Shown piece after piece: positions 1 to 64,000 of a stretch of 64,000 nt of DNA. A program made the position numbers and the translations under genes. This DNA is from Eubacteriales bacterium (GTDB taxonomy: Bacteria; Bacillota; Clostridia; Oscillospirales; CAG-382). Below the pieces are notes generated by a model. It was not told where the DNA came from, made no database searches, and was given only the letters and a program-made list of their open reading frames with translations. The stretch spans positions 7,124 to 71,123 of the forward strand of contig JAZKZH010000005.1 of assembly GCA_045612545.1 (NCBI GenBank), written 5' to 3'. Positions within the stretch are counted from its first letter, which is position 1. Each line of letters begins with the position of its first letter.

Positions 1-205
1 GTCATCAAAAACTGCTCGTGTCCCAAGGCATCCTCCAAGTACAGAAGCTCTTTTTCGCTCATAAAGTGTCCTCCTTTGAAAATTTTACAAAAACCTCTTT
101 ACATCCCACCGGGATTTATGGTAAACTAAGGATATAAAGTGTCTTGTTGTTATCTTTGCCTTCTTTTGGGAAGGATATTCAAGAAGCGAGAAAGGAACGT
201 GGGAT

Positions 206-841
206 ATGAGCGGATATGAGATCGGTTGCGTAGCCGTGGGTGATCTCAGCACCAACTGCTACGTGGTAAAAGACAAAGAGACGGGGGATGCCTGCGTCAT
301 TGATCCGGGGGATAATCTGACCTTGATACAGGATCTTCTCCACCGCATGGAGGCCAAATGTCGGCTCATTCTGTTGACCCACGGTCATTTTGACCATATT
401 TTGGCAGTGGGCAATGTGCGCAGTGATCGTGCTCCCGTTTGCATCCACCAAGAGGATGCCCATATGCTGACCCAGCGGGATATGTTTTCCCCCATGATCC
501 CCCACGATCCCCGCCCTCTCGACCCTGCGGACTTTGTTTTTGACAGAGAAGCGAGCTACACCGTGAACGGCTTTACCTTCTACGTGATCCCCACCCCCGG
601 CCACACCAAGGGGAGCGTTTGCTATCTTTTTGAGGACAACCTGTTCACCGGGGACACTCTGTTCAAGGGGTGCATTGGCACGCTGAATTTTGGCGGCAAC
701 GCCGCAGATATGAAATCTTCCCTGCGGTTGCTTTGCAATCTTCCGGGAGATTACACCGTATACCCCGGTCACGACGAAAAGACCACCCTTTCCGACGAGA
801 TCGCTCACAATCCCTTCCTGCAGGAGTTCAAAAGAAAATGA
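206..841 (+). CDS. MBL-fold metallo-hydrolase (glyoxalase II-like)
   Basis: 211-aa ORF with the HxHxDH motif (THGHFDH) and downstream GHTKGS/PGHD motifs typical of metallo-beta-lactamase-fold hydrolases. Confidence 0.85.
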   Translation: MSGYEIGCVAVGDLSTNCYVVKDKETGDACVIDPGDNLTLIQDLLHRMEAKCRLILLTHGHFDHILAVGNVRSDRAPVCIHQEDAHMLTQRDMFSPMIPHDPRPLDPADFVFDREASYTVNGFTFYVIPTPGHTKGSVCYLFEDNLFTGDTLFKGCIGTLNFGGNAADMKSSLRLLCNLPGDYTVYPGHDEKTTLSDEIAHNPFLQEFKRK

Positions 842-1341
842 AAAAATTACTTTCTGCCGTCGTACTTGCCGTTTTCGCACTGTTGCTGTTGTGCGGGTGC
901 GCACCCTCCGCCATCAACGAGGGAGAAACCTATTTAAGCGGCGCTTGGTATTTTTCCGATGAGACCATCGGGCTGAACGTGGGATACAACTTCTTCCCCG
1001 ACGGCGGCGGATATCAGTTCATCGGCAGCACGGTGAACCCCATCCGCTACGGTATTTACGAAGGAAATATTTACATTGCCGTGGGAGACGGCAGGACTGA
1101 CGTATTCCCTTTTGAAAGAACGGGCGATAGCATTGTCATCGGCGGTCTGGAATACCTCTACGCTGAGGAAGACCAAGACACCGCGCAATCCATTGCAGAC
1201 ACGGTTTCCAAAGAAGAATCTGCCCAGGCAGAAGCTCCCACCGGGGGCGTGACCTTCTATATTTTAGCCTGCATCGCCTTTGGCCTGGTGATCCTCGCCG
1301 TGGTTTGGGTGGTACGCACCTTCCGTAAGAAGGCACAATAG
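838..1341 (+). CDS. hypothetical lipoprotein with C-terminal TM anchor
   Basis: Internal ATG at 838 gives MKKLLSAVVLAVFALLLLCGC (signal peptide plus lipobox Cys). ATGA overlap with the upstream stop. Hydrophobic C-terminal helix followed by RTFRKK. Confidence 0.6.
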   Translation: MKKLLSAVVLAVFALLLLCGCAPSAINEGETYLSGAWYFSDETIGLNVGYNFFPDGGGYQFIGSTVNPIRYGIYEGNIYIAVGDGRTDVFPFERTGDSIVIGGLEYLYAEEDQDTAQSIADTVSKEESAQAEAPTGGVTFYILACIAFGLVILAVVWVVRTFRKKAQ

Positions 1342-1352
1342 TTTCCGAAGGG

Positions 1353-2765
1353 ATGATCCAATTGAAAAAGCTTTTATCCATATCCCTGCTGAGCGCTCTG
1401 CTGCTGGCGGGGTGCTCCGCACACCAACACGAATATAACGCCACCGTCATCCAGCCCACCTGCACGGAAATGGGCTACACTGTCCACACCTGCTCCTGCG
1501 GAGACGTGTATTTTTCCAATTACCGCACCACCGCCACCCACAGCTACGGTGAATGGATCACAGGGGTCGCCGCTACCCTCACCCACGGTGGTGAGGAATA
1601 CCGCATTTGCAAGTCCTGCGGCGCTCTGCAAACCCACGACACGGGGAATCTCTCCGCATTGCCCAAGGTATACCTTTCCTCCGACGGAAGCGTTTTCTTC
1701 TCTCAGGGGGATCTGTATTTCACCTGCGAAAGCAATGCCCGTATCGAGGAGGGCAAATCGGAGATCCAACTTCTGTTCACCAAAAACGGAGGGCTGTTCC
1801 CGGTGGATCTGGGCTGGGGAGAGCAAAGCGCATACCGTCTTGACCCCTGCACACCCGATCTGACCTACGCCCGTGCCGCCGCCGCGGAAGCACTTGCGAA
1901 TTTCTGTAAAAGCGTGCGAGACAGTGCGGGAGACACGCCGTCATGGTACCCCGCATTGACGGGAGGCGGCTTCCTTGTGCAGGTATACCACGATGAAGCT
2001 TATATGGGGCTTTACCGCCTGACACCCCCTGCGGGAGATTGGGCATACGCCTCCGCAAACACGCAGAACAGCCTCACCGCAGTATTCTACGGCGGATTGA
2101 ACACCGAGGAATGTCTGTTTACCACCAACCTTTTGTTTGATGCAGAAGGCTTTACCCTGCAATACTGCTCCACCGAGGACAGCAAGTGGGCCAAGGACAG
2201 CTTTGAAAGCTTTGCGGATTTCCTGCGGCTTTCCTCCGAAGACGGCTTTAAGGAAGGCTTGGAAGCATACACCGATCTCACCGTATTGATGGATCACTTC
2301 TTAATGGCCACCTTGTTTGGCTCGGGAGAAGGGGACACCGCAGGCACCCTTTGGACCACGGTGGACGGCGTGCATTGGCTCCCCTCCTTCGCACACCTGC
2401 ATACCGCATACGGCTTGAACGCAGACGGCGTACAGACCAAGGGAGATCCGGGGCTTTCCCCTCTCGGTGAGGACGGAAGCATTGTCTATCAAGGGGAAAA
2501 CCTTTTGTGGAAGCGGCTTTGCCAATCCTTTGGCGAAGAGCTGAAGACGCGTTACACCCAGCTGAGAGCCACGCTGTTGCTCTCCCCCGATCTGCTTTAC
2601 CAAAGCTTCTTACAGCAAGGCTCCGCTCCGGAGCAGGAGCTTTTGGAGCTGGAAAAAGAGCTGTTGCCCGCCCTTGCTCCCAATGCGGTGCAGGCGGAAA
2701 CGATCAAGAAATATATAGAAGACCGTCTTTACGCCATGGATAGCTGGCTGGGAATCGTCGGATAA
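1353..2765 (+). CDS. secreted lipoprotein, N-terminal Cys-rich motifs, possibly CotH-like C-terminal domain
   Basis: 470-aa ORF. Signal peptide plus LAGC lipobox. H-x-Y...C-x-x-C...C-x-C-G motifs as in the 58868 protein. The CotH-like assignment is only a weak resemblance. Confidence 0.6.
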   Translation: MIQLKKLLSISLLSALLLAGCSAHQHEYNATVIQPTCTEMGYTVHTCSCGDVYFSNYRTTATHSYGEWITGVAATLTHGGEEYRICKSCGALQTHDTGNLSALPKVYLSSDGSVFFSQGDLYFTCESNARIEEGKSEIQLLFTKNGGLFPVDLGWGEQSAYRLDPCTPDLTYARAAAAEALANFCKSVRDSAGDTPSWYPALTGGGFLVQVYHDEAYMGLYRLTPPAGDWAYASANTQNSLTAVFYGGLNTEECLFTTNLLFDAEGFTLQYCSTEDSKWAKDSFESFADFLRLSSEDGFKEGLEAYTDLTVLMDHFLMATLFGSGEGDTAGTLWTTVDGVHWLPSFAHLHTAYGLNADGVQTKGDPGLSPLGEDGSIVYQGENLLWKRLCQSFGEELKTRYTQLRATLLLSPDLLYQSFLQQGSAPEQELLELEKELLPALAPNAVQAETIKKYIEDRLYAMDSWLGIVG

Positions 2766-2797
2766 CAAAAAAGTGATAGAAAAACCATAAAAACCTA

Positions 2798-2826
2798 TTG
2801 ACAAACAAAAAAAATCGTGCTATAAT
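2798..2826 (+). promoter_or_regulatory. sigma-A type promoter (TTGACA-17-TATAAT)
   Basis: Perfect consensus -35 (2798-2803) and -10 (2821-2826) with a 17-nt spacer, upstream of the leader at 2845-3088. Confidence 0.6.
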
Positions 2827-2844
2827 TGCCGCAACTTCATAAAA

Positions 2845-3088
2845 GCTGTGACGAGGACAAGGGCATTTGCTTTTTCGGTTTTCAGAGACCTGCCGGTTGG
2901 TGCGAGGCAGGAGCCGCAGGAATTGCTTATCACCTCCGAGCCGCGGGGCCGAGCCCTTTTGGGTCAGGTCTCGACGGAGCTTCCGCCGTATAAAGGGAAA
3001 AACGTTGGTTGACGTGTCAAATGAGTGGTTGTAAAGTACCTTTGGTTTCAAAGACTTTATCTCGTTGCAGATAAAGTCTTTCTTTTTT
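2845..3088 (+). promoter_or_regulatory. T-box-like transcription-attenuation leader
   Basis: K-turn-like GCUGUGACGAGG/CCUCCGAGC base. AG bulge AGAGA (2884-2888). Hairpin CCUGCC/GGCAGG with distal loop GGUUGGUGCGA. Candidate specifier AUC-A (2929-2932). UGGU-containing bulge (3026-3030) inside a possible antiterminator that competes with the terminator at 3050-3088. Confidence 0.55.
3050..3088 (+). terminator. intrinsic terminator of the leader
   Basis: 13-bp perfect stem AAAGACTTTATCT/AGATAAAGTCTTT, 6-nt loop, then CTTTTTT. Confidence 0.75.
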
Positions 3089-3152
3089 CCTCTCGGAGAC
3101 GGCGCCAAGCAAGGAAACCGCAACTCACCAAAACAAAGGAAGGTAACGAAAC

Positions 3153-5459
3153 ATGGAGCAGCAAACCAAACTCATCGCCGAACGTCTGAAATGGGCCCGT
3201 ATCAATGCCGACGTCTCCCCCGAGACCTTGGCCTCCGCCTGCGGTGTTACCGTTGAGGAATACTTGGAGCTGGAAAAGGGCGAAAAGGACTTCTACTTTA
3301 ACTTCTTGTACAACTGCGCTTTGACCTTGCAGATGGATCTTTCGGAGCTGGTCTCCGGTACAGACCCCAAGCTGGGCTTCTTCACCCTCACCCGTGCGGG
3401 AGGCGGTATGCCCATCCGCAAGGGAGACGGCTTCCACTACCGCCACGTGGCGCCCTTCTTGAAGCACCGTCTTTCCGAGCCCTTTGTGGTCACCGCGGTG
3501 TACGATGCCGCCAAGGAAAGCGCTCCCATCGAGCTGGCTACCCACCCCGGTCAAGAATTTGACATGGTGCTGGAGGGACAGCTGAAGATCCAGCTGGACG
3601 ACCACGTATTCATCCTCAACGAAGGCGACAGCATCTTCTATGAATCCGAGCACGCCCACGGTATGGTTGCCTTGGGTGGCAAGGACTGTAAGTTCTTGGC
3701 CATCGTTCACAAGGAAGAAGGCACTCCCGAGAACCAGCCCGTTCTCCAGGAGACTCCCTTCCTGCCCCCCGTGGTAGACTCCTTCTCCGATCCCGTGGCT
3801 TACAACAAGCGTTACGAGAACTGCGTCTACAAGCGTTTTGTTACCGAAGACATCGATGAAAACGGCAGGCTGAAGAATATCAGCTTCAATCCGCCGGAAA
3901 ACTTTAACTTTGCTTATGACGTCATGGACGCTCTGGCAGAGAAATCTCCCAACAAGCGCGCTTTGGTTTGGGTGGATGACGATCTTACCCGCAGAGACTT
4001 CACCTACAAGGAATTGCAGGACGAGGTCAACCGTACCGCCAATTATTTCGCCTCCTTGGGCATCGTCAAGGGCGACCGTGTGATGCTGGTGCTGAAGCGC
4101 CACTATCAGTTCTGGTTCTCCATCCTGGCTCTTCATAAGCTGGGTGCCGTTGCCATCCCCGCCACCAATCAGCTGGTGGAAAAGGATTTTGTCTACCGCT
4201 TTGATGCGGCAGGTGTCACCGCCATCTGCTGTACCGCAGACGGCAAGGTGGCAGAAGAGGCAGAAAAGGCGGCAGCCAAGTGCGAGACCGTGAAGACCTT
4301 GATCATGGTCAACGGCTCCAGAGAGGGCTGGCACGATTACGACACCGAGGTGCGCCGCTTCTCCAAGCGTTTCGACAGAGTGGATACCAAGCTGGAAGAG
4401 CCCATGATCATGCTGTTCACCTCCGGCACCACCGGGTATCCCCGCATCGCAACCCACGATCACGGCTACGCCTTGGGTCATCTCATCACCGCCCGCTGGT
4501 GGCATTGCGTGGATCCCGAGGGTCTGCACTTCACCGCTTCGGATACCGGCTGGGGCAAGGCGCTGTGGGGCAAGCTCTACGGCTGTTGGTTCTGCGAATG
4601 CGCCGTGTTCGTTTACAACTACGAGCGGTTTGACCCGGAGAAGATGCTTCCTCTGTTTGCAAAGTGCGGCGTGACCACCTTCTGCGCACCGCCTACCATC
4701 TACCGCTTCCTGATCAAGTGCGATCTTTCCAAATACGATCTTTCCACCATTCGCTACGCCTGCACCGCAGGTGAAGCCTTGAACCCCGAGGTATGGAACA
4801 AGTTCCGCGAGGCCACGGGCTTGAAGATCATGGAGGCCTTCGGTCAGACGGAGACCACCCTGACCATCGGCAACCTCTACGGCGAAACGCCTCGTCCCGG
4901 CTCTATGGGCGTTCCCTCCCCCGCTTATGCGGTGGATGTTGTTCGGGAGGACGGTACTCCCTGCTCCGTGGGTGAGGTGGGTGAGATCTGTGTGCGACTG
5001 AAAAACGGACAGAGGCCCTACGGTCTGTTTATGGGCTATTACAGAGACGAGGAAAAGACCTACGCCGCCATGCATGACGGTCTGTATCATACCGGCGACA
5101 CCGCATGGAAGGACGAGGACGGCTTCTACTGGTATGTGGGCAGAACCGATGACCTCATCAAGTCCTCCGGCTACCGCATAGGTCCCTTTGAGATCGAAAG
5201 CGTGCTGATGGAGCTTCCCTACGTTTTGGAGTGTGCCGTTACCGGCGTACCCGACCCCGTTCGCGGCCAGGTGGTAAAGGCAACCATCGTCCTGACCGCC
5301 GGCACAGAGGGCAACGAAGCGTTGGTGAAGGAGATCCAATCCTACGTGAAATCCCACACGGCTCCCTATAAATATCCCAGAGTGGTGGAATTCGTGACAG
5401 AACTGCCCAAAACCATCTCCGGCAAGATTCGCCGCGTGGAGCTGAAAAAGCAGTCATGA
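3153..5459 (+). CDS. XRE HTH - cupin - AMP-forming acyl-CoA synthetase fusion protein
   Basis: 768 aa. N-terminal HTH_XRE-like segment. Cupin segment (HPGQEFDMVLEG...HAHG). Then a full adenylate-forming domain (TSGTTGYP, GYYRD, GRTDD, PKTISGKIRR). Confidence 0.85.
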   Translation: MEQQTKLIAERLKWARINADVSPETLASACGVTVEEYLELEKGEKDFYFNFLYNCALTLQMDLSELVSGTDPKLGFFTLTRAGGGMPIRKGDGFHYRHVAPFLKHRLSEPFVVTAVYDAAKESAPIELATHPGQEFDMVLEGQLKIQLDDHVFILNEGDSIFYESEHAHGMVALGGKDCKFLAIVHKEEGTPENQPVLQETPFLPPVVDSFSDPVAYNKRYENCVYKRFVTEDIDENGRLKNISFNPPENFNFAYDVMDALAEKSPNKRALVWVDDDLTRRDFTYKELQDEVNRTANYFASLGIVKGDRVMLVLKRHYQFWFSILALHKLGAVAIPATNQLVEKDFVYRFDAAGVTAICCTADGKVAEEAEKAAAKCETVKTLIMVNGSREGWHDYDTEVRRFSKRFDRVDTKLEEPMIMLFTSGTTGYPRIATHDHGYALGHLITARWWHCVDPEGLHFTASDTGWGKALWGKLYGCWFCECAVFVYNYERFDPEKMLPLFAKCGVTTFCAPPTIYRFLIKCDLSKYDLSTIRYACTAGEALNPEVWNKFREATGLKIMEAFGQTETTLTIGNLYGETPRPGSMGVPSPAYAVDVVREDGTPCSVGEVGEICVRLKNGQRPYGLFMGYYRDEEKTYAAMHDGLYHTGDTAWKDEDGFYWYVGRTDDLIKSSGYRIGPFEIESVLMELPYVLECAVTGVPDPVRGQVVKATIVLTAGTEGNEALVKEIQSYVKSHTAPYKYPRVVEFVTELPKTISGKIRRVELKKQS

Positions 5460-5555
5460 TGATTTTCCGTCAAATCCGACAATTTTTTTGTACTGGTTTC
5501 TACAAATTAAGGGTTGACATCCCGCAGGAAATATGGTAACATATAGGAAACCATC

Positions 5556-6089
5556 ATGAGGAGTTATTTTGCCATGAAGAATAATAACGTCGTTGCCGAG
5601 GAGGCAAAGGAAGTCAAAACGGTTGTTCTTCCCGAAGAAGAAGCCACCAAGAAGCCCAAGGCAGAAAAAAAGCCCCAGGCTGTGAAGAAGCCTAAGGTAG
5701 AAAAGGATAAAAAAGAACTCCACAGCGTTTTGTTCACCGCGGCATGGATCGTTGCCGCAGTCGCATTGCTGTTTGCACTGCTGGGTCAGAACGCTATGAA
5801 CACCAAGGACGGCTACGCCACCTTGAGCTACCATTGGTTTGAGGACGTATTCAACAGAAAGACCGGTATCACCACCACCGAATGGACCGAGCAGGAATTT
5901 GTGATCCCCTATTTGACCACCGCATTCTACGCTTTGGTGGCCTTGGGTCTGGGTCTGGTCAGCACCGGCATGGGCATTGCCAGCAACATCCTCAAGAAGG
6001 ATAGCAAGCTTTTGGCATATCTCCCCGGCGTCGTAACCTCCGTTCTGGCTATGATGTGCTTCCTTTCCACGGTATTTACAAACAAGTAA
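5556..6089 (+). CDS. hypothetical membrane protein with Lys/Glu-rich N-terminus
   Basis: 177-aa ORF; the start may instead be the ATG at 5574. About 4 predicted TM helices. Promoter-like TTGACA...TAACAT upstream and a terminator downstream. Confidence 0.5.
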   Translation: MRSYFAMKNNNVVAEEAKEVKTVVLPEEEATKKPKAEKKPQAVKKPKVEKDKKELHSVLFTAAWIVAAVALLFALLGQNAMNTKDGYATLSYHWFEDVFNRKTGITTTEWTEQEFVIPYLTTAFYALVALGLGLVSTGMGIASNILKKDSKLLAYLPGVVTSVLAMMCFLSTVFTNK

Positions 6090-6096
6090 AGTGCAT

Positions 6097-6132
6097 GAAA
6101 AAAGCGACCTGCTTTCGGCAGGTCGCTTTTTT
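6097..6132 (+). terminator. intrinsic terminator
   Basis: GCGACCTGC/GCAGGTCGC stem flanked by an A-tract and a T-tract. Confidence 0.75.
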
Positions 6133-6332
6133 GCGCTTATTTGGGGGGAACGGCGGGATGTCTTACGCCCGCCGGGCTAAAACTATGCCCTACGGATAAG
6201 CCAAAATTTGATACGCAGTAAACAAACAGATAACCCCGACAGATTTTAATAGTCTATCGGGGTTCGCTTATACTGTTCGATAAATTGGAATTTGAACATA
6301 TATCCATTTTAGGATATTCACCTTATAGTTAA

Positions 6333-6752
6333 TTATTGGACAAAGAATTTTTCTCCGTCTTTAACTTTTACATATCGGAAATTACCAGAACCATTATCCA
6401 ATCCTTTATCCACAAAAATCAAGGTATCTTTCTCCACCGAGAAGCTGTATGAATTTATGACTTCCTCCAATCCATTCGCTTCACTAAATCGAGAAGTCTT
6501 TTCAAATAATGTGAGCATTCCATCCGAATAAGACCATTCTCCCATACCAATATGGCTACTTAATAAGCCTTCGTAATAGTTAAATGTCCCATCTGCTTTG
6601 ATTTCGATTGTAAAGTCGCTACCACAACCATCTTTTTCATAAACATAAACTTTATCTACAATATCGTCTTTGGTTATCTCTTTTGGATTAGAACATCCCA
6701 TTACTCCGAAAGCAATCGTTAGAGCCAATATAATAGCAAGTACTTTTTTCAT
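6333..6752 (-). CDS. hypothetical lipoprotein (AT-rich islet)
   Basis: 139 aa. MKKVLAIILALTIAFGVMGC lipobox. GGAGG RBS. Visibly AT-rich codon usage compared with neighbours. Confidence 0.65.
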   Translation of the reverse strand: MKKVLAIILALTIAFGVMGCSNPKEITKDDIVDKVYVYEKDGCGSDFTIEIKADGTFNYYEGLLSSHIGMGEWSYSDGMLTLFEKTSRFSEANGLEEVINSYSFSVEKDTLIFVDKGLDNGSGNFRYVKVKDGEKFFVQ

Positions 6753-7030
6753 GTTAATACCTCCTCGTCAAATTCTTATTTATCGTTCTGTTTTATCGCA
6801 AGTTTCACATTTGTATTGCAAACGCGTCGGGCAAAGCCCATACTCCTAAAGATAAACGAGCGCGTCCATAGGCTCCTTCCGTCACGCTACGCGTGCCGCC
6901 TTCCTCCCGGAGGAAGGTTTTTAGTTAACCCCATTATAACACAAATCGGCAGAGAAAACAAGTCCTCTGCCGAAATTTTGCGCCCGGCGATTCTCCGCTA
7001 AGAATGCAGAGAGAACGCTCGGCTTTTTTC

Positions 7031-7747
7031 TTAAATCTCTTCGATATGGTTTACGTATTCCAAGCTACCCAAAGCAGAGATGATCTCCTTGTGGGTCTTG
7101 TACCTTCTAAGCTCCTTGCCGGTGATGGTCAGAGACAGCGAATACACCGCAAGCCCGGAATTCAAATATGCGGTATTGGCCTCAATCTCATCGATGGTCA
7201 TCCCCAGTTCGCGGATGATGGCAACGAAGTTTTGCAGGTGCGCCACGTTTTTCAGCTCCAAATGTACCTCAAAGTGGTTGGAACGGTTTTTGAGATACCC
7301 CTCCACGTGTGGAAACAGCGACAGGCTGCAAAGCAAGGCCACAAAGGCAACCAGCGTGACGGTATAAAGCCCTGCGCCGATGGACAGCCCCAAAATCCCC
7401 GATGCCCAAAGTCCCACGGAGGTGGTAAGCCCCTTGATCTGGTTACGGGAGGTAAACAGCACGGAGTTCACAGTGATGATAGCGATGCCCACCACCGAGG
7501 CGGCAGAGAGAAGGAACAGATTGCTCTCGGCGTTTCTGCCCAAATACTGATCCATCAAAACAGCCACGGTGCTGGCCAAGGACACCAGCATAAAGGTACG
7601 AAGTCCTGCGGCGTGTCGCTTGCTGGAACGCTCCCAGCCAATGAGCATCCCCATAACCACGGACACTGCCACCCGCAGCAAAACGGAATAAAGATTGATC
7701 TCCGTGGACCAAGCCCCCAAGAGATGTGCAATAGGATCTAAAATCAT
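7031..7747 (-). CDS. MgtC/SapB family membrane protein
   Basis: 238 aa. N-terminal MgtC-type TM domain (LLRVAVSVVMGMLIGWER) plus a C-terminal ACT-like soluble domain. Confidence 0.8.
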   Translation of the reverse strand: MILDPIAHLLGAWSTEINLYSVLLRVAVSVVMGMLIGWERSSKRHAAGLRTFMLVSLASTVAVLMDQYLGRNAESNLFLLSAASVVGIAIITVNSVLFTSRNQIKGLTTSVGLWASGILGLSIGAGLYTVTLVAFVALLCSLSLFPHVEGYLKNRSNHFEVHLELKNVAHLQNFVAIIRELGMTIDEIEANTAYLNSGLAVYSLSLTITGKELRRYKTHKEIISALGSLEYVNHIEEI

Positions 7748-7766
7748 AAACGATTCCTCCTTTTTT

Positions 7767-9206
7767 TCAGCGGCGTCTGCCGAAGTTTCTGCGGCGAAGG
7801 CGATAAGCCTCCCAATGCTCCTCGGCGGCTTCCGTAAAGGCCTGCTCCTCCTCGTGGGGAGGGGGCAGGGTTTCTTGAATTTTGCGAATGCGGCGAACGA
7901 GAAGCTCTGCCTCGGAAAGGGACTCCCCTTGGGTCAGCTCCTCTGCAGGAACAAGATCCTCTAACTTTTCGGAGTAAGCGCCGGAAAGATACAAAGCAAG
8001 CTTTGCCAAGGCAGGCCCTACCAGCTCATAAAGAAGTCCCGCCGCCAATATGACGGTATGTAGAGCACTGCCCACCTCCCCGCCGATGGTTCTTGCACCG
8101 ATGGCGGCAAGGCCGATGGCCACTCCCGCTTGGGGGATCAGGGCGAGGCCTAAATAGCTGCGGATCTTTTTCGGGGTCTTCACCATTTGACAGCCCAAGA
8201 AAGCGCCCAGATACTTCCCTGCAATACGGACGGCGAAGTACACCACGCTCACCACCAAAAGGGACACAGCACCTGCCCCTGCAGCAGGAGCAAGCAACGC
8301 TCCCAGATCGAAGCGCAATCCGCTGCATACGAAGAAGATGAGCAGGATGGGCGGGCTGAAATAACCCAGCTGCTTGAACAGCTTTCCGTCATCGGTGGTA
8401 TTGATATACACCGTACCCATGGACATACACCCCAAAAGCGGCGAAATGTTCAGCACGGCACACACACCGCAGAAGGCCGCCAGCAGAGACACGGAAATGA
8501 TGAGACGGTTATCCGTAGACCGCTTGGTGGGCATGAGCCACTTCATCAAAAGTCCGAACAAGCCTCCCAACAGCAACGCTCCCAAGTTGGCCGCCAAGGG
8601 GAACAGCACGTCCCAAAGAGCAATGCTTCCACCGGGGGACAGCAGAGACAACGCCAAGGAAACCGCCACGCTGTACCCCACCAGACCGACGATATCATCC
8701 AAGGCCATGGTTTGCAGCAGAGTGTTTACAAACTCCCCCCTTGCCCCGGTTTGCCGAATGGTCACGGCGGTGGAGGTGGGGGCGGTCACTGCTGCCAAGG
8801 CGGCCAGCACCACGGAAAAGGCCAAGCCCAGCCCCAGCAGAAAATACAAAACAACAAACACCGAAACGGTGGCCAGGGTAGCCTCCATCAGAGCGATGAC
8901 CAGCACCTTCCCTCCGTTTTTCTTCAGCACGGAAAGGCGGAAAAACTCACCGATGGAAAACGCCACGAAGGACAACGCCACATCGGACAAAAAGTCCATG
9001 CCCTCCGCCACAGACGCAGGAATCAACGCCAGACAGTAAGGCCCCAGCAAGATCCCCGTAAGCAGATAGGCGGTAACGTTGGGCAGACGGCAAAGCTTGG
9101 TAAGCCTTGTCATGGCGAAGCCGCAAAATAAAATAGCGGAAATAGACACCACCACTCCCGCCGTGGGAGAAGCGGTATACAATCCTTCCGCAAAAGAAGA
9201 GAACAA
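7767..9206 (-). CDS. cation:proton antiporter (CPA2/Kef-like)
   Basis: Multi-TM ORF with LPNVTAYLLTGILLGP and a Na+/H+-exchanger-like topology. The ORF runs to 9320, but a TTG at 9206 with a GAAAGGGG RBS is the more plausible start. Start uncertain. Confidence 0.7.
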   Translation of the reverse strand: MFSSFAEGLYTASPTAGVVVSISAILFCGFAMTRLTKLCRLPNVTAYLLTGILLGPYCLALIPASVAEGMDFLSDVALSFVAFSIGEFFRLSVLKKNGGKVLVIALMEATLATVSVFVVLYFLLGLGLAFSVVLAALAAVTAPTSTAVTIRQTGARGEFVNTLLQTMALDDIVGLVGYSVAVSLALSLLSPGGSIALWDVLFPLAANLGALLLGGLFGLLMKWLMPTKRSTDNRLIISVSLLAAFCGVCAVLNISPLLGCMSMGTVYINTTDDGKLFKQLGYFSPPILLIFFVCSGLRFDLGALLAPAAGAGAVSLLVVSVVYFAVRIAGKYLGAFLGCQMVKTPKKIRSYLGLALIPQAGVAIGLAAIGARTIGGEVGSALHTVILAAGLLYELVGPALAKLALYLSGAYSEKLEDLVPAEELTQGESLSEAELLVRRIRKIQETLPPPHEEEQAFTEAAEEHWEAYRLRRRNFGRRR

Positions 9207-9300
9207 AGCGGAAGCACCCCTTTCTCTTTTTGAAAAGATTGATGGCAGGACACCCCAAAAAGGATGCCCCGCCACGTCATGCGATTTTTTTGGGTAGGAA

Positions 9301-9990
9301 TTACTCCTCCACCACCTCAAACTTATAGCCTACGCCCCAAATAGTCTTCAAGGTCCATTTTTCGGAAGCGCCCTCCAGCTTCTCCCTGAGACGCTTGATA
9401 TGCACGTCAACGGTACGGCTGTCGCCCAGATAATCAAAGCCCCAGACCTTATCCAAAAGCTGATCTCTGGTGAACACGCGGTTGTAATTGAAGGCAAGGA
9501 AGTAGATCAGCTCCAGCTCCTTGGGAGGCAGGTCAATGGCCTTACCCTTGATCTTCAGCTCATACTTCTGCAGAGAGATCTCCAGATTGTCAAACTTGAT
9601 CACCTCGCCGTCGGCATTGTCATGCTTGGCGTAGCGACGCAGGACAGCCTTGATACGGGCGCAGACCTCCTTCATATCAAAGGGCTTCACGATAAAATCA
9701 TCGGCGCCCAGCTCCAGACCCAAAACCTTATCAATGGTCTCCCCTTTTGCGGTGACCATGATGATGGGCTTGGAGGATTGCTTGCGGATCTCCTGACAGA
9801 CCTGCCAGCCATCCATGCGGGGCATCATAATGTCCAAAAGAACCAGATCCGGCTCGTAGGTGCGGAAAAGGCTGACACCCTCCATACCGTCCTGGGCGGT
9901 ACGGACATCGTAGCCCTCCTTTTGAAGATACATACAAAGAAGATCGCAAATATTGCTGTCGTCATCGATACAAAGAATGCGGGTTGCCAT
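9301..9990 (-). CDS. OmpR/PhoB-family response regulator
   Basis: 229 aa. Receiver domain (DDD...D54-like LLDIMMP, K in VTAKG) plus a winged-helix trans_reg_C domain (VWGFDY...RTVDVHIKRLREKL). Confidence 0.9.
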   Translation of the reverse strand: MATRILCIDDDSNICDLLCMYLQKEGYDVRTAQDGMEGVSLFRTYEPDLVLLDIMMPRMDGWQVCQEIRKQSSKPIIMVTAKGETIDKVLGLELGADDFIVKPFDMKEVCARIKAVLRRYAKHDNADGEVIKFDNLEISLQKYELKIKGKAIDLPPKELELIYFLAFNYNRVFTRDQLLDKVWGFDYLGDSRTVDVHIKRLREKLEGASEKWTLKTIWGVGYKFEVVEE

Positions 9991-10223
9991 AGAGAAACCT
10001 CCTATTTTTACTCTTGTTATTTTTATCCTTCTTTACAATAACAATATACCATATTATTTTCTTGTTGTCAATAGTTTTTCTCAAACAATTATAAATTTTA
10101 TTCAAAAAGAAATATGAAATAAAATTGTATATTGCAATCTGCAAGAAAATAGTGTATAGTATAGAATAGGAAATTATGAGATTTGATATATTCACATCAA
10201 AGAAACAGAGGTAACCTTTCGTT

Positions 10224-11318
10224 ATGAAGCTTGGTATCGTCGGTCTTCCCAACGTGGGAAAAAGCACCCTTTTCAACGCCCTGACCAAGGCGGGTGCGGA
10301 AAGCGCAAACTATCCTTTTTGCACCATCGACCCCAACGTGGGCATTGTAGCCGTTCCCGATGAGCGTTTGGATAAGCTGGCGGAAATGTATCACCCCAAA
10401 AAGGTGACCCCCGCCGTCATTGAATTCGTGGACATCGCCGGTCTGGTAAAGGGTGCGGCCCAGGGCGAGGGCTTGGGCAACAAGTTCCTCTCTCACATCC
10501 GCGAGGTGGATGCCATCGTTCACGTAGTACGTTGCTTCGGCGGTTCGGACATCATTCACGTTGAGGACAGCGTTGACCCCGCCCGTGACGTGGACATCAT
10601 CAACACGGAGCTGATCCTTTCCGACATGGAGCTGCTGGAGCGCCGTATCGACCGTGTGAAGAAGGCAGGCAAGGGGGACAAATCCGCCCTGGCCATTCTC
10701 CCCGCACTGGAGCGCATCGGTGACGCTCTGCAGAACGGCAAGGCCGCCAGAAGCGTGGAGCTTTCCGAGGAGGAAAAGGCGGAGCTGTTCGACCTGCCGT
10801 TGCTTTCCTGGAAGCCTGTGATCTACTGCGCCAACGTGGCGGAGGAGGATCTGGCAAAGGATCCCACGGAAAATCCCTACTACAACGCTCTTTGCAAGGC
10901 TGTGGAGGGCGAGCAGGCGGAGATCATCACCGTTTGCGCAGGCATCGAGGCAGAGCTTGCCGAGTTGGACGAGGAAGAGCAGAAGGCCTTTTTGGAAGAC
11001 CTTGGCGTCACTGAGGCAGGTCTTGCCAAGCTGATCCGCGCTTCCTATCACCTGCTGGGCTACATCAGTTACCTCACCGCAGGTGAGCCGGAGGTACGGG
11101 CATGGACCATCGTGAAGGGTACCAAGGCACCTCAGGCGGCAGGCAAGATCCACTCCGATTTTGAACGCGGCTTTATTCGTGCAGAGGTGGTTGCCTTTGA
11201 CGCGCTGATGGAAAAGGGCTCCTACGTTGCCTGCAAGGAAGCGGGTCTGGTGCGCTCCGAGGGCAAAGAGTACGTGATGCAGGACGGCGACATCGTTCTC
11301 TTCCGTTTTAATGTATAA
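10224..11318 (+). CDS. ychF: redox-regulated ribosome-binding ATPase YchF
   Basis: 364 aa. MKLGIVGLPNVGKSTLFNALT P-loop, a TGS-like C-terminus and the conserved YchF tail (VMQDGDIVLFRFNV). Confidence 0.95.
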   Translation: MKLGIVGLPNVGKSTLFNALTKAGAESANYPFCTIDPNVGIVAVPDERLDKLAEMYHPKKVTPAVIEFVDIAGLVKGAAQGEGLGNKFLSHIREVDAIVHVVRCFGGSDIIHVEDSVDPARDVDIINTELILSDMELLERRIDRVKKAGKGDKSALAILPALERIGDALQNGKAARSVELSEEEKAELFDLPLLSWKPVIYCANVAEEDLAKDPTENPYYNALCKAVEGEQAEIITVCAGIEAELAELDEEEQKAFLEDLGVTEAGLAKLIRASYHLLGYISYLTAGEPEVRAWTIVKGTKAPQAAGKIHSDFERGFIRAEVVAFDALMEKGSYVACKEAGLVRSEGKEYVMQDGDIVLFRFNV

Positions 11319-11402
11319 ATTCTTAAGAACTTTCCTTGGAAAAGAAAAGCTTTTAAGCGTCCTCTCGTAAAAAACAACAACCATAATGAAGGAGAAAATA
11401 CT

Positions 11403-13940
11403 ATGAAACTTTGCAAGAGACTGCTGCCTGCACTGCTGGCAGTTCTGCTGCTGATGGCTTCCCTGCCCTTTGCGGTATCCGCAGAAGAGGTAAGACAGAA
11501 GCTGAACGGCATCAACTGCTCCCGCGGTACCGGCGAGCTGATCGTCTACACCAGCGAATACGGCGCAACCACCGCCACCAACGAATGGGGCGGCGAGGCC
11601 GTAGTCGGCGCGGATAACGTGGTTATTTCCGTAGGCGGCAACAACAATAAGATCCCCGAGGGCGGTTTCGTTGTTTCCGGTCACGAAGCCAGCACGGGCG
11701 CTATGCGCACCTGGATCAGGAACAACATCCACGTGGGCGATTACGTATATTATAACGAGCGTACCATGACCCTCACCGTTTCCACCGAGCCCATCGACAC
11801 AAGAGGTGAGGTTTTCTACGACGTAGAAAAGACCTACAACGCCATCAACGCCACCCGCGGTGAAAACTATCTGGTGATCTACACCTCCGGAAGAGGCGCC
11901 ACCACCGGCACCAACGAATACGGCTACGAGATCATCGTTGAAGACGGCGTCGTGGTAAGCATGGGCGGCAACAACTCCGCCATTCCCAAGAACGGCTTCG
12001 TGGTTTCCGGCCACGGTTCCTCTCTGGATTGGCTGCAGAACAACGTGCTTCTGGGTATGGCGGCAAAGTACGACACCGCCACCAAGACCGTTACCTTCAG
12101 CTACAGCGCTGAAAGCCTTGAAAAGGGCATGGGCGTGATCCTGGGCGAGCTGACACCTATGCTGGCAAACGCCAAGGAGAACTTCATGTACATTCAGTAC
12201 GACGTGTTGGAGGCGGCCATCAAGGAGGCCGAGGAGGCCCTCGCCCAAGCCCTTGCCGCCCACAAGGACGGCAGTGGCGACTATGAGTTTGCGGCACAGT
12301 GCGCAGAGATCACCGACAAAGCCAACGCCATCCGCTACTCCATCTCCGAAAGCTACACCGTACAGTACCGCGCCGCTTGGGTTCGTCCCTCCCAGAAGAG
12401 CGCAAAGGAAGTGGAGGCTTACGTAAAAGAGCTTCACGATGCGGGCATCAACACCATCTGCGTGGAAGGCAACTTCAACAACGGCGTGATCATGAACACC
12501 CCCGAGGATTGCCTGTTCCAGCGGATCAAAACCTTCAATTACGACGTTCTGCAGGCCTACGTTGACGCCTGCCACAAGTACGATATGGAATGCCATCTGT
12601 GGATGGCCATCATGGAGGTAGGCCACAGCCAGGCTTCCTATTACTCTGACTGTATCGCATACAAGAAGCCGGAATGGCTTTCTCTCAGCCAAAAGGGCAC
12701 CCCCAACAACCCCGATGACTTCATGATGATCGACCCCGCCAACGATGAGGCACGGGAATATTTGGTTTCCTTCTACGAATACATCATCCGTAACTACGAT
12801 ATTGACTGCTTTGAATTGGACTACATCCGTTACTACACCAGAGGCGATCTGGACTTCGGTTACACCCAGGCGGCTTTCGATAAGTTCGAGGAGCAGTATC
12901 ATTACGGCGTGACCCCCACCTACGACACCTCTGCAAGCTACTGGGAGGATTGGAAGAAGTTCCGTATGTCCCAGGTTACCGAAATGGTAAAAGCAGTCCG
13001 TGAAATGGTTGACCGTGTTCGCCCCGAGGTATTGATCTCCGCAGACGTTGTTGCCACCGTGAACGGCGCTACCGAGTACAACTATCAGGACTACGTGACC
13101 TGGATGGAAAACGACTGGATCGACATTCTCCATCCCATGGCATACGGCGACGGCTTCGGCGATGATATCAAGGCGCAGGTAGCGCTGGGCGGCGATCAGT
13201 GTATGATCGTTACCGGTCTGGGCGTGTTCATGGCAGGTCTGGGCGCTTCCGACATGGTTCGTCAAGCAGTAGAGGACAACCTTTACGGCGCATACGGCGA
13301 TTGCTACTTTGAAGGCTCCGCTTATCTGAAGGACAAGGCAGGCCCCGCTTTGCTGGAAACCGTATACCGCAACGATGCCATCACCCCCTTCTTAGATCCC
13401 GATCTGGCCATCAAGACGGCCTTGGACTACATGGCAGGCAGAATCAACGACGTGCTGGTTCCCTTGAATGGTATTTCCGCTCAGGAGGGCGAAGAGCTGG
13501 TAGCATTGATCGGACAGCTGAAGGAGTCCGTAGCAGACAGCAAGATGGACGGACAGCTTTTGAAGGATCTGCACATGGCCATCAAGAAGATCGCCGGCAA
13601 GAACGCCAAGAAGGTTCTGGAAAGCGATCTTTACAGAGCAGAGATGATCACCTGCGTTACCTACAAGGTAGATCAGAACGAGCTGTTCGGTGAGCTGGAG
13701 CTTCCCGAGGGAGAACCCTTTGATCCCAACCCCGCCCCCAATCCCGGCGAGGGAGACACCTCCCAGGATGTCAGCGAGGACACCTCCGCCGAGGAATCCG
13801 CAGAGGAATCTCTCACCGAAAGCACCCTTATCGATCCTATCGACGATGATGGCAGCTCCACCACCCTGATCATCGTGATCTGCGTTGTGGTAGTTCTGGC
13901 AGGCGCTGCAGTGATCATCCTGATCCTGCGCAAGAAATGA
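11403..13940 (+). CDS. surface-anchored glycoside-hydrolase-like protein (GHL10/DUF187-like TIM barrel)
   Basis: 845 aa. Signal peptide. Two about 120-aa internal N-terminal repeats. YngK-like family-10-like hydrolase core. Acidic S/E/T linker and a C-terminal TM helix plus RKK. Confidence 0.6.
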   Translation: MKLCKRLLPALLAVLLLMASLPFAVSAEEVRQKLNGINCSRGTGELIVYTSEYGATTATNEWGGEAVVGADNVVISVGGNNNKIPEGGFVVSGHEASTGAMRTWIRNNIHVGDYVYYNERTMTLTVSTEPIDTRGEVFYDVEKTYNAINATRGENYLVIYTSGRGATTGTNEYGYEIIVEDGVVVSMGGNNSAIPKNGFVVSGHGSSLDWLQNNVLLGMAAKYDTATKTVTFSYSAESLEKGMGVILGELTPMLANAKENFMYIQYDVLEAAIKEAEEALAQALAAHKDGSGDYEFAAQCAEITDKANAIRYSISESYTVQYRAAWVRPSQKSAKEVEAYVKELHDAGINTICVEGNFNNGVIMNTPEDCLFQRIKTFNYDVLQAYVDACHKYDMECHLWMAIMEVGHSQASYYSDCIAYKKPEWLSLSQKGTPNNPDDFMMIDPANDEAREYLVSFYEYIIRNYDIDCFELDYIRYYTRGDLDFGYTQAAFDKFEEQYHYGVTPTYDTSASYWEDWKKFRMSQVTEMVKAVREMVDRVRPEVLISADVVATVNGATEYNYQDYVTWMENDWIDILHPMAYGDGFGDDIKAQVALGGDQCMIVTGLGVFMAGLGASDMVRQAVEDNLYGAYGDCYFEGSAYLKDKAGPALLETVYRNDAITPFLDPDLAIKTALDYMAGRINDVLVPLNGISAQEGEELVALIGQLKESVADSKMDGQLLKDLHMAIKKIAGKNAKKVLESDLYRAEMITCVTYKVDQNELFGELELPEGEPFDPNPAPNPGEGDTSQDVSEDTSAEESAEESLTESTLIDPIDDDGSSTTLIIVICVVVVLAGAAVIILILRKK

Positions 13941-14698
13941 GAAACCGTAATTTTTGGGAACCGTCCGTAGAGGCGGTTCCCTATTCTCTCCCCGCAAAGG
14001 GTCTTGCCTCCCCCGTGAAATTGGCATTTCTCTCCGATCTCCACGGGGAAGGACACGAAGAATGTCTGGCCCTCACGCGGGAATTTGCCCCCGACTTGGT
14101 GATCTTCGGCGGAGACACCTTTGACGAGCGGATATCCTTGAAGGGCGGGTTGAAGGCGCTTGAGGCGTTTCAAAAAGAGTTCCGCACTTTTTACGTTCCC
14201 GGCAATCACGAGATCAAAACCGGCAGGTACGATCTGGTAAAGCGGGCGGCAAGAGCCACGGGCGCTCGTCTGTTGGCAGGAGAAAACGCTTTGGTGGTGA
14301 TCGGAGAGAATCAGCTCCTGCTTTGCGGCGTGGAGGATCCCTTGCACCAAGAAGAGGTCTACAAAGAGCAGCTTTTAAACGCTTGCGAGGCGGCACGTCC
14401 CGATAGGTGTGCCTTGTTGATCACCCACCGTCCCGAACGGGCAAAGGACTACGCCGGATTGCCCTTCGATTTAGTGCTGACGGGCCACGCCCACGGCGGA
14501 CAGTGGCGGTTCTCCTTTTTGAAGGACGGCTTCTTGGCACCCGACGTGGGGCTGTTGCCCAAGTACACCGGAGGCATTTACGATCTGGCCGGCACGAAAA
14601 TGCTGGTCAGCCGCGGCCTTGCGGTGAAGAACACCCACGTTCCCCGCATCGGCAACCCGCCGGAGCTTTGCTTGGTGACGCTTGTGCCGAGGGAATAA
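13937..14698 (+). CDS. metallophosphoesterase
   Basis: 253 aa. Motifs SDLHGE, GGDTFD, GNHE and GHAHGG. ATGA overlap with the upstream gene. Confidence 0.85.
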   Translation: MRNRNFWEPSVEAVPYSLPAKGLASPVKLAFLSDLHGEGHEECLALTREFAPDLVIFGGDTFDERISLKGGLKALEAFQKEFRTFYVPGNHEIKTGRYDLVKRAARATGARLLAGENALVVIGENQLLLCGVEDPLHQEEVYKEQLLNACEAARPDRCALLITHRPERAKDYAGLPFDLVLTGHAHGGQWRFSFLKDGFLAPDVGLLPKYTGGIYDLAGTKMLVSRGLAVKNTHVPRIGNPPELCLVTLVPRE

Positions 14699-14770
14699 AT
14701 AGAACGTTTTACGAGGAACCCCTTTTTGAAAAAAGCGGTTCCCCGTACCCTTCCGTAAAAACTTTTCATG

Positions 14771-14808
14771 TAAAAAAGAACCTTCCGCAAAAGCAGAAGG
14801 TTCTTTTT
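14771..14808. terminator. bidirectional intrinsic terminator
   Basis: AGAACCTTC/GAAGGTTCT stem flanked by A- and T-tracts. A second 34-bp AT palindrome lies at 14857-14892. Confidence 0.6.
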
Positions 14809-14900
14809 TCTCTTCCCAAAAACGACAGTTTTTGGCATTGGATTTTCTTTTTTGTTAAACTTTTTTCTTTTTTCGAAAAGAAAAAAGTTTAGTTGCCCCC

Positions 14901-16202
14901 TTAAAGCACCATCCACAACCCCAAAAGTGCGGCCGCCATGGAAAGGAGGGACACGGGGGCGCAGTAGCGGATAAATTTACCGAAGGACATCTTCACCCCG
15001 TAGCGGGAAAGCAAGGACATCCACAAAATCCCTGCAAGTGCGCCGATGGGCGTAAGATAAGCACCCAAGTTAGATCCCGCCACGGCGGCGTACAATGCGC
15101 CTGCCGCCTCTGAGGAAGGCACAGCCCCTACCACGGCGGAATAAAACACGCTCATGGGAATGTTGTTCACCAGATTGGCGGCCAAGAAGGAAGTGGTGCC
15201 GAAGGTCAGCACGCTGTCCCCCTTGACCAGCAGGGAGGCCAGAGCTTCCGTAGCTCCCGCGCGTTGGAGCGCCAGCACGATCACGAACATAGAAAGCACA
15301 AAGGGAATGATCTCCCACGGGGCACGGCGGAAGGAATCTGTGATCATCCGAAGCCCCTTCTTCCCCGCCAGAAAGTACACCGTCATGGAAACGTATAAGC
15401 TCGCGAAGCACCAAAAGGTGATAAGCCACATGGGCAAATCCAGAAAGTTGGAGAATACCAGCAGAAGGATGCACACTGCCAAGTGCAAAATGGCGGTGAT
15501 CACAGCGGGCACATCCGCAAGGCGGGGCTGTTCCTCGGAAACAACCATTGGCTTTTGCAGCTTCTTACGGGACATAAGGTACAAAACCCCGAAGGATACC
15601 GATCCCGCAAGCAAAGTGGGCAACCACATCACCTGCAGATAGGAAAGGAAATCCACGCTCCCTGCGGTGCAAAGGCAGATATTGGTGGGGTTACCGATGA
15701 GAAGCGCCATGCTCCAGGTGTTGGCCGCCACGAACTCCGCCACCAAGAATGGCAGAGGGTCGATTTTCGCTCCTTTGGCAAAAAAGCACAGGAAGGGGGT
15801 GAAGGTCAAGATCACCACGTCGTTGGAGGTAAACACCGTCAACACCGCCACCATGAGGTACAGGCTGACAAACAACTTCTTTTGGCTATGCCCCGCGTGG
15901 TGAAGTACCTTTACCGCCAGCCAGCGGAAAAAGCCCGCTTGGTCAAGAAATACGGAAAGCAACGTCATGGAAAGGAACAGCACCAAAAGCTGCAGGGGGT
16001 TGATCCCTCCGCTTTGGGTAAGACCTGCCCAGATCTCTTCCCCACTGATGCTGCCGAAAAGCCACAAAAGCACCCCGCCGATGACAGGGGCGAACCAATA
16101 GGTACTGATAAAATGCCCACGGATGGACACCGACGGAAAGAAAAACACCAGCCCCAGCATGGCGATACACGCCACGGCGGCAATGAAAACGGTAACGAGC
16201 AT
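14901..16202 (-). CDS. ArsB/NhaD-superfamily anion/ion permease
   Basis: About 433 aa and polytopic. The start is taken at the ATG at 16202, preceded by a GGAGG RBS. Citrate-transporter-like/ArsB-like pattern. Confidence 0.65.
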   Translation of the reverse strand: MLVTVFIAAVACIAMLGLVFFFPSVSIRGHFISTYWFAPVIGGVLLWLFGSISGEEIWAGLTQSGGINPLQLLVLFLSMTLLSVFLDQAGFFRWLAVKVLHHAGHSQKKLFVSLYLMVAVLTVFTSNDVVILTFTPFLCFFAKGAKIDPLPFLVAEFVAANTWSMALLIGNPTNICLCTAGSVDFLSYLQVMWLPTLLAGSVSFGVLYLMSRKKLQKPMVVSEEQPRLADVPAVITAILHLAVCILLLVFSNFLDLPMWLITFWCFASLYVSMTVYFLAGKKGLRMITDSFRRAPWEIIPFVLSMFVIVLALQRAGATEALASLLVKGDSVLTFGTTSFLAANLVNNIPMSVFYSAVVGAVPSSEAAGALYAAVAGSNLGAYLTPIGALAGILWMSLLSRYGVKMSFGKFIRYCAPVSLLSMAAALLGLWMVL

Positions 16203-16348
16203 ACTGCGCCTCCAACAAGATTCTCTCATTTATACCCCTTTTTTCGCCGTTCGTCAAGGGGTTTTTCCGATTTTCTGTTGACAAATCACCTGTTTTTATG
16301 GTATACTGCCATGGTATAAACAGTAACGTATAAGGAATGGTAATCACA

Positions 16349-17575
16349 ATGACAGTCTATGAAGATCTTCAATGGCGCGGCTTGATCGAGAGCATCTCCG
16401 ACCCCGTATTGATCGACAAATTGAATCAGGGAGGCTTGACCTTCTACATCGGTACAGACCCCACGGCTGACAGCCTGCATTTGGGGCATTACTCCTCTTT
16501 TCTCATTACCCGCCGTTTGGCAGAGGCAGGTCATCATCCTCTGATCCTGGTGGGCGGTGCAACCGGCTTGGTGGGCGACCCCAGAGGTACCGTGGAACGC
16601 GCCCTCTCCCAAAAAGAAGTGGTCTTCCGCAACTTTGAGGCGCTGAAGGCTCAGGTACAGAAGCTGTTCCCCTACCCCGTGGTGAACAACTACGACTGGA
16701 TCAAGGACATGAACGTTCTGGACTTCTTCCGTGACATCGGTAAGTTCATCAACGTGGGCTATATGCTCAGCAAGGATCACGTGAAGCGTCAGATGGAGAC
16801 GGGTATCTCCTACGCCGAGTTCTCCTATATGCTGATCCAGGGCTACGACTTCAAGTATCTCCACGAGCATATGAACGTGGATCTCCAGGTGGCAGGCTCC
16901 GACCAGTGGGGCAACATCACCACCGGCATCGAGCTGATCCGCAAGACTACCGGCGACACGGTCTACGCCATGACCATGCCCCTGATCACCGACTCTCAAG
17001 GCAACAAGTTCGGCAAGTCCGAGGGCAACGCAGTTTGGCTGGATAAGAACAAAACCTCCTCTTACGAGCTGTATCAGTTCCTTTTGAACGCAGAGGACGT
17101 GATGGCAGTTCCCTATCTGAAGAGACTCACCTTCCTCTCCCGCGAGGAGATCGAGGAGATCGAGCGTCAGCACAACGAACAGCCCCATCTCCGCCTGGCA
17201 CAGAAGGCCTTGGCCAAGGAGATCATCACCGACCTCCACGGTGAGGGCGCATACGAGGAAGCCGTTCGCATCAGCGAGCAGTTGTTCTCCGGGGACATCA
17301 AGTCCATCCCTCCCCAGGATCTTCTGGCAGGGCTGAAGAACGTGCCTCACTTTGAGATTCCCGAGGGCACCCGTCTGCTGGATGCCTTGAAGCTGGGCGG
17401 CGCCGCATCCTCCAACCGCGAGGGCAACGATTTCCTGAAGGCAGGTGCTGTCTCTCTCAACGGCGATATTGAGAAGGACGGCAACGTTCTGTTGACCAAG
17501 GAAAACGCCATCGACGGCAAGTTCGTGGTCATCCGCAGAGGTAAGAAGAAATACTACGTAGCAACCTTCTGCTAA
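16349..17575 (+). CDS. tyrS: tyrosine--tRNA ligase
   Basis: HIGH-type motif (SLHLGH), KMSKS-type motif (KFGKS) and a C-terminal S4-like domain. Confidence 0.95.
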   Translation: MTVYEDLQWRGLIESISDPVLIDKLNQGGLTFYIGTDPTADSLHLGHYSSFLITRRLAEAGHHPLILVGGATGLVGDPRGTVERALSQKEVVFRNFEALKAQVQKLFPYPVVNNYDWIKDMNVLDFFRDIGKFINVGYMLSKDHVKRQMETGISYAEFSYMLIQGYDFKYLHEHMNVDLQVAGSDQWGNITTGIELIRKTTGDTVYAMTMPLITDSQGNKFGKSEGNAVWLDKNKTSSYELYQFLLNAEDVMAVPYLKRLTFLSREEIEEIERQHNEQPHLRLAQKALAKEIITDLHGEGAYEEAVRISEQLFSGDIKSIPPQDLLAGLKNVPHFEIPEGTRLLDALKLGGAASSNREGNDFLKAGAVSLNGDIEKDGNVLLTKENAIDGKFVVIRRGKKKYYVATFC

Positions 17576-17659
17576 CAAATTCCCCCCGTGTTGAAAAACG
17601 CGGGGGGATTTTTTTACAAAAACCAACCCCCGATTGTTCATCGGGGGCTTGTGTTTGCC

Positions 17660-19564
17660 TTATGCTTTCTTTTTCTTAACGGTCAACACCGCCACTACTG
17701 CGATGACGAGGACCGCGCCGATGATCACAAACCAGATCCAAGCGCCGTTTCCTTCATCGGCGGAAGCGGGGGCAGAGGATTCAGCGGAAGATTCCACGGC
17801 AGAGGAGGCGGGAAAGGTCTCCTCGGAGGTGGTCTCATCGGAGGTGGTCTCATCGGATTCCTCGGGAGTGCTTTCCTCGGTGGATTCCTCGGAGGCGGAG
17901 GTCTCGGGAACGAAGCCTTCCTTCACGCCCACCAGGAATTCCGAGCAGAACACGAAGTTACCCCCTGCGGGGCCGAAGGACATCTTCACGTATCTTGCGG
18001 TGACGGGCTCCGTCTCGTACTTAATGCAGGAGTTGGTGCCGTCCATGATCTGCAAGGGAGTCGCCAACTGGCGGAAGGTCTTGCCGTCCTGGGAAATGCT
18101 GAGAACAATGCCCGTGGGGGAGCCGATGCCGGACTGCAAGCGATTGTCGAAATGGGCGTAGAAGTGGGTAAGATCGTTACGCACCTCTCCCAAGTCGATG
18201 ATCACGCTCATTTTTCCGTCCTTATCCAGATTGGAGTGGTGGAAAGCGTGCCAATCGGTGGTCAATGCTTTGTCGGCGAGGATGCCGTCGGTCAATTCCT
18301 TGCCGCTTACCTCCTGATAAGGCAGGCCGTTGCCGTCCATGTAGGATTGACAGCCGGTGTACGTTTTGCCGATGGAGACCCAATCCACATCTTTCGATTT
18401 CAAGGTGTCAAGGCCGATGTCGTCCACCACCTGATAGCCGTTTTCGGTCTGGGCGGGGCGAACGGCATCGAGGTCGTCCTGGGTCAGGGTCTTCTTGGCG
18501 TACTTGTAGGTCAGATCGTAAACCGCGCGGTACTGCTCATTATCGGAGTAGCAGGCCTTGTAATACACCGCCGTTTTGCCGTCCTGATAATACATCTTCA
18601 CGCTACCCATCATGGAGGAATTCATACCGCCCTCCAGATAGTTCAGATATCTGGCGAAATATTCATCGGTGTAGACCTTGCCATCGCACTCCATTTCCAT
18701 GGAAAGACCGTACTGCTCGGAAAGCTGCGTGCTGGTCTTAACGCGCTTGGGATCGTTGTAGCCAAGCCACATCAGGTTGGGCTGCATACAAGCTACGTCG
18801 AAGCCGTAGCTCTTCCAATACTGGTAGCCGTTTGCCTGATACCACGGAATCCAGATAAACTTGAGGCCCTTGGAATGGAGGTATTCGGAAGCGTAGCGCA
18901 AAAGCTCTCCGTCATCCCCGTCGGCGATGTATTCCTCCAGCCAATAGAAGCCTGCAAGGTCGAGATTCTTGTAGCCCTTGGCTTCAAAACGGGCGATCTG
19001 CTCGTCGATCATCCACTTGATGGCGTACTTTCTGTCCTCCGTCTTGGAGAAATCCAGACTTCTGCCGCCCAGAGTACCGAAATTGGTAGCCTTCTTGCCG
19101 GGGTAAAGCAGGGTGAAGAACACACCCGCCTTGCTGTCCGTATCCCCCAAAGCGGCCTTGGTGGTGCCGTAGGCCTTTTCCAAAGCATCTACGTTGGCAC
19201 CGTTGTGGAAGGTATCGTCCACGTAGGAAGTCCAGTCAATGGCCTTGGTGGGGTTGTTCTCGTCCAAGTGCATTCTGGCGCCGGAGGGGCCGTAATCCAT
19301 GCAGGGCAGGAACAGATAGCTGTCAAAGAAGAAATCCAGGATATTGCCCTTGGTATCCAGATATGCGGTGTAGGGCAACAGATCCTTTTCGTAATGTCTG
19401 CCGTAATCCGAGCCGGAACGGCGGAAGGTATAGGTGAGACAAACGTTTTCGTAGCCGTCCAGATCGTCGGCAGTGGGCACCTTGGCTGCTGCAGCAGGCC
19501 GGAGACACAGCAGAAGAGGCAACACCAACAAAACCGTTAAGGCAAGGGAAAGAATTTTTTTCAT
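17660..19564 (-). CDS. surface-anchored DUF4855-like glycosidase-like protein with discoidin-like C-terminal domain
   Basis: Start at the internal ATG (MKKILSLALTVLLVL signal peptide). C-terminal acidic S/E/T linker plus a TM anchor and KKKA. Family assignment is from memory of DUF4855 only. Confidence 0.5.
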   Translation of the reverse strand: MKKILSLALTVLLVLPLLLCLRPAAAAKVPTADDLDGYENVCLTYTFRRSGSDYGRHYEKDLLPYTAYLDTKGNILDFFFDSYLFLPCMDYGPSGARMHLDENNPTKAIDWTSYVDDTFHNGANVDALEKAYGTTKAALGDTDSKAGVFFTLLYPGKKATNFGTLGGRSLDFSKTEDRKYAIKWMIDEQIARFEAKGYKNLDLAGFYWLEEYIADGDDGELLRYASEYLHSKGLKFIWIPWYQANGYQYWKSYGFDVACMQPNLMWLGYNDPKRVKTSTQLSEQYGLSMEMECDGKVYTDEYFARYLNYLEGGMNSSMMGSVKMYYQDGKTAVYYKACYSDNEQYRAVYDLTYKYAKKTLTQDDLDAVRPAQTENGYQVVDDIGLDTLKSKDVDWVSIGKTYTGCQSYMDGNGLPYQEVSGKELTDGILADKALTTDWHAFHHSNLDKDGKMSVIIDLGEVRNDLTHFYAHFDNRLQSGIGSPTGIVLSISQDGKTFRQLATPLQIMDGTNSCIKYETEPVTARYVKMSFGPAGGNFVFCSEFLVGVKEGFVPETSASEESTEESTPEESDETTSDETTSEETFPASSAVESSAESSAPASADEGNGAWIWFVIIGAVLVIAVVAVLTVKKKKA

Positions 19565-19673
19565 AAGAGCCTCGCAAGAAAATATAATTTTATCTATTAT
19601 AGCACATCCCGATTCTCTTGTCAACCAAAAGAAAAAGCTCCGAGGAAAGCCTCGAAGCTTTTTGTATCAATAC

Positions 19674-20534
19674 TTATCTCTCCGTGCCGATGAAGAACAT
19701 GGCGATGGTGCCGGGGCCGGAGTGTGCGCCGATGACGGTGCCGGTGGGAGCGATGATGATCTCGGGAACGTTCAGCTCTGCCTTCAGCTTCTCTGCGATC
19801 CACTGTGCATCCTCCAGACAGTCGCCGTGGCAGATGGCCATGGTCTGACTTGCGGGGTCGATGGCATAGGCCTTGACCTTATCCACCATGGTCTGCAGGG
19901 AGGCTTTTCTGCCTCTTACCTTGGACATATTGATCAGGTGACCCTCGTCATCCACGTGGAGAATGGGCTTGATGCCCAGCATGGTGCCTGCAATCGCGGT
20001 CACAGCGGAGATTCTGCCGCCGCGCTTCAAGAACATCAGATCATCAACGGTGAACCAATGCACCAGATGGGGGAGGGTGTCGATGACCCAATCCCGCACT
20101 GCCTCGATGGACTCCCCTGCCTGCTGCTTTCTTGCCGCAAGAACAGCGAGAAGGCCATGGCCTGTGGAGGCACAAAGGGTGCTGATATGGTACAGCTTAC
20201 GGTCGGGGTACTGCTCGGCCAGCTCCTCCATGGCAAGCTTACCGTTGTTGTAGGAGCAGCTCAGCCCCTCGGAAAAGCCAAGGTACAGAATGTCCTTCCC
20301 TGCTTCCAGCACGGGACGCATCTTCTCGGCATACTCCTCGATAGAGGGGGCGGAGGTGGAGGCCACTTCCCCTGCGCGAAGGCGCTCATAGAAGGTATGG
20401 CTATCCAGGGTATCAATATTCTCCTCGTTACCGCCAACGAACAAATGCAGATTGACGATCTGCAAGCCGTAGCGGTTGATCTCCTCGGCGGGAAGATCCA
20501 CGGAGCAATCGGCAAAAATCACATATTCAGACAT
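19674..20534 (-). CDS. DegV family fatty-acid-binding protein
   Basis: 286 aa. Typical DegV N-terminus (IFADCSVDLP), length and overall pattern. Confidence 0.85.
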   Translation of the reverse strand: MSEYVIFADCSVDLPAEEINRYGLQIVNLHLFVGGNEENIDTLDSHTFYERLRAGEVASTSAPSIEEYAEKMRPVLEAGKDILYLGFSEGLSCSYNNGKLAMEELAEQYPDRKLYHISTLCASTGHGLLAVLAARKQQAGESIEAVRDWVIDTLPHLVHWFTVDDLMFLKRGGRISAVTAIAGTMLGIKPILHVDDEGHLINMSKVRGRKASLQTMVDKVKAYAIDPASQTMAICHGDCLEDAQWIAEKLKAELNVPEIIIAPTGTVIGAHSGPGTIAMFFIGTER

Positions 20535-20603
20535 AGAGAAAACTCCTCGTTCCTATTTTGGATGAATTGAGTATACCACATTTTTTCGCCTTTGTCAATG
20601 ATT

Positions 20604-21926
20604 TTAGCACAGTGTGTGCTGATTTTTCAAAGCCAAAAGCAGTTCTTCGCGGGTGTTTTTCCATTTTCCGTCGGTAACCCCCTCCAAAAGAAAGCGCAAG
20701 GCCTGCCCCATCTCCTCACCCGAGGGGATGCCAAGGGTCAAAAGCTCCTTACCGCCGATGGCCAGATCCGCCACGGAAAGGCAGGGAGAGGTGGCCAGAA
20801 CGGCTTCCACCGCCAAACGGCATTCCTTGACGGAAGCAAGGTATTCCTCCGGACGGGCTTTGGCCAGAGCATCCCCTTCCATGAGGGAAAGCAGAGGCTG
20901 TGCCAATGCGGGAGTGATCCGTTGCAGCAGGCGGAGAATGCGGGGTGTATCCCATGCGCGAAGCAGCGTATCATGCTCCCGGATCAAGAGAGTAACGTCT
21001 CGGATCAGCTTTCTTTCCATCCGCAGACGGCGCATGATGGTTTCCGCCATTTTTGCCCCCGCCGCAGGATGCCCTCGGAAGCTGCTGCCGTCAGCCACCC
21101 GGGGCTTGCCCAGATCGTGAAAGAAGGCGGCAAGGCGCAACATAGGCTCCGGCGGAACGTTCCGCACCACATGGAGGATGTGGGTATATACGTCGTACAC
21201 GTGGTGGGAAGATTGCTGGTGGAAACCAAAGGCGGGGCGGATCTCCGGTAGGAAGAAGGCCATCAGCTCCCGATATTCATCCAGAATCTCGTAGGCGTGA
21301 CTGCCGCAAAGAAGCTTGACAAACTCCACGGAAATGCGTTCCATGGACACCTTGGCAAGCAAGGGGGTATATTCCAGCATGGCCGCCTTGGTGGCAGGCT
21401 CTGCCCGAAAGCCCAACACGGAGGCAAACCGCGCCCCCCGCAAAATGCGAAGAGCATCCTCCGAAAAGCGGCGCTTGGGATCACCCACACAGCGGATCAC
21501 CTTGTTTTGCAGGTCTTCCCTGCCGCCATAGGGATCGATAAGCCCCGTCTCGGGACTCCAGGCCATGGCGTTCACGGTAAAATCCCTGCGGGCAAGATCC
21601 TCTTCTATGGTGGAAGCAAAGGTCACCCCGTCGGGATGTCTGCCGTCGGAATAGCTGCCGTCGGTACGGAAGGTGGTGATCTCCAAGGGCATACCGCCGG
21701 AAAATACCGTAACGGTGCCGTGCTTAAGACCTGTTTCCACCACATTTTTGTCGGGAAACAGCGCCTTCACCTCCTCCGGCTTGGCAGAGGTGGTCAGATC
21801 GTAATCTGTGGGAACAACGCCCCGCAGAACGTCCCGCACGCATCCTCCCACCAAAAAGCCTTGGTAGCCATGGGATGCAAGACGCTCCAACGCTTCCGCA
21901 ACGGGAAGGGGCAGATCAGTCCACAT
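20604..21926 (-). CDS. cca: CCA-adding tRNA nucleotidyltransferase
   Basis: 440 aa. PolyA-polymerase head domain (GGCVRDxLxG...DYDL) and an HD-like segment (FHDLGKP). Confidence 0.9.
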   Translation of the reverse strand: MWTDLPLPVAEALERLASHGYQGFLVGGCVRDVLRGVVPTDYDLTTSAKPEEVKALFPDKNVVETGLKHGTVTVFSGGMPLEITTFRTDGSYSDGRHPDGVTFASTIEEDLARRDFTVNAMAWSPETGLIDPYGGREDLQNKVIRCVGDPKRRFSEDALRILRGARFASVLGFRAEPATKAAMLEYTPLLAKVSMERISVEFVKLLCGSHAYEILDEYRELMAFFLPEIRPAFGFHQQSSHHVYDVYTHILHVVRNVPPEPMLRLAAFFHDLGKPRVADGSSFRGHPAAGAKMAETIMRRLRMERKLIRDVTLLIREHDTLLRAWDTPRILRLLQRITPALAQPLLSLMEGDALAKARPEEYLASVKECRLAVEAVLATSPCLSVADLAIGGKELLTLGIPSGEEMGQALRFLLEGVTDGKWKNTREELLLALKNQHTLC

Positions 21927-22689
21927 AAGAGAACAGATCTCCGCTTTCTATGTAGCAGATCTCCAGCTCGGGATATTTTTCAGCCATATCGGAAGCGTAC
22001 GCCTCCATACCGGGGGCTTCGCAGGCAGAATGTCCCAGCACCAGCATGGCCTTGGGAATGCCGAACTGGGAGGCATCGCGGATTGGCTCACCGTCCCGCC
22101 ATTCGCAGATCTCGCCGGTGATCATCAGCTGGTTGTCATCTCCCAAAAACTTATCCGCCGCACCGCTTCCCCCTGCGCCAAGCATCATATTGATCCCGGT
22201 CACAAGCAGATCGGGATCCCCGATGATGCGGGGGTGGCGAATGCCCAGATTTTCCTTGACACTTTTTGCCAAGTCATAAACGGTGGTGGGCGTATCCAGA
22301 ACAAATCCCGTTCTGCCATCAAAGGTACCCTCCCAGCCCACAAGCCGCAGGAAGCCCTCGTTGATGTGGTCAAAATCCACGCCCCAATGGATAAAATCGT
22401 GGAAGCGGTACAGAGTGAAGGGCATTTCCGCCACGAACTCCCGCTTTTTCAGGGTAACGGCATCCTCTCTGGGGTTTTCAAAATGATCGTGGAAGGTGGG
22501 TTCATGGGTGATCACCATGTCCGCGCCCCACTTTTTTGCTTGATTCAGCACGTCCGGCGTGGCGGTCATGCAGAGGGCAACCTTGCGCACCTCTTTTTCC
22601 GGGTCGCCGTGCTTGCAGGTGTCTACGGTGGGTCTGTTCAAGGTAGCTCCTCCGATGAGCTGCTCCATCAATTCTCTTGCTGTCATCAT
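21916..22689 (-). CDS. Nif3-like dinuclear-metal-centre protein (probable)
   Basis: About 257 aa. GADMVITHEP and GHSACE motifs resemble the NIF3/YqfO family. AAGGAG RBS before ATGATG. Confidence 0.5.
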   Translation of the reverse strand: MMTARELMEQLIGGATLNRPTVDTCKHGDPEKEVRKVALCMTATPDVLNQAKKWGADMVITHEPTFHDHFENPREDAVTLKKREFVAEMPFTLYRFHDFIHWGVDFDHINEGFLRLVGWEGTFDGRTGFVLDTPTTVYDLAKSVKENLGIRHPRIIGDPDLLVTGINMMLGAGGSGAADKFLGDDNQLMITGEICEWRDGEPIRDASQFGIPKAMLVLGHSACEAPGMEAYASDMAEKYPELEICYIESGDLFSYVD

Positions 22690-22763
22690 AAATCTCCTTT
22701 TCGTTTTCTGTAACAACGGAAAGCGGGAGACCTTGGCTCGGTCCCCCGCTATGCTTGGTTGGA

Positions 22764-24062
22764 TTAGTTCAAAGTGATCACGGGGATCTTGGCGTAGTCG
22801 TTTCTGCCGATGATGCCGCCGCCATTACGGGCAGTGATGTTCTTCCAAATACCCTTGGAAATGTCATCCTTGTTGGTGGAGTTGATGGAGAAGGCCAGAC
22901 CCAGCTCCATTCCCTCCTCGGGAGTCACACCCAGCTCGGCGAAGGGGAATGCTACCTCGTAAACGGTAAGCTGCTCTGCATCATCGCGGGAGCAAGCAAC
23001 CTTGCCGCCGGTGGTGCCGTAGTAGCAGGTCTCGCCGCTGTCGTTCACGGCAAAGCCGCAGGAGATAACAACCTTTTCGTTATCGGCAGTCTTGTCGATC
23101 ACGCGGTCAAAATGCTCGGAGATGTAGTCCCCTGCAGGGCTTTCTGCAGAGTACTTCACCTGAATGCACTCATACTGCCACATATCCGATGCCTTATCGG
23201 TGGAGATGGGGCAATAGTGATAGGGAGACTGAACCACTACGCAGAGGTAGAGGTAGGTATCGTCGTAGGTCACGTAGTAATCTGCGGTAGCGTAGTAGTT
23301 GTCCTTCTCGAACTGAGCGTAGGACCAGCCCTCGTTCTCCGCATCGATGTGGTCGATGTAGTAATCCTCCCACTCGGCTTCGTCAAATACGCCGTCGATG
23401 GTGGGAGCGGCGGCAGTCTTGTCTACGTCGTAGTCAACGCCGGTGTAAAGGTGCAGACCGTGGGGGAATACGGTGGTGCCTTCCTTGATATCCTTTGCAC
23501 GGGTGATGTAGTTCGCGTGGTAGGAATGGATAGCGATGGCAAATCCATCCTCGTCGATAGCGGTATCTTCGGCCGCGCCAACCTCATAGAAGGCGGTCTT
23601 TACGTAACCGAAATAGGTGTGATCGTAGGTAAATACAACCACTGCGAAATCAGCCAGCTCGTCGGCAGCGGGCATACCGTATTCTTCGGTATAAAGAATC
23701 ACTGCGCCGTATGCAAGGTCTTCGTTCACGCCGGTCAAGGGGATCGCATTGGAGCCGGTAGCGCGGTCGTTGGTGGAAACGGTACCGATGGATACAAACT
23801 TATTCAAGAATGCAGGAACCTCGGGAGCTTCGGTATCCTCAGAAGAAGTGTCCTCGGAAGAAGTGTCCTCGGAAGCCTCCTCGGAAGACTCAGCCTCGGA
23901 GGATTCGGTAGAAACTGCCTCCTCGGAGGAGGTGGGAGCTTCGCTGCTTACGCCTGCGGCGGAAGAGGTGCTGCTAACCTCAGCAGGCTCTTCGGTACAA
24001 GCTGCAAGAGCGAACACCATCAAAGTTGCCAAAAGCATTGCCAGAAATTTTTTCATGTTCAT
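22764..24062 (-). CDS. secreted lipoprotein with CBM9/DOMON-like carbohydrate-binding fold
   Basis: 432 aa. Lipobox LAAC, an acidic S/E/T linker and an AEWEDYY...TYLYLCVVV pattern. Confidence 0.5.
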   Translation of the reverse strand: MNMKKFLAMLLATLMVFALAACTEEPAEVSSTSSAAGVSSEAPTSSEEAVSTESSEAESSEEASEDTSSEDTSSEDTEAPEVPAFLNKFVSIGTVSTNDRATGSNAIPLTGVNEDLAYGAVILYTEEYGMPAADELADFAVVVFTYDHTYFGYVKTAFYEVGAAEDTAIDEDGFAIAIHSYHANYITRAKDIKEGTTVFPHGLHLYTGVDYDVDKTAAAPTIDGVFDEAEWEDYYIDHIDAENEGWSYAQFEKDNYYATADYYVTYDDTYLYLCVVVQSPYHYCPISTDKASDMWQYECIQVKYSAESPAGDYISEHFDRVIDKTADNEKVVISCGFAVNDSGETCYYGTTGGKVACSRDDAEQLTVYEVAFPFAELGVTPEEGMELGLAFSINSTNKDDISKGIWKNITARNGGGIIGRNDYAKIPVITLN

Positions 24063-24111
24063 TTCTCCTTTTTTTGGGTTTTCCTAATTATATAACAGAA
24101 ATAAATGTATG

Positions 24112-24651
24112 TCAAGAGTTTTTTGCGCCCTTGCGGTCAAAACGCCACATAGCGATCACAATGGAGGCGGTGTTGAAGCATTCCGTGATGGCACCCGCCC
24201 AGGAGAGGCTTGCCAAATTATATGCCAACCACAGCCAGGAGCCGGGAAGGTTCAGCCGGCGGACAGTCTTGGGTTCATCCGCCCACAACCCGAAGCTGGT
24301 GACCACCATGGCCACCGTGGGAAGCAGAGAAAGCCAGCTTTCCCAAGTGACGATACAGCACCCTGCGGAAACCACCGAGAACACGTAGGGCCAAAAAGCG
24401 TAGGACCAGCGGGGAGCAGACCCTTTCTTGGAATACACAAAGCCTCTTGCCGCCCCGATCAGGTTCATTGCCATGCCGGAATAAGCGCCCAAAAGCCCGA
24501 AGTGCAACGTCCATACCAAGGAGGAAAGCATCTGCAGAAAAGCAATGCGTTCCCGTTTGTTTTGCTGAAAGGAAATGAACGCCAAGGTCATTCCCACAAA
24601 GCCCACGGCTTGGGCGATATAGAAGGTCATAAAGAAATCCGTCCTTATCAA
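24112..24651 (-). CDS. YgjV family inner-membrane protein
   Basis: 179 aa and 5-6 TM helices. The N-terminal QAVGFVGMTLAFISFQQNKR motif is typical of YgjV. Confidence 0.7.
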   Translation of the reverse strand: MIRTDFFMTFYIAQAVGFVGMTLAFISFQQNKRERIAFLQMLSSLVWTLHFGLLGAYSGMAMNLIGAARGFVYSKKGSAPRWSYAFWPYVFSVVSAGCCIVTWESWLSLLPTVAMVVTSFGLWADEPKTVRRLNLPGSWLWLAYNLASLSWAGAITECFNTASIVIAMWRFDRKGAKNS

Positions 24652-24686
24652 AAGCTACGGGGTATTATACTCCATCGGGAGGAAAA

Positions 24687-24854
24687 ATGCAAGAGGGAGA
24701 AAAACATTTGCGCTTTTTCAAAAAAAGTTTTGGACGTTTGGCGGATTTTCGATATATGTATAGTGAAAGCAAAACGCTCCCTCCGGGGGAGTTTGAAAAA
24801 ACGGACGAATACCGCCAGATGCTGGAAGAATACGAAAGACTTCACGGCAACTGA
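24687..24854 (+). CDS. small hypothetical protein (55 aa, below the ORF-track cut-off)
   Basis: My own translation is MQEGEKHLRFFKKSFGRLADFRYMYSESKTLPPGEFEKTDEYRQMLEEYERLHGN. GGGAGG RBS 4 nt upstream and a terminator-like hairpin at 24875-24907. Confidence 0.35.
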   Translation: MQEGEKHLRFFKKSFGRLADFRYMYSESKTLPPGEFEKTDEYRQMLEEYERLHGN

Positions 24855-24911
24855 TCCCACCGAATAACCCCGCTCCGCTCTCCCTTCACCGGGAGGGCGG
24901 ATTTTTTCCTC

Positions 24912-24940
24912 TTGACAAACGGCGGCGGGTGCTTTATAAT
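24912..24940 (+). promoter_or_regulatory. sigma-A type promoter (TTGACA-17-TATAAT)
   Basis: Perfect consensus hexamers 33 nt upstream of the 24973 ORF. Confidence 0.55.
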
Positions 24941-24972
24941 AGTAAAGAAGAAAAAGAAAGGAACGGGAAGCC

Positions 24973-25536
24973 ATGGATCGTACGTTGAAGGTAAAAATTG
25001 CGCTGGGGGTGACCCTTGTTTTTTTGGCGGCGCGGCTGATTCTGGGTCTCTTCCCCGTGCCCTTGGAATTTGCTCCCTATTCCACCGAGGGAAAGGCGGC
25101 CACTCTGCAGAAGGTCTCTTTTGTGGAGATCCAATTGGCCTTTTCTCTTGTAACGGACGATAATATTCCCGTGTATTACTACAAGGTGGTGCAGACGGAC
25201 GGCAGTGAGGGCGCCGTTTGCTCCAAGGTGCTCTATAAAAACGAGACCTTTGAAGAGCCCGTGACCTTCACCGGGATGATCACCCGCGTAGCTCCCACGG
25301 AGGATCTTTACGACCCCGCCATCGTGGTGATTCCCGAAGGCGGCGACCCGGAGGCATACAAGAAAATGGAAGGTGTTTCCGTTCTCAATCGGGATTACAC
25401 CCAAACCACCACCGATCACCCCGCTTGCTTCTGGGTGGCGGCGGGAGGCTTTATCTCATTCTGCGTCATGCTTGCCATGCTGCTGAAGGAATATGCCGGC
25501 GGAAAACGGAAGGCTTTGCCGGATGAGGCTGAATAA
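24973..25536 (+). CDS. hypothetical membrane protein
   Basis: 187 aa with N-terminal and C-terminal TM helices. Consensus promoter upstream. Confidence 0.5.
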   Translation: MDRTLKVKIALGVTLVFLAARLILGLFPVPLEFAPYSTEGKAATLQKVSFVEIQLAFSLVTDDNIPVYYYKVVQTDGSEGAVCSKVLYKNETFEEPVTFTGMITRVAPTEDLYDPAIVVIPEGGDPEAYKKMEGVSVLNRDYTQTTTDHPACFWVAAGGFISFCVMLAMLLKEYAGGKRKALPDEAE

Positions 25537-25640
25537 ACGGGAAAGATTTTTTATAAAAACCATAAAAACTCTTGCAAAACAGCCGCAAATGTGGTAGAAT
25601 ATTCCACGGTCGGCAGAAAAACCCACAGGAGGTCTCCCCT

Positions 25641-26483
25641 ATGAGTTACGCAGATACTTTATTCATCAATATGTGCCGCGACATTTTGGAAAATGGCACG
25701 GACACCAAGGGTGAGAAGGTTCGTCCCGTTTGGGAGGACGGCACTCCCGCCTACACCATCAAGAAGTTCTGCGTGGTGAACCGCTACGATCTGCGGAAGG
25801 AGTTCCCTGCCCTGACCTTGCGGAAGACCAATCTGAAAAACTGCGTGGATGAGCTTTTGTGGATCTGGCAGAAGAAATCCAACAACATCCATGAGCTGAA
25901 TTCCCATATCTGGGATTCCTGGGCAGACGAGGAAGGCTCCATCGGTACTGCCTACGGCTATCAGCTTGGGGTGAAGCATCAATACAAAGAGGGTATGTTC
26001 GATCAGGTAGACAGAGTGCTTTACGATCTGAAGCACAACCCATTCTCCCGTCGGATCATGACCAGCCTTTACAACCACCACGATCTCCATTCCATGGCGT
26101 TGTATCCCTGCGCTTACAGCATGACCTTCAACGTCACCCAGGAGGACGGTCAGCTGGTGCTGAACGGCATCCTGAACCAGCGCAGTCAGGACGTTTTGAC
26201 TGCCAACAACTGGAACGTGTGCCAGTACGCCGTACTGCTTCATATGTTCGCTCAAGTGTCCGGCATGGTGGCAGGTGAATTCGTTCACGTCATTGCGGAT
26301 GCCCACATTTACGACAGACACGTGGATCTGGTCAAGGAGATGCTCCAAAGAGAACCTCTCCCCGCCCCCAAGTTCCATATCAACCCCGAGATCAAAGATT
26401 TCTACGATTTCAAGGTTGAGGACGTTTGGCTGGAGGATTATGTGACGCATCCCCAGATCAAGGGCATTCCCGTAGCAATATAA
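25641..26483 (+). CDS. thyA: thymidylate synthase (ThyA)
   Basis: Start at MSYADTLF. Motifs RRIMTSLYN, active-site PCAYS and DAHIY. Confidence 0.9.
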   Translation: MSYADTLFINMCRDILENGTDTKGEKVRPVWEDGTPAYTIKKFCVVNRYDLRKEFPALTLRKTNLKNCVDELLWIWQKKSNNIHELNSHIWDSWADEEGSIGTAYGYQLGVKHQYKEGMFDQVDRVLYDLKHNPFSRRIMTSLYNHHDLHSMALYPCAYSMTFNVTQEDGQLVLNGILNQRSQDVLTANNWNVCQYAVLLHMFAQVSGMVAGEFVHVIADAHIYDRHVDLVKEMLQREPLPAPKFHINPEIKDFYDFKVEDVWLEDYVTHPQIKGIPVAI

Positions 26484-26499
26484 AAGCAAAAGGATTTTT

Positions 26500-27006
26500 A
26501 TGGTAATTTTAGTAGCGGTGGATCGCAACGGCGCCATCGGCAAAAACAACGGGTTGCTTTACCGCATTCCCGAGGATCTTAAGAATTTCAAGGCACTGAC
26601 CACCGACAACGTGGTGGTCATGGGCAGAAAAACATTGGAAAGCTTCCCCGGCGGGAAGCCCTTGCCCAACCGTTTAAACGTGGTGCTTTCCTCTCGGTAT
26701 GAGAACACGGAAGGCTATGACAATCTGTTGGTGGCAAGAGGTGCGCTGGAGCTGTTTAACCTGTTGGGGCAAAATTCCCAGGGCAAAACGGTGTATCTCT
26801 GCGGCGGTGAAAGCGTTTACAAGGCATTCGCCGGTGCTTGCGACGGCGCAATTATTACCGAGATCGATGCAGAAACCGAGGGCGCAGATGCCTTCTTCCC
26901 CCATCTCCTCCCCGAGGACGGCTGGCAGGTGACGGAAACTACCGAGTGGAGAACCTCCGTTTCCGGCTTGCGCTATCGATTCGTTACTTTGAAAAAAGAG
27001 GCGTAA
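26500..27006 (+). CDS. folA: dihydrofolate reductase
   Basis: 168 aa. VAVDRNGAIGKNNGLLYRIPEDLKNFK and VMGRKT motifs. Classic thyA-folA pairing. Confidence 0.9.
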   Translation: MVILVAVDRNGAIGKNNGLLYRIPEDLKNFKALTTDNVVVMGRKTLESFPGGKPLPNRLNVVLSSRYENTEGYDNLLVARGALELFNLLGQNSQGKTVYLCGGESVYKAFAGACDGAIITEIDAETEGADAFFPHLLPEDGWQVTETTEWRTSVSGLRYRFVTLKKEA

Positions 27007-27021
27007 AACCCTCTTTCATAT

Positions 27022-27095
27022 GCGGGCGTAGTTTAGTGGTAGAACTTCAGCTTCCCAAGCTGACCGTGCGGGTCCGATTCCCGTCGCCCGCTCCA
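27022..27095 (+). tRNA. tRNA-Gly (anticodon CCC)
   Basis: Hand-folded cloverleaf. Acceptor GCGGGCG/CGCCCGC. Anticodon arm TCAGC-TTCCCAA-GCTGA. 4-nt variable loop. Encoded CCA. The T-loop reads TCCGATT. Confidence 0.85.
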
Positions 27096-27137
27096 GAAGA
27101 AACTCAGAATTGCGCGCAATTCTGAGTTTCTTCAACT

Positions 27138-27306
27138 AAATCCGCATACAGCGGAATAAATCCTCTATCGAGGATGAAATCGCCTCGCAATGAAATCCCG
27201 CTGACGCGGGGTGATAGGAGGCGGATTTAATTTCATCTGAAGCCGCAGGCTGAAGATTTCATCCAAGATTGCCTTGGATTTCATCCTGCAACGCAGGATT
27301 TCATTC
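27138..27306 (+). repeat. array of about 8 short hairpins with conserved ATCC...GGAT(TTC) flanks
   Basis: Examples are TCCGC-ataca-GCGGA, ATCCTC-tatc-GAGGAT, CCCGC-tgac-GCGGG, ATCCAAG-attgc-CTTGGAT and ATCCTGC-aac-GCAGGAT, separated by TTCAT/GAAAT. Confidence 0.6.
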
Positions 27307-27344
27307 TCTTTTTTGGATATATAACATACTTATAATCAGAGGTA

Positions 27345-27695
27345 TTGTTTATGGCAGAGAACAAACTCGCAGATTTATCCATGGATTTCGCAATCAAAAT
27401 ACTAAAGATGACCGACGGTATAAAAGGACATTACTCTCTTATCAATCAGTTGGAGCGTAGCGCAACTTCTATCGGCGCAAACATAAGAGAGGCAAAATAT
27501 GCCCACAGCAAAGCAGACTTCGTTTCCAAGTTGCAGATAGCATTAAAGGAATGTTACGAAACAGAGTATTGGCTTGAGCTTATGCAGCACTCGGAAATTT
27601 TCGTTGACAATACCATGAAAACACTCCTTCACGATTGCGGGACCATTCGGCGAATGCTGATTTCTTCAATCAACACAACAAAGGCGAATATGTAA
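27345..27695 (+). CDS. four-helix-bundle protein (23S rRNA intervening-sequence protein family)
   Basis: 116 aa. SIGANIREA and ECYETEYWLEL motifs characteristic of this family. AT-rich. Terminator at 27704-27731. Confidence 0.8.
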   Translation: MFMAENKLADLSMDFAIKILKMTDGIKGHYSLINQLERSATSIGANIREAKYAHSKADFVSKLQIALKECYETEYWLELMQHSEIFVDNTMKTLLHDCGTIRRMLISSINTTKANM

Positions 27696-27985
27696 TCACT
27701 CTCAAGACCCCTTCGTGGGTCTTCTTTTTTTGGACTGTAACAATGGAGGGAATCGCGGCCAATACATAGCCAAAAGCATACTGTATTTATGCCGCTATGC
27801 AAAACGGCAAGCCGTTTTGGTACCTTGGTCGAGTGTCTTGGGGACCCTGACCATCTCCCGTCGCATCTGCTATCCCTGCCCTTTTCCTTCCAAAATGTTA
27901 ATTTTTTTGGAAGGATGACAGGATTCTCTTTCTTTTTTCAAAAAAGTATGCTATACTATTCCCATCGAAAGGATGTGAAACGGAT

Positions 27986-28183
27986 ATGAAGATCAGACTG
28001 AACGAAAACGAAGAGATCGTCCGCACCATCAAGGAAGGTCTTGAGAAGAAGGACGGCTACTGTCCCTGCCGTTTGGGCAAAGCGGAGGAATATAAGTGTA
28101 TGTGCAAGGAATTCCGCGAGCAGATCAAGGATCCCGATTTTGAGGGGTATTGCCACTGCTTGCTGTATTACAAAGAGAAATAA
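27986..28183 (+). CDS. ferredoxin-thioredoxin-reductase catalytic-subunit-like mini protein
   Basis: 65 aa with a CPC...C-x-C...CHC cysteine pattern. Lies 15 nt upstream of trxA. Confidence 0.65.
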   Translation: MKIRLNENEEIVRTIKEGLEKKDGYCPCRLGKAEEYKCMCKEFREQIKDPDFEGYCHCLLYYKEK

Positions 28184-28197
28184 GAAGGAGATAAATT

Positions 28198-28512
28198 ATG
28201 GCAGAAGTGAAATTGACCGCAGAGGCCTTCTCTTCGGAGGTGCTTTGCAGTGACAGACCCGTACTCATCGATTTCTGGGCAACCTGGTGTGGTCCTTGCA
28301 TGATGATCGCCCCGGTGATCGCGGAGATTGCAGAGGAACATCCGGAGTGGAAGGTATGCAAGGTGAACGTGGACGAGGAGGGCACCTTGGCGGCCCGCTT
28401 CGGCATCAACAGCATTCCCACGGTATTGCTCATCAAGGAGGGCAGAACCGTTGCCACCTCCGTGGGCTACCGCACCAAGGAGCAGCTCTTGGCGACCTTG
28501 GGGTTGAATTAA
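28198..28512 (+). CDS. trxA: thioredoxin
   Basis: 104 aa. WCGPC active site. Confidence 0.95.
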   Translation: MAEVKLTAEAFSSEVLCSDRPVLIDFWATWCGPCMMIAPVIAEIAEEHPEWKVCKVNVDEEGTLAARFGINSIPTVLLIKEGRTVATSVGYRTKEQLLATLGLN

Positions 28513-28677
28513 AGCAAGAGAACGATTAAGGGGGGGCTTTCTTTCGAAAAAGAAAGTCCCCCTTTCCCCAAAAAGAAACCTCAGTGCCGAAAATTGTCGT
28601 TTTCGGGAGAAGAAAAGATACAGCTCAAAGCTTGGATTGCAAAAAAACGACCTGCTTACGCAAGTCGTTTTTTCTTC

Positions 28678-28762
28678 TGGTGCGGCTGATGGGACTTGAA
28701 CCCATACGGAGTACTCCACACGCCCCTCAAACGTGCGCGTCTGCCAATTCCGCCACAGCCGC
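28678..28762 (-). tRNA. tRNA-Leu (anticodon GAG)
   Basis: The reverse complement folds as a class II tRNA. Acceptor GCGGCTG, anticodon arm CACGT-TTGAGGG-GCGTG, long variable arm, T-arm GGGTTCAAGTCCC, encoded CCA. Confidence 0.85.
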
Positions 28763-28875
28763 AGACCGTATTTTGTTTCGCGCATTTTCTTCATCGGGAA
28801 AGGAGGGAACTCTCCAAACGCGCAAAAACTATTATACACAAATATTTGGCTTTGTCAAGACTTTTACAGAATTTT

Positions 28876-29085
28876 TTACTTAAAAAAATTTTCCCCGTCA
28901 TCGGAATCGGGCAGGGTAGGCAAATGAGGCTTCACCTTCAGCAGATCCTCCTTGAAGCGGCGGCAGGAGCTATCGGCGCGGACAGCGCCCTTCTTTTTGC
29001 AAATGCAGGCGCCGCTGTCCCCGATGAGGGTGGCATATTCGCAATAAGCGCAGATCTTTTCCAATGCTTCAGCGTTTTTCTTCAC
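28876..29085 (-). CDS. small Cys-rich hypothetical protein
   Basis: 69 aa with a CxxC...CxC...C pattern. Lies immediately downstream of the ylbJ-like gene on the same strand. Confidence 0.45.
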   Translation of the reverse strand: MKKNAEALEKICAYCEYATLIGDSGACICKKKGAVRADSSCRRFKEDLLKVKPHLPTLPDSDDGENFFK

Positions 29086-29139
29086 GGCGGTAAGCTCCTT
29101 TGGTTTCTATAGATAGTTTACCATAGTTCTTCCCCTTTG

Positions 29140-30006
29140 TCAAGAGAAAAGAAGAAGCCCCACCCCCATGAGGGCGGTCTGGATCAGCTTCCCTCCCAAG
29201 TAGGGGGCAAGAGACAGCTTGCCCTTGGTAACGGCGGCAACCTGCCCCAAAACGCAAAGCCCGGAAAAGCCCACGGAGATGCCCGCCAAAATCGCTCCCG
29301 CCTTGCCTCCAAGCTCCGCCGCCTTACCGCACCCTGCGGAAAACTCCCAAAAGCCTCCCATCAGCACCGCGGGGACACCCTGCAATCTCAAAAGCATTTG
29401 CAAGCAATCTCCCGCCGCCCCGAAGAAGATCAGCATTCCCCCTACCTCCAATGCAGTATAGGTGGCGGAGGTGATATGGAAAAGAAGAGAGGCAGGCGTT
29501 TTTCGCTCTCCGCAGACCCCCTTGCACGCGGGACGCAGACAAGCATACAGCACTCCTGCGGTCAACAGCCCACACACCGCCTGCAAGGCGATGAGCCGCC
29601 ATCCAAAGGCAGTTTTCCCGAAAAGGGTATTCCCCACCACCCCCAGCAAGAAGGGCGCTGAGGCAAGATTGGTAAACCCGCAGAGGAATTCCGCCCGTTT
29701 TCGCGAGATCCTTCCTTGCCCGTACAACTGCATGGCGCTCCTTGCACCCAAGGGGAAGCCGCAAAGCACCCCCAAAAGGAACACGGTGCATTCCACCCCC
29801 CAGGGCTTTTCGTAAAGCTTGCTCATCCGAGGATCGTCCACCAGCATTCCCCCGAGACACAAGGAAAGAAACAAAGTGGGAAACACCCGAGAAACGAAAA
29901 ACACCGCGCGGGAAAGCACCGCCTCCCCTGCCGTAGCGGGGAAGGCCAGCAAGAAGATAAAAAACGCTCCGGGCAATACCGTACGGAGCAGGGAGGAAAG
30001 CTTCAT
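29140..30006 (-). CDS. ylbJ: YlbJ-like sporulation integral membrane protein (nucleoside-recognition/Gate domain)
   Basis: Start at the internal ATG at 30006 (MKLSSLLRTVLPG). Polytopic. Divergent from yqfC-yqfD. Confidence 0.55.
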   Translation of the reverse strand: MKLSSLLRTVLPGAFFIFLLAFPATAGEAVLSRAVFFVSRVFPTLFLSLCLGGMLVDDPRMSKLYEKPWGVECTVFLLGVLCGFPLGARSAMQLYGQGRISRKRAEFLCGFTNLASAPFLLGVVGNTLFGKTAFGWRLIALQAVCGLLTAGVLYACLRPACKGVCGERKTPASLLFHITSATYTALEVGGMLIFFGAAGDCLQMLLRLQGVPAVLMGGFWEFSAGCGKAAELGGKAGAILAGISVGFSGLCVLGQVAAVTKGKLSLAPYLGGKLIQTALMGVGLLLFS

Positions 30007-30049
30007 AAAATCACCTACGGTAAAATATACTTGTCTTGCAGGCGGTGAT

Positions 30050-30337
30050 ATGATGGAAAACCAAAGAAAAAACAGTCTTGGGAAGCTGATACGAACAGTC
30101 ATACCCCCCACCACCTCCGGGATCTTTTTGGAATGGCGAGGAAAACGCCGTTTGGTGGCGGAGGGGATCGACGGGCTTCTGGAATACGGAGAAACCCGTA
30201 TGACGGTAAGCGGCGGCAAGGAACGGATCGGCATCTTCGGCAAGGAGCTGGAGATGCGGTATCTTTCCAACACCTGCATCGTTATCGAGGGGGATATTAA
30301 CAAGGTCTGCTATCTTACGGAGGGGGAAAACCCATGA
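30050..30337 (+). CDS. yqfC: sporulation protein YqfC (YabP family)
   Basis: 95 aa. YabP/YqfC-like segment (ETRMTVSGGKERIGIFGKELEMRYLSNTCIVIEGDI). 4-nt overlap with yqfD. Confidence 0.75.
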   Translation: MMENQRKNSLGKLIRTVIPPTTSGIFLEWRGKRRLVAEGIDGLLEYGETRMTVSGGKERIGIFGKELEMRYLSNTCIVIEGDINKVCYLTEGENP

Positions 30338-31551
30338 GTATGTACGGAGTTTTGCATTCCGTGGCAGGGGAATATACCGTCCGTCTGGAATGCGCCGATC
30401 CCCTGCCCTTTTTGCGGCAGCTCACCCTGAACAACCTGCTGTTTTGGAGCTTGCGTGGCGGAGACGGGGTATGGTATCTGAAGACCACCCTCTCCTGCGG
30501 GGAGCTTCTTTTGAACAACGCTGCTCGAGCAGGAATACACGCCGCAATCGAAAAAACCAAGGGACTCCCCTTTTTGGTGGCCAAATACAAAAAACGCCCC
30601 GGATTGCTTTTGGGGCTGATCTTTGGGCTGGCGCTTTTGTTTTACAGTGAGCTGTTCGTATGGAAGGTGACGGTCAACGGCAACGAGACCGTTTCGGAAG
30701 CCGCTGTTTTGCAAGCGTTGGAGGAGCATGGGGTCACCGTGGGAAGCTACATTCCCCATATTCCCATTTTGAAGGTGCAGAATCTGGTGCTTTTGTCCTT
30801 CCACGAGCTTTCCTCCATCGCCATCAACGTGAAAGGCACCCACGTTCAGGTGGAGGTGCTGGAGCGTACCGCCGAATCTCCGCCCAAGGACAGAGAGGGC
30901 TATTGCAACGTGGCAGCCACACGGGACGGCATCATCGTTTCCGTGAAGGCGGAGGCGGGGACGATCCTGGTCTCCCCCGGAGAGGTGGTGGAAACGGGGC
31001 AGATCCTCATCTCCGCCTTTACCGTGGGAAAGCGCAACGTATATCGGGTACATCACGCAGGGGGCGAGGTGATCGCCAAGGTATACGAAAGCTATTCCGC
31101 CGTGTTCCCCGTACTGCAAGAGGTCAAGCACTACACCGGCAGGGTGACAGTGCGGAAGGCGATCTCCGTTCTGGGACGGGAATTTTCCGTAAAGACAGAC
31201 AGCCCATACGCCCGCTTTGACACGGAGCTTACCACGGAAAATCTGCGGTTGCTGGGCTTTATCGAGACCCCCATCCGTATCACCAAGGCGGTCTATCGGG
31301 AATACGAAAAACGACAATTCACCATGACGGAAGCCGTATTGCGGCAGAACGCCCGACAGGACGTTTCCCGTTGGCTGGGCACCTTGGGCGAGGTGTGTGA
31401 ATGGGAGCATACCTTTGTTTTTGACGAAATACAAAACGCTTACGTTTTGAACGTAAGCGCAGTGGTTTTGGAAAATATTGGATTTGACCTACCCTTGGAG
31501 CCGGGGGAACAGCCGCCGCCTCAGGTACAGCCGCCAAAGCCTGCGGTGTAG
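30334..31551 (+). CDS. yqfD: sporulation protein YqfD
   Basis: 405 aa with one central TM helix. Conserved position after yqfC. Confidence 0.75.
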   Translation: MSMYGVLHSVAGEYTVRLECADPLPFLRQLTLNNLLFWSLRGGDGVWYLKTTLSCGELLLNNAARAGIHAAIEKTKGLPFLVAKYKKRPGLLLGLIFGLALLFYSELFVWKVTVNGNETVSEAAVLQALEEHGVTVGSYIPHIPILKVQNLVLLSFHELSSIAINVKGTHVQVEVLERTAESPPKDREGYCNVAATRDGIIVSVKAEAGTILVSPGEVVETGQILISAFTVGKRNVYRVHHAGGEVIAKVYESYSAVFPVLQEVKHYTGRVTVRKAISVLGREFSVKTDSPYARFDTELTTENLRLLGFIETPIRITKAVYREYEKRQFTMTEAVLRQNARQDVSRWLGTLGEVCEWEHTFVFDEIQNAYVLNVSAVVLENIGFDLPLEPGEQPPPQVQPPKPAV

Positions 31552-31553
31552 AG

Positions 31554-32114
31554 TTATTCCGACACCTTGCGGATTCCCGCCTTGCGGCGCACGTCCTCCA
31601 AGGCCATGTCCATCAGCTTTTCGGTTTTGTTCATCTCTGCGGTGACGGCATTCATACGGCTTGCAAACTCTGCCGCCGCCTGACCGATCACGGCGCAGCC
31701 CTTGCGGGTCTCTGCCAGCATACGCTCACATTCCGCCTCTGCCTTTTCGCGGACGGAGCTCGTAATGGCATCTGCCTTCTTTTGTGCCTCGGCAAGAATC
31801 TGCTCCGCACGGGCATCGGCTTGAAGCATCCGCTGACCGATGGAAGCCTGCAGATCGGCGCACTCCCTCTCCTTTTCCGCAAGACGGGCAGAGTAGTCTG
31901 CCTCCAAGGCCTCGTTCTTGGCTTCTGCCTCACGAAGCCGCGCCTCCGTTTCCGTAAGGGCGGCGGAAAGCTGACGGATACGGGCGTCCAGCTCCTTCTC
32001 CTTTTCCGCAAAATTGCGGTTCAATTCCAAAAGAAAGGCATCCACCTGCTCTCTGTTGTAGCCCTTCCCCGCTTTTGCAAACATTGCTTCTGCCATAACT
32101 GCCTCCGAAAACAA
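31554..32114 (-). CDS. DivIVA-domain coiled-coil protein
   Basis: N-terminal F-x-x-x-x-GYNREQVDAFL DivIVA motif followed by an A/E/R-rich coiled coil. Confidence 0.7.
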   Translation of the reverse strand: MFSEAVMAEAMFAKAGKGYNREQVDAFLLELNRNFAEKEKELDARIRQLSAALTETEARLREAEAKNEALEADYSARLAEKERECADLQASIGQRMLQADARAEQILAEAQKKADAITSSVREKAEAECERMLAETRKGCAVIGQAAAEFASRMNAVTAEMNKTEKLMDMALEDVRRKAGIRKVSE

Positions 32115-32182
32115 GGATTTTTACTTTTTTATGGTATCATATTTTCCGCCCTTTGTCAACCCGAAAGGAGACTTTGTTTTTC

Positions 32183-33427
32183 ATGCTGGAAACTATCCGC
32201 AACGCTTTGTGGGGAATGCCCCTCATCGGATTGCTTTTATCCTTTGGGGGATATTTTACCGTCAAGACCCGCTTCATCCCCCTGCGGCTGCCGTGGATCT
32301 TGAAGCGGACGGTGGGAAGCCTCTTCGGGAAGAAGGACAAAAAGGCGTTGCTCCGTGCGGTGTCCACCGCCTTGGGCGGCACGGTGGGCATTGGAAGCAT
32401 CACGGGAGTTGCCTACGGCATCGCCGCAGGCGGCGCGGGAAGTGTTTTCTGGATGTGGATCAGCGGCTTGGGAGGCATGGCGTTGAAGTACGCCGAGGTG
32501 TTCCTGGCGGTGAAGCACAGAAGAAAAACCAAGGACGGCTTCACGGGAGGCGCCCCCTACATTTTGGGCGGATTGGGCTACAAGAAAACAGCAGTCTTCT
32601 TTTCCTTGCTGTGCGTTGCCGCCTCCTTTGGGGTGGGAAATCTCACCCAGATCGGGGCATTGACGGAGACGGTCTCCGAAATGGGAATTTCTCCCCTGCT
32701 GTGCGGGGGCGTATGCGGTCTGCTGTTGGCCTACTGCCTTTGGGGCGGGAGAGAACGGATCGGGAAATGGAACGGAATTTTGGTACCCGCCGCCTCCTTG
32801 GTGTACATATTGACGGCGGCAGGGGTGATTTTGGCCCACTGCTCCGCATTGCCCGCCGCATTCCAAGAGATCGTAAGCTCTGCCTTTGGGGTACGTCCCT
32901 TGGTGGGCGGGGTTTCCGGAACGCTCATTGCCGCCTCCATGCGGGAGGGGTTTGCCCGCGGGGTGTTTTCCAACGAAGCCGGGGTCGGCTCTTCCCCTCT
33001 TGCCCACGCCGCCTCCGGGGAGGCAGACCCGAAAAAGCAGGGGGAGTGGGGGGTATTTGAGATCTTTGCAGACACCTTTTTGGTGTCCACCCTCACGGCG
33101 TTGGCACTGCTGGTAACAGGAAGTCAAAGCATTTCCGAGATCTTCTCCGCCTTGTTTTTCGGCAGTGGGACAGCGGTGTTTGCCCTGCTTTCTGCGGTGT
33201 TTGCCTTTTCCTCCATTCTCAGCTGGTGTTATTACAGCAGGGTGTGCCTGCAATACCTTACCCTGCCCGCCGGGGAAACGCTTTACAGTATTTGCAGTGT
33301 GGCGTGCGCTTTTTTGGGAGCGTTTCTCCCCTTGACAAGACTTTTGATTCTGGCGGATATTCTGGGCGGGCTGATGATCTTCCCCAATTTGTTCTTGCTG
33401 TTTAAGTTAAGAGGAGAAGTAAGGTAA
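32183..33427 (+). CDS. alanine/glycine:cation symporter (AGCS family)
   Basis: Start at the ATG at 32183 after an AAAGGAG RBS. GGAGSVFWMWISGLGGMALKYAE motif. Polytopic. Confidence 0.85.
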   Translation: MLETIRNALWGMPLIGLLLSFGGYFTVKTRFIPLRLPWILKRTVGSLFGKKDKKALLRAVSTALGGTVGIGSITGVAYGIAAGGAGSVFWMWISGLGGMALKYAEVFLAVKHRRKTKDGFTGGAPYILGGLGYKKTAVFFSLLCVAASFGVGNLTQIGALTETVSEMGISPLLCGGVCGLLLAYCLWGGRERIGKWNGILVPAASLVYILTAAGVILAHCSALPAAFQEIVSSAFGVRPLVGGVSGTLIAASMREGFARGVFSNEAGVGSSPLAHAASGEADPKKQGEWGVFEIFADTFLVSTLTALALLVTGSQSISEIFSALFFGSGTAVFALLSAVFAFSSILSWCYYSRVCLQYLTLPAGETLYSICSVACAFLGAFLPLTRLLILADILGGLMIFPNLFLLFKLRGEVR

Positions 33428-33458
33428 AAAACGAAGTTTGCCTGCAGGGCAAATGGTT

Positions 33459-33640
33459 CACGGGTCGCCGTGGACGTCGACCCCTACGGACACAAAAAAA
33501 GCATTCGGAACTTTCTGCCTTTTCTCCCGCAAGAAGAACGGCGCCGGCTATTCTTCCTTCCAACTGCTTTCGTGAAAAAAGCACGAAAACCAACACAGTT
33601 GGCGCGGTTTCGTAGGGGTCGACGCCCACGGCGACCCGTT
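33459..33640. repeat. palindromic (IR-bounded) 182-bp intergenic element
   Basis: About 30-bp inverted repeats ACGGGTCGCCGTGGACGTCGACCCCTACGG and its near-perfect complement, separated by about 120 bp. Confidence 0.7.
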
Positions 33641-33698
33641 CTGCGAGAGCAAAGATCCGATACAAAAAACCTTCCGTATGACCGGAAGGTTTTTGCAC

Positions 33699-34292
33699 TT
33701 ATGCTTTCTTATTGTTTCTGAAATCCAAAAGTCTCACGATAGCGGGGGTCAACAGCACGTTGATCGCCACCTCCACCAGGAAGTTCAATCCTGCCAGACC
33801 CAGGAACATATATCCCACCACGTTCTCGCCATAACCTGCCAAGGCCCAGGTCTTGATGGTGTCCATAAAGAACACGCTGCAGCCCAACAGGAACACGCCG
33901 GTGTTTACCACGGGGCAAACCAATGCGGAAATGATTACGGATGCATATCGATCCAGCTTGGAAAGCCACTGATACACAAATCCCGCCACCAGACCGCAGG
34001 CAATGCCCTTGACCATGACGGTGATGATGGTGCCGGGTACGTTGATGGCAAGAAACGCCGCCGCGTCACCGCTGAGCAACACCACGATGCCGAACACGCC
34101 TCCCAGCCAAGCTCCCAGCTTGGGGCCTCCCACGGAAGCACCCAGAACAATGGGCACCAATACCAGAGAAATGGAGAACATTCCCAAATGGATGAATGAC
34201 CCCACCATCTGTAAAACCACTACCAATGCGGTCAGGATGGCACCCAGAACCAAGGTCTCGGTGGACATTCTCTGCCTTTGTTTTGCTTGCAT
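33699..34292 (-). CDS. ECF transporter S component (possibly pantothenate-specific)
   Basis: Start at the ATG at 34292 after an AAGGAGG RBS. 197 aa with about 6 TM helices. Lies immediately downstream of coaX. Confidence 0.55.
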   Translation of the reverse strand: MQAKQRQRMSTETLVLGAILTALVVVLQMVGSFIHLGMFSISLVLVPIVLGASVGGPKLGAWLGGVFGIVVLLSGDAAAFLAINVPGTIITVMVKGIACGLVAGFVYQWLSKLDRYASVIISALVCPVVNTGVFLLGCSVFFMDTIKTWALAGYGENVVGYMFLGLAGLNFLVEVAINVLLTPAIVRLLDFRNNKKA

Positions 34293-34366
34293 AAAAAATT
34301 CCTCCTTGCTGTCGTCCGCAAAAGCGGTACAACGCTTTTTTAGTTTTTTATGTTTGTTATTTTGAT

Positions 34367-35131
34367 TCAATTGTTGCGCAGGTACAGAAGGTACAGCCCC
34401 TTCAGCACCAATTGCTCGTCCATGGTATATTCGCTTTCGCAATGAGGCATCACGGTGGATGCCGCACCTCCCGTGGCGATGACGGGCAATTTCTCCCCGT
34501 AGGTCTGATTGAAGCGGGTAATCATGCCATCCACCATGGAGGCGTTGCCGAACACCACGCCGGAGCGCATACAGTCCGCCGTGTTCTTACCGATAACCGA
34601 GGACGGAGCTTGCAGACTTACCAAAGGGAGCTGTGCCGTCCCTGCGGCCAAAGCGTTCAGCCCCATGGTCACCCCGGGGATGATGGAAACGCCGATGAAA
34701 GCGCCGCCGCCGTCCACCACCATCATTTTGGTGGCCGTGCCCATATCCACCACCAAGGCGGGACAGCCGTAAAGCTGCTTTGCCGCCACGCAGGCGCAGA
34801 TCAGATCCGCACCCACGGAAACGGGATCGTCGCAACGGATTCCCAGCCCCGTTTTGATTCCCGGGCCTACCACCATAGGGGTCACCCCGTAGGCGATGGA
34901 GATGGCTTGCTTCATCACGTCGGTGATAGGAGGTACCACAGAGGAAAGGATCGCCCCCTCCACAGCTTCCCGCTCCACACCGTATAAGGAAAGGGTGGAC
35001 AAAAGCTTGCAGGCGTATTCATCCCCCGTTAAATGGTGGTTGGAGGCCACCTTCGCCACGAAGGTCAGCTCACCGCCGGAAAATCCGCCGAGGCCGATGT
35101 TGGTATTGCCGATGTCAACCGTGAGGATCAT
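34367..35131 (-). CDS. coaX: type III pantothenate kinase
   Basis: Start MILTVDIGNTNI. ASKHA-fold motifs (VVDMGTATK, ATGG). Confidence 0.9.
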   Translation of the reverse strand: MILTVDIGNTNIGLGGFSGGELTFVAKVASNHHLTGDEYACKLLSTLSLYGVEREAVEGAILSSVVPPITDVMKQAISIAYGVTPMVVGPGIKTGLGIRCDDPVSVGADLICACVAAKQLYGCPALVVDMGTATKMMVVDGGGAFIGVSIIPGVTMGLNALAAGTAQLPLVSLQAPSSVIGKNTADCMRSGVVFGNASMVDGMITRFNQTYGEKLPVIATGGAASTVMPHCESEYTMDEQLVLKGLYLLYLRNN

Positions 35132-35430
35132 AGTGGAGTCTCCTTTCCCATTCTTGCGGACATAGTAGCATATTTTCGGAGAAATGTCAAGAGCAAGTCG
35201 GCGCAATGTTTTCGTCTTATGTGTAGTATCGTTTCGCCGACATCAAAAACGGCAGAGCCGTTTTTGGAACTGTAGCGAAAGTGTTTGCGGCGGAATGGAT
35301 TTTATTTTATGCCCGGTTTCGCTACGCCGACATCAAAAAATGAAAACAAGCATACCCCCGCGAAAAGGGCGGGGGCACGCTTGCAACAAGAAAGGATACA
35401 AGAAGGGAAAAATTCCCATGCGTTCGAAGA

Positions 35431-36729
35431 TTATTCTGCCAGATACTTTGCCAGCAGAGAGTTGATATAAGCCGCCATATCGGCATTACCGGAGAGACAG
35501 CAGTACGGCTGATACTCGCCGAAGCTCCAGAGGTCGGGCTTATAGTCTGCGCGATAGTGGAAATAGGTGGTGTTGGCAGAATCCCCGTAGATGGGAGTAG
35601 CACCGTTGAGGTAGACCACCACGGAGTAGTTGTTCACGGGGAAGTAGTCTTCCACTTCTACCATCTCGTACTCGTCGGGGTCGCCCAACAGGTATGCCAT
35701 CATTTCGTCCCACAAAGCTTCTGCGGTGGCAACCTCTTCGGGGTTATCCACACGGATGCGTGCAACCAGAGACTCGGTCTTGTCGTTCCAGACCTCAATG
35801 ACCATGGAATGGCCTTCGGTAGCGTATTCGAACTTGCCAAAATCAAAGGTATCGGTGGCCTTGTACAGCTGAGTAAAGTCGTTCTTATCGGAGTTGCCGA
35901 TATCGCTGATAAAGTGGGCTTCCTCCTTCAGCAGGCTGTTGTAGGTGGTGAGAATGAAAGCGCCGCCGGAGTAGCAATTATGCCAGTAATTGGACCAATA
36001 ATCGTGGCCGAAATACCAATAGCCGGACACCTCGTGACCTAGGGTATTCAGCTCTTCCTGACCGTCCACGTATTCGTAATGATCGGGATAGTCGGAAAGG
36101 CCGGTAAAGATCACCACGTTTTCGGGGCTGCACATACCGTCGGGAACGGTCACGGCAGAATGGACTACGCGGATGCGGTCCACGGTAGCGTGGTGCATAT
36201 CGCCGCTGAGATCAAAGGTAGCGTCGGTGTCGGCGGGGTTCAGACCGAAGTACTGCAGGTAGTCGCCTTCGGAATAGAAGCTGTAGCCGTAGTACTTGGA
36301 GGTGGTACCGTCCAGGTTGTTGATGCGGATCACGTCGTACTCAAAGAACATCTCGCGGGTATCGGTGATCAGCGCCAGAACCTCCTCGTCGGAGAGGTTG
36401 AACCACTCTCCTGCTTCTCTGCGGGCGTTGAAATCCGCGATCTGCTCGGGGGTGTAGAGGGTGGCGACGGTCTTGCCCTCTTCTTCGGTGACGGTGAGGT
36501 ACCGGTCAACCACGGTGGCTGGAGGAGCGGGGGTCTCGGGATCGTCCACGGGAGGAAGCTCCGCATTAGAGTCGCCCACGTCTTCGATTGCGGGGGTCAC
36601 GGACTCGCCGTTGATGGAGGAGGTGCCTTCCACGGATGCGGCGATGAACAGCATCCCCGAGGACAGCACGGCGCAGGCCACCAACAGGCAGAGTGCCGTT
36701 TTGAAGAATAAGCTCTTCTGGGTTTTCAT
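35431..36729 (-). CDS. hypothetical secreted protein
   Basis: Start at the internal ATG (MKTQKSLFFKTALCLLVACAVL signal peptide). Last gene of the response-regulator/kinase transcription unit. Confidence 0.55.
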   Translation of the reverse strand: MKTQKSLFFKTALCLLVACAVLSSGMLFIAASVEGTSSINGESVTPAIEDVGDSNAELPPVDDPETPAPPATVVDRYLTVTEEEGKTVATLYTPEQIADFNARREAGEWFNLSDEEVLALITDTREMFFEYDVIRINNLDGTTSKYYGYSFYSEGDYLQYFGLNPADTDATFDLSGDMHHATVDRIRVVHSAVTVPDGMCSPENVVIFTGLSDYPDHYEYVDGQEELNTLGHEVSGYWYFGHDYWSNYWHNCYSGGAFILTTYNSLLKEEAHFISDIGNSDKNDFTQLYKATDTFDFGKFEYATEGHSMVIEVWNDKTESLVARIRVDNPEEVATAEALWDEMMAYLLGDPDEYEMVEVEDYFPVNNYSVVVYLNGATPIYGDSANTTYFHYRADYKPDLWSFGEYQPYCCLSGNADMAAYINSLLAKYLAE

Positions 36730-36815
36730 AGGGTGTTCCTTTCTGAAAAAATAGATTCCGCTTTCACGGTATGACCATGTTACCACGGGAATATATGGAA
36801 ACCGTCACGGAGTTG

Positions 36816-38201
36816 TCATGGAGTTGTAAATTTTTCGGATTTCCCAAAAATAACAAAGGCGGTAGTCCCCTCTCCCAAAGCGGAGGTGAAGGTGAGGGTG
36901 GCGCCGTGGGCGATGGCGATGCGCTCGCAAAGAGCCAGCCCCAGCCCCGTGCCCCCCTCCTTGCGGTTGCGGGAGCGGTCGGTACGGTAGAAGGGGGTGG
37001 TGATAAGGGCAAGCTGTTCGGGAGTCATGCCGTTTCCGTTATCCTTGACGAACAGGGTCTTGCCCTCTTCGGTGACGGTAGCGCCCAGTTCAATGCTCCC
37101 CCCGACAGGACAGGCCTTGCAGGCGTTTTCCGTCAAGTTGGTGAGCAACAGCTCCAACAGCAATTTATCCCCCGATACAAGGAGCTCCCCTCCCGTAACG
37201 GTGACGGTGAGATCCTTTTCGTGGGCGCGTGTGACGAAGCGACTGCGGGTGGCCAGCAAAAGCTCTCTTGCCACCAGCTCCGTGGGGGAAATACGGTTTT
37301 CCCGCACGAAGGCCATATCCAAAAGCGTCTCGCTGATCTGCCGCAGGCGCATGGATTCCGACATAATGAACTGAGCCGCCTCGATCTTCTCCTCCTCGGA
37401 GATCCTTGCGGCGGAGATGTATTCCGCATAGCCGTGGATCCCCGTCAAGGGGGTGCGCATCTCGTGGGCCAGGTCGTCCAGCATCCGTTGCCGTTGGTCG
37501 GCGGTATCCCGAAGGGTTTGGATCTGCCCCTGGAGCTTATCCGCCATGTGATTGAAATGCCCTGCCAGGGCGGAAAATTCATCTGTTCCCGAATCGTCTG
37601 CACGGACGGAAAGGTCCCCCTCTGCCAGACTCTTCGCCGCCCCCGAAAGGTTGCCCAGAGGGACGTACAGCTTCCGCAACAGGAGGTACAAAAACAGCGC
37701 CAGCAAAGCGGATGCCGCCAAGGAGACCCCTCCCAGCACCAGCATGAGGGTGCGGAATTCCTCGTCCAGATAGGTGACGTCGGAGGCGTAGGTGAACAAC
37801 AGTCCGTCCTCCCCCGCTTCTTCGGTGAACACAAGATAGCGTTTCCCCTCCGTGCGCAGATCGGTCATCTTCCCCGCCGCGGGACATTCCACCCCTGCGG
37901 GCAGGTTGGTGAAGGTGGTCTCCCCCTCCCGGGTAAAGGCAAGATAGACGTTCTTTTTACGGTAGAAATTGCCGTAAGACACCTGCAAAAGCAGTTCGTT
38001 CACGTCGTCCAAGGTCTCTCTGTCCCGCAGGTAAGCCTCCAAAGCCGCTGTCTCCCCCGAGCGGCAGACCTCCCGTGCGGCATCCAGATTTCCCCCGTGG
38101 GTGTAATACGCCAACGCAAACACGCACCCGTTGAGAAACAGCAGGAAAAGCAAAAGCGTCAACAGATAGGTGCGCTCAAAAAATTTCATTTTCCCTTTCA
38201 T
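36816..38201 (-). CDS. sensor histidine kinase (HAMP-HisKA-HATPase)
   Basis: Two TM helices and a HAMP domain. H-box LAHEMRTPLT, N-box NLTENACKA and G-boxes DNGNGM and GGTGLGL. Confidence 0.9.
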   Translation of the reverse strand: MKGKMKFFERTYLLTLLLFLLFLNGCVFALAYYTHGGNLDAAREVCRSGETAALEAYLRDRETLDDVNELLLQVSYGNFYRKKNVYLAFTREGETTFTNLPAGVECPAAGKMTDLRTEGKRYLVFTEEAGEDGLLFTYASDVTYLDEEFRTLMLVLGGVSLAASALLALFLYLLLRKLYVPLGNLSGAAKSLAEGDLSVRADDSGTDEFSALAGHFNHMADKLQGQIQTLRDTADQRQRMLDDLAHEMRTPLTGIHGYAEYISAARISEEEKIEAAQFIMSESMRLRQISETLLDMAFVRENRISPTELVARELLLATRSRFVTRAHEKDLTVTVTGGELLVSGDKLLLELLLTNLTENACKACPVGGSIELGATVTEEGKTLFVKDNGNGMTPEQLALITTPFYRTDRSRNRKEGGTGLGLALCERIAIAHGATLTFTSALGEGTTAFVIFGKSEKFTTP

Positions 38202-38845
38202 ACTTCAAATCTGTAGCCCACCTTATAGATGGTTCTGATACGGTCCTTCAGCTCCAGCTTCTGACGGAGCTTTTGCACGTGAACGTCCACGGTGCGGGTG
38301 TCTCCTTCGTAGTCGAAGGCCCACATCAGACACAGGATCTTCTCTCTGGACAGGGCAATGTTGCGGTTTTTGATCAAGGCCTCCAGCAGGGCGAACTCCT
38401 TGGGTGCAAGAATGATCTCCTCCTCCCCGCGGAACACCTTTCTGGCGTTGAAGTCCACGGTGAGTCCATCGAAGGAAAACTCATTGGAATCCCGCTTGGT
38501 ACGGCGCAGGACCACCCGCACTCTGGCAAGCAGCTCCTGCATTTCAAAGGGCTTGACGATGTAATCCTCCGCACCCAGGGAAAGGGCTTTCAGCTTGTCC
38601 TCCAGGTTGCTTTTTGCGGTGACGAAGATCACGGGGACGTCTCCCATCAGCTTCACCAGATCAAAGCCGTCCAGCCCGGGAAGCATCACGTCGAGGATCA
38701 CCAGATCCGGCTCGTGGGTACGTAAAAGCTCCAAGGCTCTCAACCCCTCGTAAGCGAAAAGGCAGGTATGTCCCACCAGCGCCAAGTGCTTTACGATCAG
38801 GTCGTTGATGACCTGCTCATCCTCCACTACCAATATTTTTGCCAT
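38198..38845 (-). CDS. OmpR-family response regulator
   Basis: 215 aa. Receiver plus winged-helix domains (RTVDVHVQKLRQKL). 4-nt overlap with the kinase gene. Confidence 0.9.
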   Translation of the reverse strand: MAKILVVEDEQVINDLIVKHLALVGHTCLFAYEGLRALELLRTHEPDLVILDVMLPGLDGFDLVKLMGDVPVIFVTAKSNLEDKLKALSLGAEDYIVKPFEMQELLARVRVVLRRTKRDSNEFSFDGLTVDFNARKVFRGEEEIILAPKEFALLEALIKNRNIALSREKILCLMWAFDYEGDTRTVDVHVQKLRQKLELKDRIRTIYKVGYRFEV

Positions 38846-39077
38846 GTCGATTCTTCCTTTCGTTTTTCCTTCTTGGGGGTATTATAACACAGGTTTGTTA
38901 TGAAACTGTAATGAAAAACAAAAAAAGAGAGGAAAATTTTCGCTCTCTTCGGATGATTGTGTTTTTTGAAGATACAACGCGCCGTTGCCGTTCAAATTCA
39001 TGCCATCGGCACTGTGCCCTATGCGGGTGAAAAGGTTTTGTTTCGAGTGCACGCAGGGGGAAAAGCGTGGGATCCTT

Positions 39078-39530
39078 TTATCCGTTCAGCACCGTTTCCA
39101 GGGTTCTTGCGAAGGCCTCCAAGCCCGCCCGGTCTTCCTCCGTAAAGCGGCCGAAAACGGGGCTATCCATATCCAGCACGCCGAAAAGCGCTCCTCCCAC
39201 GTACATGGGGATGACGATCTCGGAATTGGAAGCAGAGTCGCAGGCGATATGCCCCGGAAAAGCGTGAACGTCGGGAACCACCAAGCTCTCCCCTTTTTCT
39301 GCGGCAGTACCGCAAACGCCCTTCCCCATGGGGATCCTTGTGCAGGCGGTTTTCCCCTGGAAGGGGCCTAAAAGGAGGGTACCGTTTTTATACAGATAAA
39401 ACCCCGCCCAGTTCAGCTCCTCCAGAGTATGAAACAGCAACGCCGAGGCATTGGCAAGGTTGGAGATGGGCTCCGTTACCCCCTCGGTAAGGGCAAGAAG
39501 CTGTCTGCATAAAAGCTTGTAATCGGTCAT
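39078..39530 (-). CDS. GAF-domain protein (free methionine-(R)-sulfoxide reductase-like)
   Basis: Start at MTDYKLL. NWAGFYL...GKGVCGTAA pattern as in YebR/MsrC. Confidence 0.7.
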   Translation of the reverse strand: MTDYKLLCRQLLALTEGVTEPISNLANASALLFHTLEELNWAGFYLYKNGTLLLGPFQGKTACTRIPMGKGVCGTAAEKGESLVVPDVHAFPGHIACDSASNSEIVIPMYVGGALFGVLDMDSPVFGRFTEEDRAGLEAFARTLETVLNG

Positions 39531-39534
39531 AAAA

Positions 39535-40308
39535 TCACCCAAATACTTCTGCGGCAGAAACCAGCAGAAGCCTTTCTTCATCAATCAAATCTCTTCCGTA
39601 GGCGTCAAAAAAACGGTCTCGGTAAGCATCGGTGTGGAGATTGAATTCCAAGGTCCACGCCCCCCAATAGAGATCCACGTGGCGGTCGCCAACACCTCCG
39701 TTGCCCAAATCGATGAGTCCCGACACCTGCCACCCCTTTAGCATCACGTTGGGCAGGCAGTAATCTCCGTGAAGGAGGGTATTCTTTTCCGGCAGGTGGC
39801 GGCGGGCTTCCAGAAAGCCGTAGGCCTCCTCCGCCGTGGCAAAGGCGCCGCCGCAATACGTCAGATCGTATGCCTTTTTGCGGTAGTTCTCCTCTGCGGT
39901 GGCAAAATAGCGTTTGCCGTGATCCTCCACGGGGCAACCCGCCGTGGGCAGGCTGTGGATGGTGCGCAGAGTCTCCGCCCAAAGCTCACAGAGCTTCTTC
40001 GGCTCTGCCAAATGGTCCGGATGGGTGCAATCCTCCCCCTCCACTGCTGTGGTCAACAGCCAATCCCGCTCTTCGCTGAGATAGCAAAGCACCTCGGGGG
40101 CTTTGTAGACCCCATGGAAAAAGGCGGTCAGCTCTCCTTCTCTCTTCAAGCTTCCCTTGGGGGCGGATTTCAAAAAGCAATTTTCTCTCGGAATGTAAAG
40201 CACCCGCGCCGCGGCAGAACAGCTGCTGTCATAGATCTCCCCCTTCAATAAGGGATGAAAGACCTCCGGAAAAGCAGAAGGGTCGGGTGTGATCAGCTTG
40301 CGTTCCAT
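39535..40308 (-). CDS. APH(3')-like aminoglycoside phosphotransferase family protein
   Basis: 257 aa. Catalytic HGDYCLPNVM and IDLGNGGVGDRHVDL motifs with APH(3')-like spacing. Confidence 0.75.
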   Translation of the reverse strand: MERKLITPDPSAFPEVFHPLLKGEIYDSSCSAAARVLYIPRENCFLKSAPKGSLKREGELTAFFHGVYKAPEVLCYLSEERDWLLTTAVEGEDCTHPDHLAEPKKLCELWAETLRTIHSLPTAGCPVEDHGKRYFATAEENYRKKAYDLTYCGGAFATAEEAYGFLEARRHLPEKNTLLHGDYCLPNVMLKGWQVSGLIDLGNGGVGDRHVDLYWGAWTLEFNLHTDAYRDRFFDAYGRDLIDEERLLLVSAAEVFG

Positions 40309-40468
40309 AAATAACCTCCGTGGGAATCGTTACCTTTATTGTAGCGGAAAGAATGGTTTTTGTCAAGGCGGGTATGGGTTTTACACTTTGTTCATAAGAA
40401 CCTCGGCATTTTGCCATATCCTAAGAGTATCTTAAAGAAAAGAGGCGCAAAAGGAGGAAAAAAGTGAG

Positions 40469-41083
40469 ATGAACGTATTACTATGTATTATTTTGGGATA
40501 TTTGCTGGGCTCCTTGAACCCTGCGGCATTGATCGGGAAGCTCAAGCAGTTTAACCTGCGGAAGCACGGCACGGGGAATTTGGGCGCTACCAACGTACTG
40601 CTGAACTTCGGCAAGGGGTTTGCCGCGGTGGTGATGCTGTTCGACATCTTCAAGGCTTTTGCGGCCTTCCATTTAACCTCTCTGTTCTGCGGGGAGATTG
40701 AAATTGCTCCCTATTTGGCAGGAACGGCGGCCATTGTGGGACACATCTTCCCCTTCTATTTGAAGTTCAAGGGCGGGAAGGGCTTGGCCTCCTTCGGCGG
40801 GTTTGTACTGGCGGTGGATCCCAAGGTGTTCTGCTTCCTTTTAGTCACCGGTGTTATCGCCATGCTGGTGGTGAATTACAGCGTTGCCCTGCCCTATTTT
40901 GCGGGGATCGCCTTCCCTGTCTTTATGTGGATCTTAAAGAAAAGCGTGCCGGTGATCGCGGTCTGCTCTGCGGTCAGCGGGTTGATCCTGTATAAGCACA
41001 GAGGGAACATCAAAAAGGCCATGGACGGCACGGACAACAAGATCCGCGAATACGTGGCCACGAAATTGTTTGCGAAAAAGTAA
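40469..41083 (+). CDS. plsY: glycerol-3-phosphate acyltransferase PlsY
   Basis: 204 aa. GSLNPA...HGTGNLGATNV motif. AAGGAGG RBS. Confidence 0.9.
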   Translation: MNVLLCIILGYLLGSLNPAALIGKLKQFNLRKHGTGNLGATNVLLNFGKGFAAVVMLFDIFKAFAAFHLTSLFCGEIEIAPYLAGTAAIVGHIFPFYLKFKGGKGLASFGGFVLAVDPKVFCFLLVTGVIAMLVVNYSVALPYFAGIAFPVFMWILKKSVPVIAVCSAVSGLILYKHRGNIKKAMDGTDNKIREYVATKLFAKK

Positions 41084-41471
41084 AGAAACAGGAATTTGAC
41101 TAAACAAACGGAAGATCCATACGTGCAGGAATGTTTTTCCCGCCAAAATCACAGTTTATCTCCCGTTGGCTCCTTCCACCACCAGCGGTGGTCCCCCTCC
41201 CTCTCGGAGGGAGGCTTTTCGGCACGGACAACAAGATCCGCGAATACGTGGCGACGAAATTGTTTGCGAAAAAGTAAAGAAACAGAAATTTGACTAAACA
41301 AACGGAAGATCCATAAGTGCAGGAATGTTTTTCCCGCCAAAATCACAGTTTATCTCCCGTTGGCTCCTTCCACCACCTGCGGTGGTCCCCCTCCCTCTCG
41401 GAGGGAGGCTTTTCGGCACGGACAACAAGATCCGCGAATACGTGGTCACGAAATTGTTTGCGAAAAAGTGA
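41027..41471 (+). repeat. 194-bp tandem repeat (2.3 copies) that includes the last 19 codons of plsY
   Basis: Units start at 41027, 41221 and 41415 (GGCACGGACAACAAGATCCGCGAATACGTGG...). Only 4 mismatches between full units. The third copy ends in TGA and runs into the terminator at 41472-41500. Confidence 0.9.
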
Positions 41472-41506
41472 GAAAAAGACCTCGATGGAGGTCTTTTTTC
41501 GATGGC

Positions 41507-41830
41507 AATAGGAACCTCATCCACCATTGCGGGAATTGAGAAAACCTGTTTTACCCGACCTGGAAATTCCCGCAATAGTCCCCCTTCCCCAAAGGGGAAG
41601 GCAAGAGCCCGCCGTTGGCGGGCGAAAAAGAGAGTTCAATCGTGCGCAGCCAAAAGTTATGGCGAGAAAAATAGAAATTCTTTTTTCGCCCCGCAGGGGC
41701 ATACGATAATTCCCGCTTGCGAAGCAAGCATCTTGCCTTCCCCTTTGGGGTAGGGGGACCGGCGTGGGGCGGAAAGAGCAAGAAAAACAGCACTTAATAT
41801 TCTCCCGCGATGGTGGATGAGGTTCCTATT
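41507..41830. mobile_element. MITE-like palindromic element, copy 1
   Basis: About 29-bp terminal inverted repeats AATAGGAACCTCATCCACCATTGCGGGAA / TTCTCCCGCGATGGTGGATGAGGTTCCTATT. Inner inverted repeat GTCCCCCTTCCCCAAAGGGGAAGGCAAG. No ORF. Confidence 0.7.
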
Positions 41831-42005
41831 AAACGGGCGATTCGTGAATCGCCCCTACTTGCTTGCCGTTGTTCGCCAACTTGGGATGAGGCTCCTATTG
41901 AGGTTCCTTTTCCCCGCACAAAAAACACCCCGGCAGACTGCAATCATCTGTCGGGGCATTCTTATCCTTTGTACCGTTTTTCCATTTCTTCCAAATCGTA
42001 GTCCG

Positions 42006-42042
42006 GGAATACGTGGCGACGAAGCTGTTCGTAAAAAAATAA
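42006..42042 (+). repeat. fourth, diverged copy of the plsY 3' tail
   Basis: GGAATACGTGGCGACGAAGCTGTTCGTAAAAAAATAA encodes ..EYVATKLFVKK*. Followed by a strong bidirectional terminator at 42049-42085. Confidence 0.7.
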
Positions 42043-42090
42043 GATGCGAAAAGGGGTGTTTCTTTCCGGAAACACCCCTTTAACGTTCTT

Positions 42091-42927
42091 TTAATCCTCC
42101 AGCGCCTTGATGAGCTGACCCAAAACCGGCTCGAAGGCGGCACCGTACCAATGGTTCTCCAGGGTAGCGGTGTTCTTAATGCAGGCTACGGCGTAGTCTG
42201 CGGCGATGCGGGCGGCGTCGTAGGCGGACTTGCCACGCATCAAAGCGCCCACGAAGGCGGAGGCGTAGATGTCTCCCGTGCCGTGACAGCCGTTGGGGAG
42301 CATCTCATGCTCGTAGTAGCTGTAAACGCCGTTTTCGTAAACAGCCACACCGTTCTTCTCGGGGGAATAGGAAACCCCGGTGAAGATCACGTTCTTGGCA
42401 CCCAAAGCGGTAAGCTTTTCCAAAAGGGTGAGGATAAAGGCCTGATCGTACTCCTCGGTGTAGGGCGTATCGGTGAGGAAGCAAGCCTCTGTCAGGTTGG
42501 GGATCACGTAATCCGCCTGGCCGCAAAGGGTCTTCATAGCCTCCACGAAGGGCTGATCGAAGCCGTAATACAGCTTGCCGTGGTCTGCCATGGCGGGGTC
42601 AACCACCTTGACACAGCCCTCAGCGGCAACACCCTCCATAATAGCCTTGACGTAATCGATCTGCTTGGTACTGCCCAAATAGCCGGTATAAATGGCGTCG
42701 AAATCGATGCCCTCCTTCTGCCAGTGGGCAAGGATGGACGGCATATCCTCCGTGAGGTCACGGAAGGTGAAGCCGGTAAAGCCCCCTGTATGGGTGGAAA
42801 GCACGGCGGAAGGGAGGACGCAGGTCTCCACTCCGCAAGCGGAAAGCACGGGCAACGCCACGGTGAGGGAGCACTGCCCCACGCAGGAGATATCCTGCAC
42901 GGTTAAAACACGACGGTATTGGGACAT
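42091..42927 (-). CDS. pdxK: pyridoxal/pyridoxamine kinase
   Basis: Start at MSQYRRVLTVQDISCVGQCS. Ribokinase-fold PdxK/PdxY pattern (GTGD near the C-terminus). Confidence 0.8.
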   Translation of the reverse strand: MSQYRRVLTVQDISCVGQCSLTVALPVLSACGVETCVLPSAVLSTHTGGFTGFTFRDLTEDMPSILAHWQKEGIDFDAIYTGYLGSTKQIDYVKAIMEGVAAEGCVKVVDPAMADHGKLYYGFDQPFVEAMKTLCGQADYVIPNLTEACFLTDTPYTEEYDQAFILTLLEKLTALGAKNVIFTGVSYSPEKNGVAVYENGVYSYYEHEMLPNGCHGTGDIYASAFVGALMRGKSAYDAARIAADYAVACIKNTATLENHWYGAAFEPVLGQLIKALED

Positions 42928-42990
42928 AAGGGGTTTCTCCTTGGGAAATAAGTTCTTTGCAGAAAAATATAGCACTTTTTTGGGGATTTG

Positions 42991-43926
42991 TCAAGCCTTT
43001 TTTGCGTACATGGGGGTGGAAAGATAACGGTCTCCCCCATCGGGGAACAGCACGGCGATACGCTTGTTCTTATTCTCGGGGCGGGAAGCCAGGGTAAAGG
43101 CGGCGTGGGCGGCGGCTCCTGCGGAGATACCCACCAGAATGCCCTCGGTCATGCCTACCAGACGTCCTGCGGCGTAGGCCTCCTCCTCGGTGACGGGGAT
43201 GATCTCGTCAAGAAGAGCAGTATCCAGCACGGAGGGGATGAAGTTAGCTCCGATGCCCTGCAAGCCGTGAGGGCCTGCCTTCCCTGCAGAAAGCAAGGGG
43301 GAGGAAGCGGGCTCAACGCCCACGATGCGGCAATGAGGGTTCTGCTCCTTGAGGTACTTCCCCACGCCGGTGATAGTGCCTCCCGTGCCGATGCCGCAGA
43401 CAAAGACATCCGGTGCGCCCTCTAAATCGGCACACAGCTCAGGACCCGTGGTTTGGTAATGCACCATGGGATTGGCGGGGTTGTCAAACTGCCCGGGGAT
43501 CCAAGCGGAGGGGAAGCTTGCCGCCAGCTCCTCGGCCTTGCGGATGGCTCCCTGCATTCCCTCTGCGCCGGGGGTCAGCACCACCTCTGCGCCGAAGGCC
43601 TCCATCAAGAGACGGCGTTCCTTGGACATACTGTCGGGCATGACGATGATCACCCGATACCCGCGGGAAGCCCCCACGGCACAAAGTCCTATGCCGGTGT
43701 TGCCGGAGGTTGGCTCGATGACCACGGTGTGGGGGGTGAGCAGACCCTCCGCCTCTGCGGTATCCATCATGGCCTTGGCCACACGATCCTTCACAGAGCC
43801 TGCGGGGTTTAAGGATTCGATTTTTGCATACAGAGAAGCGGAAAGGGACAAGCGCTTTTCCGCCTTCTCCAGCCGTAACAAGGGGGTGTTGCCGATCAAA
43901 GCATCGACAGATGTGTAGATGGGCAT
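42991..43926 (-). CDS. cysK: cysteine synthase A (O-acetylserine sulfhydrylase)
   Basis: Start at MPIYTSVDALIGNTPL. PLP lysine motif NPAGSVKDR and GTGGT loop. Confidence 0.9.
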   Translation of the reverse strand: MPIYTSVDALIGNTPLLRLEKAEKRLSLSASLYAKIESLNPAGSVKDRVAKAMMDTAEAEGLLTPHTVVIEPTSGNTGIGLCAVGASRGYRVIIVMPDSMSKERRLLMEAFGAEVVLTPGAEGMQGAIRKAEELAASFPSAWIPGQFDNPANPMVHYQTTGPELCADLEGAPDVFVCGIGTGGTITGVGKYLKEQNPHCRIVGVEPASSPLLSAGKAGPHGLQGIGANFIPSVLDTALLDEIIPVTEEEAYAAGRLVGMTEGILVGISAGAAAHAAFTLASRPENKNKRIAVLFPDGGDRYLSTPMYAKKA

Positions 43927-43939
43927 AAGGAACCTCCTT

Positions 43940-44686
43940 TTATCCCAAGAGAACGTCCATGGCAAGCATCACGCAGAAGCCTGCCAGGAGGGTATATGTA
44001 GCGCCCTTTTGGTGTCCGTGGGCGTGGGTCTCGGGGATCATGTCCGCGCTGATAACGTACAGCATGGTGCCTCCCGCAAAGGCCAAGGCAAAGGGCAGGA
44101 TCATCTCCGCCACGCTTACGGCGAAGAAGCCGAGCAAAGCCCCCGCAACCTCCACAAGGCCTGTCATCATGGCGCAAAGGAAGGTGCGCTTGTGAGAAAC
44201 TCCCGCCGCCAGCATGGGCCCGATGATCACCATACCCTCGGGAATGTTCTGCAAGGCGATACCCCCCGCCACGATCAGGGCGCGGGTATTGTCCCCTGCA
44301 CCGAAGCCGACGCCTGCGGCGATGCCCTCGGGGAGGTTATGGATGGCGATGGCGGTGACGAAGAGAAGCACCTTGCTCAGATTGGCGCCGCCGCCCTCCT
44401 CCGCACCTACCAAACGGTGCAGGTGGGGTACCAGCTTATCGATCACGTTCAAAAACAGCGCCCCTGCAAAAATGCCGGCCACGGTGATGAGAACGCCGTA
44501 ATTTCCGCCGTATTCTAAGGAGGGGACGATCAGCCCCAGCACGGCAGCCGCCAGCATTACCCCTGCGGCAAAGGCCATGACGAAATCGGAGAATTGGTGG
44601 GAAAGATTCTTGAATCCAAAGCCCAAAAGGGAGCCGAACACCGTGGCTCCTCCCACGCCAAGGGCTGTTAATAAAACCAGTTCCAT
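43940..44686 (-). CDS. ZIP-family metal transporter
   Basis: 248 aa. HNLPEG/QNIPEG motifs. ZupT-like. Confidence 0.85.
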   Translation of the reverse strand: MELVLLTALGVGGATVFGSLLGFGFKNLSHQFSDFVMAFAAGVMLAAAVLGLIVPSLEYGGNYGVLITVAGIFAGALFLNVIDKLVPHLHRLVGAEEGGGANLSKVLLFVTAIAIHNLPEGIAAGVGFGAGDNTRALIVAGGIALQNIPEGMVIIGPMLAAGVSHKRTFLCAMMTGLVEVAGALLGFFAVSVAEMILPFALAFAGGTMLYVISADMIPETHAHGHQKGATYTLLAGFCVMLAMDVLLG

Positions 44687-44691
44687 GGAAA

Positions 44692-45315
44692 TCAGCTCAG
44701 AGGCTCGAAGTCGGAAGCGCCGTGCTTACACAGCGGACAAACGAAGTCCTCGGGCAGAGGATCCCCCTCGTACACGTAGCCGCAGATCTTGCACACGTAG
44801 CCCTTGGGAGTGTCTGCCTTCTTTTCGGGCTTGGGCTTCACGTTCTTGTGGTAGTAGGAATAGGTCATGGTCTCTTCACCGGACAGCACCTTCGCCTCCG
44901 TCACGGTGCAGATGAACATTCCGTGGGTGTCAAGATCAATATACTGCTCCACCGCCAGGGAGAAGAAGGCGTTGCTGTACTCCGGCAGAACGGCGATGCC
45001 GTTGGCAGAGCGCATGGGAACGCCCTGGGGGAATTTGTTGGTGTCACTGCCGCTGGCAAAGCCGAAGCGGGTGAACACAGAGAAGGGAGTGGACTCGGTG
45101 AGGCAGTTCACGTTGCACTTCCCCGTTCTCATCAGTACCCAGTGGGAGTAGTTTTGTTTATTCACCGTCACAGCCACCCGCAGAGGGTTGCTTGTAAGTT
45201 GAACAGCGGTGTTGATGATACAGCCGTTGTCCTTGAGATCCTCTCTGGTGGTCAGCACGTACAGACCGTAGCCGATCTTGAACATAGCAGTGGAGTCGAT
45301 GATGTTTTCGGACAT
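44692..45315 (-). CDS. flavin reductase-rubredoxin fusion (high-molecular-weight rubredoxin-like)
   Basis: Start at MSENIID. Flavin-reductase-like domain plus a C-terminal CKICGYVYEG...CPLC rubredoxin knuckle pair. Confidence 0.8.
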   Translation of the reverse strand: MSENIIDSTAMFKIGYGLYVLTTREDLKDNGCIINTAVQLTSNPLRVAVTVNKQNYSHWVLMRTGKCNVNCLTESTPFSVFTRFGFASGSDTNKFPQGVPMRSANGIAVLPEYSNAFFSLAVEQYIDLDTHGMFICTVTEAKVLSGEETMTYSYYHKNVKPKPEKKADTPKGYVCKICGYVYEGDPLPEDFVCPLCKHGASDFEPLS

Positions 45316-45459
45316 AAAAACAGTTCCTTTCTTTGACCCATATTTCTTTGAAGGTAGTATATCATATTTTTTCCCTATCATCAAGAAGAATACAAAATTT
45401 TTCTTGAAAAGAATGGGAGAATATGATAGAATACCCACAGAAAACACGGGAGGCAAAGC

Positions 45460-46407
45460 ATGACGTTTCAATGGACAGAATATACCGAAAAGGATCGGGA
45501 GACGGTAGACGGCTGGCTGGATGCCCAAGCGGTGCGCATGACGGGCATGGACGAGGGCTTTCACAGCGACTACACCTACTGGTCAGAACAGCCCGACATG
45601 GAAATTGGCGCGAATTTCTGGGCAAAGGTATTCTCCGTGGGCGATCAGCCGGCGGGAGTCGTGTTGCTTTCCAAGGAGGAAGCCATTCTCACCGTGATGG
45701 AAATTCTGGTTGACCCCGCCCTGCGAGGTAAGGGCTTGGGCTCTGCCGCATTGCGGGAGTTGATTGCCGAGGGGAATGCTATTTTGGGTATTCCCGTCAC
45801 GGCGGCAATCGCGGTGATCTTCCCGGACAACCTTCCTTCCGCAAGGGCTTTTGAGAAGGCGGGGTTCCGCTTGGACTCACTTCACCCCGACGGGGACGCC
45901 ATGTACTACCGTTATGATAAATTTTCCTTTTCCTGCCTCCGTGCGGAGGATCGAAAGCTTCTTCCCCGCTTGTTCGCCATTCTCCATGAGAATATGAACG
46001 CCATCGCTCCCACGGGGAACAGCTACGAAGAAGACGAAGCCCTTTGGTGCACTTGCATCGAAGAAGCCCTTTCCAAAGACCCTCGGAAGCTGCTAATGAT
46101 CTACGACGGAGAAACCTTGGCGGGGTTCTTTATGTACTACGTAAACGGGGATCTCTGGATGATGGAGGAGATCCAATTCGCCCCCGCCTACCGGGGAAGC
46201 GGGCTGTTCCGAAGATTGTTCGCCCATTTGCTTTCCCTTTTGCCCGATTCCGTGGAGTACGTGGAAGCTTACGCCAACAAAAAGAACGAAAGATCCCAAG
46301 GGATCTTACGGCATTTGGGGCTCTGCCTCATCGGGGAAAATCAAAACGGCAACAGCTATCACTTCCGCGGGAAGTATAGTGATCTGAAAAAAGCGGTGAG
46401 GGGATAA
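45460..46407 (+). CDS. GNAT-family N-acetyltransferase (two acetyltransferase-like halves)
   Basis: 315 aa. RGKGLGSAAL and YRGSGLFRRLF acetyl-CoA-binding-type motifs. Confidence 0.75.
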   Translation: MTFQWTEYTEKDRETVDGWLDAQAVRMTGMDEGFHSDYTYWSEQPDMEIGANFWAKVFSVGDQPAGVVLLSKEEAILTVMEILVDPALRGKGLGSAALRELIAEGNAILGIPVTAAIAVIFPDNLPSARAFEKAGFRLDSLHPDGDAMYYRYDKFSFSCLRAEDRKLLPRLFAILHENMNAIAPTGNSYEEDEALWCTCIEEALSKDPRKLLMIYDGETLAGFFMYYVNGDLWMMEEIQFAPAYRGSGLFRRLFAHLLSLLPDSVEYVEAYANKKNERSQGILRHLGLCLIGENQNGNSYHFRGKYSDLKKAVRG

Positions 46408-46650
46408 GGAACCTCATCCACCGTACGCAAGCGTACGGTCCCCCTTCCCCATGGGGGAAGGTTAGCACACCTGCGGTGTGCGAAAAAGGCTTTCAATCGT
46501 GCGTAGCCAAAAGTTATGGCGAGAAAAACAAAAATTCTTTTTCCGCCCCGAAGGGGCATACGATAAATTTCCGCCTCCCCTTTAGGGGGGCCTCGCCTTC
46601 CCCTCTGGGGATAAGGGTAGCTCCCAAAGGGAGCGGATGAGGTTCCGAAT
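46404..46650. mobile_element. MITE-like palindromic element, copy 2
   Basis: Ends AAGGAACCTCATCCAC / GCGGATGAGGTTCC. Shares an about 75-nt core (46492-46566) with copy 1 (41635-41709). Begins at the GNAT stop codon. Confidence 0.7.
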
Positions 46651-46749
46651 TCCTTATTTCCGAGACAAAAATTCTCCCAAAAAGCAATTTTGATCAATCA
46701 TTCCCCAAAAAGAAATGGTATACTCTCCTTATGAAGGAGGTGCGTTCCC

Positions 46750-47595
46750 ATGGAATTGCAGGTTTTACAGCGGGTGATCCGTCATATCGAAGAGCATCTG
46801 CGGGAGGACAAGCCGGATCTTTTGGACAACGCCGCCTTAGCCAAGGTAGCGGGGCTTTCGGTGTTTCATTTTCTGCGGGAATTCCGCGCCGCCGCAGGAC
46901 TTTCCGCAGCGGACTACATCCGCAAGCGGCGGATCTCCGAGATCGTAAAGCGGATGGGGGAAAACCGTCCCATGTCGGACATCGCCTTTGAATACGGCTT
47001 CAACTCCAAGGAGCATTTCACCCGCGCCTTCAAAAAGGAGCACGGGGTGCTTCCCTCGGCGTACAAAAGAGCGGGGTGCAGTCTGCGGCTGTACGAGCCC
47101 TTGCAGGTCTCCCCTGCCCGGGTCGTTCCCGCAGTTTCCTTGGGATATTTGGGGGAGACCGTTTTGACGGTGTATCCCTTCGGCGACCTCTACCCGCCCA
47201 AGTGCTGGAATCTTTACAACACGGAAGGGCGTTCCTCCCGATTGACCGGCGGCAGAGTGGCAAAGGATCACGGGGTGATGTATTTCCACAGAGACACGGG
47301 GAAGCTGGAATACTTCATCGGTGTCCGCAAGGAAGAAGCCGCAGGCGACAAAAACGGCACAGCGGAGCTTACCGTCCCGGCAGGGCTTTACGCCGTCTTT
47401 GAGACCCCGCCCGCCGCGCAGCATAATTTTTCCGCCGTCATCCGGGACACTTGGGAGTACATCCGGGAAGAATGGTTCCCGGAAAGCGGATACCTGCGCA
47501 AGGACGGCTTCGAATTGGAAACCTACACCGAGGAAAGCAGAACCTACACGGAAACTATTTACATTCCCATTGAAAGGAAGAGGGATCATGGCTGA
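46750..47595 (+). CDS. AraC-family regulator with GyrI-like effector-binding domain
   Basis: 281 aa. N-terminal HTH_AraC (FHFLREF...SKEHFTRAFKKEHG) plus a C-terminal GyrI-like domain. Confidence 0.85.
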   Translation: MELQVLQRVIRHIEEHLREDKPDLLDNAALAKVAGLSVFHFLREFRAAAGLSAADYIRKRRISEIVKRMGENRPMSDIAFEYGFNSKEHFTRAFKKEHGVLPSAYKRAGCSLRLYEPLQVSPARVVPAVSLGYLGETVLTVYPFGDLYPPKCWNLYNTEGRSSRLTGGRVAKDHGVMYFHRDTGKLEYFIGVRKEEAAGDKNGTAELTVPAGLYAVFETPPAAQHNFSAVIRDTWEYIREEWFPESGYLRKDGFELETYTEESRTYTETIYIPIERKRDHG

Positions 47596-48094
47596 GATCA
47601 TCAAGGTATTCAAGGAAGATATCCCCACCCTGCGGTTTATCGGCAAGGTATACGGAGAGTTTGGACATTGGGGAGAATTTTGGGCAAACGATTGGTTTGG
47701 ACTTTTGGAAAAAACCATGGGCGGGGTGGAAAAGATCCTTGCTCTGTGGAAAAACGGCGGCGGTTACGTGGGGCTGGAGCATTACGTTCCCCATAAGCCC
47801 TTTGAATATTGGCTGGGGATGTTCGTCCCTGCCGATACCCCCGTGCCCGAAGGATTTTCCCATAAAGATTTTGAAGGCCTCGCTCTGGGCACCTGCCATA
47901 TCTACGGCAAGGAAAGCGAGGTGCACGATACCTCTGCTTGTCGCCCCGCATTGGAACAAGCGGGAATGAAGATCTGGGCGGACTCGGACGGCGGCACTTG
48001 GTCCTTTGAAAATTGCCTCTGTCCCCGCTATACCACCCCCGATGACAAGGGAAACATCATTTTGGATTATTGTTATTTCGTGGAGAAAACATGA
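47588..48094 (+). CDS. GyrI-like small-molecule-binding protein
   Basis: Start at the internal ATG (MAEIIKVFKEDIPTLRFIG). 168 aa. Overlaps the upstream stop by 8 nt. Confidence 0.6.
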   Translation: MAEIIKVFKEDIPTLRFIGKVYGEFGHWGEFWANDWFGLLEKTMGGVEKILALWKNGGGYVGLEHYVPHKPFEYWLGMFVPADTPVPEGFSHKDFEGLALGTCHIYGKESEVHDTSACRPALEQAGMKIWADSDGGTWSFENCLCPRYTTPDDKGNIILDYCYFVEKT

Positions 48095-49137
48095 AATTTG
48101 AAAAACATATTGATTTTCTGCTAAAAAACGCCTGTACAAGCATCAGATTTCTCGTACACCGTGATCTTCTGCACACCTCCTTGGAGGAGCCTTTCATGCA
48201 GGAGATGCGAAAAGAGATCCTTTTGCAGGAAAACGTGCAAAAGCATTTGAACGCCCAATTTTTGGACGGCTGGTTTGGCACGGAGCTTCACGGCGGAGAC
48301 TACAGCATGGAGCGTTCCATCGGCACCCTGCTGAACGCGGGAATCGAAAAGGAACACCCCGCCATTCAGCAGGGCATCCACGCGTTGATCACCCCTGCCA
48401 TTGCCGGGAATCACAAAAACTGGTTCCACGGCGGCGACGGCTTGGACGCGGAGGGCAGAGGGGGCAATAACGCCATCGTGGCAAAGATCCTCTCCTGGGT
48501 GGGGTACGACGAAAGCTACCCCGTTTTGGCAGAACAGATCGCCCTTTCCTGGGAGCACCTTTCCTCCGTGCCCGGGTATTCTTCCATAGAAGATTTCACA
48601 AAGAAGGGTAAGGATCAGCGGTACTACAAGCCCTACGCCCGCTTTCCGGGGGCGAATCACATCCAGCTTCTGAACGCCACCCAAAGCTGGCGTACGGAGG
48701 GGCGGATGACGCTTGCCAAAGAGGCGGCAAAGCACGCCTATGAACTGATGAAGGACGTAGACGAATTCATCACCTTCAAGAAGCCCGCAGCCTTCGGCGG
48801 CAGCTTCGTGGGGCCCTTCAACTACAACTGGAAGGGCTTGAAGCCCGTGGACGAAGCGGGGCTTTATCGGATCATCAACGATCCCTATAACTTCGAGTTT
48901 GCCTTCTGGCTTGGCTTTGTTTCCGGCGTGCCGGATTGGGTCAGACAGGATGACGGCACGTATTACGTGCTGGCGGACTTTTTGGAACGGGCGGACAAGG
49001 TAGACCTGATCCCCGAGCGGGTGTTCTCCTGCTTCCGCAGGGTGATGGGCAAAGAGCCTAATTACCGCAAACGCACCGCCGCCCGGTGCGATCTGACCTA
49101 CGCGCTGTTGCGAGCCGTCTGGAACGTGTTAGAGTAA
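48091..49137 (+). CDS. hypothetical protein (helical repeat, no recognisable motif)
   Basis: 348 aa from the ATG at 48091 (ATGA overlap with the upstream stop). Coding-like composition. Function unknown. Confidence 0.6.
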   Translation: MKFEKHIDFLLKNACTSIRFLVHRDLLHTSLEEPFMQEMRKEILLQENVQKHLNAQFLDGWFGTELHGGDYSMERSIGTLLNAGIEKEHPAIQQGIHALITPAIAGNHKNWFHGGDGLDAEGRGGNNAIVAKILSWVGYDESYPVLAEQIALSWEHLSSVPGYSSIEDFTKKGKDQRYYKPYARFPGANHIQLLNATQSWRTEGRMTLAKEAAKHAYELMKDVDEFITFKKPAAFGGSFVGPFNYNWKGLKPVDEAGLYRIINDPYNFEFAFWLGFVSGVPDWVRQDDGTYYVLADFLERADKVDLIPERVFSCFRRVMGKEPNYRKRTAARCDLTYALLRAVWNVLE

Positions 49138-49150
49138 CAAAGGAGGCATT

Positions 49151-49858
49151 ATGAACCTGCAAGGCTATTTAGACTACATCAATACCCCGTGGGGGAGGTT
49201 ATTTTACCGCTTGGTATGGAAGGACTTGAACTTCAAAGGCTTGCGTATTTTGGATTTCGGAAGCGGGTTTGGCGTGACGGCAAGCCGCATGGCGGCAGAA
49301 AACCAAGTGACCGCCGTAGAGCCCAATGCCGAAATGCTTCTCCACACGGTGCGGGAGCATCCTTACGCCCAAATCGTGGGTGGGATAGAGCAGCTTGCGC
49401 AGTTTGCGGACGGGAGCTTTGACGTTATCCTGTGCCACAACGTGTTGGAATATGCTACGGAGCGGGAGGCGATCCTGCGGGAATTCGGAAGACTTTTGAA
49501 GGTCGGCGGAGTTCTCTCCGTGGTGAAGCACAACCCTGCGGGAAAGGTGTTCCACAAGGCGGTGTTCGAGAACAACACGGAGGAAGCCCTTTCCCTGCTT
49601 ATGGGCGGTTCCGCCGTCTCGGTAAACTTCGGAGAAGTGAAGGAATATTCCCCGGAAGACCTTGCCGCATGGTGCGGGGATAGGTTTGAAGTGGAAAAGA
49701 CGGTGGGGATCCGTACGTTCTACGGACTGCAGAAAAACGAGTGGAAGCTTGAAGACGGCTGGGAGGACAGGCTTTTTGAGCTGGAATCCGCCGCAGGGGA
49801 GCTCCCTGTGTTCCGAGATGTAGCGTTTTTCCATCACGTGATATTGAGAAGGAAGTAA
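49151..49858 (+). CDS. class I SAM-dependent methyltransferase
   Basis: 235 aa. Motif I ILDFGSGFG. Post-I acidic residue. Confidence 0.8.
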   Translation: MNLQGYLDYINTPWGRLFYRLVWKDLNFKGLRILDFGSGFGVTASRMAAENQVTAVEPNAEMLLHTVREHPYAQIVGGIEQLAQFADGSFDVILCHNVLEYATEREAILREFGRLLKVGGVLSVVKHNPAGKVFHKAVFENNTEEALSLLMGGSAVSVNFGEVKEYSPEDLAAWCGDRFEVEKTVGIRTFYGLQKNEWKLEDGWEDRLFELESAAGELPVFRDVAFFHHVILRRK

Positions 49859-49862
49859 ATTG

Positions 49863-49896
49863 ACGCAAGAGAGAGGAGACTTTCTCTTGCGTTTTT
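49863..49896 (+). terminator. intrinsic terminator
   Basis: ACGCAAGAGA/TCTCTTGCGT stem followed by TTTTT. Confidence 0.75.
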
Positions 49897-50427
49897 ACGT
49901 TGGTGGTATGAGGTGATATATAGACTCAACCTACCCCATCCGTCACCCTTGAGCTCAGGTTTGCAAGCGAAACCGTAAGGGACACCGTCACCCTGAGCAA
50001 GCGCGGGTCGTAGTCCCGGTGGCTACACACTGCAATACATCTCCGCGCGCGTCGAAGTTTTGCTTTTTGAAATTGCCCTGTGTCTTTGGATACGTAGTTC
50101 CTTTTTCGGCAATTTCGAAAAGCAAAACCGCAAGGGGTCTCCTCAAAGTCTGATCTACCCCTACATAGGTAAACTTACGTCTTTTTATGATGAAACAGTT
50201 CTTTCGTTACAAAAAGATTCATCAGACTCTCGATAGATCCCGCCTGCGGCGCCTTTTGATGCTCGGTGCCTCGCACCTCGACTACAAAAAGTTCGACGCG
50301 TGCGGAAAAATGTCTCTATTGCAGCCACAACAACTACATTCCGCACGACCAACCCGCAGGGTTGGTATGCTCAGAGATGACGGTTGAAGTGGGTTTGATC
50401 TGCGCACAACCTTATACCACCGACGTA
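49897..50427. other. IR-bounded, highly structured 530-bp non-coding segment (MITE or large ncRNA candidate)
   Basis: Ends ACGTTGGTGGTATGAGGT and AACCTTATACCACCGACGT are inverted repeats. Internal 21-bp inverted repeat GTTTTGCTTTTTGAAATTGCC/GGCAATTTCGAAAAGCAAAAC and several further hairpins. No credible ORF. Confidence 0.5.
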
Positions 50428-50525
50428 AAAGATTTTCCAAAAACATCGCTTCCCTCTTGCGTTTTTGCGCTTTTTCGGCTATACTACTTCTCGGAAAGAA
50501 ATGTCTTACAGAAAGGAAAGCAACC

Positions 50526-51677
50526 ATGTATATCTCGGAAGATATCCGTTACATCGGTGTCAACGACAAAAAGATCGATCTCTTTGAGGGGCAATATGCC
50601 GTCCCAAACGGAATGTCCTATAATTCCTACGCCATCATGGACGAAAAGGTAGCCATTATGGACACGGTGGATGCGAACTTCACCCGTGAATGGCTGGACA
50701 ATATTCAGAATACTCTTGGCCACCGCAAGCCCGATTACCTTGTGGTTCAGCACATGGAGCCGGATCACTCCGCAAACATTTCGGAATTCGCAAAGGCGTA
50801 CCCGGAGTGTGTAATCGTCTCCTCGGCAAAGGCCTTTGCCATGATGCAGAACTTCTTCGGCACGGACTTTGCAGACCGCCGTATCGTAGTGGGCGAGGGG
50901 GACACGCTGTCCTTGGGCAAGCACGTCCTCACCTTTGTCACCGCCCCCATGGTGCATTGGCCGGAGGTCATCGTCACCTACGACAGCTGTGACAAGGTGC
51001 TGTTCTCCGCCGACGGCTTCGGCAAGTTTGGCGCGTGGGATGCAGACGAGCCTTGGGAGGACGAATCCCGCCGTTATTTCATCGGTATTGTAGGCAAGTA
51101 CGGCGCCCAAGTGCAGGCCCTTCTCAAAAAGGCGGCAGGGCTGGATATCGCTGTGATCTGTCCCCTGCACGGCCCTGTTTTGCAGGAAAATTTGGGGCAT
51201 TATCTGAATCTTTACCACATCTGGTCCTCCTACCAACCCGAGGAGGAGGGGGTCGTCATCGCCTATACCTCCATCTACGGTAACACCCGTAAGGCGGTGA
51301 TGCTGTTGGCGGACAAGCTGAAGGAGCAGGGCTGTTCCAATGTGGTCGTTCACGATTTGGCGAGATGTGACACAGCTTTGGCGGTGGCGGATGCCTTCCG
51401 TTACAGCAAGCTGGTTTTGGCAACCACCACCTACAACGCAGAGATTTTCCCCTTTATGCGCACCTTTATCACCCATTTGACAGAGAGAAACTATCAAAAC
51501 CGCACCGTTGCCCTGATGGAAAACGGAACCTGGGCACCCATGGCGGCAAAGGTGATGAAGGGAATGCTGGAAAAGAGCAAGAATCTGACCTTCACGGAGA
51601 CCACTGTGAAGATCCTTTCCGCCTTAAGCGACGACAGCATTTCCCAGATCGAAAAGCTGGCAAAAGAGCTTGGGTAA
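50526..51677 (+). CDS. FprA-type flavodiiron protein (O2/NO reductase)
   Basis: Start at MYISEDIRYIG. MBL-like diiron domain (HMEPDHS) plus a C-terminal flavodoxin-like domain. Confidence 0.85.
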   Translation: MYISEDIRYIGVNDKKIDLFEGQYAVPNGMSYNSYAIMDEKVAIMDTVDANFTREWLDNIQNTLGHRKPDYLVVQHMEPDHSANISEFAKAYPECVIVSSAKAFAMMQNFFGTDFADRRIVVGEGDTLSLGKHVLTFVTAPMVHWPEVIVTYDSCDKVLFSADGFGKFGAWDADEPWEDESRRYFIGIVGKYGAQVQALLKKAAGLDIAVICPLHGPVLQENLGHYLNLYHIWSSYQPEEEGVVIAYTSIYGNTRKAVMLLADKLKEQGCSNVVVHDLARCDTALAVADAFRYSKLVLATTTYNAEIFPFMRTFITHLTERNYQNRTVALMENGTWAPMAAKVMKGMLEKSKNLTFTETTVKILSALSDDSISQIEKLAKELG

Positions 51678-51773
51678 AAAAGAATTGCAGGCTTTCCTTT
51701 TTGAGGGAGGCCTTTTCTCTTGCAAAACCCACGGAATTGTGGTATACTTCTGGGGAAGTGAGGAGGTGCTACT

Positions 51774-52577
51774 ATGCAATACGGAAAAACGGTGAGAGGG
51801 AAATTTCTTTCCCGACCCAATCGGTTTATCGCCCACGTGGAGCTCGGCGGCGCAGATACCGTCTGCCACGTAAAGAACACCGGCCGTTGCAAGGAGCTTT
51901 TGACCCCCGGGGCAACCGTGATCTTAGAGGTCTCGGAAAACCCCGCCCGCAAGACGGCCTACGACCTGATTGCCGTCTACAAGGGGGAAAAGCTGATCAA
52001 TATGGATAGCCAAGCCCCCAACAAGGCATTCGGAGAATGGGCAAAGCGCAGCGGCTTCTTCGGCAAGAATCCCCGTGTGACTGCGGAACGCACCTACGGC
52101 GGCAGTCGATTTGATTTCTATATCGAAACGGAGGACGGCAGAAGGATCTTCGTGGAGGTAAAGGGGGTGACCTTGGAGCATGACGGATTGCTCCGCTTCC
52201 CCGATGCCCCCACCGCAAGGGGGACAAAACACCTTCGTGAGCTGATGCAGGCGGTGGAGGAAGGGTATGAAGCCATGATCTTCTTCGTCTCGCAAATGGA
52301 GGATTGCCACCTCTTCTTCCCCAACGACCAAACCGATCCCGCCTTTGCAAACGCCCTGCGGGAGAGCGCCCAGCGCGGGGTGCAGGTGTACTGCGTGAAC
52401 TGCCGTGTCACGGAGGATGCCATGCATATCCATGATTTTATACCCGTGAATTTAACAGAACACGCCCCTTATTGCAGAGGATGCGATCAAGCGGGCGAAC
52501 GTGAATCGCTCCTACATACAAAAAGCAAGTGCGGAGAAAGAAGCAACTTCACCCCCGCCGATACTGACAAAGGATAA
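51774..52577 (+). CDS. sfsA: SfsA family DNA/RNA nuclease (sugar fermentation stimulation protein)
   Basis: N-terminus GKFLSRPNRFIAHVELGG and EVKGVTL motifs typical of SfsA. Confidence 0.85.
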   Translation: MQYGKTVRGKFLSRPNRFIAHVELGGADTVCHVKNTGRCKELLTPGATVILEVSENPARKTAYDLIAVYKGEKLINMDSQAPNKAFGEWAKRSGFFGKNPRVTAERTYGGSRFDFYIETEDGRRIFVEVKGVTLEHDGLLRFPDAPTARGTKHLRELMQAVEEGYEAMIFFVSQMEDCHLFFPNDQTDPAFANALRESAQRGVQVYCVNCRVTEDAMHIHDFIPVNLTEHAPYCRGCDQAGERESLLHTKSKCGERSNFTPADTDKG

Positions 52578-52581
52578 AACC

Positions 52582-53178
52582 ATGAAGCTTTACGACATTA
52601 CCCAAGAGGTTTTCTCTTGCAAAGTATATCCCGGTGATCCCGCGCCGGAAAGGAAAGTGCTTTCCGCCATGGACAAGGGGGATCTTTACAACCTCACCGC
52701 CTTTTCCATGTGCGCCCACAACGGAACTCACATCGACGCCCCTGCCCATTTTATTGGCGGTGGGGACACGGTGGAGCAGATCCCTTTGGAAAAGCTGATC
52801 GGAAACTGCCTTGTGGCGGAGCTTGACGGAGATGTGACCGCCGAGGATGCAAAAAATCTCCTTGTGGGCGGGGCAAAACGCATTCTTTTGAAGGGCAACG
52901 CCGTAGTGACCTTAGAGGCGGCCAATGTGTTTGCCGCAAACGGGCTGTATCTTTTGGGCGTGGAATCCCAGACGGTTGGCCCGGAGAATGCGCCCATGGC
53001 GGTGCATTTGGCATTGCTGGGTGCAAAGGTAGTGCTTTTGGAGGGGGTTCGGCTGGGAGAGATCTCCCCCGGGGAATATCTCCTGATGGCGCAGCCCCTT
53101 GCCCTGGGCGGGGCGGATGGCGCCCCCTGCAGAGCGGTTTTGGGAGAAGCAGAAAGCAATCTCGCCTCGGGACTTTGA
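52582..53178 (+). CDS. cyclase-family protein (arylformamidase-like)
   Basis: Start at MKLYDITQ. HNGTHIDAPAHF metal-binding motif. Confidence 0.8.
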   Translation: MKLYDITQEVFSCKVYPGDPAPERKVLSAMDKGDLYNLTAFSMCAHNGTHIDAPAHFIGGGDTVEQIPLEKLIGNCLVAELDGDVTAEDAKNLLVGGAKRILLKGNAVVTLEAANVFAANGLYLLGVESQTVGPENAPMAVHLALLGAKVVLLEGVRLGEISPGEYLLMAQPLALGGADGAPCRAVLGEAESNLASGL

Positions 53179-53275
53179 TTTTCGTAAGTTTTGCACCTTG
53201 CCTTTCTTATGGGAATGTGGTATGATACCCACGAAGGCTATATATTTATAAATAGGTAGAAAAGGCGGTGAGGCT

Positions 53276-54811
53276 TTGAATCCCAAATTGCGAGAAAAAA
53301 CAATGGAATCCCTGTCGGCGGTGCTTCCCATCACGGGTATCGTGCTGTTCATCAGCGTCTTCCTGGTTCCCATGGAAGTGGGTACGGTCATGCTGTTTTT
53401 GGTAGGCGCGGTAATGCTGATCTTGGGTATGGGCTTCTTCCAATTGGGTGCGGAAATGGCCATGACCCCCATCGGTGAGGGTGTCGGCACCCGTGTCTCC
53501 AAGACCCGATGGGTATGGATCGTTGTTCTCATCGGCTTTTTGATGGGCGCCATCATCACCATTTCCGAGCCTGACCTGCAGATATTGGCTCAGCAGGTTC
53601 CCTCGATTCCCAACATGACCTTGATCCTCACGGTGGCCGTGGGCGTGGGTATTTTCCTTGCCCTGGCGGTGATCCGTATCAAGTACCGTATCAGCCTTTC
53701 CAAATTGCTGATCGTTTTGTATCTGGCATTGATCGGACTTTCCTTTTTCGTACCCGGGGAGTTTTTGGCAGTTGCCTTTGACTCCGGCGGCGTTACCACC
53801 GGCCCTATGACCGTGCCCTTTATCATGGCCATGGGTGTGGGTCTTGCCGCTTCCCGTACCGACAAGGATTCTTCCAGCGACAGCTTCGGCTTGGTGGCGC
53901 TGTCCAGCGTTGGCCCTATTCTGGCGGTGCTGATCCTGGGCTGCTTCTTCCGTCCCACAGAGGCGGCGTACACCATCGGCGTCATTCCCGAGGTTCTGAC
54001 CACCCGCGACGTGGTGTCCCTTTTCGCTTACGAGATCCCTGCCTTCGCATGGGAGGTAACCCTTTCCCTGCTGCCCATTGCGGCGGTGTTCCTGCTGTTC
54101 CAGCTTTTGACCCACCATTATCAAAAGCGTGAGATCAAGCGTATTATCATGGGTGTGCTATACACCTATGCGGGGCTTGTGCTGTTCCTGTGCGGTGTAA
54201 ACGTAGGCTTTGCCCCCGTGGGTACCTTCCTGGGCGAAGCGTTGGCTTCCCTTTCCTACAACTGGGTGATCGTCCCCATCGGCATGCTCATCGGCTACTA
54301 CATCGTCAAAGCAGAGCCTGCCATTCAGGTCTTGAACCGTCAGGTAGAGGGCATCACCAACGGCTCCATCTCCGTCAAGGCTATGAACCGCTGTATGTCC
54401 ATCGGCGTGGCCATCAGTATCGGGTTGGCGCTGACCAGAGTGCTTTTGCAGATCCCGATTTATTGGATCATCATCCCCGGTTATCTTATCGCTTTGGTGA
54501 TGTCCCTGTTCGTGCCCAAGATCTTCGTGGGTATCGCTTTTGACTCCGGTGGCGTTGCCAGCGGACCTATGACCTCCACCTTCCTGCTCCCTTTGAGCCT
54601 TGGCACCTGCACTGCCGTGGGCGGAGATCTTATGCAGGACGCCTTCGGCGTGGTGGCTTTGGTTGCCTTGACCCCGCTGGTCGCCATCCAGATCATGGGT
54701 CTGGCTTATCAGTACAAAACTGCCAAGCTGCAGAAGATGTACGCTGTACATCCCGGCATTACCGCAGAAAGCGACAATATCATCGATTTGGAAGAGGAGG
54801 TACTTGCATGA
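53276..54811 (+). CDS. DUF1538-family polytopic membrane protein
   Basis: 511 aa with an internally duplicated architecture. The FDSGGVTTGPMT and FDSGGVASGPMT motifs each occur once per half. Start uncertain (TTG at 53276 or ATG at 53303). Confidence 0.7.
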   Translation: MNPKLREKTMESLSAVLPITGIVLFISVFLVPMEVGTVMLFLVGAVMLILGMGFFQLGAEMAMTPIGEGVGTRVSKTRWVWIVVLIGFLMGAIITISEPDLQILAQQVPSIPNMTLILTVAVGVGIFLALAVIRIKYRISLSKLLIVLYLALIGLSFFVPGEFLAVAFDSGGVTTGPMTVPFIMAMGVGLAASRTDKDSSSDSFGLVALSSVGPILAVLILGCFFRPTEAAYTIGVIPEVLTTRDVVSLFAYEIPAFAWEVTLSLLPIAAVFLLFQLLTHHYQKREIKRIIMGVLYTYAGLVLFLCGVNVGFAPVGTFLGEALASLSYNWVIVPIGMLIGYYIVKAEPAIQVLNRQVEGITNGSISVKAMNRCMSIGVAISIGLALTRVLLQIPIYWIIIPGYLIALVMSLFVPKIFVGIAFDSGGVASGPMTSTFLLPLSLGTCTAVGGDLMQDAFGVVALVALTPLVAIQIMGLAYQYKTAKLQKMYAVHPGITAESDNIIDLEEEVLA

Positions 54812-55497
54812 AAGAAACCAAAAAGCGGGATTCCTACCGTTTGCTCCTGCTCATAGCTAACCAAAAGCTGGCTGAAAAAGCGGCAGAGCTGTTCCTGGAG
54901 CAAAACCTCCCCATCCAATACCGTCTTGGCGCCAAGGGCACTGCCTCCAGCGAGATCATGGATACCCTGGGCTTCGGTAGCGTGGACAAATACATTCTAA
55001 TGGCCATGGTGCCAAAATCCTTCGGCAGCGAGATGCTTGGCCTTTTGCACACAAAGCTCCGTTTGGACGCGGTGAACAGCGGTATCGCCTTCACCATTCC
55101 CCTGACGGGCGTGACCAACCTTATGCTCCGCATGATGCAAAGCGTGGAGCAGCCGGAACAAAATCTTACGGAAAGAACAGGTGAACACATGATGATAGAA
55201 AACGAACATACCTTGATCGCCGCCATCGTTGAACGCGGATTCAGCGGAAACGTGATGGAAGCCGCCAAGGCGGCAGGCGCGGGAGGCGGCACCGTCCTCC
55301 ACGGCAGAAGCGTCGGCAACGAATCCGCCACCGGATTCTGGGGGCAGAGCTTGCAGGAAAAGGACATCGTTCTGATCCTTGCCCCGCTGGAAAGCAAGGT
55401 TGCCATCATGAGCGCCATCAGCGAGAAGTGCGGTATGCACAGCGATGCAAAAGGCACCGTGATCTCCCTGCCCATCGATCAGGTCATGGGAATCTGA
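54808..55497 (+). CDS. tandem P-II-like (GlnB-fold) signal-transduction protein
   Basis: 229 aa. Two about 100-aa halves, each resembling a P-II fold. 4-nt overlap with the DUF1538 gene. Confidence 0.55.
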   Translation: MKETKKRDSYRLLLLIANQKLAEKAAELFLEQNLPIQYRLGAKGTASSEIMDTLGFGSVDKYILMAMVPKSFGSEMLGLLHTKLRLDAVNSGIAFTIPLTGVTNLMLRMMQSVEQPEQNLTERTGEHMMIENEHTLIAAIVERGFSGNVMEAAKAAGAGGGTVLHGRSVGNESATGFWGQSLQEKDIVLILAPLESKVAIMSAISEKCGMHSDAKGTVISLPIDQVMGI

Positions 55498-55638
55498 GAA
55501 GATATGTGTTTTTACGAGCGGAACTCTTTTTGCAGAAAAAGGGTTCCGCTTTTGCTCTCCGGGGAGAAACGCCCTCATCGCCACAACCTTTTCGGGATAT
55601 AAAAAGCAAAAGCGGAGTGAACTCACTCCGCTTAAGTT

Positions 55639-56667
55639 TTATACAATTCCCAATGCAAATTCAACCCCAAGGGCTACAACAACTACAAGCGCCGATATAA
55701 CGAAGCCATGTATCATAGGTTTGATTCCTGATTTTTTCATATCCTTGAATGACGTGTTGAGACCGATTGCGGCCAGGGCGCAAACCATCAAAAATTTACT
55801 GATCTGTTTTGTCCCGGCAACTATTTCGGCAGGGATGGTGAAGATACTTGCTACAATGGACATCGCCAAAAAGCCTAAAATGAACCAGGGGAAGATTTTG
55901 GCAAAGCTAAAATTGGTTTTAATTTCTTTTTCGTTTTCTCCGCTTTTGATGGCTTCTTTTCTTTTGAGGTTCATTTGAATCAAAGCAAAGGTCAAAACGG
56001 TAGGAATAATGGAAAGAGTGCGGGTGAGCTTCACCATGGTGGCAAAATCGCCGGCGGCCTCAGAAAAAGCATAGCCTGTCGCTACCACGGAAGAGGTATC
56101 GTTAACCGCTGTTCCTGCCCAAATGCCAAAAGCTTCGGCGCTCATACCAATCGCTCTACCCATAATCGGGAACAATACGATCATCGCCATATCGAACAGA
56201 AACGTGGCAGACATAGCGTATGCAACGTCACTGTCCTCGGCGTCAATGGTAGGTGCAATCGCAGCGATGGCCGAACCGCCACAGATTCCCGTTCCTGCAG
56301 AAATAAGGTTGGAGAGCTTCCAGTTTAGCCCCAAAGCCTTGCCGATAAAGTAACCCCCGCCGAAACAGGTGGCGAGCGTAAAAATCATAACCACAAGGGA
56401 CATTTTACCAACGTACAAAATTGTGTTGATGTTCAAAGAAAGACCAAGCAGTATAATGGCAAATTTAAGGATTTTCTTCGATGTAAATTTAACACCCGAC
56501 GCAATAAAGCTTTTCTTGCCAATAAAATGATTGACGATCATACCGATAAACATGGCAATGACGGCTCCGCCAATCAAATGAATCGGCAAAAGATTTTCTA
56601 TAAAAGTTGCCACCGCCGCTATTGCAACCGATAAAGCAATACCCGACAAAAATTTTATCGCTTTCAT
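55639..56667 (-). CDS. YeiH/UPF0324-family membrane protein (putative sulfate-exporter family)
   Basis: 342 aa, polytopic, AT-rich codon usage. Confidence 0.7.
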   Translation of the reverse strand: MKAIKFLSGIALSVAIAAVATFIENLLPIHLIGGAVIAMFIGMIVNHFIGKKSFIASGVKFTSKKILKFAIILLGLSLNINTILYVGKMSLVVMIFTLATCFGGGYFIGKALGLNWKLSNLISAGTGICGGSAIAAIAPTIDAEDSDVAYAMSATFLFDMAMIVLFPIMGRAIGMSAEAFGIWAGTAVNDTSSVVATGYAFSEAAGDFATMVKLTRTLSIIPTVLTFALIQMNLKRKEAIKSGENEKEIKTNFSFAKIFPWFILGFLAMSIVASIFTIPAEIVAGTKQISKFLMVCALAAIGLNTSFKDMKKSGIKPMIHGFVISALVVVVALGVEFALGIV

Positions 56668-56839
56668 AAGAAACTCCCAAAATAAATTTTATATATTGTA
56701 TAACAATATTGTATCACAATATTGTATCACGATCGGCATAAAAAGTAAATAGTCACAGTATATTTTTTCTTGCAATAGGATGAGCTTCCCGATTGAGAAA
56801 TTGAAAAAAAGCGAGGGGAAACACCCCTCGCTTGATGTA

Positions 56840-57322
56840 TCACTGCTTTTCCGCATGATGCTTTTCGGCACAACCGTTGCAAATATTGCGATATCTTGTT
56901 CCCATATCATCTTTGATCTTGCAATATACAAGGCGCTCAAAGTGCTTGCCGCACAGTTCGCATTTCAGTCCGTCAGCCTTCTCAACGTCTACCGCCACTT
57001 CTTCCTTTTCCTCGTCTTTTACTTCGGTAGTTGCATTGGAAGTACGAACTTGATTGTCTGTCTTTGCCGCTTCCGGTGCTATCCGGTTGCGGATTGCGTG
57101 CACGTCTTCCACAAGCTCACCGAAGGCATACAAAAACCAAGAAGATACCCAAGCGAAAAGCGGGATCACGATCCATGAAAGGAAACCGTACAGAATCAAA
57201 TCCTCATCGGTTACCATCAAGACAAAACCCGTAATGAGAGCCGCGATTGCCTCGACCACAAAAAGAATCATCGCCAAAAATTTAATTTTGCCGCCAATGT
57301 TTTTAAAGAATTTTTCGCCCAT
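56840..57322 (-). CDS. hypothetical membrane protein with C-terminal zinc-ribbon
   Basis: Start at the internal ATG (MGEKFFKNIGG). Two TM helices, an acidic linker, and CELCG...CNGC. Confidence 0.5.
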   Translation of the reverse strand: MGEKFFKNIGGKIKFLAMILFVVEAIAALITGFVLMVTDEDLILYGFLSWIVIPLFAWVSSWFLYAFGELVEDVHAIRNRIAPEAAKTDNQVRTSNATTEVKDEEKEEVAVDVEKADGLKCELCGKHFERLVYCKIKDDMGTRYRNICNGCAEKHHAEKQ

Positions 57323-57472
57323 ATACAAAGCCTCCGAAACGTTTTTTCTTTTATTGTAGCACGCAAAAAATAAAATGCAAGACTTTTTGACAAAAAAACA
57401 CGCAACTATTGACTTCCCGGACATCGCGTGCTATAATTTACCCGTAATTTCACCATTTCCAGGAGGCTTCTT

Positions 57473-58306
57473 ATGGAAGAAAAAAATGGCAAAACCGAAA
57501 CTTCGTTCTTCAAGAAAAACTTTAACTATCCCATTTTGCTCTTTGCTTTGATCTCCCTAACCAACATCTCCAGCATTTACAATTCCATAATCGGCATTTT
57601 CAAATATCCCGGCGCCATTGTTAGCATACTTGCAAATCTTATCTTATACGTAACCCCCATTGCCATCGCAGTGTTTTTGTGGTTGTACAAAAATAAGGGG
57701 TTCGAGAAAGCTTCTATCGCCATTGCTGCGGTTTTGTCTGCCGCAACACTGCTGACAGCATACAGTTGGATCCGAACGGTCATAAATAGCTTCTCCTATC
57801 TCTCTTTTGATATTGAGTTTGTCATCGGGCCGTTGCCCAATCTGTTGGGAACACTTTTCTACATTATTATTTGCGCTATCTTGGTATTCAATTTGTTTGC
57901 CAATCGTAAAAACTACGGTGCATTTTATGTGTTGCTGGTTTTGTTCATTGTAGAACTGTGCTTCTTCGGACTCTTAAGAACTTACGCTGCAGTTTTGGAC
58001 ATGGGTTCCGCAAGCTCCGCATTCTCTTGCTTCTTTGACGTATTGCTCGCGTTGGCCATTTGGTATATTCCCGGCGCCATCAACAATCCTCCCGCCGCAG
58101 AATTGTCCACCGGAAAGGCAAAAGCCTTGGCCATGATTGCTGCTGTGGTAGTCGGCCTCTATTTCATTGCTTCGGCAGCAGCAGGCGGCCCCTCCGGCGG
58201 CAGCGATAGCTACTGGGACGATTACGACGATAACCATGACGGAAAAATCGATGACAACGAATTCGGCGACGGATGGAAGGATTATGTGGACGATTTCCTG
58301 AACTAA
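57473..58306 (+). CDS. hypothetical polytopic membrane protein with C-terminal EF-hand-like loop
   Basis: 277 aa with about 7 TM helices. The C-terminal DDNHDGKIDDNE matches the canonical 12-residue EF-hand loop. Confidence 0.55.
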   Translation: MEEKNGKTETSFFKKNFNYPILLFALISLTNISSIYNSIIGIFKYPGAIVSILANLILYVTPIAIAVFLWLYKNKGFEKASIAIAAVLSAATLLTAYSWIRTVINSFSYLSFDIEFVIGPLPNLLGTLFYIIICAILVFNLFANRKNYGAFYVLLVLFIVELCFFGLLRTYAAVLDMGSASSAFSCFFDVLLALAIWYIPGAINNPPAAELSTGKAKALAMIAAVVVGLYFIASAAAGGPSGGSDSYWDDYDDNHDGKIDDNEFGDGWKDYVDDFLN

Positions 58307-58331
58307 CGCTCGTCTAAAAATTCATCTCAAC

Positions 58332-58602
58332 ACAAAAGTATAAATCTCCTTGTTTTACAGATACTATTATCAGCAACTGTAAAGCAAGGAGATTTTATAT
58401 ATGAAAGCAACAGGAATCGTTAGAAGAATCGACGACCTGGGTCGCGTCGTTATCCCCAAGGAGATCCGCCGCATCTTGCGAATCCGTGAGGGAGAGCCCT
58501 TACTGACAATATTGACACTTTTCGACAAGTTTTGTTTAGCGATACATAGTGTGGTAGAAAGATATAATGAGCAGAGAAATTAAACTCTCTGCTCGTTTTT
58601 TT
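58332..58602 (+). repeat. spoVT-5' module A (hairpin, RBS, 60-aa ORF, terminator)
   Basis: Homologous over its full length to 59908-60173. Homologous over the RBS plus the first 99 coding nt to spoVT at 60963-61094. Confidence 0.9.
58401..58583 (+). CDS. 60-aa SpoVT/AbrB N-terminal-like protein (short paralog A)
   Basis: The first 33 residues match SpoVT (one substitution, S25I). Then a novel 27-aa tail that is 15/27 identical to paralog B. Own stop codon inside the terminator hairpin. Confidence 0.5.
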   Translation: MKATGIVRRIDDLGRVVIPKEIRRILRIREGEPLLTILTLFDKFCLAIHSVVERYNEQRN

Positions 58603-58867
58603 GTAAGATGTTGACTTTTTATATCTTTTGTGATAAAATAATTATGCCAAACTAATTGAATAAAATCAGACAAGAGCTTTTTATATTTAAGGCTCTATTT
58701 GTGCATCCTATTATCATAAGGTGAATTTGATAAAAACGCAAATCTCCCCTTGTGATAACTTGATGTATGTTCTTGTCTTATCCAATTAGTTTGGCGACTA
58801 TTGGAGTTTGCGTTTTTTGTGCGGTTACTTCGGTAGTCGCACTTTTTATTTTACGGAGGAAAAGAAA

Positions 58868-59842
58868 ATGAAAAAAGCAATTAGTTTATTGTTGGCGGTA
58901 ATGCTGGTTTTGTCTCTTTCTGCTTGTGGTGGTAACGAGACTACCCACACCCATAGTTATTCTGATGCAACTTGTGCTGCACCAGCAAAATGTTCTTGCG
59001 GTGCAACCAATGGTAGCGCTTTAGGACATAGTTATAGTAATGCTACTTGCACCGAGGCTAAAAAGTGTTCTCGTTGTGGTGCAACCAATGGTAGTGCGCT
59101 TGGTCACAGTTATAAAGATGCAACTTGCACAGAACCCAAGACTTGTACCAAGTGCGGCGCAACCAATGGCAGTGCGCTTGGTCACAGTTATAAAGATGCA
59201 ACTTGCACAGAACCCAAGACTTGTACCAAGTGCGGTGCAACTAGTGGTAATGCTTTGGGGCATAAGGAAGTGGTTGATAAAGCTGTGTCTGCAACATGTA
59301 CTAAAGCTGGACTTTCAGAGGGTAAGCATTGTTCGACTTGCAATACGGTTATAGTCGCTCAAGAAACTATCCCTGCAACACATCAATATGCCGATGCAAC
59401 CTGTACCGAACCACAGAAATGCAAACTTTGTGGTTCAACTTATGGGACTCATAATGGTCATGACTTTTCTCGAAGCAACTCCTGTTCTTCTTGCGGAATG
59501 TGGTTAAGCGACCTTTTTGATATTACTTATTCTAGTGGAAGTTACAACCGAGGAGATAGAAATTCTGATTTTGCATCTATTTCAATAACAAGTTGTTCTC
59601 AAAAATATTACAGTTACAACAATTCTGTTACCTTAACTATTAAAGCGACTGGTAAAATGATTTATACATGGTCATATATGAGACCTGGTGTTGTTTCGTA
59701 TCAGATTGGTTTATACAAAGATGGTGTTTTATATGCGACTAGTAGTACGGGATATGTGAATTGTCAAAAAGGAGAAACTGATTCAGAAACTTTTTACATA
59801 TACGATGTAGAACCAGGAACATATACTATAAAAATACTTTAA
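58868..59842 (+). CDS. lipoprotein with tandem 26-aa Cys-rich repeats (cassette 1 cargo)
   Basis: Start at MKKAISLLLAVMLVLSLSAC. Four or more repeats of GHSY-x-DATCTEPKTCTKCGATNGSAL. AT-rich. Confidence 0.75.
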   Translation: MKKAISLLLAVMLVLSLSACGGNETTHTHSYSDATCAAPAKCSCGATNGSALGHSYSNATCTEAKKCSRCGATNGSALGHSYKDATCTEPKTCTKCGATNGSALGHSYKDATCTEPKTCTKCGATSGNALGHKEVVDKAVSATCTKAGLSEGKHCSTCNTVIVAQETIPATHQYADATCTEPQKCKLCGSTYGTHNGHDFSRSNSCSSCGMWLSDLFDITYSSGSYNRGDRNSDFASISITSCSQKYYSYNNSVTLTIKATGKMIYTWSYMRPGVVSYQIGLYKDGVLYATSSTGYVNCQKGETDSETFYIYDVEPGTYTIKIL

Positions 59843-59907
59843 CTATCCAAAACACAATAATTAAGGAAAAGTTTATGCTAACATAACGACTTTATCAAAT
59901 ATAATTT

Positions 59908-60173
59908 ACAAAGTATAAATCTCCTTGTTTTACAGATACTATTATCAGCAACTGTAAAGCAAGGAGAATTTATATATGAAAGCAACAGGAATAGTTAGAA
60001 GAATCGACGATCTGGGTCGCGTCGTTATCCCCAAGGAGATCCGCCGCAGCTTGCGGATCCGTGAAGGCGAGCCTTCTCATACCTCATTGACACCTTTTGG
60101 TAAGTTTTGTATTTCGATACATAGTGTTTTGAAACGATATAAAGAACAAGCGAGGTGAAATCACCTCGCTTTT
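59908..60173 (+). repeat. spoVT-5' module B (hairpin, RBS, 60-aa ORF, terminator)
   Basis: See module A. The terminator AGCGAGGTGA/TCACCTCGCT is bidirectional. Confidence 0.9.
59976..60158 (+). CDS. 60-aa SpoVT/AbrB N-terminal-like protein (short paralog B)
   Basis: The first 33 residues are identical to SpoVT; all 9 differing codons are synonymous. Its tail is homologous to the tail of paralog A. Confidence 0.5.
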   Translation: MKATGIVRRIDDLGRVVIPKEIRRSLRIREGEPSHTSLTPFGKFCISIHSVLKRYKEQAR

Positions 60174-60178
60174 GAAGT

Positions 60179-60871
60179 TTATTTATTGTAGTGCATATAC
60201 AAATTAGCAAGTGTATGGTTCATAGCTTTGAGTTTATCAAGTTCGCAATTCATATATGACCATTCATATGCTTTTTTTGAAAAACCCATTATTTCTAAAT
60301 GCTTATATGAACGATAAAAATCATATTCGCTTTCAGAAATAGCAGTAATATTTTTTATTTGATTATCTTCAAATTTAGCAATAAAACCATGAACAATAAC
60401 ACGATTGTCATCTCGCATAAATCCAAGCACATAATATGATTTTGTAACCCTGTCAAACTCTATATGGTTCACCATCATATCTTCACCTAACAAAACTTGA
60501 TTGGCAAGAGAAAAATCAGTTGTATCATAAACCGATATAGCAGAGTGCAAACCATCTTTTTGACGTTCTACATTGAAAAACAATTTTCCGTCGGGAGAAA
60601 AACAAAAACCATCGTCTTGTGCTCCGTCAACCTTTGAGAAACGGAACTTTTTAATTAAAGACAATGTTTCCAGAGAATATATCGCAAGTCTGCCATCTGT
60701 AGATTTGACGACAAATAATGTTCCATCTGGCGAAATCATAGGCGTATAACCGTAAATTATATCTTTGAATTTGCCTAACTCATTACCGTCCTTATCATAT
60801 AAAAATACAGTTTGTCCTGTACAACCAACAGAAAAGTCGTTATTGGATACATAGCCCCAAAACTTTCTCAT
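60179..60871 (-). CDS. hypothetical protein with SPDG-type beta-propeller-like repeats (cassette 2 cargo)
   Basis: 230 aa. Repeated ISPDG/FSPDG-K-LF motifs. No signal peptide. AT-rich. Confidence 0.6.
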   Translation of the reverse strand: MRKFWGYVSNNDFSVGCTGQTVFLYDKDGNELGKFKDIIYGYTPMISPDGTLFVVKSTDGRLAIYSLETLSLIKKFRFSKVDGAQDDGFCFSPDGKLFFNVERQKDGLHSAISVYDTTDFSLANQVLLGEDMMVNHIEFDRVTKSYYVLGFMRDDNRVIVHGFIAKFEDNQIKNITAISESEYDFYRSYKHLEIMGFSKKAYEWSYMNCELDKLKAMNHTLANLYMHYNK

Positions 60872-60995
60872 ATAATCACCGCCTTTATTTTATTGTATCA
60901 CACTTTTTCCACAAAGTAAATAGGTATAGTATAATCCCCCACTTTTTGCAAATAATAACACCACAAATGTAAAAGCAAGGAGATTATTATATATT

Positions 60996-61532
60996 ATGAA
61001 AGCAACAGGCATTGTACGCCGCATCGACGACCTGGGTCGCGTCGTTATCCCCAAGGAAATCCGCCGCAGCTTGCGAATCCGTGAAGGCGAGCCGCTGGAG
61101 ATCTTTACCAACGAGGAGGGGGGCGTGGTGTTCCGCAAGTACTCCCCCATCGGCGAGGCGGGAAGCTTTGCGGGAGAATACGCAGAGGCGATCTACAAAT
61201 CCGCGGGAATCGCGGTAGCGGTGTGTGACATGGACGGCGTGATCGCAGTGGCAGGCGCGCCAAAGAAGGATTACCTTTCCCATCCGCTGACCCCTTCCCT
61301 CGCCGCCTTGCTGGAGGGGCGCAGACCTTATTCCGCCACGGCGGACGGCACCCCCATCCGCGCCACGGAGCAGGCAAACGAGCTGGTTTCCTACTTTGCT
61401 CCCATCATTAGCGAGGGAAATCCCGCAGGGGGCGTGATGATGCTTTCCAAGGACACCGCCTCTCTCGATGAGACGGCGAAAAAGCTGGTGAACACGGGAG
61501 CAATGTTTCTGTCCTCGCAGATGCAGATATGA
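60996..61532 (+). CDS. spoVT: stage V sporulation protein T (AbrB-type N-domain plus GAF-like C-domain)
   Basis: 178 aa. MKATGIVRRIDDLGRVVIPKEIRRSLRIREGEPLEIF swapped-hairpin domain plus a SpoVT-type C-terminal domain. GC-rich host codon usage. Confidence 0.9.
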   Translation: MKATGIVRRIDDLGRVVIPKEIRRSLRIREGEPLEIFTNEEGGVVFRKYSPIGEAGSFAGEYAEAIYKSAGIAVAVCDMDGVIAVAGAPKKDYLSHPLTPSLAALLEGRRPYSATADGTPIRATEQANELVSYFAPIISEGNPAGGVMMLSKDTASLDETAKKLVNTGAMFLSSQMQI

Positions 61533-61569
61533 TAGCAAAAAGGACTTCACAGCGAAGTCCTTTCGTATT

Positions 61570-62178
61570 TTAGCGACTGTATCCGCACGCGGTGCAGACA
61601 CCGTTTTTGTAGGTATGGCTCTTGGTCTTGCCAATGGTGTAATTGCAGGAATCGCACACCCTTTGGTGGCCGTCCGAGGTAGAGGCATAGGTCTGGTAGG
61701 GGTGCAGGAAGAGGTAATCCCAAAGCTTATTCATATCCACGTAGCGGAACACGGTTTTCTCCGGCAAGGTCAGCGAGGTGACCTCGTAGACACCCACAGT
61801 GTTGTTCGGCCCCATGCAGGCAAAGAACATCACGTGGGCGTTGTCCCCGGGCTTTAAGAAGACGTCCATCTCCTTCATATCGTAGACGGATTTCACCTGA
61901 TGACCGTACTTGGTGAGATGGTAGGGCGCGGACCAATGGTAAGGCTCGTCGGTACCCGACCCACTATCCACAAATTCCCAAGCGGCGCAGACAAAGGCGG
62001 AGCAATCCAGCCCCACGGTGTAGGGCTGATGCCCCACGTCGGGGTTGACGTTACCGGTGGTGTAATAGGAGCTTGTGCCAATGGTTGCCACCGCAACGTT
62101 GGCAAAGCTGTCCTTGCCGTAATAGGAATGGGGGTTAAAGCCGCCGCGGCAATAGGGAATACCGGTATAGGATACCAT
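61570..62178 (-). CDS. NlpC/P60-like cysteine peptidase domain protein, leaderless
   Basis: 202 aa. GIPYCRGG and GLDCSAFV catalytic-Cys motifs. C-terminal H-TY-x-x-G-x-CTACG motif. No signal peptide and a weak RBS, so it may be a remnant. Confidence 0.5.
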   Translation of the reverse strand: MVSYTGIPYCRGGFNPHSYYGKDSFANVAVATIGTSSYYTTGNVNPDVGHQPYTVGLDCSAFVCAAWEFVDSGSGTDEPYHWSAPYHLTKYGHQVKSVYDMKEMDVFLKPGDNAHVMFFACMGPNNTVGVYEVTSLTLPEKTVFRYVDMNKLWDYLFLHPYQTYASTSDGHQRVCDSCNYTIGKTKSHTYKNGVCTACGYSR

Positions 62179-62261
62179 AAGTCCGTGCTTTTAGCAACTC
62201 GCAAAACCGCAAAAAATGTCGGAACGCTTTTGGGCATTCCGACAAAATTGTAAAAGCAACC

Positions 62262-63005
62262 TTATGAAACCGTGAAGTCTTTCAGTGCCTCTATCATCCA
62301 GGCTTTATCCGAATCGGAATAATAGAAATGCCCCGCTTCATGAGAAATGCGGATCTCCACGTTTTCCTGCGCTGTCAGGTACTTTTCCGACCGCAGAGAA
62401 ACCAGCTCATCCTTCGCACCCAGAAACACCTTGCAGGGAACGGAGATGGGATTTTTGCGCCTGCGGGCGCGGCGGCAAAGCAAAAGCAACTCCAGGAATC
62501 GCGGGATCCATCCTGCATACTTCACAAGCGTTGAGGTCAGCTCCACGCCGATGCTTTCTTGGCAGGCCGTTTCGTGAGGCTGCTCCCGATCCACCCTGCC
62601 CTTGGCAAAACGGTAGGAACGCTTTGCCATCTCCCACCGTACCCACGGGCGGAAGGGCGGGTTCAACAGCAACAATCCCTTGATTTTGGGGTGGGCTTCC
62701 AAGGCCTCCAGCGCCAAAAGCGTACCCATGGAATATCCCACGATGTAGATCTCTCGGTGATCCGCCTCCAATGCGGTCAAGGCATTCTCCACGTCGGCCC
62801 TCCATTTCTTCATGGAGGCGTTGGTGAAGTCCTTCACCGTCCCTCCGTGACCCTCCAGCAGCAGGGCGTGTACCGTCACCTCCCCGGGCAGGGAGGACAC
62901 CAAAAAATCAAAATGACGGGGCGTGGAGCAGATGCCGTGGATCATCAGCACCGCTTTTTCACGGGTGGGAGAGATATGCAAATAGGGGGCGTGTTTTTCC
63001 TTCAT
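62262..63005 (-). CDS. alpha/beta-fold hydrolase (esterase/lipase-like)
   Basis: Start at MKEKHAPYLH. HG oxyanion motif (LMIHG). GYSMG nucleophile elbow. Confidence 0.8.
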   Translation of the reverse strand: MKEKHAPYLHISPTREKAVLMIHGICSTPRHFDFLVSSLPGEVTVHALLLEGHGGTVKDFTNASMKKWRADVENALTALEADHREIYIVGYSMGTLLALEALEAHPKIKGLLLLNPPFRPWVRWEMAKRSYRFAKGRVDREQPHETACQESIGVELTSTLVKYAGWIPRFLELLLLCRRARRRKNPISVPCKVFLGAKDELVSLRSEKYLTAQENVEIRISHEAGHFYYSDSDKAWMIEALKDFTVS

Positions 63006-63009
63006 AGCG

Positions 63010-63972
63010 TCAAAACTCCGATTTCTGGCTCCGTGCAAACAGAGCGTTCAGCTCCTCCGCAGGGTCGCCATGGAGGTACAGCAGACGGTACACCGCCTGG
63101 CAGATGGGCAGCTCCACGCCGTGGGCTTCCGAGAGCTTCATCAACGCGGCAACGGTGTAGTATCCCTCCGCCAAACGGTCAAAGCTTTCGCCCTTGATAA
63201 AGCACTCCCCGAAACGGCGGTTATGGCTGTGGGGAGAGAACAGGGTGGCCTCGTAGTCCCCCAAATGGCAAAGGCCGTAGGCAGAATGCGCCTGCCCTCC
63301 CATGGCGTGGATCAGGCGGGCGACCTCCGTGGTACCGCGGGACATCAAAGCTCCCTTGAGGGAGGAAAGTCCCCGCCCGTCCAGCATTCCCGCGGCGATG
63401 CCCACCACGTTTTTGGCGGCGGCGCCGATCTCGTTGCCAATCAGGTCGGTACCGTAGTAGAAGCGGATCAGATCCCCGGAAAAGTGACGGATCAGCTCAT
63501 CCCGCAAAACGGTGCTTTCGCTGTCGATGACCATACAGTTGGGCTGTCCCCGATAGAAGTCCTGCACGTGTCCCGGCCCCAGCCATACGGCGATGGGTTC
63601 CTTGCGGAACTCCGAGGCAACCTGGGAAAGCCGCTTCCCCGTGGAGATCTCGATGCCCTTCATGCACAGCACGAAGACACGGTTCCCCGCAGGATATACC
63701 GCCAGCTCCTCCATCAGCCCACGAAGCTGTTGACTGCCCACGGAAATGATGACGATGTCGCGCTCCATCACCTCAGACAAGGAGGAGGTAAGAGCCACCG
63801 TCTTCGGCAGGGTGAGGAAATCGTTCCGCCCCTCCTCCTTGAAGCGGGCAAAGGCGGCGGAGGATTCCCGCCCGTACAGGCATACCTCATGCCCCAGACG
63901 GTCTAAATACCATGCGATCAACGACCCCCATCTGCCGCAACCGATGACGGCAACTCTCTTGCGCTCTGCCAT
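63010..63972 (-). CDS. gpsA: NAD(P)H-dependent glycerol-3-phosphate dehydrogenase
   Basis: 320 aa. VAVIGCGRWGS Rossmann motif and GpsA-like C-terminal domain. Confidence 0.9.
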   Translation of the reverse strand: MAERKRVAVIGCGRWGSLIAWYLDRLGHEVCLYGRESSAAFARFKEEGRNDFLTLPKTVALTSSLSEVMERDIVIISVGSQQLRGLMEELAVYPAGNRVFVLCMKGIEISTGKRLSQVASEFRKEPIAVWLGPGHVQDFYRGQPNCMVIDSESTVLRDELIRHFSGDLIRFYYGTDLIGNEIGAAAKNVVGIAAGMLDGRGLSSLKGALMSRGTTEVARLIHAMGGQAHSAYGLCHLGDYEATLFSPHSHNRRFGECFIKGESFDRLAEGYYTVAALMKLSEAHGVELPICQAVYRLLYLHGDPAEELNALFARSQKSEF

Positions 63973-64000
63973 AGAAAGATTCCTTTCTGCTTTTTATGGG

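Follow-up and report, generated by a model that had tools for sequence, protein, structure and literature searches.

The region from about 56.7 to 61.1 kb of the 64,000-nt stretch of Oscillospirales DNA analysed here (the window) is probably an array of gene cassettes stacked on the 5′ end of the sporulation gene spoVT. The favoured explanation, held with a probability of roughly 0.55, is a horizontally exchanged array built by replacement of the spoVT 5′ end and reshuffled by recombination between copies of a repeated module. The layout, filled with other genes, is also present in dozens of related species and is not a private duplication. No description of a cassette array on the spoVT start was found in the literature. 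The first 33 codons of spoVT (32-33 in the repeat units) are here called N33, and the spoVT-start repeats consist of a ribosome binding site (RBS) plus N33.

The first-pass annotation of the window had reported three co-oriented copies of the spoVT start (A, B, and C), of which only the last runs on into a complete gene. Open reading frames and a repeat finder agree on the coordinates of all three, and C encodes 178 amino acids against 60 each for A and B. The repeat finder returned a three-copy family of 99 nt (58400-58498, 59975-60073, and 60995-61093; 90-94% identity) and a 239-nt repeat common to A and B (58335-58573 and 59910-60148; 88% identity). The tail and terminator ascribed to both A and B are thereby upheld, as the shared 239-nt module includes a 27-codon tail and hairpins at 58566-58597 and 60148-60171; the window contains the tail pattern two times, with zero occurrences expected by chance. 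Copy C (60996-61532, plus strand) matches both PF04014 (MazE_antitoxin, E=1.1e-10) and PF15714 (SpoVT_C, E=1.9e-30) within one protein of about 180 amino acids, and a terminator follows at 61539-61563. A and B match only positions 1-28 of the 48 in the AbrB-type domain profile PF04014 and are thus not full SpoVT members. Identity among the copies is as uneven as first described, with 4-6 differences over codons 10-33 and 7 of 15 nt differing over codons 5-9. Gene conversion between local copies, which had been offered as an alternative, is real and explains why codons 10-33 are nearly identical in A, B, and C while their flanks differ.

Although the cassettes at A, B, and C stand as described, the variable low-GC region begins further left, with a decayed fourth copy (module 0, ~56716-56833, plus strand). 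This remnant adjoins the left-flanking gene for a 342-aa PF03601 (YeiH-like) membrane protein (55639-56667, minus strand; Pfam E=4.6e-75), which is 79% identical in nucleotides to a gene directly adjoining an intact module in the relative L016. Aligned to that homologous module, which occupies the equivalent place, module 0 retains a divergent-promoter block (ATTGTATCAC..AAAAAGTAAAT..AGTATA) and an RBS remnant fused to its own terminator hairpin (56809-56833), N33 and tail having been deleted. Two cargo genes follow: one of low GC encoding 194 amino acids (56840-57424, minus strand), with no match in Pfam or PADLOC, and one encoding a 277-aa membrane protein (57473-58306, plus strand), with a sigma-A-like promoter at 57409-57437 and no significant family match.

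Module A, on the plus strand, opens with a promoter and leader (58336-58400) comprising a −35 element GTATA (58338-58342), a 17-nt spacer, a −10 element GATACTA (58360-58366), and an RBS (58386-58391). Its 60-aa reading frame (58401-58583) is made of N33 (58401-58499) and the 27-codon tail (58500-58583), the last codons of which form the left arm of the plus-strand terminator hairpin at 58566-58597. Homologues that align along 90% or more of this frame, tail included, number at least 120. Cargo 1 (58868-59842, plus strand) encodes a lipoprotein with 26-aa Cys-containing repeats, seen as 78-nt tandem repeats at 58996-59229 by the repeat finder, and has no Pfam or PADLOC match. Module B, also on the plus strand, repeats the plan of A, with promoter and leader at 59911-59975 (−35, 59913-59917; −10, 59935-59941; RBS, 59961-59966) and a 60-aa frame at 59976-60158 that joins N33 (59976-60074) to the tail. 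It shares the bidirectional terminator hairpin AAGCGAGGTGAAATCACCTCGCTT (60148-60171) with cargo 2 (60179-60871, minus strand). The first reading of the cargo stands for the lipoprotein, but the 230-aa product of cargo 2, described as a repeat protein, gives weak beta-propeller matches only. A divergent block (60872-60995) lies between cargo 2 and spoVT and holds a sigma-A-like promoter for the former (60920-60892, minus strand) and a sigma-G-like promoter for the latter (−35, 60929-60933; −10, 60951-60957). The cassettes are indeed low in GC, at 0.30-0.46 versus 0.55-0.63 in spoVT and beyond.

Each module thus reads as a promoter with an RBS-pairing spacer, RBS and N33, tail, and bidirectional terminator, followed by cargo on either strand; the last N33 of an array continues into an intact spoVT. 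The conserved tail is 24-27 codons long, its frame closes inside a strong bidirectional terminator, and hairpins of the AAGCGAGGTGAAATCACCTCGCTT sequence type are found 3′ of tails in many genomes. The promoter of modules and spoVT is presumably recognized by sigma-G (forespore-type), judging from the consensus. In module A the promoter spacer pairs with the RBS in a 23-bp hairpin (−27.6 kcal/mol, z −7.7), and module B has the same structure (−27.6 kcal/mol, z −7.3); its counterpart before spoVT is weaker (−12.3 kcal/mol, z −2.7). Folded this way, the spoVT RBS would be masked by a hairpin that forms only in read-through transcripts. The promoter block of module A is nearly identical in many genomes. 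Its interpretation as an arm belonging to the inserted element was partly a misreading, as the same architecture is native to spoVT in relatives with empty sites, and upstream of copy C it persists in diverged form (a GTATA-17-nt-(G/A)ATAnTA promoter with an inverted repeat pairing with the Shine-Dalgarno sequence, SD).

The tail pattern matches 43 species-level genomes of Acutalibacteraceae and Oscillospiraceae and seven metagenome contigs. Mapping by tblastn placed one to five modules per array, co-oriented with spoVT and always upstream of it, in the 27 arrays in which spoVT lay inside the fetched DNA. In every array spoVT is intact and never split. The relatives are metagenome assemblies, which repeats break, with the exception of the isolate Vescimonas fastidiosa MM35, where a module lies 12.4 kb upstream of spoVT. 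The closest relatives lie on contigs of 1.1-1.6 kb, repeats breaking metagenome assemblies at spoVT. Empty sites also occur: no module is present in relatives whose SpoVT is 74% and 70% identical, although they possess the same promoter block, and in the empty-site relative L054 spoVT is preceded by the same divergent block as in the window.

Cargo is hypervariable, as 108 cargo reading frames fall into 90 clusters. Fic, WYL, AAA+, helicase, VWA/SLH, and acyltransferase families are represented; surface proteins are present, and some products weakly match anti-phage defence models. Whole cassettes distinguish the related arrays L001 and L011, orthologous modules have been lost from sister genomes, and cassette content varies within one species. 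Units span 0.5-12 kb. Blocks running from tail through cargo and promoter to N33 are conserved as units, and what comes after the N33 may be a tail in one genome yet the spoVT body in another. The window block of this kind aligns with L049 (69% over 1024 nt), which carries a homologue of cargo 2 at the same place (cluster 12). A Fic cassette is 79-96% identical in nucleotides between genomes whose spoVT genes are only 52-62% identical, from which horizontal, cross-genus transfer follows. On its left side, the adjoining N33 is close to the copy of the same host (0.86-0.96) and not to those of the other hosts (0.72-0.85).

An immobile local duplication of old origin, passed on vertically and kept uniform by gene conversion, would fit the visible conversion of codons 10-33 in the window and the raised identity of N33 within arrays (0.85 vs 0.76). 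It is nevertheless very improbable, being already contradicted by cargo that differs in nearly every genome, empty sites in close relatives, and a Fic cassette far more similar between genomes than spoVT; variation in cassette content within a species also speaks against it. Comparison with relatives had been proposed as the check on mobility, and an identical array everywhere with no copies elsewhere is clearly not what it revealed. The empty sites, arrays of one to five modules, almost wholly different cargo, and the transferred cassette bear out the first-pass proposal of accreted, exchangeable cassettes, but not its site specificity.

Homologous recombination inside N33 can be observed directly. 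A right-hand block of identical sequence adjoins five left contexts, the breakpoints falling at N33 nt ~22, 31, 67, and 73, and N33 is mosaic in further comparisons, with breakpoints scattered within the shared homology block. Alongside these variable points lies a sharp boundary. Tail type shows linkage to nt 99 (p=0.001) but none to nt 93; mismatches between modules and their own spoVT are concentrated at nt 96/99 (8/16, p=0.004); and codon 32 is GAT in 6 of 26 functional copies but in none of 41 modules. Between contigs of the same species, spoVT has eight mismatches over nt 1-99 and three over nt 100-537. The common breakpoint posited earlier accordingly exists as a sharp linkage boundary, although at nt 95/96, some 4 nt short of where codon 33 ends. 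This boundary argues for what may be a precise junction and lends the earlier notion of site-specific insertion part of its case, against which stand the variable N33 breakpoints and tail copies with ragged 5′ truncations. From those two features it follows that homologous recombination and deletion do much of the work. Counting against the favoured reading, N33 copies beside near-identical promoter blocks of one type (‘E’) are no more similar between genomes than background, and therefore the cassette does not simply bring its N33.

A tentative alternative, clearly less probable than the favoured reading, holds that a dedicated recombinase encoded elsewhere acts at the N33/tail core (~GGNGA|CCC), with homologous recombination as secondary noise. 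Circular tail-cargo-promoter-N33 cassettes would integrate into and excise from spoVT, as in integrons or staphylococcal cassette chromosomes. Such a system in Clostridia, possible but doubtful, would be a functional counterpart of the integron, with the spoVT start as docking site, the tail as cassette site, and exchange at GGNGA|CCC, and the promoter-plus-N33 end of each cassette would rebuild an essential forespore regulator upon every insertion. The junction is identical in every module of every genome, copies are strictly co-oriented, cross-genus transfer always hits the same target, and tails 95% identical lie beside N33 ends with just 64% identity, which match the host they are in; the sharp nt 95/96 boundary points the same way. 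The tail also contains invariant nucleotide blocks, ACAACATTGACAC and GCGATACATAGTGTGG, whose invariant stretches include third codon positions. Coding does not explain them, nor does RNA structure, RNAalifold having returned no consensus structure for 38 tails, in which only the terminator is palindromic. Finally, locus L023 assembles as a circular path of 7.3 kb, closed by a 121-nt terminal overlap, that contains two modules but lacks spoVT, though a tandem duplication would look identical.

Against a recombinase in trans count the variable breakpoints within N33, tail-only copies with heterogeneous left ends, a weak but real linkage of the tail into N33 nt 67-99, and the Fic cassette, which is bounded by two tails, the second of which lacks the junction; the common junction could also be inherited by descent. 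A screen of 649 kb of arrays with their flanks (motif heuristic, with Pfam on a subset) gave no signature of a tyrosine or serine recombinase; neither was there a tyrosine-recombinase (intI) motif in the 64-kb window by motif heuristic, nor an element-encoded integrase or ccr gene among ~70 loci, in keeping with the initial remark that no recombinase lies in cis. Nor was any excision junction or transfer vehicle identified, which together with the missing recombinase counts against the favoured reading too. Viral contigs lack the tail, the pattern having no matches in IMG/VR, and matches in phage collections cover N33 only. Inspection by eye against the Bacillus dif sequence revealed no dif-like site of 28-30 bp at the boundaries, such as marks Xer-dependent elements (IMEX, pdif modules); only the AT-rich RBS-ATG spacer of some copies resembles its XerD half in a stretch that is not conserved among copies, and its XerC half has no match there.

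A further alternative, judged unlikely, takes the 60-aa module for a real gene that is duplicated and selected: a small forespore-expressed partner or antagonist of SpoVT, composed of half an AbrB-type domain and an amphipathic helix, with the space between paralogues merely collecting foreign genes. Most modules keep an intact frame of 57-60 amino acids with promoter, RBS, and terminator. In V. fastidiosa the tail keeps its hydrophobic pattern despite diverged DNA, and AlphaFold2 predicts a helix for residues 40-59 (pLDDT 74-80), although overall model confidence is low (pLDDT 66). N33 in modules is under protein-level constraint equal to that of functional spoVT (entropy 0.33/0.06/1.33 at codon positions 1/2/3), but this is also expected if each copy was recently a true spoVT start. 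Tail variation in Acutalibacteraceae is not protein-like, being nearly even over codon positions (0.48/0.50/0.77), and 33 residues alone are not expected to form the AbrB-type swapped-hairpin fold. Many modules are truncated or interrupted by frequent, lineage-specific decay (N33 deleted, start codons lost, insertions in the leader), otherwise unseen residues occur in 11 of 41 modules versus 2 of 26 functional copies, and close relatives lack the module altogether. Existing annotations label the 60-aa frames ‘AbrB/MazE/SpoVT family’ and in some cases even ‘stage V sporulation protein T’, and sporulation genes are miscounted as a result.

Under the favoured model of 5′-end replacement and reshuffling, an insertion would displace one copy of the promoter and N33, capped by tail and terminator, since each repeat unit ends the spoVT start with these elements before the cargo. 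A fresh promoter and N33 beside the gene body would keep SpoVT functional. Cassettes would enter, leave, and cross genomes through recombination between module copies (at N33, tail and terminator, or promoter block), mostly by host homologous recombination, and modules would mostly be scars of former spoVT starts rather than needed genes. A precise event may have created the junction at nt 95/96 or may uphold it, through an enzyme that has no gene nearby. Terminators and the SD-masking hairpin could render the locus insertion-tolerant by shielding SpoVT expression from foreign transcription and the cargo from transcription by sigma-G. What the scar model leaves unexplained are the invariant stretches of the tail, among them third codon positions. 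Both orders of promoter type occur, the native-type block lying to the left or to the right; from simple serial insertion into the functional copy this would be expected only with further recombination.

If confirmed, this would constitute a widespread and previously unnoticed means of collecting and exchanging accessory genes in gut Clostridia (Acutalibacteraceae and Oscillospiraceae of ruminants and humans), with the spoVT site as a fixed chromosomal address, insulated by design, where terminators cap displaced gene starts. It would also offer a concrete, testable case of cassette exchange with no recombinase in cis, in a culturable carrier, V. fastidiosa MM35.

Several known systems share parts of this design. 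SXT/R391 elements in prfC and dusA-specific islands integrate at a gene 5′ end and keep their target intact because the inserted DNA supplies a new promoter and 5′ codons. Here too spoVT remains intact, the insert is bordered by a direct repeat formed by the displaced 5′ end, tandem arrays are possible, and empty sites are available for comparison. Those islands measure tens of kb and bring a tyrosine integrase of their own together with genes for transfer or mobilisation, whereas the spoVT units span 0.5-12 kb with no recombinase found, cap the displaced copy with a tail and terminator, and target a sporulation regulator. Composite SCC islands of staphylococci, among them pseudo-SCC elements that lack a recombinase, sit at the 3′ end of rlmH (orfX) and likewise stack cassettes with gene-derived repeat borders and very variable cargo at one gene end, many relying on a recombinase in trans. 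They differ in using a 3′ end, repeats of ~15-20 bp, and CcrAB/CcrC serine recombinases, as opposed to a 5′ end, repeats of 100-240 nt, and no known recombinase.

Integrons and CALINs, clusters of attC sites lacking integrase, resemble the spoVT arrays in their ordered, small, mostly single-gene cassettes separated by a repeated site and in a hypervariable pool shared between distant hosts. Unlike them, the spoVT arrays lack intI, carry cargo on either strand with its own promoters, and repeat a site that holds a promoter and a translated gene start. The attC sites are imperfect palindromes with conserved structure and little conserved sequence; the spoVT tail is conserved in sequence and lacks such a folded structure. 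Integrons are essentially unknown in this phylum. Orphan-cassette arrays of rhs and cdiA arise by homologous displacement and need no dedicated recombinase. They too set a full-length gene beside displaced fragments that share a conserved homology block, in which breakpoints scatter as they do in N33, and new variants push older ones aside. Their variation concerns the 3′ end of the same protein and its immunity gene, in contrast to a repeated 5′ end, an unchanged product, and unrelated cargo at spoVT. Sporulation intervening elements (skin in sigK, SPbeta in spsM, and yin in yabG) similarly place foreign DNA at a sporulation gene of endospore formers, but they split the gene and are excised in the mother cell by a recombinase of their own. 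SpoVT, whose gene is whole in every array, acts in the germ-line compartment, the forespore.

The start of spoVT occurs three times in direct orientation in the window, as the first-pass annotation had stated; a repeat finder and a three-way alignment both recovered the copies, and the differences counted among them proved correct. The repeat finder returned a direct repeat of 239 nt shared by modules A and B (58335-58573 and 59910-60148, 88% identity) and a 99-nt family with three members (58400-58498, 59975-60073 and 60995-61093, 90-94%). In the alignment, A, B and the functional copy C have the same reading frame through codon 33, the segment termed N33. Beyond it, C continues as spoVT (60996-61532, + strand), encoding a 178-aa protein with an AbrB-type N domain and a SpoVT_C domain. 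A and B instead enter the common tail and stop already described, giving ORFs of 60 aa each, in which only the first 28 of 48 N-domain positions are matched, and terminator-like hairpins close both tails. By chance, no match to the tail pattern would be expected in the window, and two are present. Exact-protein look-ups with the window SpoVT, the module A product and the products of cargo 1 and cargo 2 found no identical record.

The cassettes had been called low in GC, and their values indeed fall to 0.30-0.46. GC is low from near 55.5 kb on. On the left flank, a PF03601 membrane gene (55639-56667, - strand) adjoins a decayed promoter block. In a related genome, L016, the same place is taken by an intact module, and its promoter aligns with this block. 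The degenerate ribosome binding site (RBS) of the window block runs directly into a terminator hairpin (56809-56833), so this leftmost module has lost N33 and tail by deletion. Because low GC starts further left and a decayed module lies beside the PF03601 gene, the variable region spans about 56.7-61.0 kb and is longer than first described. It places three module remnants and four cargo genes before spoVT, the latter encoding proteins of 194 aa and 277 aa, a lipoprotein (cargo 1, 58868-59842, + strand) and a protein with weak beta-propeller matches (cargo 2, 60179-60871, - strand). PADLOC gave no defence match for these four genes, and Rfam returned no family over 55500-61600 at E<=1.

Several further repeats were recorded in the window. 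Cargo 1 contains at least three tandem 78-nt (26-aa) repeats at 58996-59229 with a conserved C-x-x-C-G-A-T-N-G-S-A-L-G-H-S-Y pattern, for which no family match was obtained. Where the low-GC region begins on the left, beyond the 3' end of the PF03601 gene, is a bidirectional terminator hairpin, AAGCGGAGTGAACTCACTCCGCTT (55610-55633); it is of the sequence type of the tail terminators, and no tail remnant is recognisable beside it. Elsewhere, a 194-nt unit is present in 2.3 tandem copies of 98% identity at 41026-41476, over an ORF 3' end (…KIREYVATKLFAKK*), with a fourth partial copy 571 nt downstream (42002-42042). An 84-nt direct repeat (41626-41709 and 46483-46566; 89% identity, 4.9 kb apart; …GCCAAAAGTTATGGCGAGAAAAA…CGCCCCGCAGGGGCATACGATAA) may be a shared leader or terminator element.

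Modules of this kind form a family. Searching proteins with the module A product (60 aa) gave at least 120 cluster representatives, 55-97 aa long and mostly 57-75 aa, at 81-91% identity and at least 90% query coverage including the tail, whose consensus is LLTTLTPFDKFCxAIHSVVERY. In a DNA scan, tail matches were found in 43 species-level genomes, all metagenome-assembled Acutalibacteraceae, Oscillospiraceae or unclassified Clostridia, with ruminant gut as the source where a label was given. By its nearest relatives, the window probably comes from a gut bacterium of the Acutalibacteraceae type. A metagenome scan added only 7 further contigs or loci, and a scan of viral contigs (IMG/VR) gave 0 matches. 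When N33, tail and spoVT remainder were each mapped on all loci, arrays comprised one to five co-oriented modules, spaced 469 nt to several kb apart, plus tail-only copies truncated at the 5' end. In all 27 arrays with spoVT inside the fetched DNA, modules lie upstream of spoVT on the same strand. Since the neighbourhood beyond spoVT varies by genome (ribosomal protein genes, rpsO-pnp, abrB, gpsA), the association is with spoVT itself. A cultured isolate, Vescimonas fastidiosa MM35 (NZ_AP023416.1, 815385-828478), has a diverged module whose tail reads SQMTLEQWEKFCFAMLALSKRW. The module precedes spoVT by 12.4 kb, a distance that takes in about ten genes of metabolism and regulation, and both lie on an 861-kb replicon labelled as a plasmid. 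This isolate is a possible experimental model.

The cargo differs widely between genomes: 108 cargo ORFs from about 45 arrays fell into 90 clusters, including Fic, WYL-WCX, AAA+ ATPases, an SNF2/DrmD-like helicase, VWA/SLH surface proteins and an acyltransferase, with many unmatched. In one locus (L001, 9750-16849), the fetched DNA after the last module encodes an AAA+ ATPase, a 1153-aa SNF2/DrmD-like helicase, a MoxR-type ATPase and a DUF2201/VWA protein, a gene run with weak PADLOC matches, and an upstream cassette holds a WYL-WCX regulator; together these suggest defence-like systems among the cargo. Empty sites exist as well. In L054 (SpoVT 74% identical to that of the window) and in L055-L064, from ten samples (70%), there is no module and spoVT directly follows a divergently transcribed housekeeping gene.

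One widely shared cassette, encoding a 312-aa Fic protein, is 79-96% identical in nucleotides among six genomes, and the adjacent spoVT remainders are only 52-62% identical (33-53% in amino acids), except in the sister pair L020/L049 (79% and 78%). Between L014 and L030 the contrast is 95% against 58%. Because the cassette is far more alike between hosts than the spoVT beside it, it has moved horizontally, entering the same site in hosts that are deeply diverged. To its left, the N33 copy is 0.86-0.96 identical to the functional N33 of its own host and 0.72-0.85 to those of other hosts. A purely vertical old duplication, in which all relatives would carry the same array and no copies would exist elsewhere, is contradicted by the wide recurrence of modules, the differing cargo, the empty sites and the Fic transfer, and is very improbable. 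Mobility of the cassettes, as first proposed, thus stands.

The reading we prefer, at a probability of roughly 55%, is a horizontally exchanged cassette array arising from replacement of the spoVT 5' end, reshuffled mainly by homologous recombination between modules and involving a putative precise event at N33 nt 95/96. Exchange between N33 copies by homologous recombination can be seen directly. Ten contigs with an identical module protein (P0112) have in common a 100% identical block that starts inside N33, spans the tail and reaches into the Fic cassette. To its left stand five different promoters and contexts, with breakpoints near N33 nt 22, 31, 67 and 73. In this population, a unit of promoter and 5' N33 is attached either to a module or to the functional gene, depending on the contig. 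Between L001 and L011, the arrays differ in entire cassettes and show a breakpoint within N33, and the heterogeneous left ends of tail-only copies are consistent with deletions. In the window, codons 10-33 are near-identical in A, B and C and the flanks have diverged, a signature of gene conversion, which had been offered as the alternative to insertion.

Site-specific insertion, the other original proposal, is less certain than mobility itself: the boundary at nt 95/96 is sharp, but breakpoints are scattered inside N33. Five patterns bear on this boundary. Tail type (LL or SH at codons 34-35) is linked to N33 nt 99 (p=0.001), with no linkage at nt 93 or further left. In modules nearly identical to their own functional copy, mismatches concentrate at nt 96/99 (8/16, binomial p=0.004). 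GAT at codon 32 is confined to functional copies (6 of 26, against 0 of 41 modules; Fisher p about 0.002, calculated by hand). Tails 95% identical between genomes can adjoin N33 ends only 64% identical, each matching its own host. Contigs of the same species as the window (SpoVT 99% identical) differ from it at 8 of the first 99 spoVT nucleotides and 3 of the next 438, with a heavily different upstream region. A fixed exchange point, GGNGA|CCC, would explain all five. Alternatively, the boundary might lie where an abrupt change in sequence divergence halts heteroduplex extension; this option fits better with the weak tail linkage into N33 nt 67-99 (rho 0.16). A literal target-site duplication of N33 was also considered possible, as both N33 ends are linkage boundaries. 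However, within-array N33 identity is bimodal, some pairs being about 0.95 identical and others 0.71-0.80, the between-genome background; the latter differ almost only synonymously, with identical or near-identical translations, which argues that foreign N33 also arrive.

All N33 copies are preceded by GTATA, a 17-nt spacer and (G/A)ATAnTA, in agreement with a sigma-G/sigma-F promoter consensus. In Bacillus subtilis, spoVT is sigma-G dependent. The spacer of the predicted promoter is complementary to the RBS (58336-58400, 59911-59975 and 60925-60995 in the window; 3945-4017 in L054), forming predicted hairpins of -27.6 kcal/mol in A and B (z about -7.5, up to -7.7), -12.3 kcal/mol in C (z -2.7) and -17.2 kcal/mol in L054, the empty-site relative (z -4.1). 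The left arm of the hairpin is encoded 5' of the predicted start site and would be present only in transcripts that read through from upstream. The hairpin may therefore block SpoVT translation from foreign upstream transcripts, which would help the locus to tolerate insertions.

The promoter block has two forms. 'H', found at empty sites, at window C and at many modules, has an additional divergent sigma-A-like promoter serving the minus-strand neighbour; the compact 'E', the form of A and B, is nearly invariant across genomes. An 'E' block acting as a mobile arm with its own N33 was rejected: N33 beside E blocks reach only background identity, E is unchanged in the sisters L036 and L043 although their N33 differ by about 15% by eye, and the same architecture precedes spoVT at empty sites. 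The arm first described as element-type is thus partly native promoter architecture.

Two small insertions affect the same 5' region. An 'R' element of 170-190 nt, with two small GC hairpins and TCATTCAT repeats, is inserted after about nt 13 of N33. At its end it supplies an RBS, an ATG and about 13 nt; this restores the frame and leaves a 16-codon upstream ORF. It occurs in L073 (about 880-1081), L074 (about 2230-2416), L076, L020 (oriented, upstream of spoVT) and L049 (upstream of 3763), and within one population at modules in some contigs and at functional spoVT in others; in effect, the element repeats the 5'-end replacement on a small scale. REP/REPIN-like GC-rich palindrome pairs (GTAGGGGAGGG...CCCTCCCCTAC) lie repeatedly between -10 and RBS of N33 copies, mostly at displaced modules (L002, about 9925-9990; L023, upstream of both modules; L009, about 3160-3250; L037; L042; L078, about 400-470) and once at a functional spoVT (L030, about 7350-7440).

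N33 evolves in modules much as in functional genes, with entropies over codon positions 1/2/3 of 0.33/0.06/1.33 and 0.33/0.06/1.42, respectively. The tail varies nearly evenly (0.48/0.50/0.77) and contains blocks invariant even at third positions (ACAACATTGACAC and GCGATACATAGTGTGG), and both properties hold in modules outside search-pattern selection. A structured-RNA reading of the tail was dropped, as RNAalifold on 38 tails predicted no pairs and no Rfam family matched; a 4-bp helix between tail codons 40 (L/P) and 43 (K/R) was rejected by hand, the four combinations being about equally frequent. The tail could speculatively be a promoter (TCGACA-17-CATAGT), speculatively because firing would run straight into the terminator.

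Selection of the modules as small proteins is an improbable reading, though one partly compatible with the others. In the AlphaFold2 model of the 60-aa protein, which has low overall confidence (pLDDT 66), the tail is an amphipathic helix of moderate confidence, and the Vescimonas tail keeps the hydrophobic pattern. Against selection, unusual residues occur in 11 of 41 modules and 2 of 26 functional copies (p=0.06), two modules have lost start codons, others have N33 deletions or small GC-rich palindromic leader insertions, and whole modules are lost in sister genomes. Because of this relaxed constraint and frequent decay, we regard most modules as the probable remains of earlier spoVT starts that were displaced, rather than as genes that are required.

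A dedicated recombinase acting in trans as the primary driver, in an integron-like or SCC-like manner, is a possible but doubtful alternative. Heuristic motif screens for tyrosine and serine recombinases, which covered the window and every fetched locus (649 kb), produced implausible matches only, and Pfam searches of representative cargo, with precomputed Pfam labels of neighbouring genes, revealed no recombinase, in agreement with the initial impression of the window. One 7.4-kb contig (L023, 1-7410) has an exact 121-nt terminal overlap, giving a circular assembly path of about 7.29 kb with two modules, the Fic cassette, five other genes and no spoVT. This could be either an excised circle of several cassettes or a tandem duplication that collapsed in assembly. 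Phage origin was rejected, given 0 IMG/VR matches and phage-collection matches covering N33 only, as was an Xer/dif site in the RBS-ATG spacer, where the XerC arm is mismatched and the stretch is not conserved.

A literature search on spoVT with cassette, island and mobile-element topics returned no description of this arrangement. The arrays behave like those of integrons, but neither intI nor an attC-like structure was seen in them; no dif-like site marks them as Xer/dif modules and, unlike in skin-type intervening elements, spoVT is never split. Their use of homology resembles that of rhs/cdi orphan arrays. Closest in logic are islands that enter the 5' end of a gene with a replacement promoter and start, such as SXT/R391 in prfC and the dusA islands, and the SCC composite arrays at rlmH, some members of which lack a recombinase. 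The spoVT cassette array is a variation on these known cassette and island designs.

What the first reader, a model, noticed from the sequence alone, without database searches (positions are those of the whole stretch)
58401..60158. The two 60-aa SpoVT-N-like ORFs look selected, not decayed; they may modulate SpoVT/AbrB-type dimers
Codon-by-codon comparison of the first 33 codons gives a clear pattern. Paralog B differs from spoVT in 9 codons, all synonymous. Paralog A differs from spoVT in 10 codons, 9 of them synonymous and 1 not (S25I).

The two novel tails have the same length and stay in frame. They share 15/27 residues (T-x-L-T-x-F-x-KFC-x-x-IHSV-x-x-RY-x-EQ). The tails include synonymous differences (AGA/CGA, GTG/GTT, GAG/GAA, CAG/CAA). 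Decaying gene fragments would not be expected to show this.

AbrB/SpoVT/MazE N-domains are obligate swapped-hairpin dimers of roughly 50 residues. A 60-aa protein with an identical first half could therefore heterodimerise with SpoVT, or bind its operators. It could act as a forespore-specific modulator or decoy.
Basis: partly seen in the sequence, partly recalled or inferred. Interest (0 to 1): 0.65.

Follow-up and report, generated by a model that had tools for sequence, protein, structure and literature searches.

The report
Repeated spoVT 5' stubs bounding gene cassettes
The two 60-codon reading frames are real and belong to a widespread repeat family, but they look like boundary modules of a horizontally exchanged gene-cassette array attached to the start of the sporulation gene spoVT, not proven regulators of SpoVT.

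Summary
ORF A (58401-58583) and ORF B (59976-60158) share codons 1-33 with spoVT (60996-61532), differing by 9 synonymous plus 1 non-synonymous codon and by 9 plus 0. Their tails share 15/27 residues.

The tail is not private to this genome. About 130 copies occur in about 89 species of ruminant-gut Oscillospirales, always in direct arrays upstream of spoVT with variable cargo genes between them.

Each unit consists of a forespore-type promoter, a hairpin that sequesters the ribosome-binding site, spoVT codons 1-33, a 66-nt tail and a terminator.

Evidence against selection on the protein:
- only 59 of 83 full units have an intact ORF;
- 47 tails have no N-terminal part, yet are equally conserved (pN/pS 0.52 against 0.53);
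- 39 related units are clearly non-coding;
- 18 of 45 loci show no intact copy;
- AlphaFold gives pLDDT 65.6 and does not complete the AbrB fold.

Cargo flanked by these units is 95-100% identical between species whose spoVT genes are about 60% identical. Breakpoints lie at variable positions in the repeats, and no recombinase gene lies nearby.

Best reading (0.55): homologous-recombination cassette boundaries. A functional microprotein remains possible (about 0.25).

The parts
56739..56790 (+). Remnant of a spoVT-type promoter. It probably marks the decayed left-most unit and the left edge of the cassette array.
   Evidence: Direct repeat D9: 56742-56762 against 60913-60933, 86% identity. Reading the sequence shows AAAGTAAATAG..AGTATA followed by a TTGCAA..-like -10 region. 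The YeiH-family gene to its left (55639-56667) is 79% identical to L021, where a full unit starts directly after it.
56806..56833 (.). Terminator hairpin AAGCGAGGGG..CCCCTCGCTT, of the same type as the hairpins that follow the tails elsewhere. It lies next to the promoter remnant.
   Evidence: Terminator scan. Similar to the AGCGAGGTGAA.TCACCTCGCT hairpins that follow tails in many loci.
56840..58306 (.). Cargo of cassette 0. It holds a 194-aa ORF (56840-57424, minus strand) and a 277-aa membrane protein (57473-58306, plus strand).
   Evidence: ORF list. No significant Pfam or NCBIfam family. GC 37-48%.
58338..58400 (+). Promoter and leader of unit A. The -35 element GTATA is at 58338-58342, followed by a 17-nt spacer and the -10 element GATACTA at 58360-58366 (a forespore sigmaF/G-like pattern, assigned from memory). 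SD AAGGAGA is at 58386-58392. The inverted repeat 58342-58365 / 58372-58395 pairs the promoter spacer with the SD.
   Evidence: Inverted repeat I4. This leader folds at -27.3 kcal/mol. Across 72 non-redundant units the mean z-score is -4.5, GGAG is paired in 70/72, and the arm sequences differ between promoter variants.
58401..58499 (+). ORF A codons 1-33: a copy of the spoVT 5' coding segment.
   Evidence: 94% and 90% identity within direct-repeat family D2. 9 synonymous and 1 non-synonymous difference from spoVT. Identical to B. subtilis SpoVT (PDB 2RO5, 2W1T) over residues 1-34 apart from two positions, I25 (T in SpoVT) and E32 (D in SpoVT).
58500..58583 (+). ORF A tail, codons 34-60 plus the stop. 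The family-wide conserved part is 58500-58565, with consensus ..ACAACATTGACACCTTTCGACAAGTTTTGYNNNGCNATACATAGTGTGGTGGARAGATAT.
   Evidence: Protein alignment A2; stack of DNA copies; entropy by codon position. There is no homology to the rest of spoVT or to any larger protein family.
58566..58597 (+). Intrinsic terminator of unit A. It overlaps the last codons of ORF A.
   Evidence: Terminator scan: 12-bp stem followed by TTTTTTT.
58611..59842 (+). Cargo of cassette 1. It has its own sigma70-like promoter (58611-58639), an insert flanked by inverted repeats (58646-58795), and a lipoprotein gene (58868-59842) with Cys-rich repeats of 78 nt.
   Evidence: (I5, D3, D4).
59913..59975 (+). Promoter and leader of unit B (-35 at 59913-59917, -10 at 59935-59941), with the same SD-sequestering hairpin as unit A.
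   Evidence: 65/70 nt identical to the unit A leader.
59976..60074 (+). ORF B codons 1-33: a copy of the spoVT 5' coding segment.
   Evidence: 9 synonymous and 0 non-synonymous differences from spoVT.
60075..60158 (+). ORF B tail. It is a diverged member of the tail family (GKFCISIHSVLKRYKEQAR).
   Evidence: nhmmer match over profile positions 10-243. It did not match the back-translated search pattern, so it is an unbiased member of the family.
60148..60171 (.). Hairpin AAGCGAGGTGAAATCACCTCGCTT. The stop codon of ORF B lies in its loop. It acts as a two-way terminator and also ends the minus-strand cargo gene.
   Evidence: The same hairpin family follows tails in many species.
60179..60871 (-). 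Cargo of cassette 2: a 230-aa protein resembling a beta-propeller.
   Evidence: Weak Pfam matches to WD40/propeller families. Homologous cargo sits next to spoVT in L028, L056 and L084, at about 70% identity to the window. Between L028 and L084 this cargo is 95.5% identical, although their spoVT genes are only 60.5% identical.
60929..61532 (+). The functional spoVT gene. Its promoter (-35 at 60929-33, -10 at 60951-57) has a weaker version of the same leader hairpin. The coding sequence is 60996-61532.
   Evidence: Pfam MazE_antitoxin + SpoVT_C. NCBIfam spore_V_T at 205.9 bits. Leader fold of -13.2 kcal/mol.

Best explanation
ORF A and ORF B are the coding-looking parts of a repeated boundary module, which I call a T unit. 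Each unit consists of:
- a forespore-type promoter;
- a hairpin that pairs the ribosome-binding site with the promoter spacer;
- spoVT codons 1-33;
- a 66-nt conserved tail;
- an intrinsic terminator.

In ruminant-gut Oscillospirales (Acutalibacteraceae, Oscillospiraceae, Ruminococcus) these units form direct arrays immediately upstream of spoVT. They separate small cargo cassettes: lipoproteins, Fic proteins, propeller-like proteins, and AAA/helicase and WYL genes. The window holds three such cassettes between about 56.74 and 60.93 kb.

Most likely mechanism (inferred, not shown): the extremely conserved spoVT 5' segment, together with the tail and terminator, serves as portable homology.
- Recombination between repeats within a genome duplicates, deletes and gene-converts units.
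- Recombination between incoming DNA and resident repeats swaps or adds cassettes across species.

On this view the 60-aa reading frames are by-products.
- Their N-terminal halves look 'purified' because they are copies of, and are repeatedly converted by, a functional spoVT.
- Their tails are conserved as part of the exchanged module.

The leader hairpin and the terminators insulate spoVT and the cargo from each other's transcription.
For: Shown by tool results:

(a) Family and arrangement. A tail pattern search found 89 loci, of which 3 are chance matches. nhmmer found 220 unit matches, all on the same strand as spoVT, with spoVT always last in the array.

(b) The intact ORF is not the conserved feature. 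The census is 59 intact T units, 24 broken T units, 47 tails without an N-terminal part and 39 non-coding 'S' units. S units consist of the promoter, 11 codons, a hairpin-rich sequence and a terminator. 18 of 45 loci with spoVT in view have no intact copy.

(c) Orphan tails are as conserved as translated ones. pN/pS is 0.52 against 0.53, with the same residue spectrum at codons 41, 46 and 52.

(d) Synonymous sites are much less diverged in the tail (pS 0.33-0.41) than in codons 1-33 (0.73-0.76). ACA-TTG-ACA at codons 37-39 is invariant at the third position.

(e) Horizontal exchange. Segments of 0.8-1.4 kb are 95-100% identical between loci whose spoVT genes are 59-61% identical: L028/L084, L016/L076 and L058/L082.

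(f) Breakpoints fall inside the repeats at variable unit coordinates: 2, 31, 48, 63-66, 70, 80, 95-106, 156, 180-195 and 225-248. Homologous recombination predicts this; a fixed-site recombinase does not.

(g) Gene conversion within genomes. Identity to the genome's own spoVT is raised only for codons 12 and above. L008 T against V is 96% identical. In the window, codons 10-33 are nearly identical to spoVT.

(h) No recombinase gene appears within 6-10 kb of the units in the contexts inspected. The tail is absent from IMG/VR and from GenBank phages.

(i) The window island has low GC and a decayed unit at its left edge.
Against: - The tail keeps a coding-like signature. Third-position entropy is about twice that of positions 1 and 2. 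pN/pS is 0.4-0.5, well below 1. Codon 46 is always hydrophobic although it uses six different codons. F44, C45, H49 and R54 are invariant in the 33-sequence alignment A2.
- 59 of 83 full units are intact, and their promoters and SD sequences are as well kept as those of spoVT.
- AlphaFold gives the tail an amphipathic helix at pLDDT 71-77.
- Why a bare homology arm should stay 80-90% identical across families is not explained. Homologous recombination across about 80%-identical 99-nt arms should be inefficient.
- No insertion or deletion polymorphism within one species, and no circular intermediate, was observed. The metagenome contigs were too fragmented to show either.
- Most loci were found with a back-translated tail pattern, which biases codons 43-51. 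Analyses were repeated on codons outside the pattern and on 41 copies not found by the pattern.
Confidence: 0.55

Rival explanations
1. The T units encode real forespore-expressed microproteins. Each would have the SpoVT beta1-beta2-alpha1 half-domain fused to a conserved amphipathic helix carrying a C-x3-H pair. Such a protein could pair with SpoVT/AbrB-type N-domains as a SinI-like antagonist or decoy. Alternatively, the tail could be selected to make the displaced SpoVT fragment harmless.
For: - 59 intact copies, each with its own promoter and SD.
- pN/pS of 0.4-0.5 and three-base periodicity in the tail.
- Hydrophobic residues kept at positions 41, 44, 46, 48 and 52, and K/R at 43, through different codons.
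- Invariant F44, C45, H49 and R54 in A2.
- The tail is predicted as a helix at pLDDT 71-77.
- Residues 1-34 match the solved SpoVT N-domain, differing only at positions 25 and 32.
Against: - The same signatures appear in 47 tails that have no start codon or N-terminal half.
- 29% of full units are broken, and 40% of loci with spoVT in view have no intact copy.
- About a third of intact copies carry changes at SpoVT-invariant residues, including P19, G14, D12 and R29.
- Junction insertions are in frame in only 1 of 5 cases.
- C45 is replaced by A in one subfamily.
- Only 28 of 48 Pfam domain positions are present, and the model lacks beta3-beta4, with pTM 0.34.
- Synonymous sites in the tail are also conserved.
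Confidence: 0.25
2. The units are attachment sites of a site-specific recombination system, like a cis-mobilisable element, SCC or integron. A recombinase encoded elsewhere in the genome would insert circular cassettes into the 5' end of spoVT. The tail would be the conserved recombinase-binding arm. Each insertion would leave the old 5' end as a stub.
For: - Direct repeats that include the end of the target gene flank every cassette, in tandem arrays.
- A full unit is about 240 bp, the size of a complex attP-type site (the size comparison is from memory).
- The tail is conserved at the nucleotide level, as element ends are.
- Cassettes move between distant species.
- A small GC-rich insert recurs at the N-terminal/tail junction in several loci, and there is a recurrent discontinuity at codons 10-12.
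Against: - No integrase, resolvase or transposase domain among the called genes within 6-10 kb of the units in the contexts inspected.
- Breakpoints of recently exchanged segments are spread over the unit and do not fall at one point.
- No inverted-repeat core or stable hairpin in the tail (z about 0).
- The tail is absent from viral and phage collections.
- The left edges of orphan tails vary between profile positions 147 and 197.
Confidence: 0.12
3. The units act as RNA. Short forespore transcripts of about 250 nt would carry the spoVT leader and first 99 nt. They could titrate or mimic a regulator of spoVT mRNA, or produce antisense or decoy effects. The tail would be an RNA motif.
For: - Each unit is a compact promoter-to-terminator transcription unit.
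- The non-coding S units keep the same promoter, start and terminator, and have hairpins that differ in sequence between variants.
- The tail is conserved at synonymous sites.
Against: - RNAalifold finds no conserved structure in the transcript (-0.15 kcal/mol), and the tail folds no better than shuffled sequence (z = 0.16).
- No Rfam family matches.
- Orphan tails have lost the promoter and leader.
- No expression data exist.
Confidence: 0.08

Closest known systems
Orphan-module arrays of polymorphic toxin loci (Rhs and CdiA-CT 'orphan' cassettes). From my own knowledge; not tested here.
   Same: - A short conserved segment of the main gene is repeated in front of each cassette.
- Arrays of direct repeats lie next to the main gene.
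- Cassettes are exchanged between genomes by recombination in the conserved segment.
- Displaced fragments are left behind.
   Different: - There the 3' tip of the main gene is swapped and the protein changes. Here the repeat is the 5' end plus the promoter, and the body of spoVT is untouched.
- The cargo is unrelated to spoVT.
- Every unit here carries its own promoter, an SD-sequestering hairpin and a terminator.
Tandem integrative-element arrays at a gene end, such as SCC elements at the 3' end of rlmH/orfX and cis-mobilisable elements (CIMEs) left by ICE accretion. From my own knowledge.
   Same: - Cassettes without their own recombinase, bounded by direct repeats that contain the end of a conserved gene.
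- Tandem accretion.
- Transfer between species.
   Different: - Those repeats are short att sites (about 15-30 bp) cut at a fixed point by a known recombinase (Ccr or Int).
- Here the repeats are 170-240 bp, no recombinase is nearby, and breakpoints vary.
SinI/SinR-type and other truncated-paralog antagonists ('microproteins'), and the AbrB antirepressor AbbA (bioRxiv 10.1101/2024.08.12.607668).
   Same: A small protein that shares part of a regulator's oligomerisation domain could form inactive heteromers. The N-terminal 34 residues match those of SpoVT except at positions 25 and 32.
   Different: - Only about 60% of the swapped-hairpin domain is present.
- Copies are frequently broken or absent.
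- AbbA is a DNA mimic unrelated in sequence.
- No interaction has been tested.
Fold-back inhibition of IS10/IS50 transposase mRNAs. From my own knowledge.
   Same: A hairpin pairs the ribosome-binding site with sequence that lies upstream of the gene's own transcription start. Only transcripts reading in from outside are blocked, so the gene is insulated from its neighbours.
   Different: Here it guards a sporulation regulator and its stubs, not a transposase. It has not been shown experimentally.

Membership tests
AbrB/MazE/SpoVT swapped-hairpin DNA-binding domain (Pfam PF04014; NCBIfam TIGR01439) | Score above the curated threshold for the family | tested here: met
   PF04014 scores 28.5 and 28.6 bits against a cutoff of 24.7. 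TIGR01439 scores 33.6 and 34.0 against 28.3.
AbrB/MazE/SpoVT swapped-hairpin DNA-binding domain (Pfam PF04014; NCBIfam TIGR01439) | Complete domain: beta1-beta2-alpha1-beta3-beta4, about 45-55 residues | tested here: not met
   Only profile positions 1-28 of 48 (ORF A) and 1-26 of 48 (ORF B) are matched, and 2-29 of 44 in TIGR01439. The alignment to the solved 55-residue SpoVT N-domain ends at residue 34-38. The AlphaFold model has a helix in place of beta3-beta4.
SpoVT (NCBIfam TIGR02851 equivalog) | N-terminal AbrB-like domain plus C-terminal GAF-like SpoVT_C domain, scoring above the equivalog cutoff | tested here: not met
   65.3 and 64.1 bits against a cutoff of 235.9, covering profile positions 1-34 only, with no SpoVT_C. 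The neighbouring 178-aa gene has both domains and scores 205.9 bits, which is also below the 235.9 cutoff.
Truncated-paralog antagonist (SinI-like microprotein) | Maintained as an intact gene under purifying selection wherever it occurs | tested here: not met
   24 of 83 full units are broken. 18 of 45 loci have no intact copy in view. pN/pS in the tail is the same in untranslatable orphans.
Truncated-paralog antagonist (SinI-like microprotein) | Physical heteromer with the target regulator | not testable with these tools
   Only monomer prediction was available. Multimer prediction, two-hybrid or pull-down assays are needed.
Site-specific integrative cassette arrays (att-flanked; CIME/SCC-like) | Direct repeats containing the end of the target gene flank each cassette | tested here: met
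   Arrays run T/S/orphan ... V on one strand, with spoVT last.
Site-specific integrative cassette arrays (att-flanked; CIME/SCC-like) | A cognate recombinase and a fixed crossover position | tested here: not met
   No recombinase domain within 6-10 kb of the units in the contexts inspected. Breakpoints are spread across the unit. A recombinase acting in trans from elsewhere in the genome could not be excluded.
Integron | IntI integrase, an attI site, and attC sites that fold into imperfect hairpins | tested here: not met
   No integrase nearby. The tail folds no better than shuffled sequence (z = 0.16). Cargo genes lie in both orientations and have their own promoters.
Recombination hot spot with repeated conserved-gene segments (orphan-module type) | Cassettes shared between distant genomes, with breakpoints inside the conserved repeats | tested here: met
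   Cargo is 95-100% identical between genomes whose spoVT genes are 57-61% identical. Identity drops to the baseline of 0.75-0.8 inside the N-terminal repeat.
Known RNA families (Rfam 15) | Match to a covariance model | tested here: not met
   No match in window 54000-64000 at E of 1 or below. Only one chance-level match turned up in eight related loci.

The most novel reading that the evidence does not exclude
Ruminant-gut Clostridia may carry a previously undescribed, recombinase-free cassette system that docks on the 5' end of the sporulation regulator spoVT.

Each cassette would bring its own forespore promoter and a translation-insulating hairpin, and would leave behind a promoter-bearing stub. 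The conserved 22-27-residue tail would be selected as a peptide, giving an amphipathic C-x3-H helix fused to half of the SpoVT DNA-binding domain. That peptide would either neutralise the displaced fragment or tune SpoVT activity in the forespore.

Mobile DNA would then be wired directly into spore-maturation control.
Probability: 0.2. Interest if true: 0.75.

Novelty: new variant of a known kind. Interest (0 to 1): 0.5.

Why it matters
If the reading is right, the start of a core sporulation gene serves as a shared docking site for accessory genes across many uncultured gut Clostridia. Those accessory genes include surface proteins, Fic proteins and defence-like ATPase/helicase genes. The docking appears to work through repeats of the gene's own promoter and first 33 codons, with no visible recombinase.

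This has three consequences:
- It is a caution for annotation. These stubs are currently named 'AbrB/MazE/SpoVT family protein' or even 'stage V sporulation protein T'.
- It is a caution against reading synonymous-only differences as proof that a duplicated fragment is under selection.
- It offers testable cases of promoter insulation by fold-back hairpins and of cassette exchange between species driven by homology.

If instead the microprotein reading is right, it would be a new class of SpoVT/AbrB modulator carried by mobile DNA.

Tried and rejected
- Phage or ICE attP origin. The tail pattern gave 0 hits in IMG/VR. Against GenBank phages only the AbrB-like N-terminal part matched.
- Known RNA family. 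Rfam found nothing.
- Conserved RNA structure in the transcript or tail. RNAalifold gave -0.15 kcal/mol and the tail z-score was 0.16.
- Tail as a frameshifted or diverged piece of spoVT itself. The local alignment score was no better than for shuffled sequence.
- Tail as the C-terminus of some larger protein family. phmmer of residues 31-60 against 1.84 billion representatives gave 10 hits. The eight retrieved are short ORFs with decayed SpoVT N-termini.
- Strain-level presence or absence of cassettes from public runs. Logan contigs were too fragmented. They showed only that the unit sequences are highly repeated in bovine gut metagenomes: depth about 640-710 over the unit regions against about 30-40 over cargo 2.
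- Other contigs encoding the window's exact SpoVT. None are on record.
- RNAalifold on a MAFFT alignment of leaders. It predicted no pairs, probably because the right arms of different promoter variants are out of register. Folding each sequence on its own was used instead.
- A sigma70 promoter inside the tail. Only a weak 9/12 match was found.
- Literature searches for truncated SpoVT paralogs or a spoVT-linked hot spot. Nothing relevant was found.
Full report
**1. The observation**

- ORF A, 58401-58583 (60 aa);
- ORF B, 59976-60158 (60 aa);
- a complete spoVT, 60996-61532 (178 aa; MazE_antitoxin + SpoVT_C; NCBIfam spore_V_T at 205.9 bits).

The codon-by-codon counts are exactly as reported. 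A differs from spoVT in 9 synonymous codons and 1 non-synonymous one (S25I). B differs in 9 synonymous codons and none non-synonymous. The tails share 15/27 residues: 9 identical codons, 6 synonymous and 12 non-synonymous, with 54/81 nt identical. The simple NG86 ratio for the two tails is pN/pS = 0.44.

- The A/B repeat is 239 nt long (58335-58573 against 59910-60148, 88%). It includes about 66 nt of near-identical upstream sequence.
- Five of the nine synonymous differences from spoVT sit in codons 5-9, while codons 10-33 are almost identical to spoVT.
- Each ORF runs into an intrinsic-terminator hairpin.
- Everything from about 56.4 to 60.95 kb is 30-45% GC, inside a region of 52-63% GC.

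**2. The ORFs belong to a large family**

A protein search with ORF A returned more than 120 clusters of 55-97-aa proteins that are 81-91% identical over at least 90% of the query. Sources name a few of them 'AbrB/MazE/SpoVT family' or 'stage V sporulation protein T'. The alignment is conserved up to about residue 55 (..LTxFDKFCxAIHSVVERY) and then breaks into variable C-termini.

A back-translated tail pattern found 89 stretches in the one-genome-per-species collection. Three are chance matches. The rest are MAGs of Acutalibacteraceae, Oscillospiraceae, Ruminococcus and 'Clostridia bacterium' from yak, cattle, deer, goat and buffalo guts. The window sequence itself is found in bovine and other gut metagenomes.

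**3. Anatomy of the locus in other genomes**

I built a nucleotide profile of the whole unit: positions 1-74 for the promoter and leader, 75-173 for codons 1-33, and 174-243 for the tail. It gave 220 matches in 92 loci plus the window. All matches in a locus lie on one strand, and the true spoVT is always the last element.

Four kinds of element occur:
- full 'T' units: 59 with an intact ORF, and 24 with a lost start codon, a frameshift, a stop or a 5' truncation;
- 47 'orphan' tails with no spoVT codons in front of them. They are preceded instead by a divergent Fic-gene promoter, by AT-rich or GC-rich hairpin elements, or by decayed N-terminal sequence;
- 39 'S' units, which have the same promoter and the first 11 codons, then a hairpin-rich sequence of 40-170 nt full of stop codons, then the same kind of terminator;
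- the true spoVT.

Arrays hold 1-5 such elements. The cargo between them is 0.3-3 kb or more and lies in either orientation. It includes lipoproteins, Fic/DUF6788 proteins, propeller-like proteins, a STAS-like protein, DUF4116, VWA/SLH surface proteins, and WYL and AAA-ATPase/SNF2-helicase genes.

In the window, a remnant of a spoVT-type promoter lies at 56739-56790, followed by a unit-type terminator at 56806-56833. It sits just right of a YeiH-family gene. That gene is 79% identical to L021, where a full unit follows directly. The window array therefore most probably holds three cassettes:
- 56840-58306;
- 58584-59909;
- 60172-60928.

**4. Is the 60-aa protein the selected feature?**

Several results argue that it is not.

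(a) Only 59 of the 169 non-spoVT elements carry the intact ORF. 18 of 45 loci with spoVT in view have no intact copy.

(b) About a third of the intact copies have substitutions at residues that are invariant in SpoVT: P19 to L, S, Q or T, along with G14, D12, R29, E21 and G5.

(c) The contrast between the two halves of the ORF is strong.
- Codons 2-33 have entropies of 0.31, 0.05 and 1.33 at positions 1, 2 and 3, so synonymous sites are saturated.
- Tail codons 34-55 have 0.37, 0.28 and 0.69. Four-fold sites such as the ACA codons 37 and 39, and TTG at codon 38, are invariant.
- Family-wide pS is 0.33-0.41 in the tail against 0.73-0.76 in codons 1-33.

(d) The residual coding-like pattern of the tail does not depend on whether the tail can be translated.
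- pN/pS is 0.53 (codons outside my search pattern) or 0.39 (all tail codons) for tails with an N-terminal part. For orphans it is 0.52 or 0.40.
- Codon 46 encodes I, W, L, V, M or F in 76/76 tails with an N-terminal part and in 49/50 orphans.
- The entropy profiles are alike in copies found by the pattern and in copies that were not.

(e) Insertions at the junction between the N-terminal part and the tail keep the frame in only one of five cases.

(f) Only 26-28 of 48 Pfam positions of the swapped-hairpin domain are present. The alignment to the solved SpoVT N-domain (2RO5, 55 residues) stops at residue 34-38. The AlphaFold monomer model has mean pLDDT 65.6 and pTM 0.34. It makes the tail a helix (residues 40-59, pLDDT 71-77) and does not supply beta3-beta4.

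Points that still favour a protein:
- most full units are intact;
- the tail has three-base periodicity and pN/pS below 1;
- hydrophobic positions are kept through different codons;
- F44, C45, H49 and R54 are invariant in the 33-sequence alignment.

I therefore keep the microprotein reading as a live rival at about 0.25.

**5. Why codons 1-33 look 'purified'**

Third-position identity between a mini-ORF and the spoVT of its own genome is 0.55-0.65 for codons 12 and above. Against the spoVT of other genomes it is about 0.3. For codons 1-10 and the promoter there is no such excess. In L008 the mini-ORF and its spoVT are 96% identical over the 99 nt. In the window, codons 10-33 are almost identical.

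This is concerted evolution with a gene that is itself under very strong purifying selection. pN/pS is 0.08 for spoVT and 0.105 for the minis. Synonymous-only differences are therefore expected, and they say nothing about selection on the stubs.

**6. Cassettes move between species**

An all-against-all comparison of the loci found 27 segments of 0.3-7.6 kb at 88-98% identity between different species representatives. For the pairs in which both spoVT genes are in view, spoVT identity is only 59-61% (L028/L084, L016/L076, L058/L082) or 80% (L025/L084).

Sliding-window identity shows what the recently shared pieces contain. They are 95-100% identical from the tail or terminator, through the cargo, to the next unit's promoter and leader, up to about the start codon. 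Identity then falls to the general baseline of 0.75-0.8 inside the N-terminal repeat.

Segment ends map to many unit coordinates: 2, 31, 48, 63-66, 70, 80, 95-106, 156, 180-195 and 225-248.

No integrase, resolvase or transposase domain is recorded within 6-10 kb of the units in the contexts inspected. The tail is absent from IMG/VR and from GenBank phages.

Three features together fit homologous recombination and gene conversion between the repeats better than a fixed-site recombinase: variable breakpoints inside conserved repeats, the lack of a local recombinase, and conversion within genomes. This step is inferred. I saw no polymorphism within a species and no circular form, because the public contigs were too fragmented.

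**7. What remains unexplained**

I cannot say why the tail itself stays 80-90% identical across bacterial families.
- It has no conserved RNA structure.
- It matches no Rfam family.
- It is not derived from spoVT.
- It has no relative among 1.84 billion protein representatives other than the stubs themselves.

Three candidates remain:
- selection at the level of the cassette lineage for a shared homology arm;
- weak selection on the peptide, for example to make the displaced half-domain harmless;
- binding of an unknown protein.

The recurrent discontinuity at codons 10-12 is also unexplained. It marks the S-unit breakpoint, the edge of the conversion tract, and the truncation in L082.

**8. 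A by-product finding: the leader hairpin**

In true spoVT genes, T units and S units alike, the spacer of the forespore-type promoter is complementary to the Shine-Dalgarno region. The promoter has a -35 GTATA, 17 nt, and a -10 [G/A]ATA[C/A]TA; its assignment to sigmaF/G is from my memory of the B. subtilis consensus.

Across 72 non-redundant leaders the mean folding energy is -16.9 kcal/mol, with a z-score of -4.5 against shuffles. GGAG is paired at 3-4 of its 4 bases in 70/72. The arms differ in sequence between promoter variants yet stay complementary.

The left arm lies upstream of the predicted transcription start. The hairpin can therefore form only in transcripts that read in from upstream, as in fold-back inhibition of IS10. 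This is a plausible insulator for a regulator that sits behind a changing array of foreign genes.

**9. Comparison with known systems, and verdict**

The arrangement works most like the orphan-module arrays of Rhs and CDI loci, and like the recombinase-less cassettes in SCC or CIME arrays. It differs from them in four ways:
- it duplicates a promoter plus the 5' end of a regulator;
- it leaves the main gene's product unchanged;
- it carries insulating hairpins and terminators;
- it shows no fixed crossover point.

It fails the membership tests for a complete AbrB domain, for SpoVT, for integrons and for att/recombinase elements.

I found no paper describing it. I rate it a new variant of a known kind, with interest 0.5.

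Noticed in passing
window 58338-58400, 59913-59975, 60929-60995; also 72 units in L001-L091: The spacer of the spoVT-type promoter is complementary to the Shine-Dalgarno region and to the bases up to the start codon. The arms differ between promoter variants yet stay complementary. Mean MFE is -16.9 kcal/mol, z = -4.5, and GGAG is paired in 70/72. The hairpin would block translation only of transcripts that read in from upstream.
   Followed up: partly
L004 6606-6850, L007 399-640, L011 1345-1600, L079 5035-4800 and 7220-7000, and about 30 more: 'S' units carry the spoVT promoter and 11 codons, then a conserved nested-hairpin sequence (..GAGGAATGCGTTATAATAGGGCAAACC...GGTTTGCCCCATTGAACGCATT..TATACATAGC), then a terminator. 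They are non-coding, their stems differ in sequence between variants, and they have no Rfam match. None occurs in the window.
   Followed up: partly
window 58646-58795 and 58776-59009: A segment of about 122 nt, flanked by 25-nt inverted repeats, lies in the leader of the lipoprotein gene. Contigs from other samples skip 58662-58784. The stretch 58776-59009 has depth above 2000 in one bovine run, against about 30-40 over cargo 2 (60180-60881). This suggests a small repeated (MITE-like) element.
   Followed up: no
window 58952-59412: The lipoprotein cargo gene holds 3-5 tandem copies of a 75-78-nt (26-aa) Cys-rich repeat (GHSYxDATCTEPKxCxKCGATNGSAL).
   Followed up: no
L081 1410-1650 and 2458-2690; L003 about 742-803; L034, L018, L037 and L064 next to units: GC-rich elements made of several hairpins sit at or next to unit junctions. 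One is about 230 nt long and directly precedes orphan tails. Another is a GC-rich insert of about 60 nt (18 codons in L003) that sits exactly at the N-terminal/tail junction. The array seems to attract small repeats.
   Followed up: no
L019 2838-3776, L094-L099, L016-L018, L071, L074, L076, L087, L089: A Fic/DUF6788 gene (312 aa, minus strand) is the most widely shared cargo. Its upstream region abuts an orphan tail at ..TGTCAAGAATTATTC|ATTGACACC, which forms an inverted repeat with the TTGACA of the tail.
   Followed up: partly
L101 9765-14849 and 4879-5862: Some arrays carry larger, defence-like cargo: a 669-aa AAA ATPase with a 1153-aa SNF2/ResIII helicase (DUF8437), and a WYL-domain protein further upstream.
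   Followed up: no
window 58308-58541 and 59946-60179 in runs X1-X4: The unit sequences have 15-20 times the contig depth of cargo 2 (60180-60881) in bovine gut metagenomes, so the unit is highly repeated across the community.
   Followed up: no
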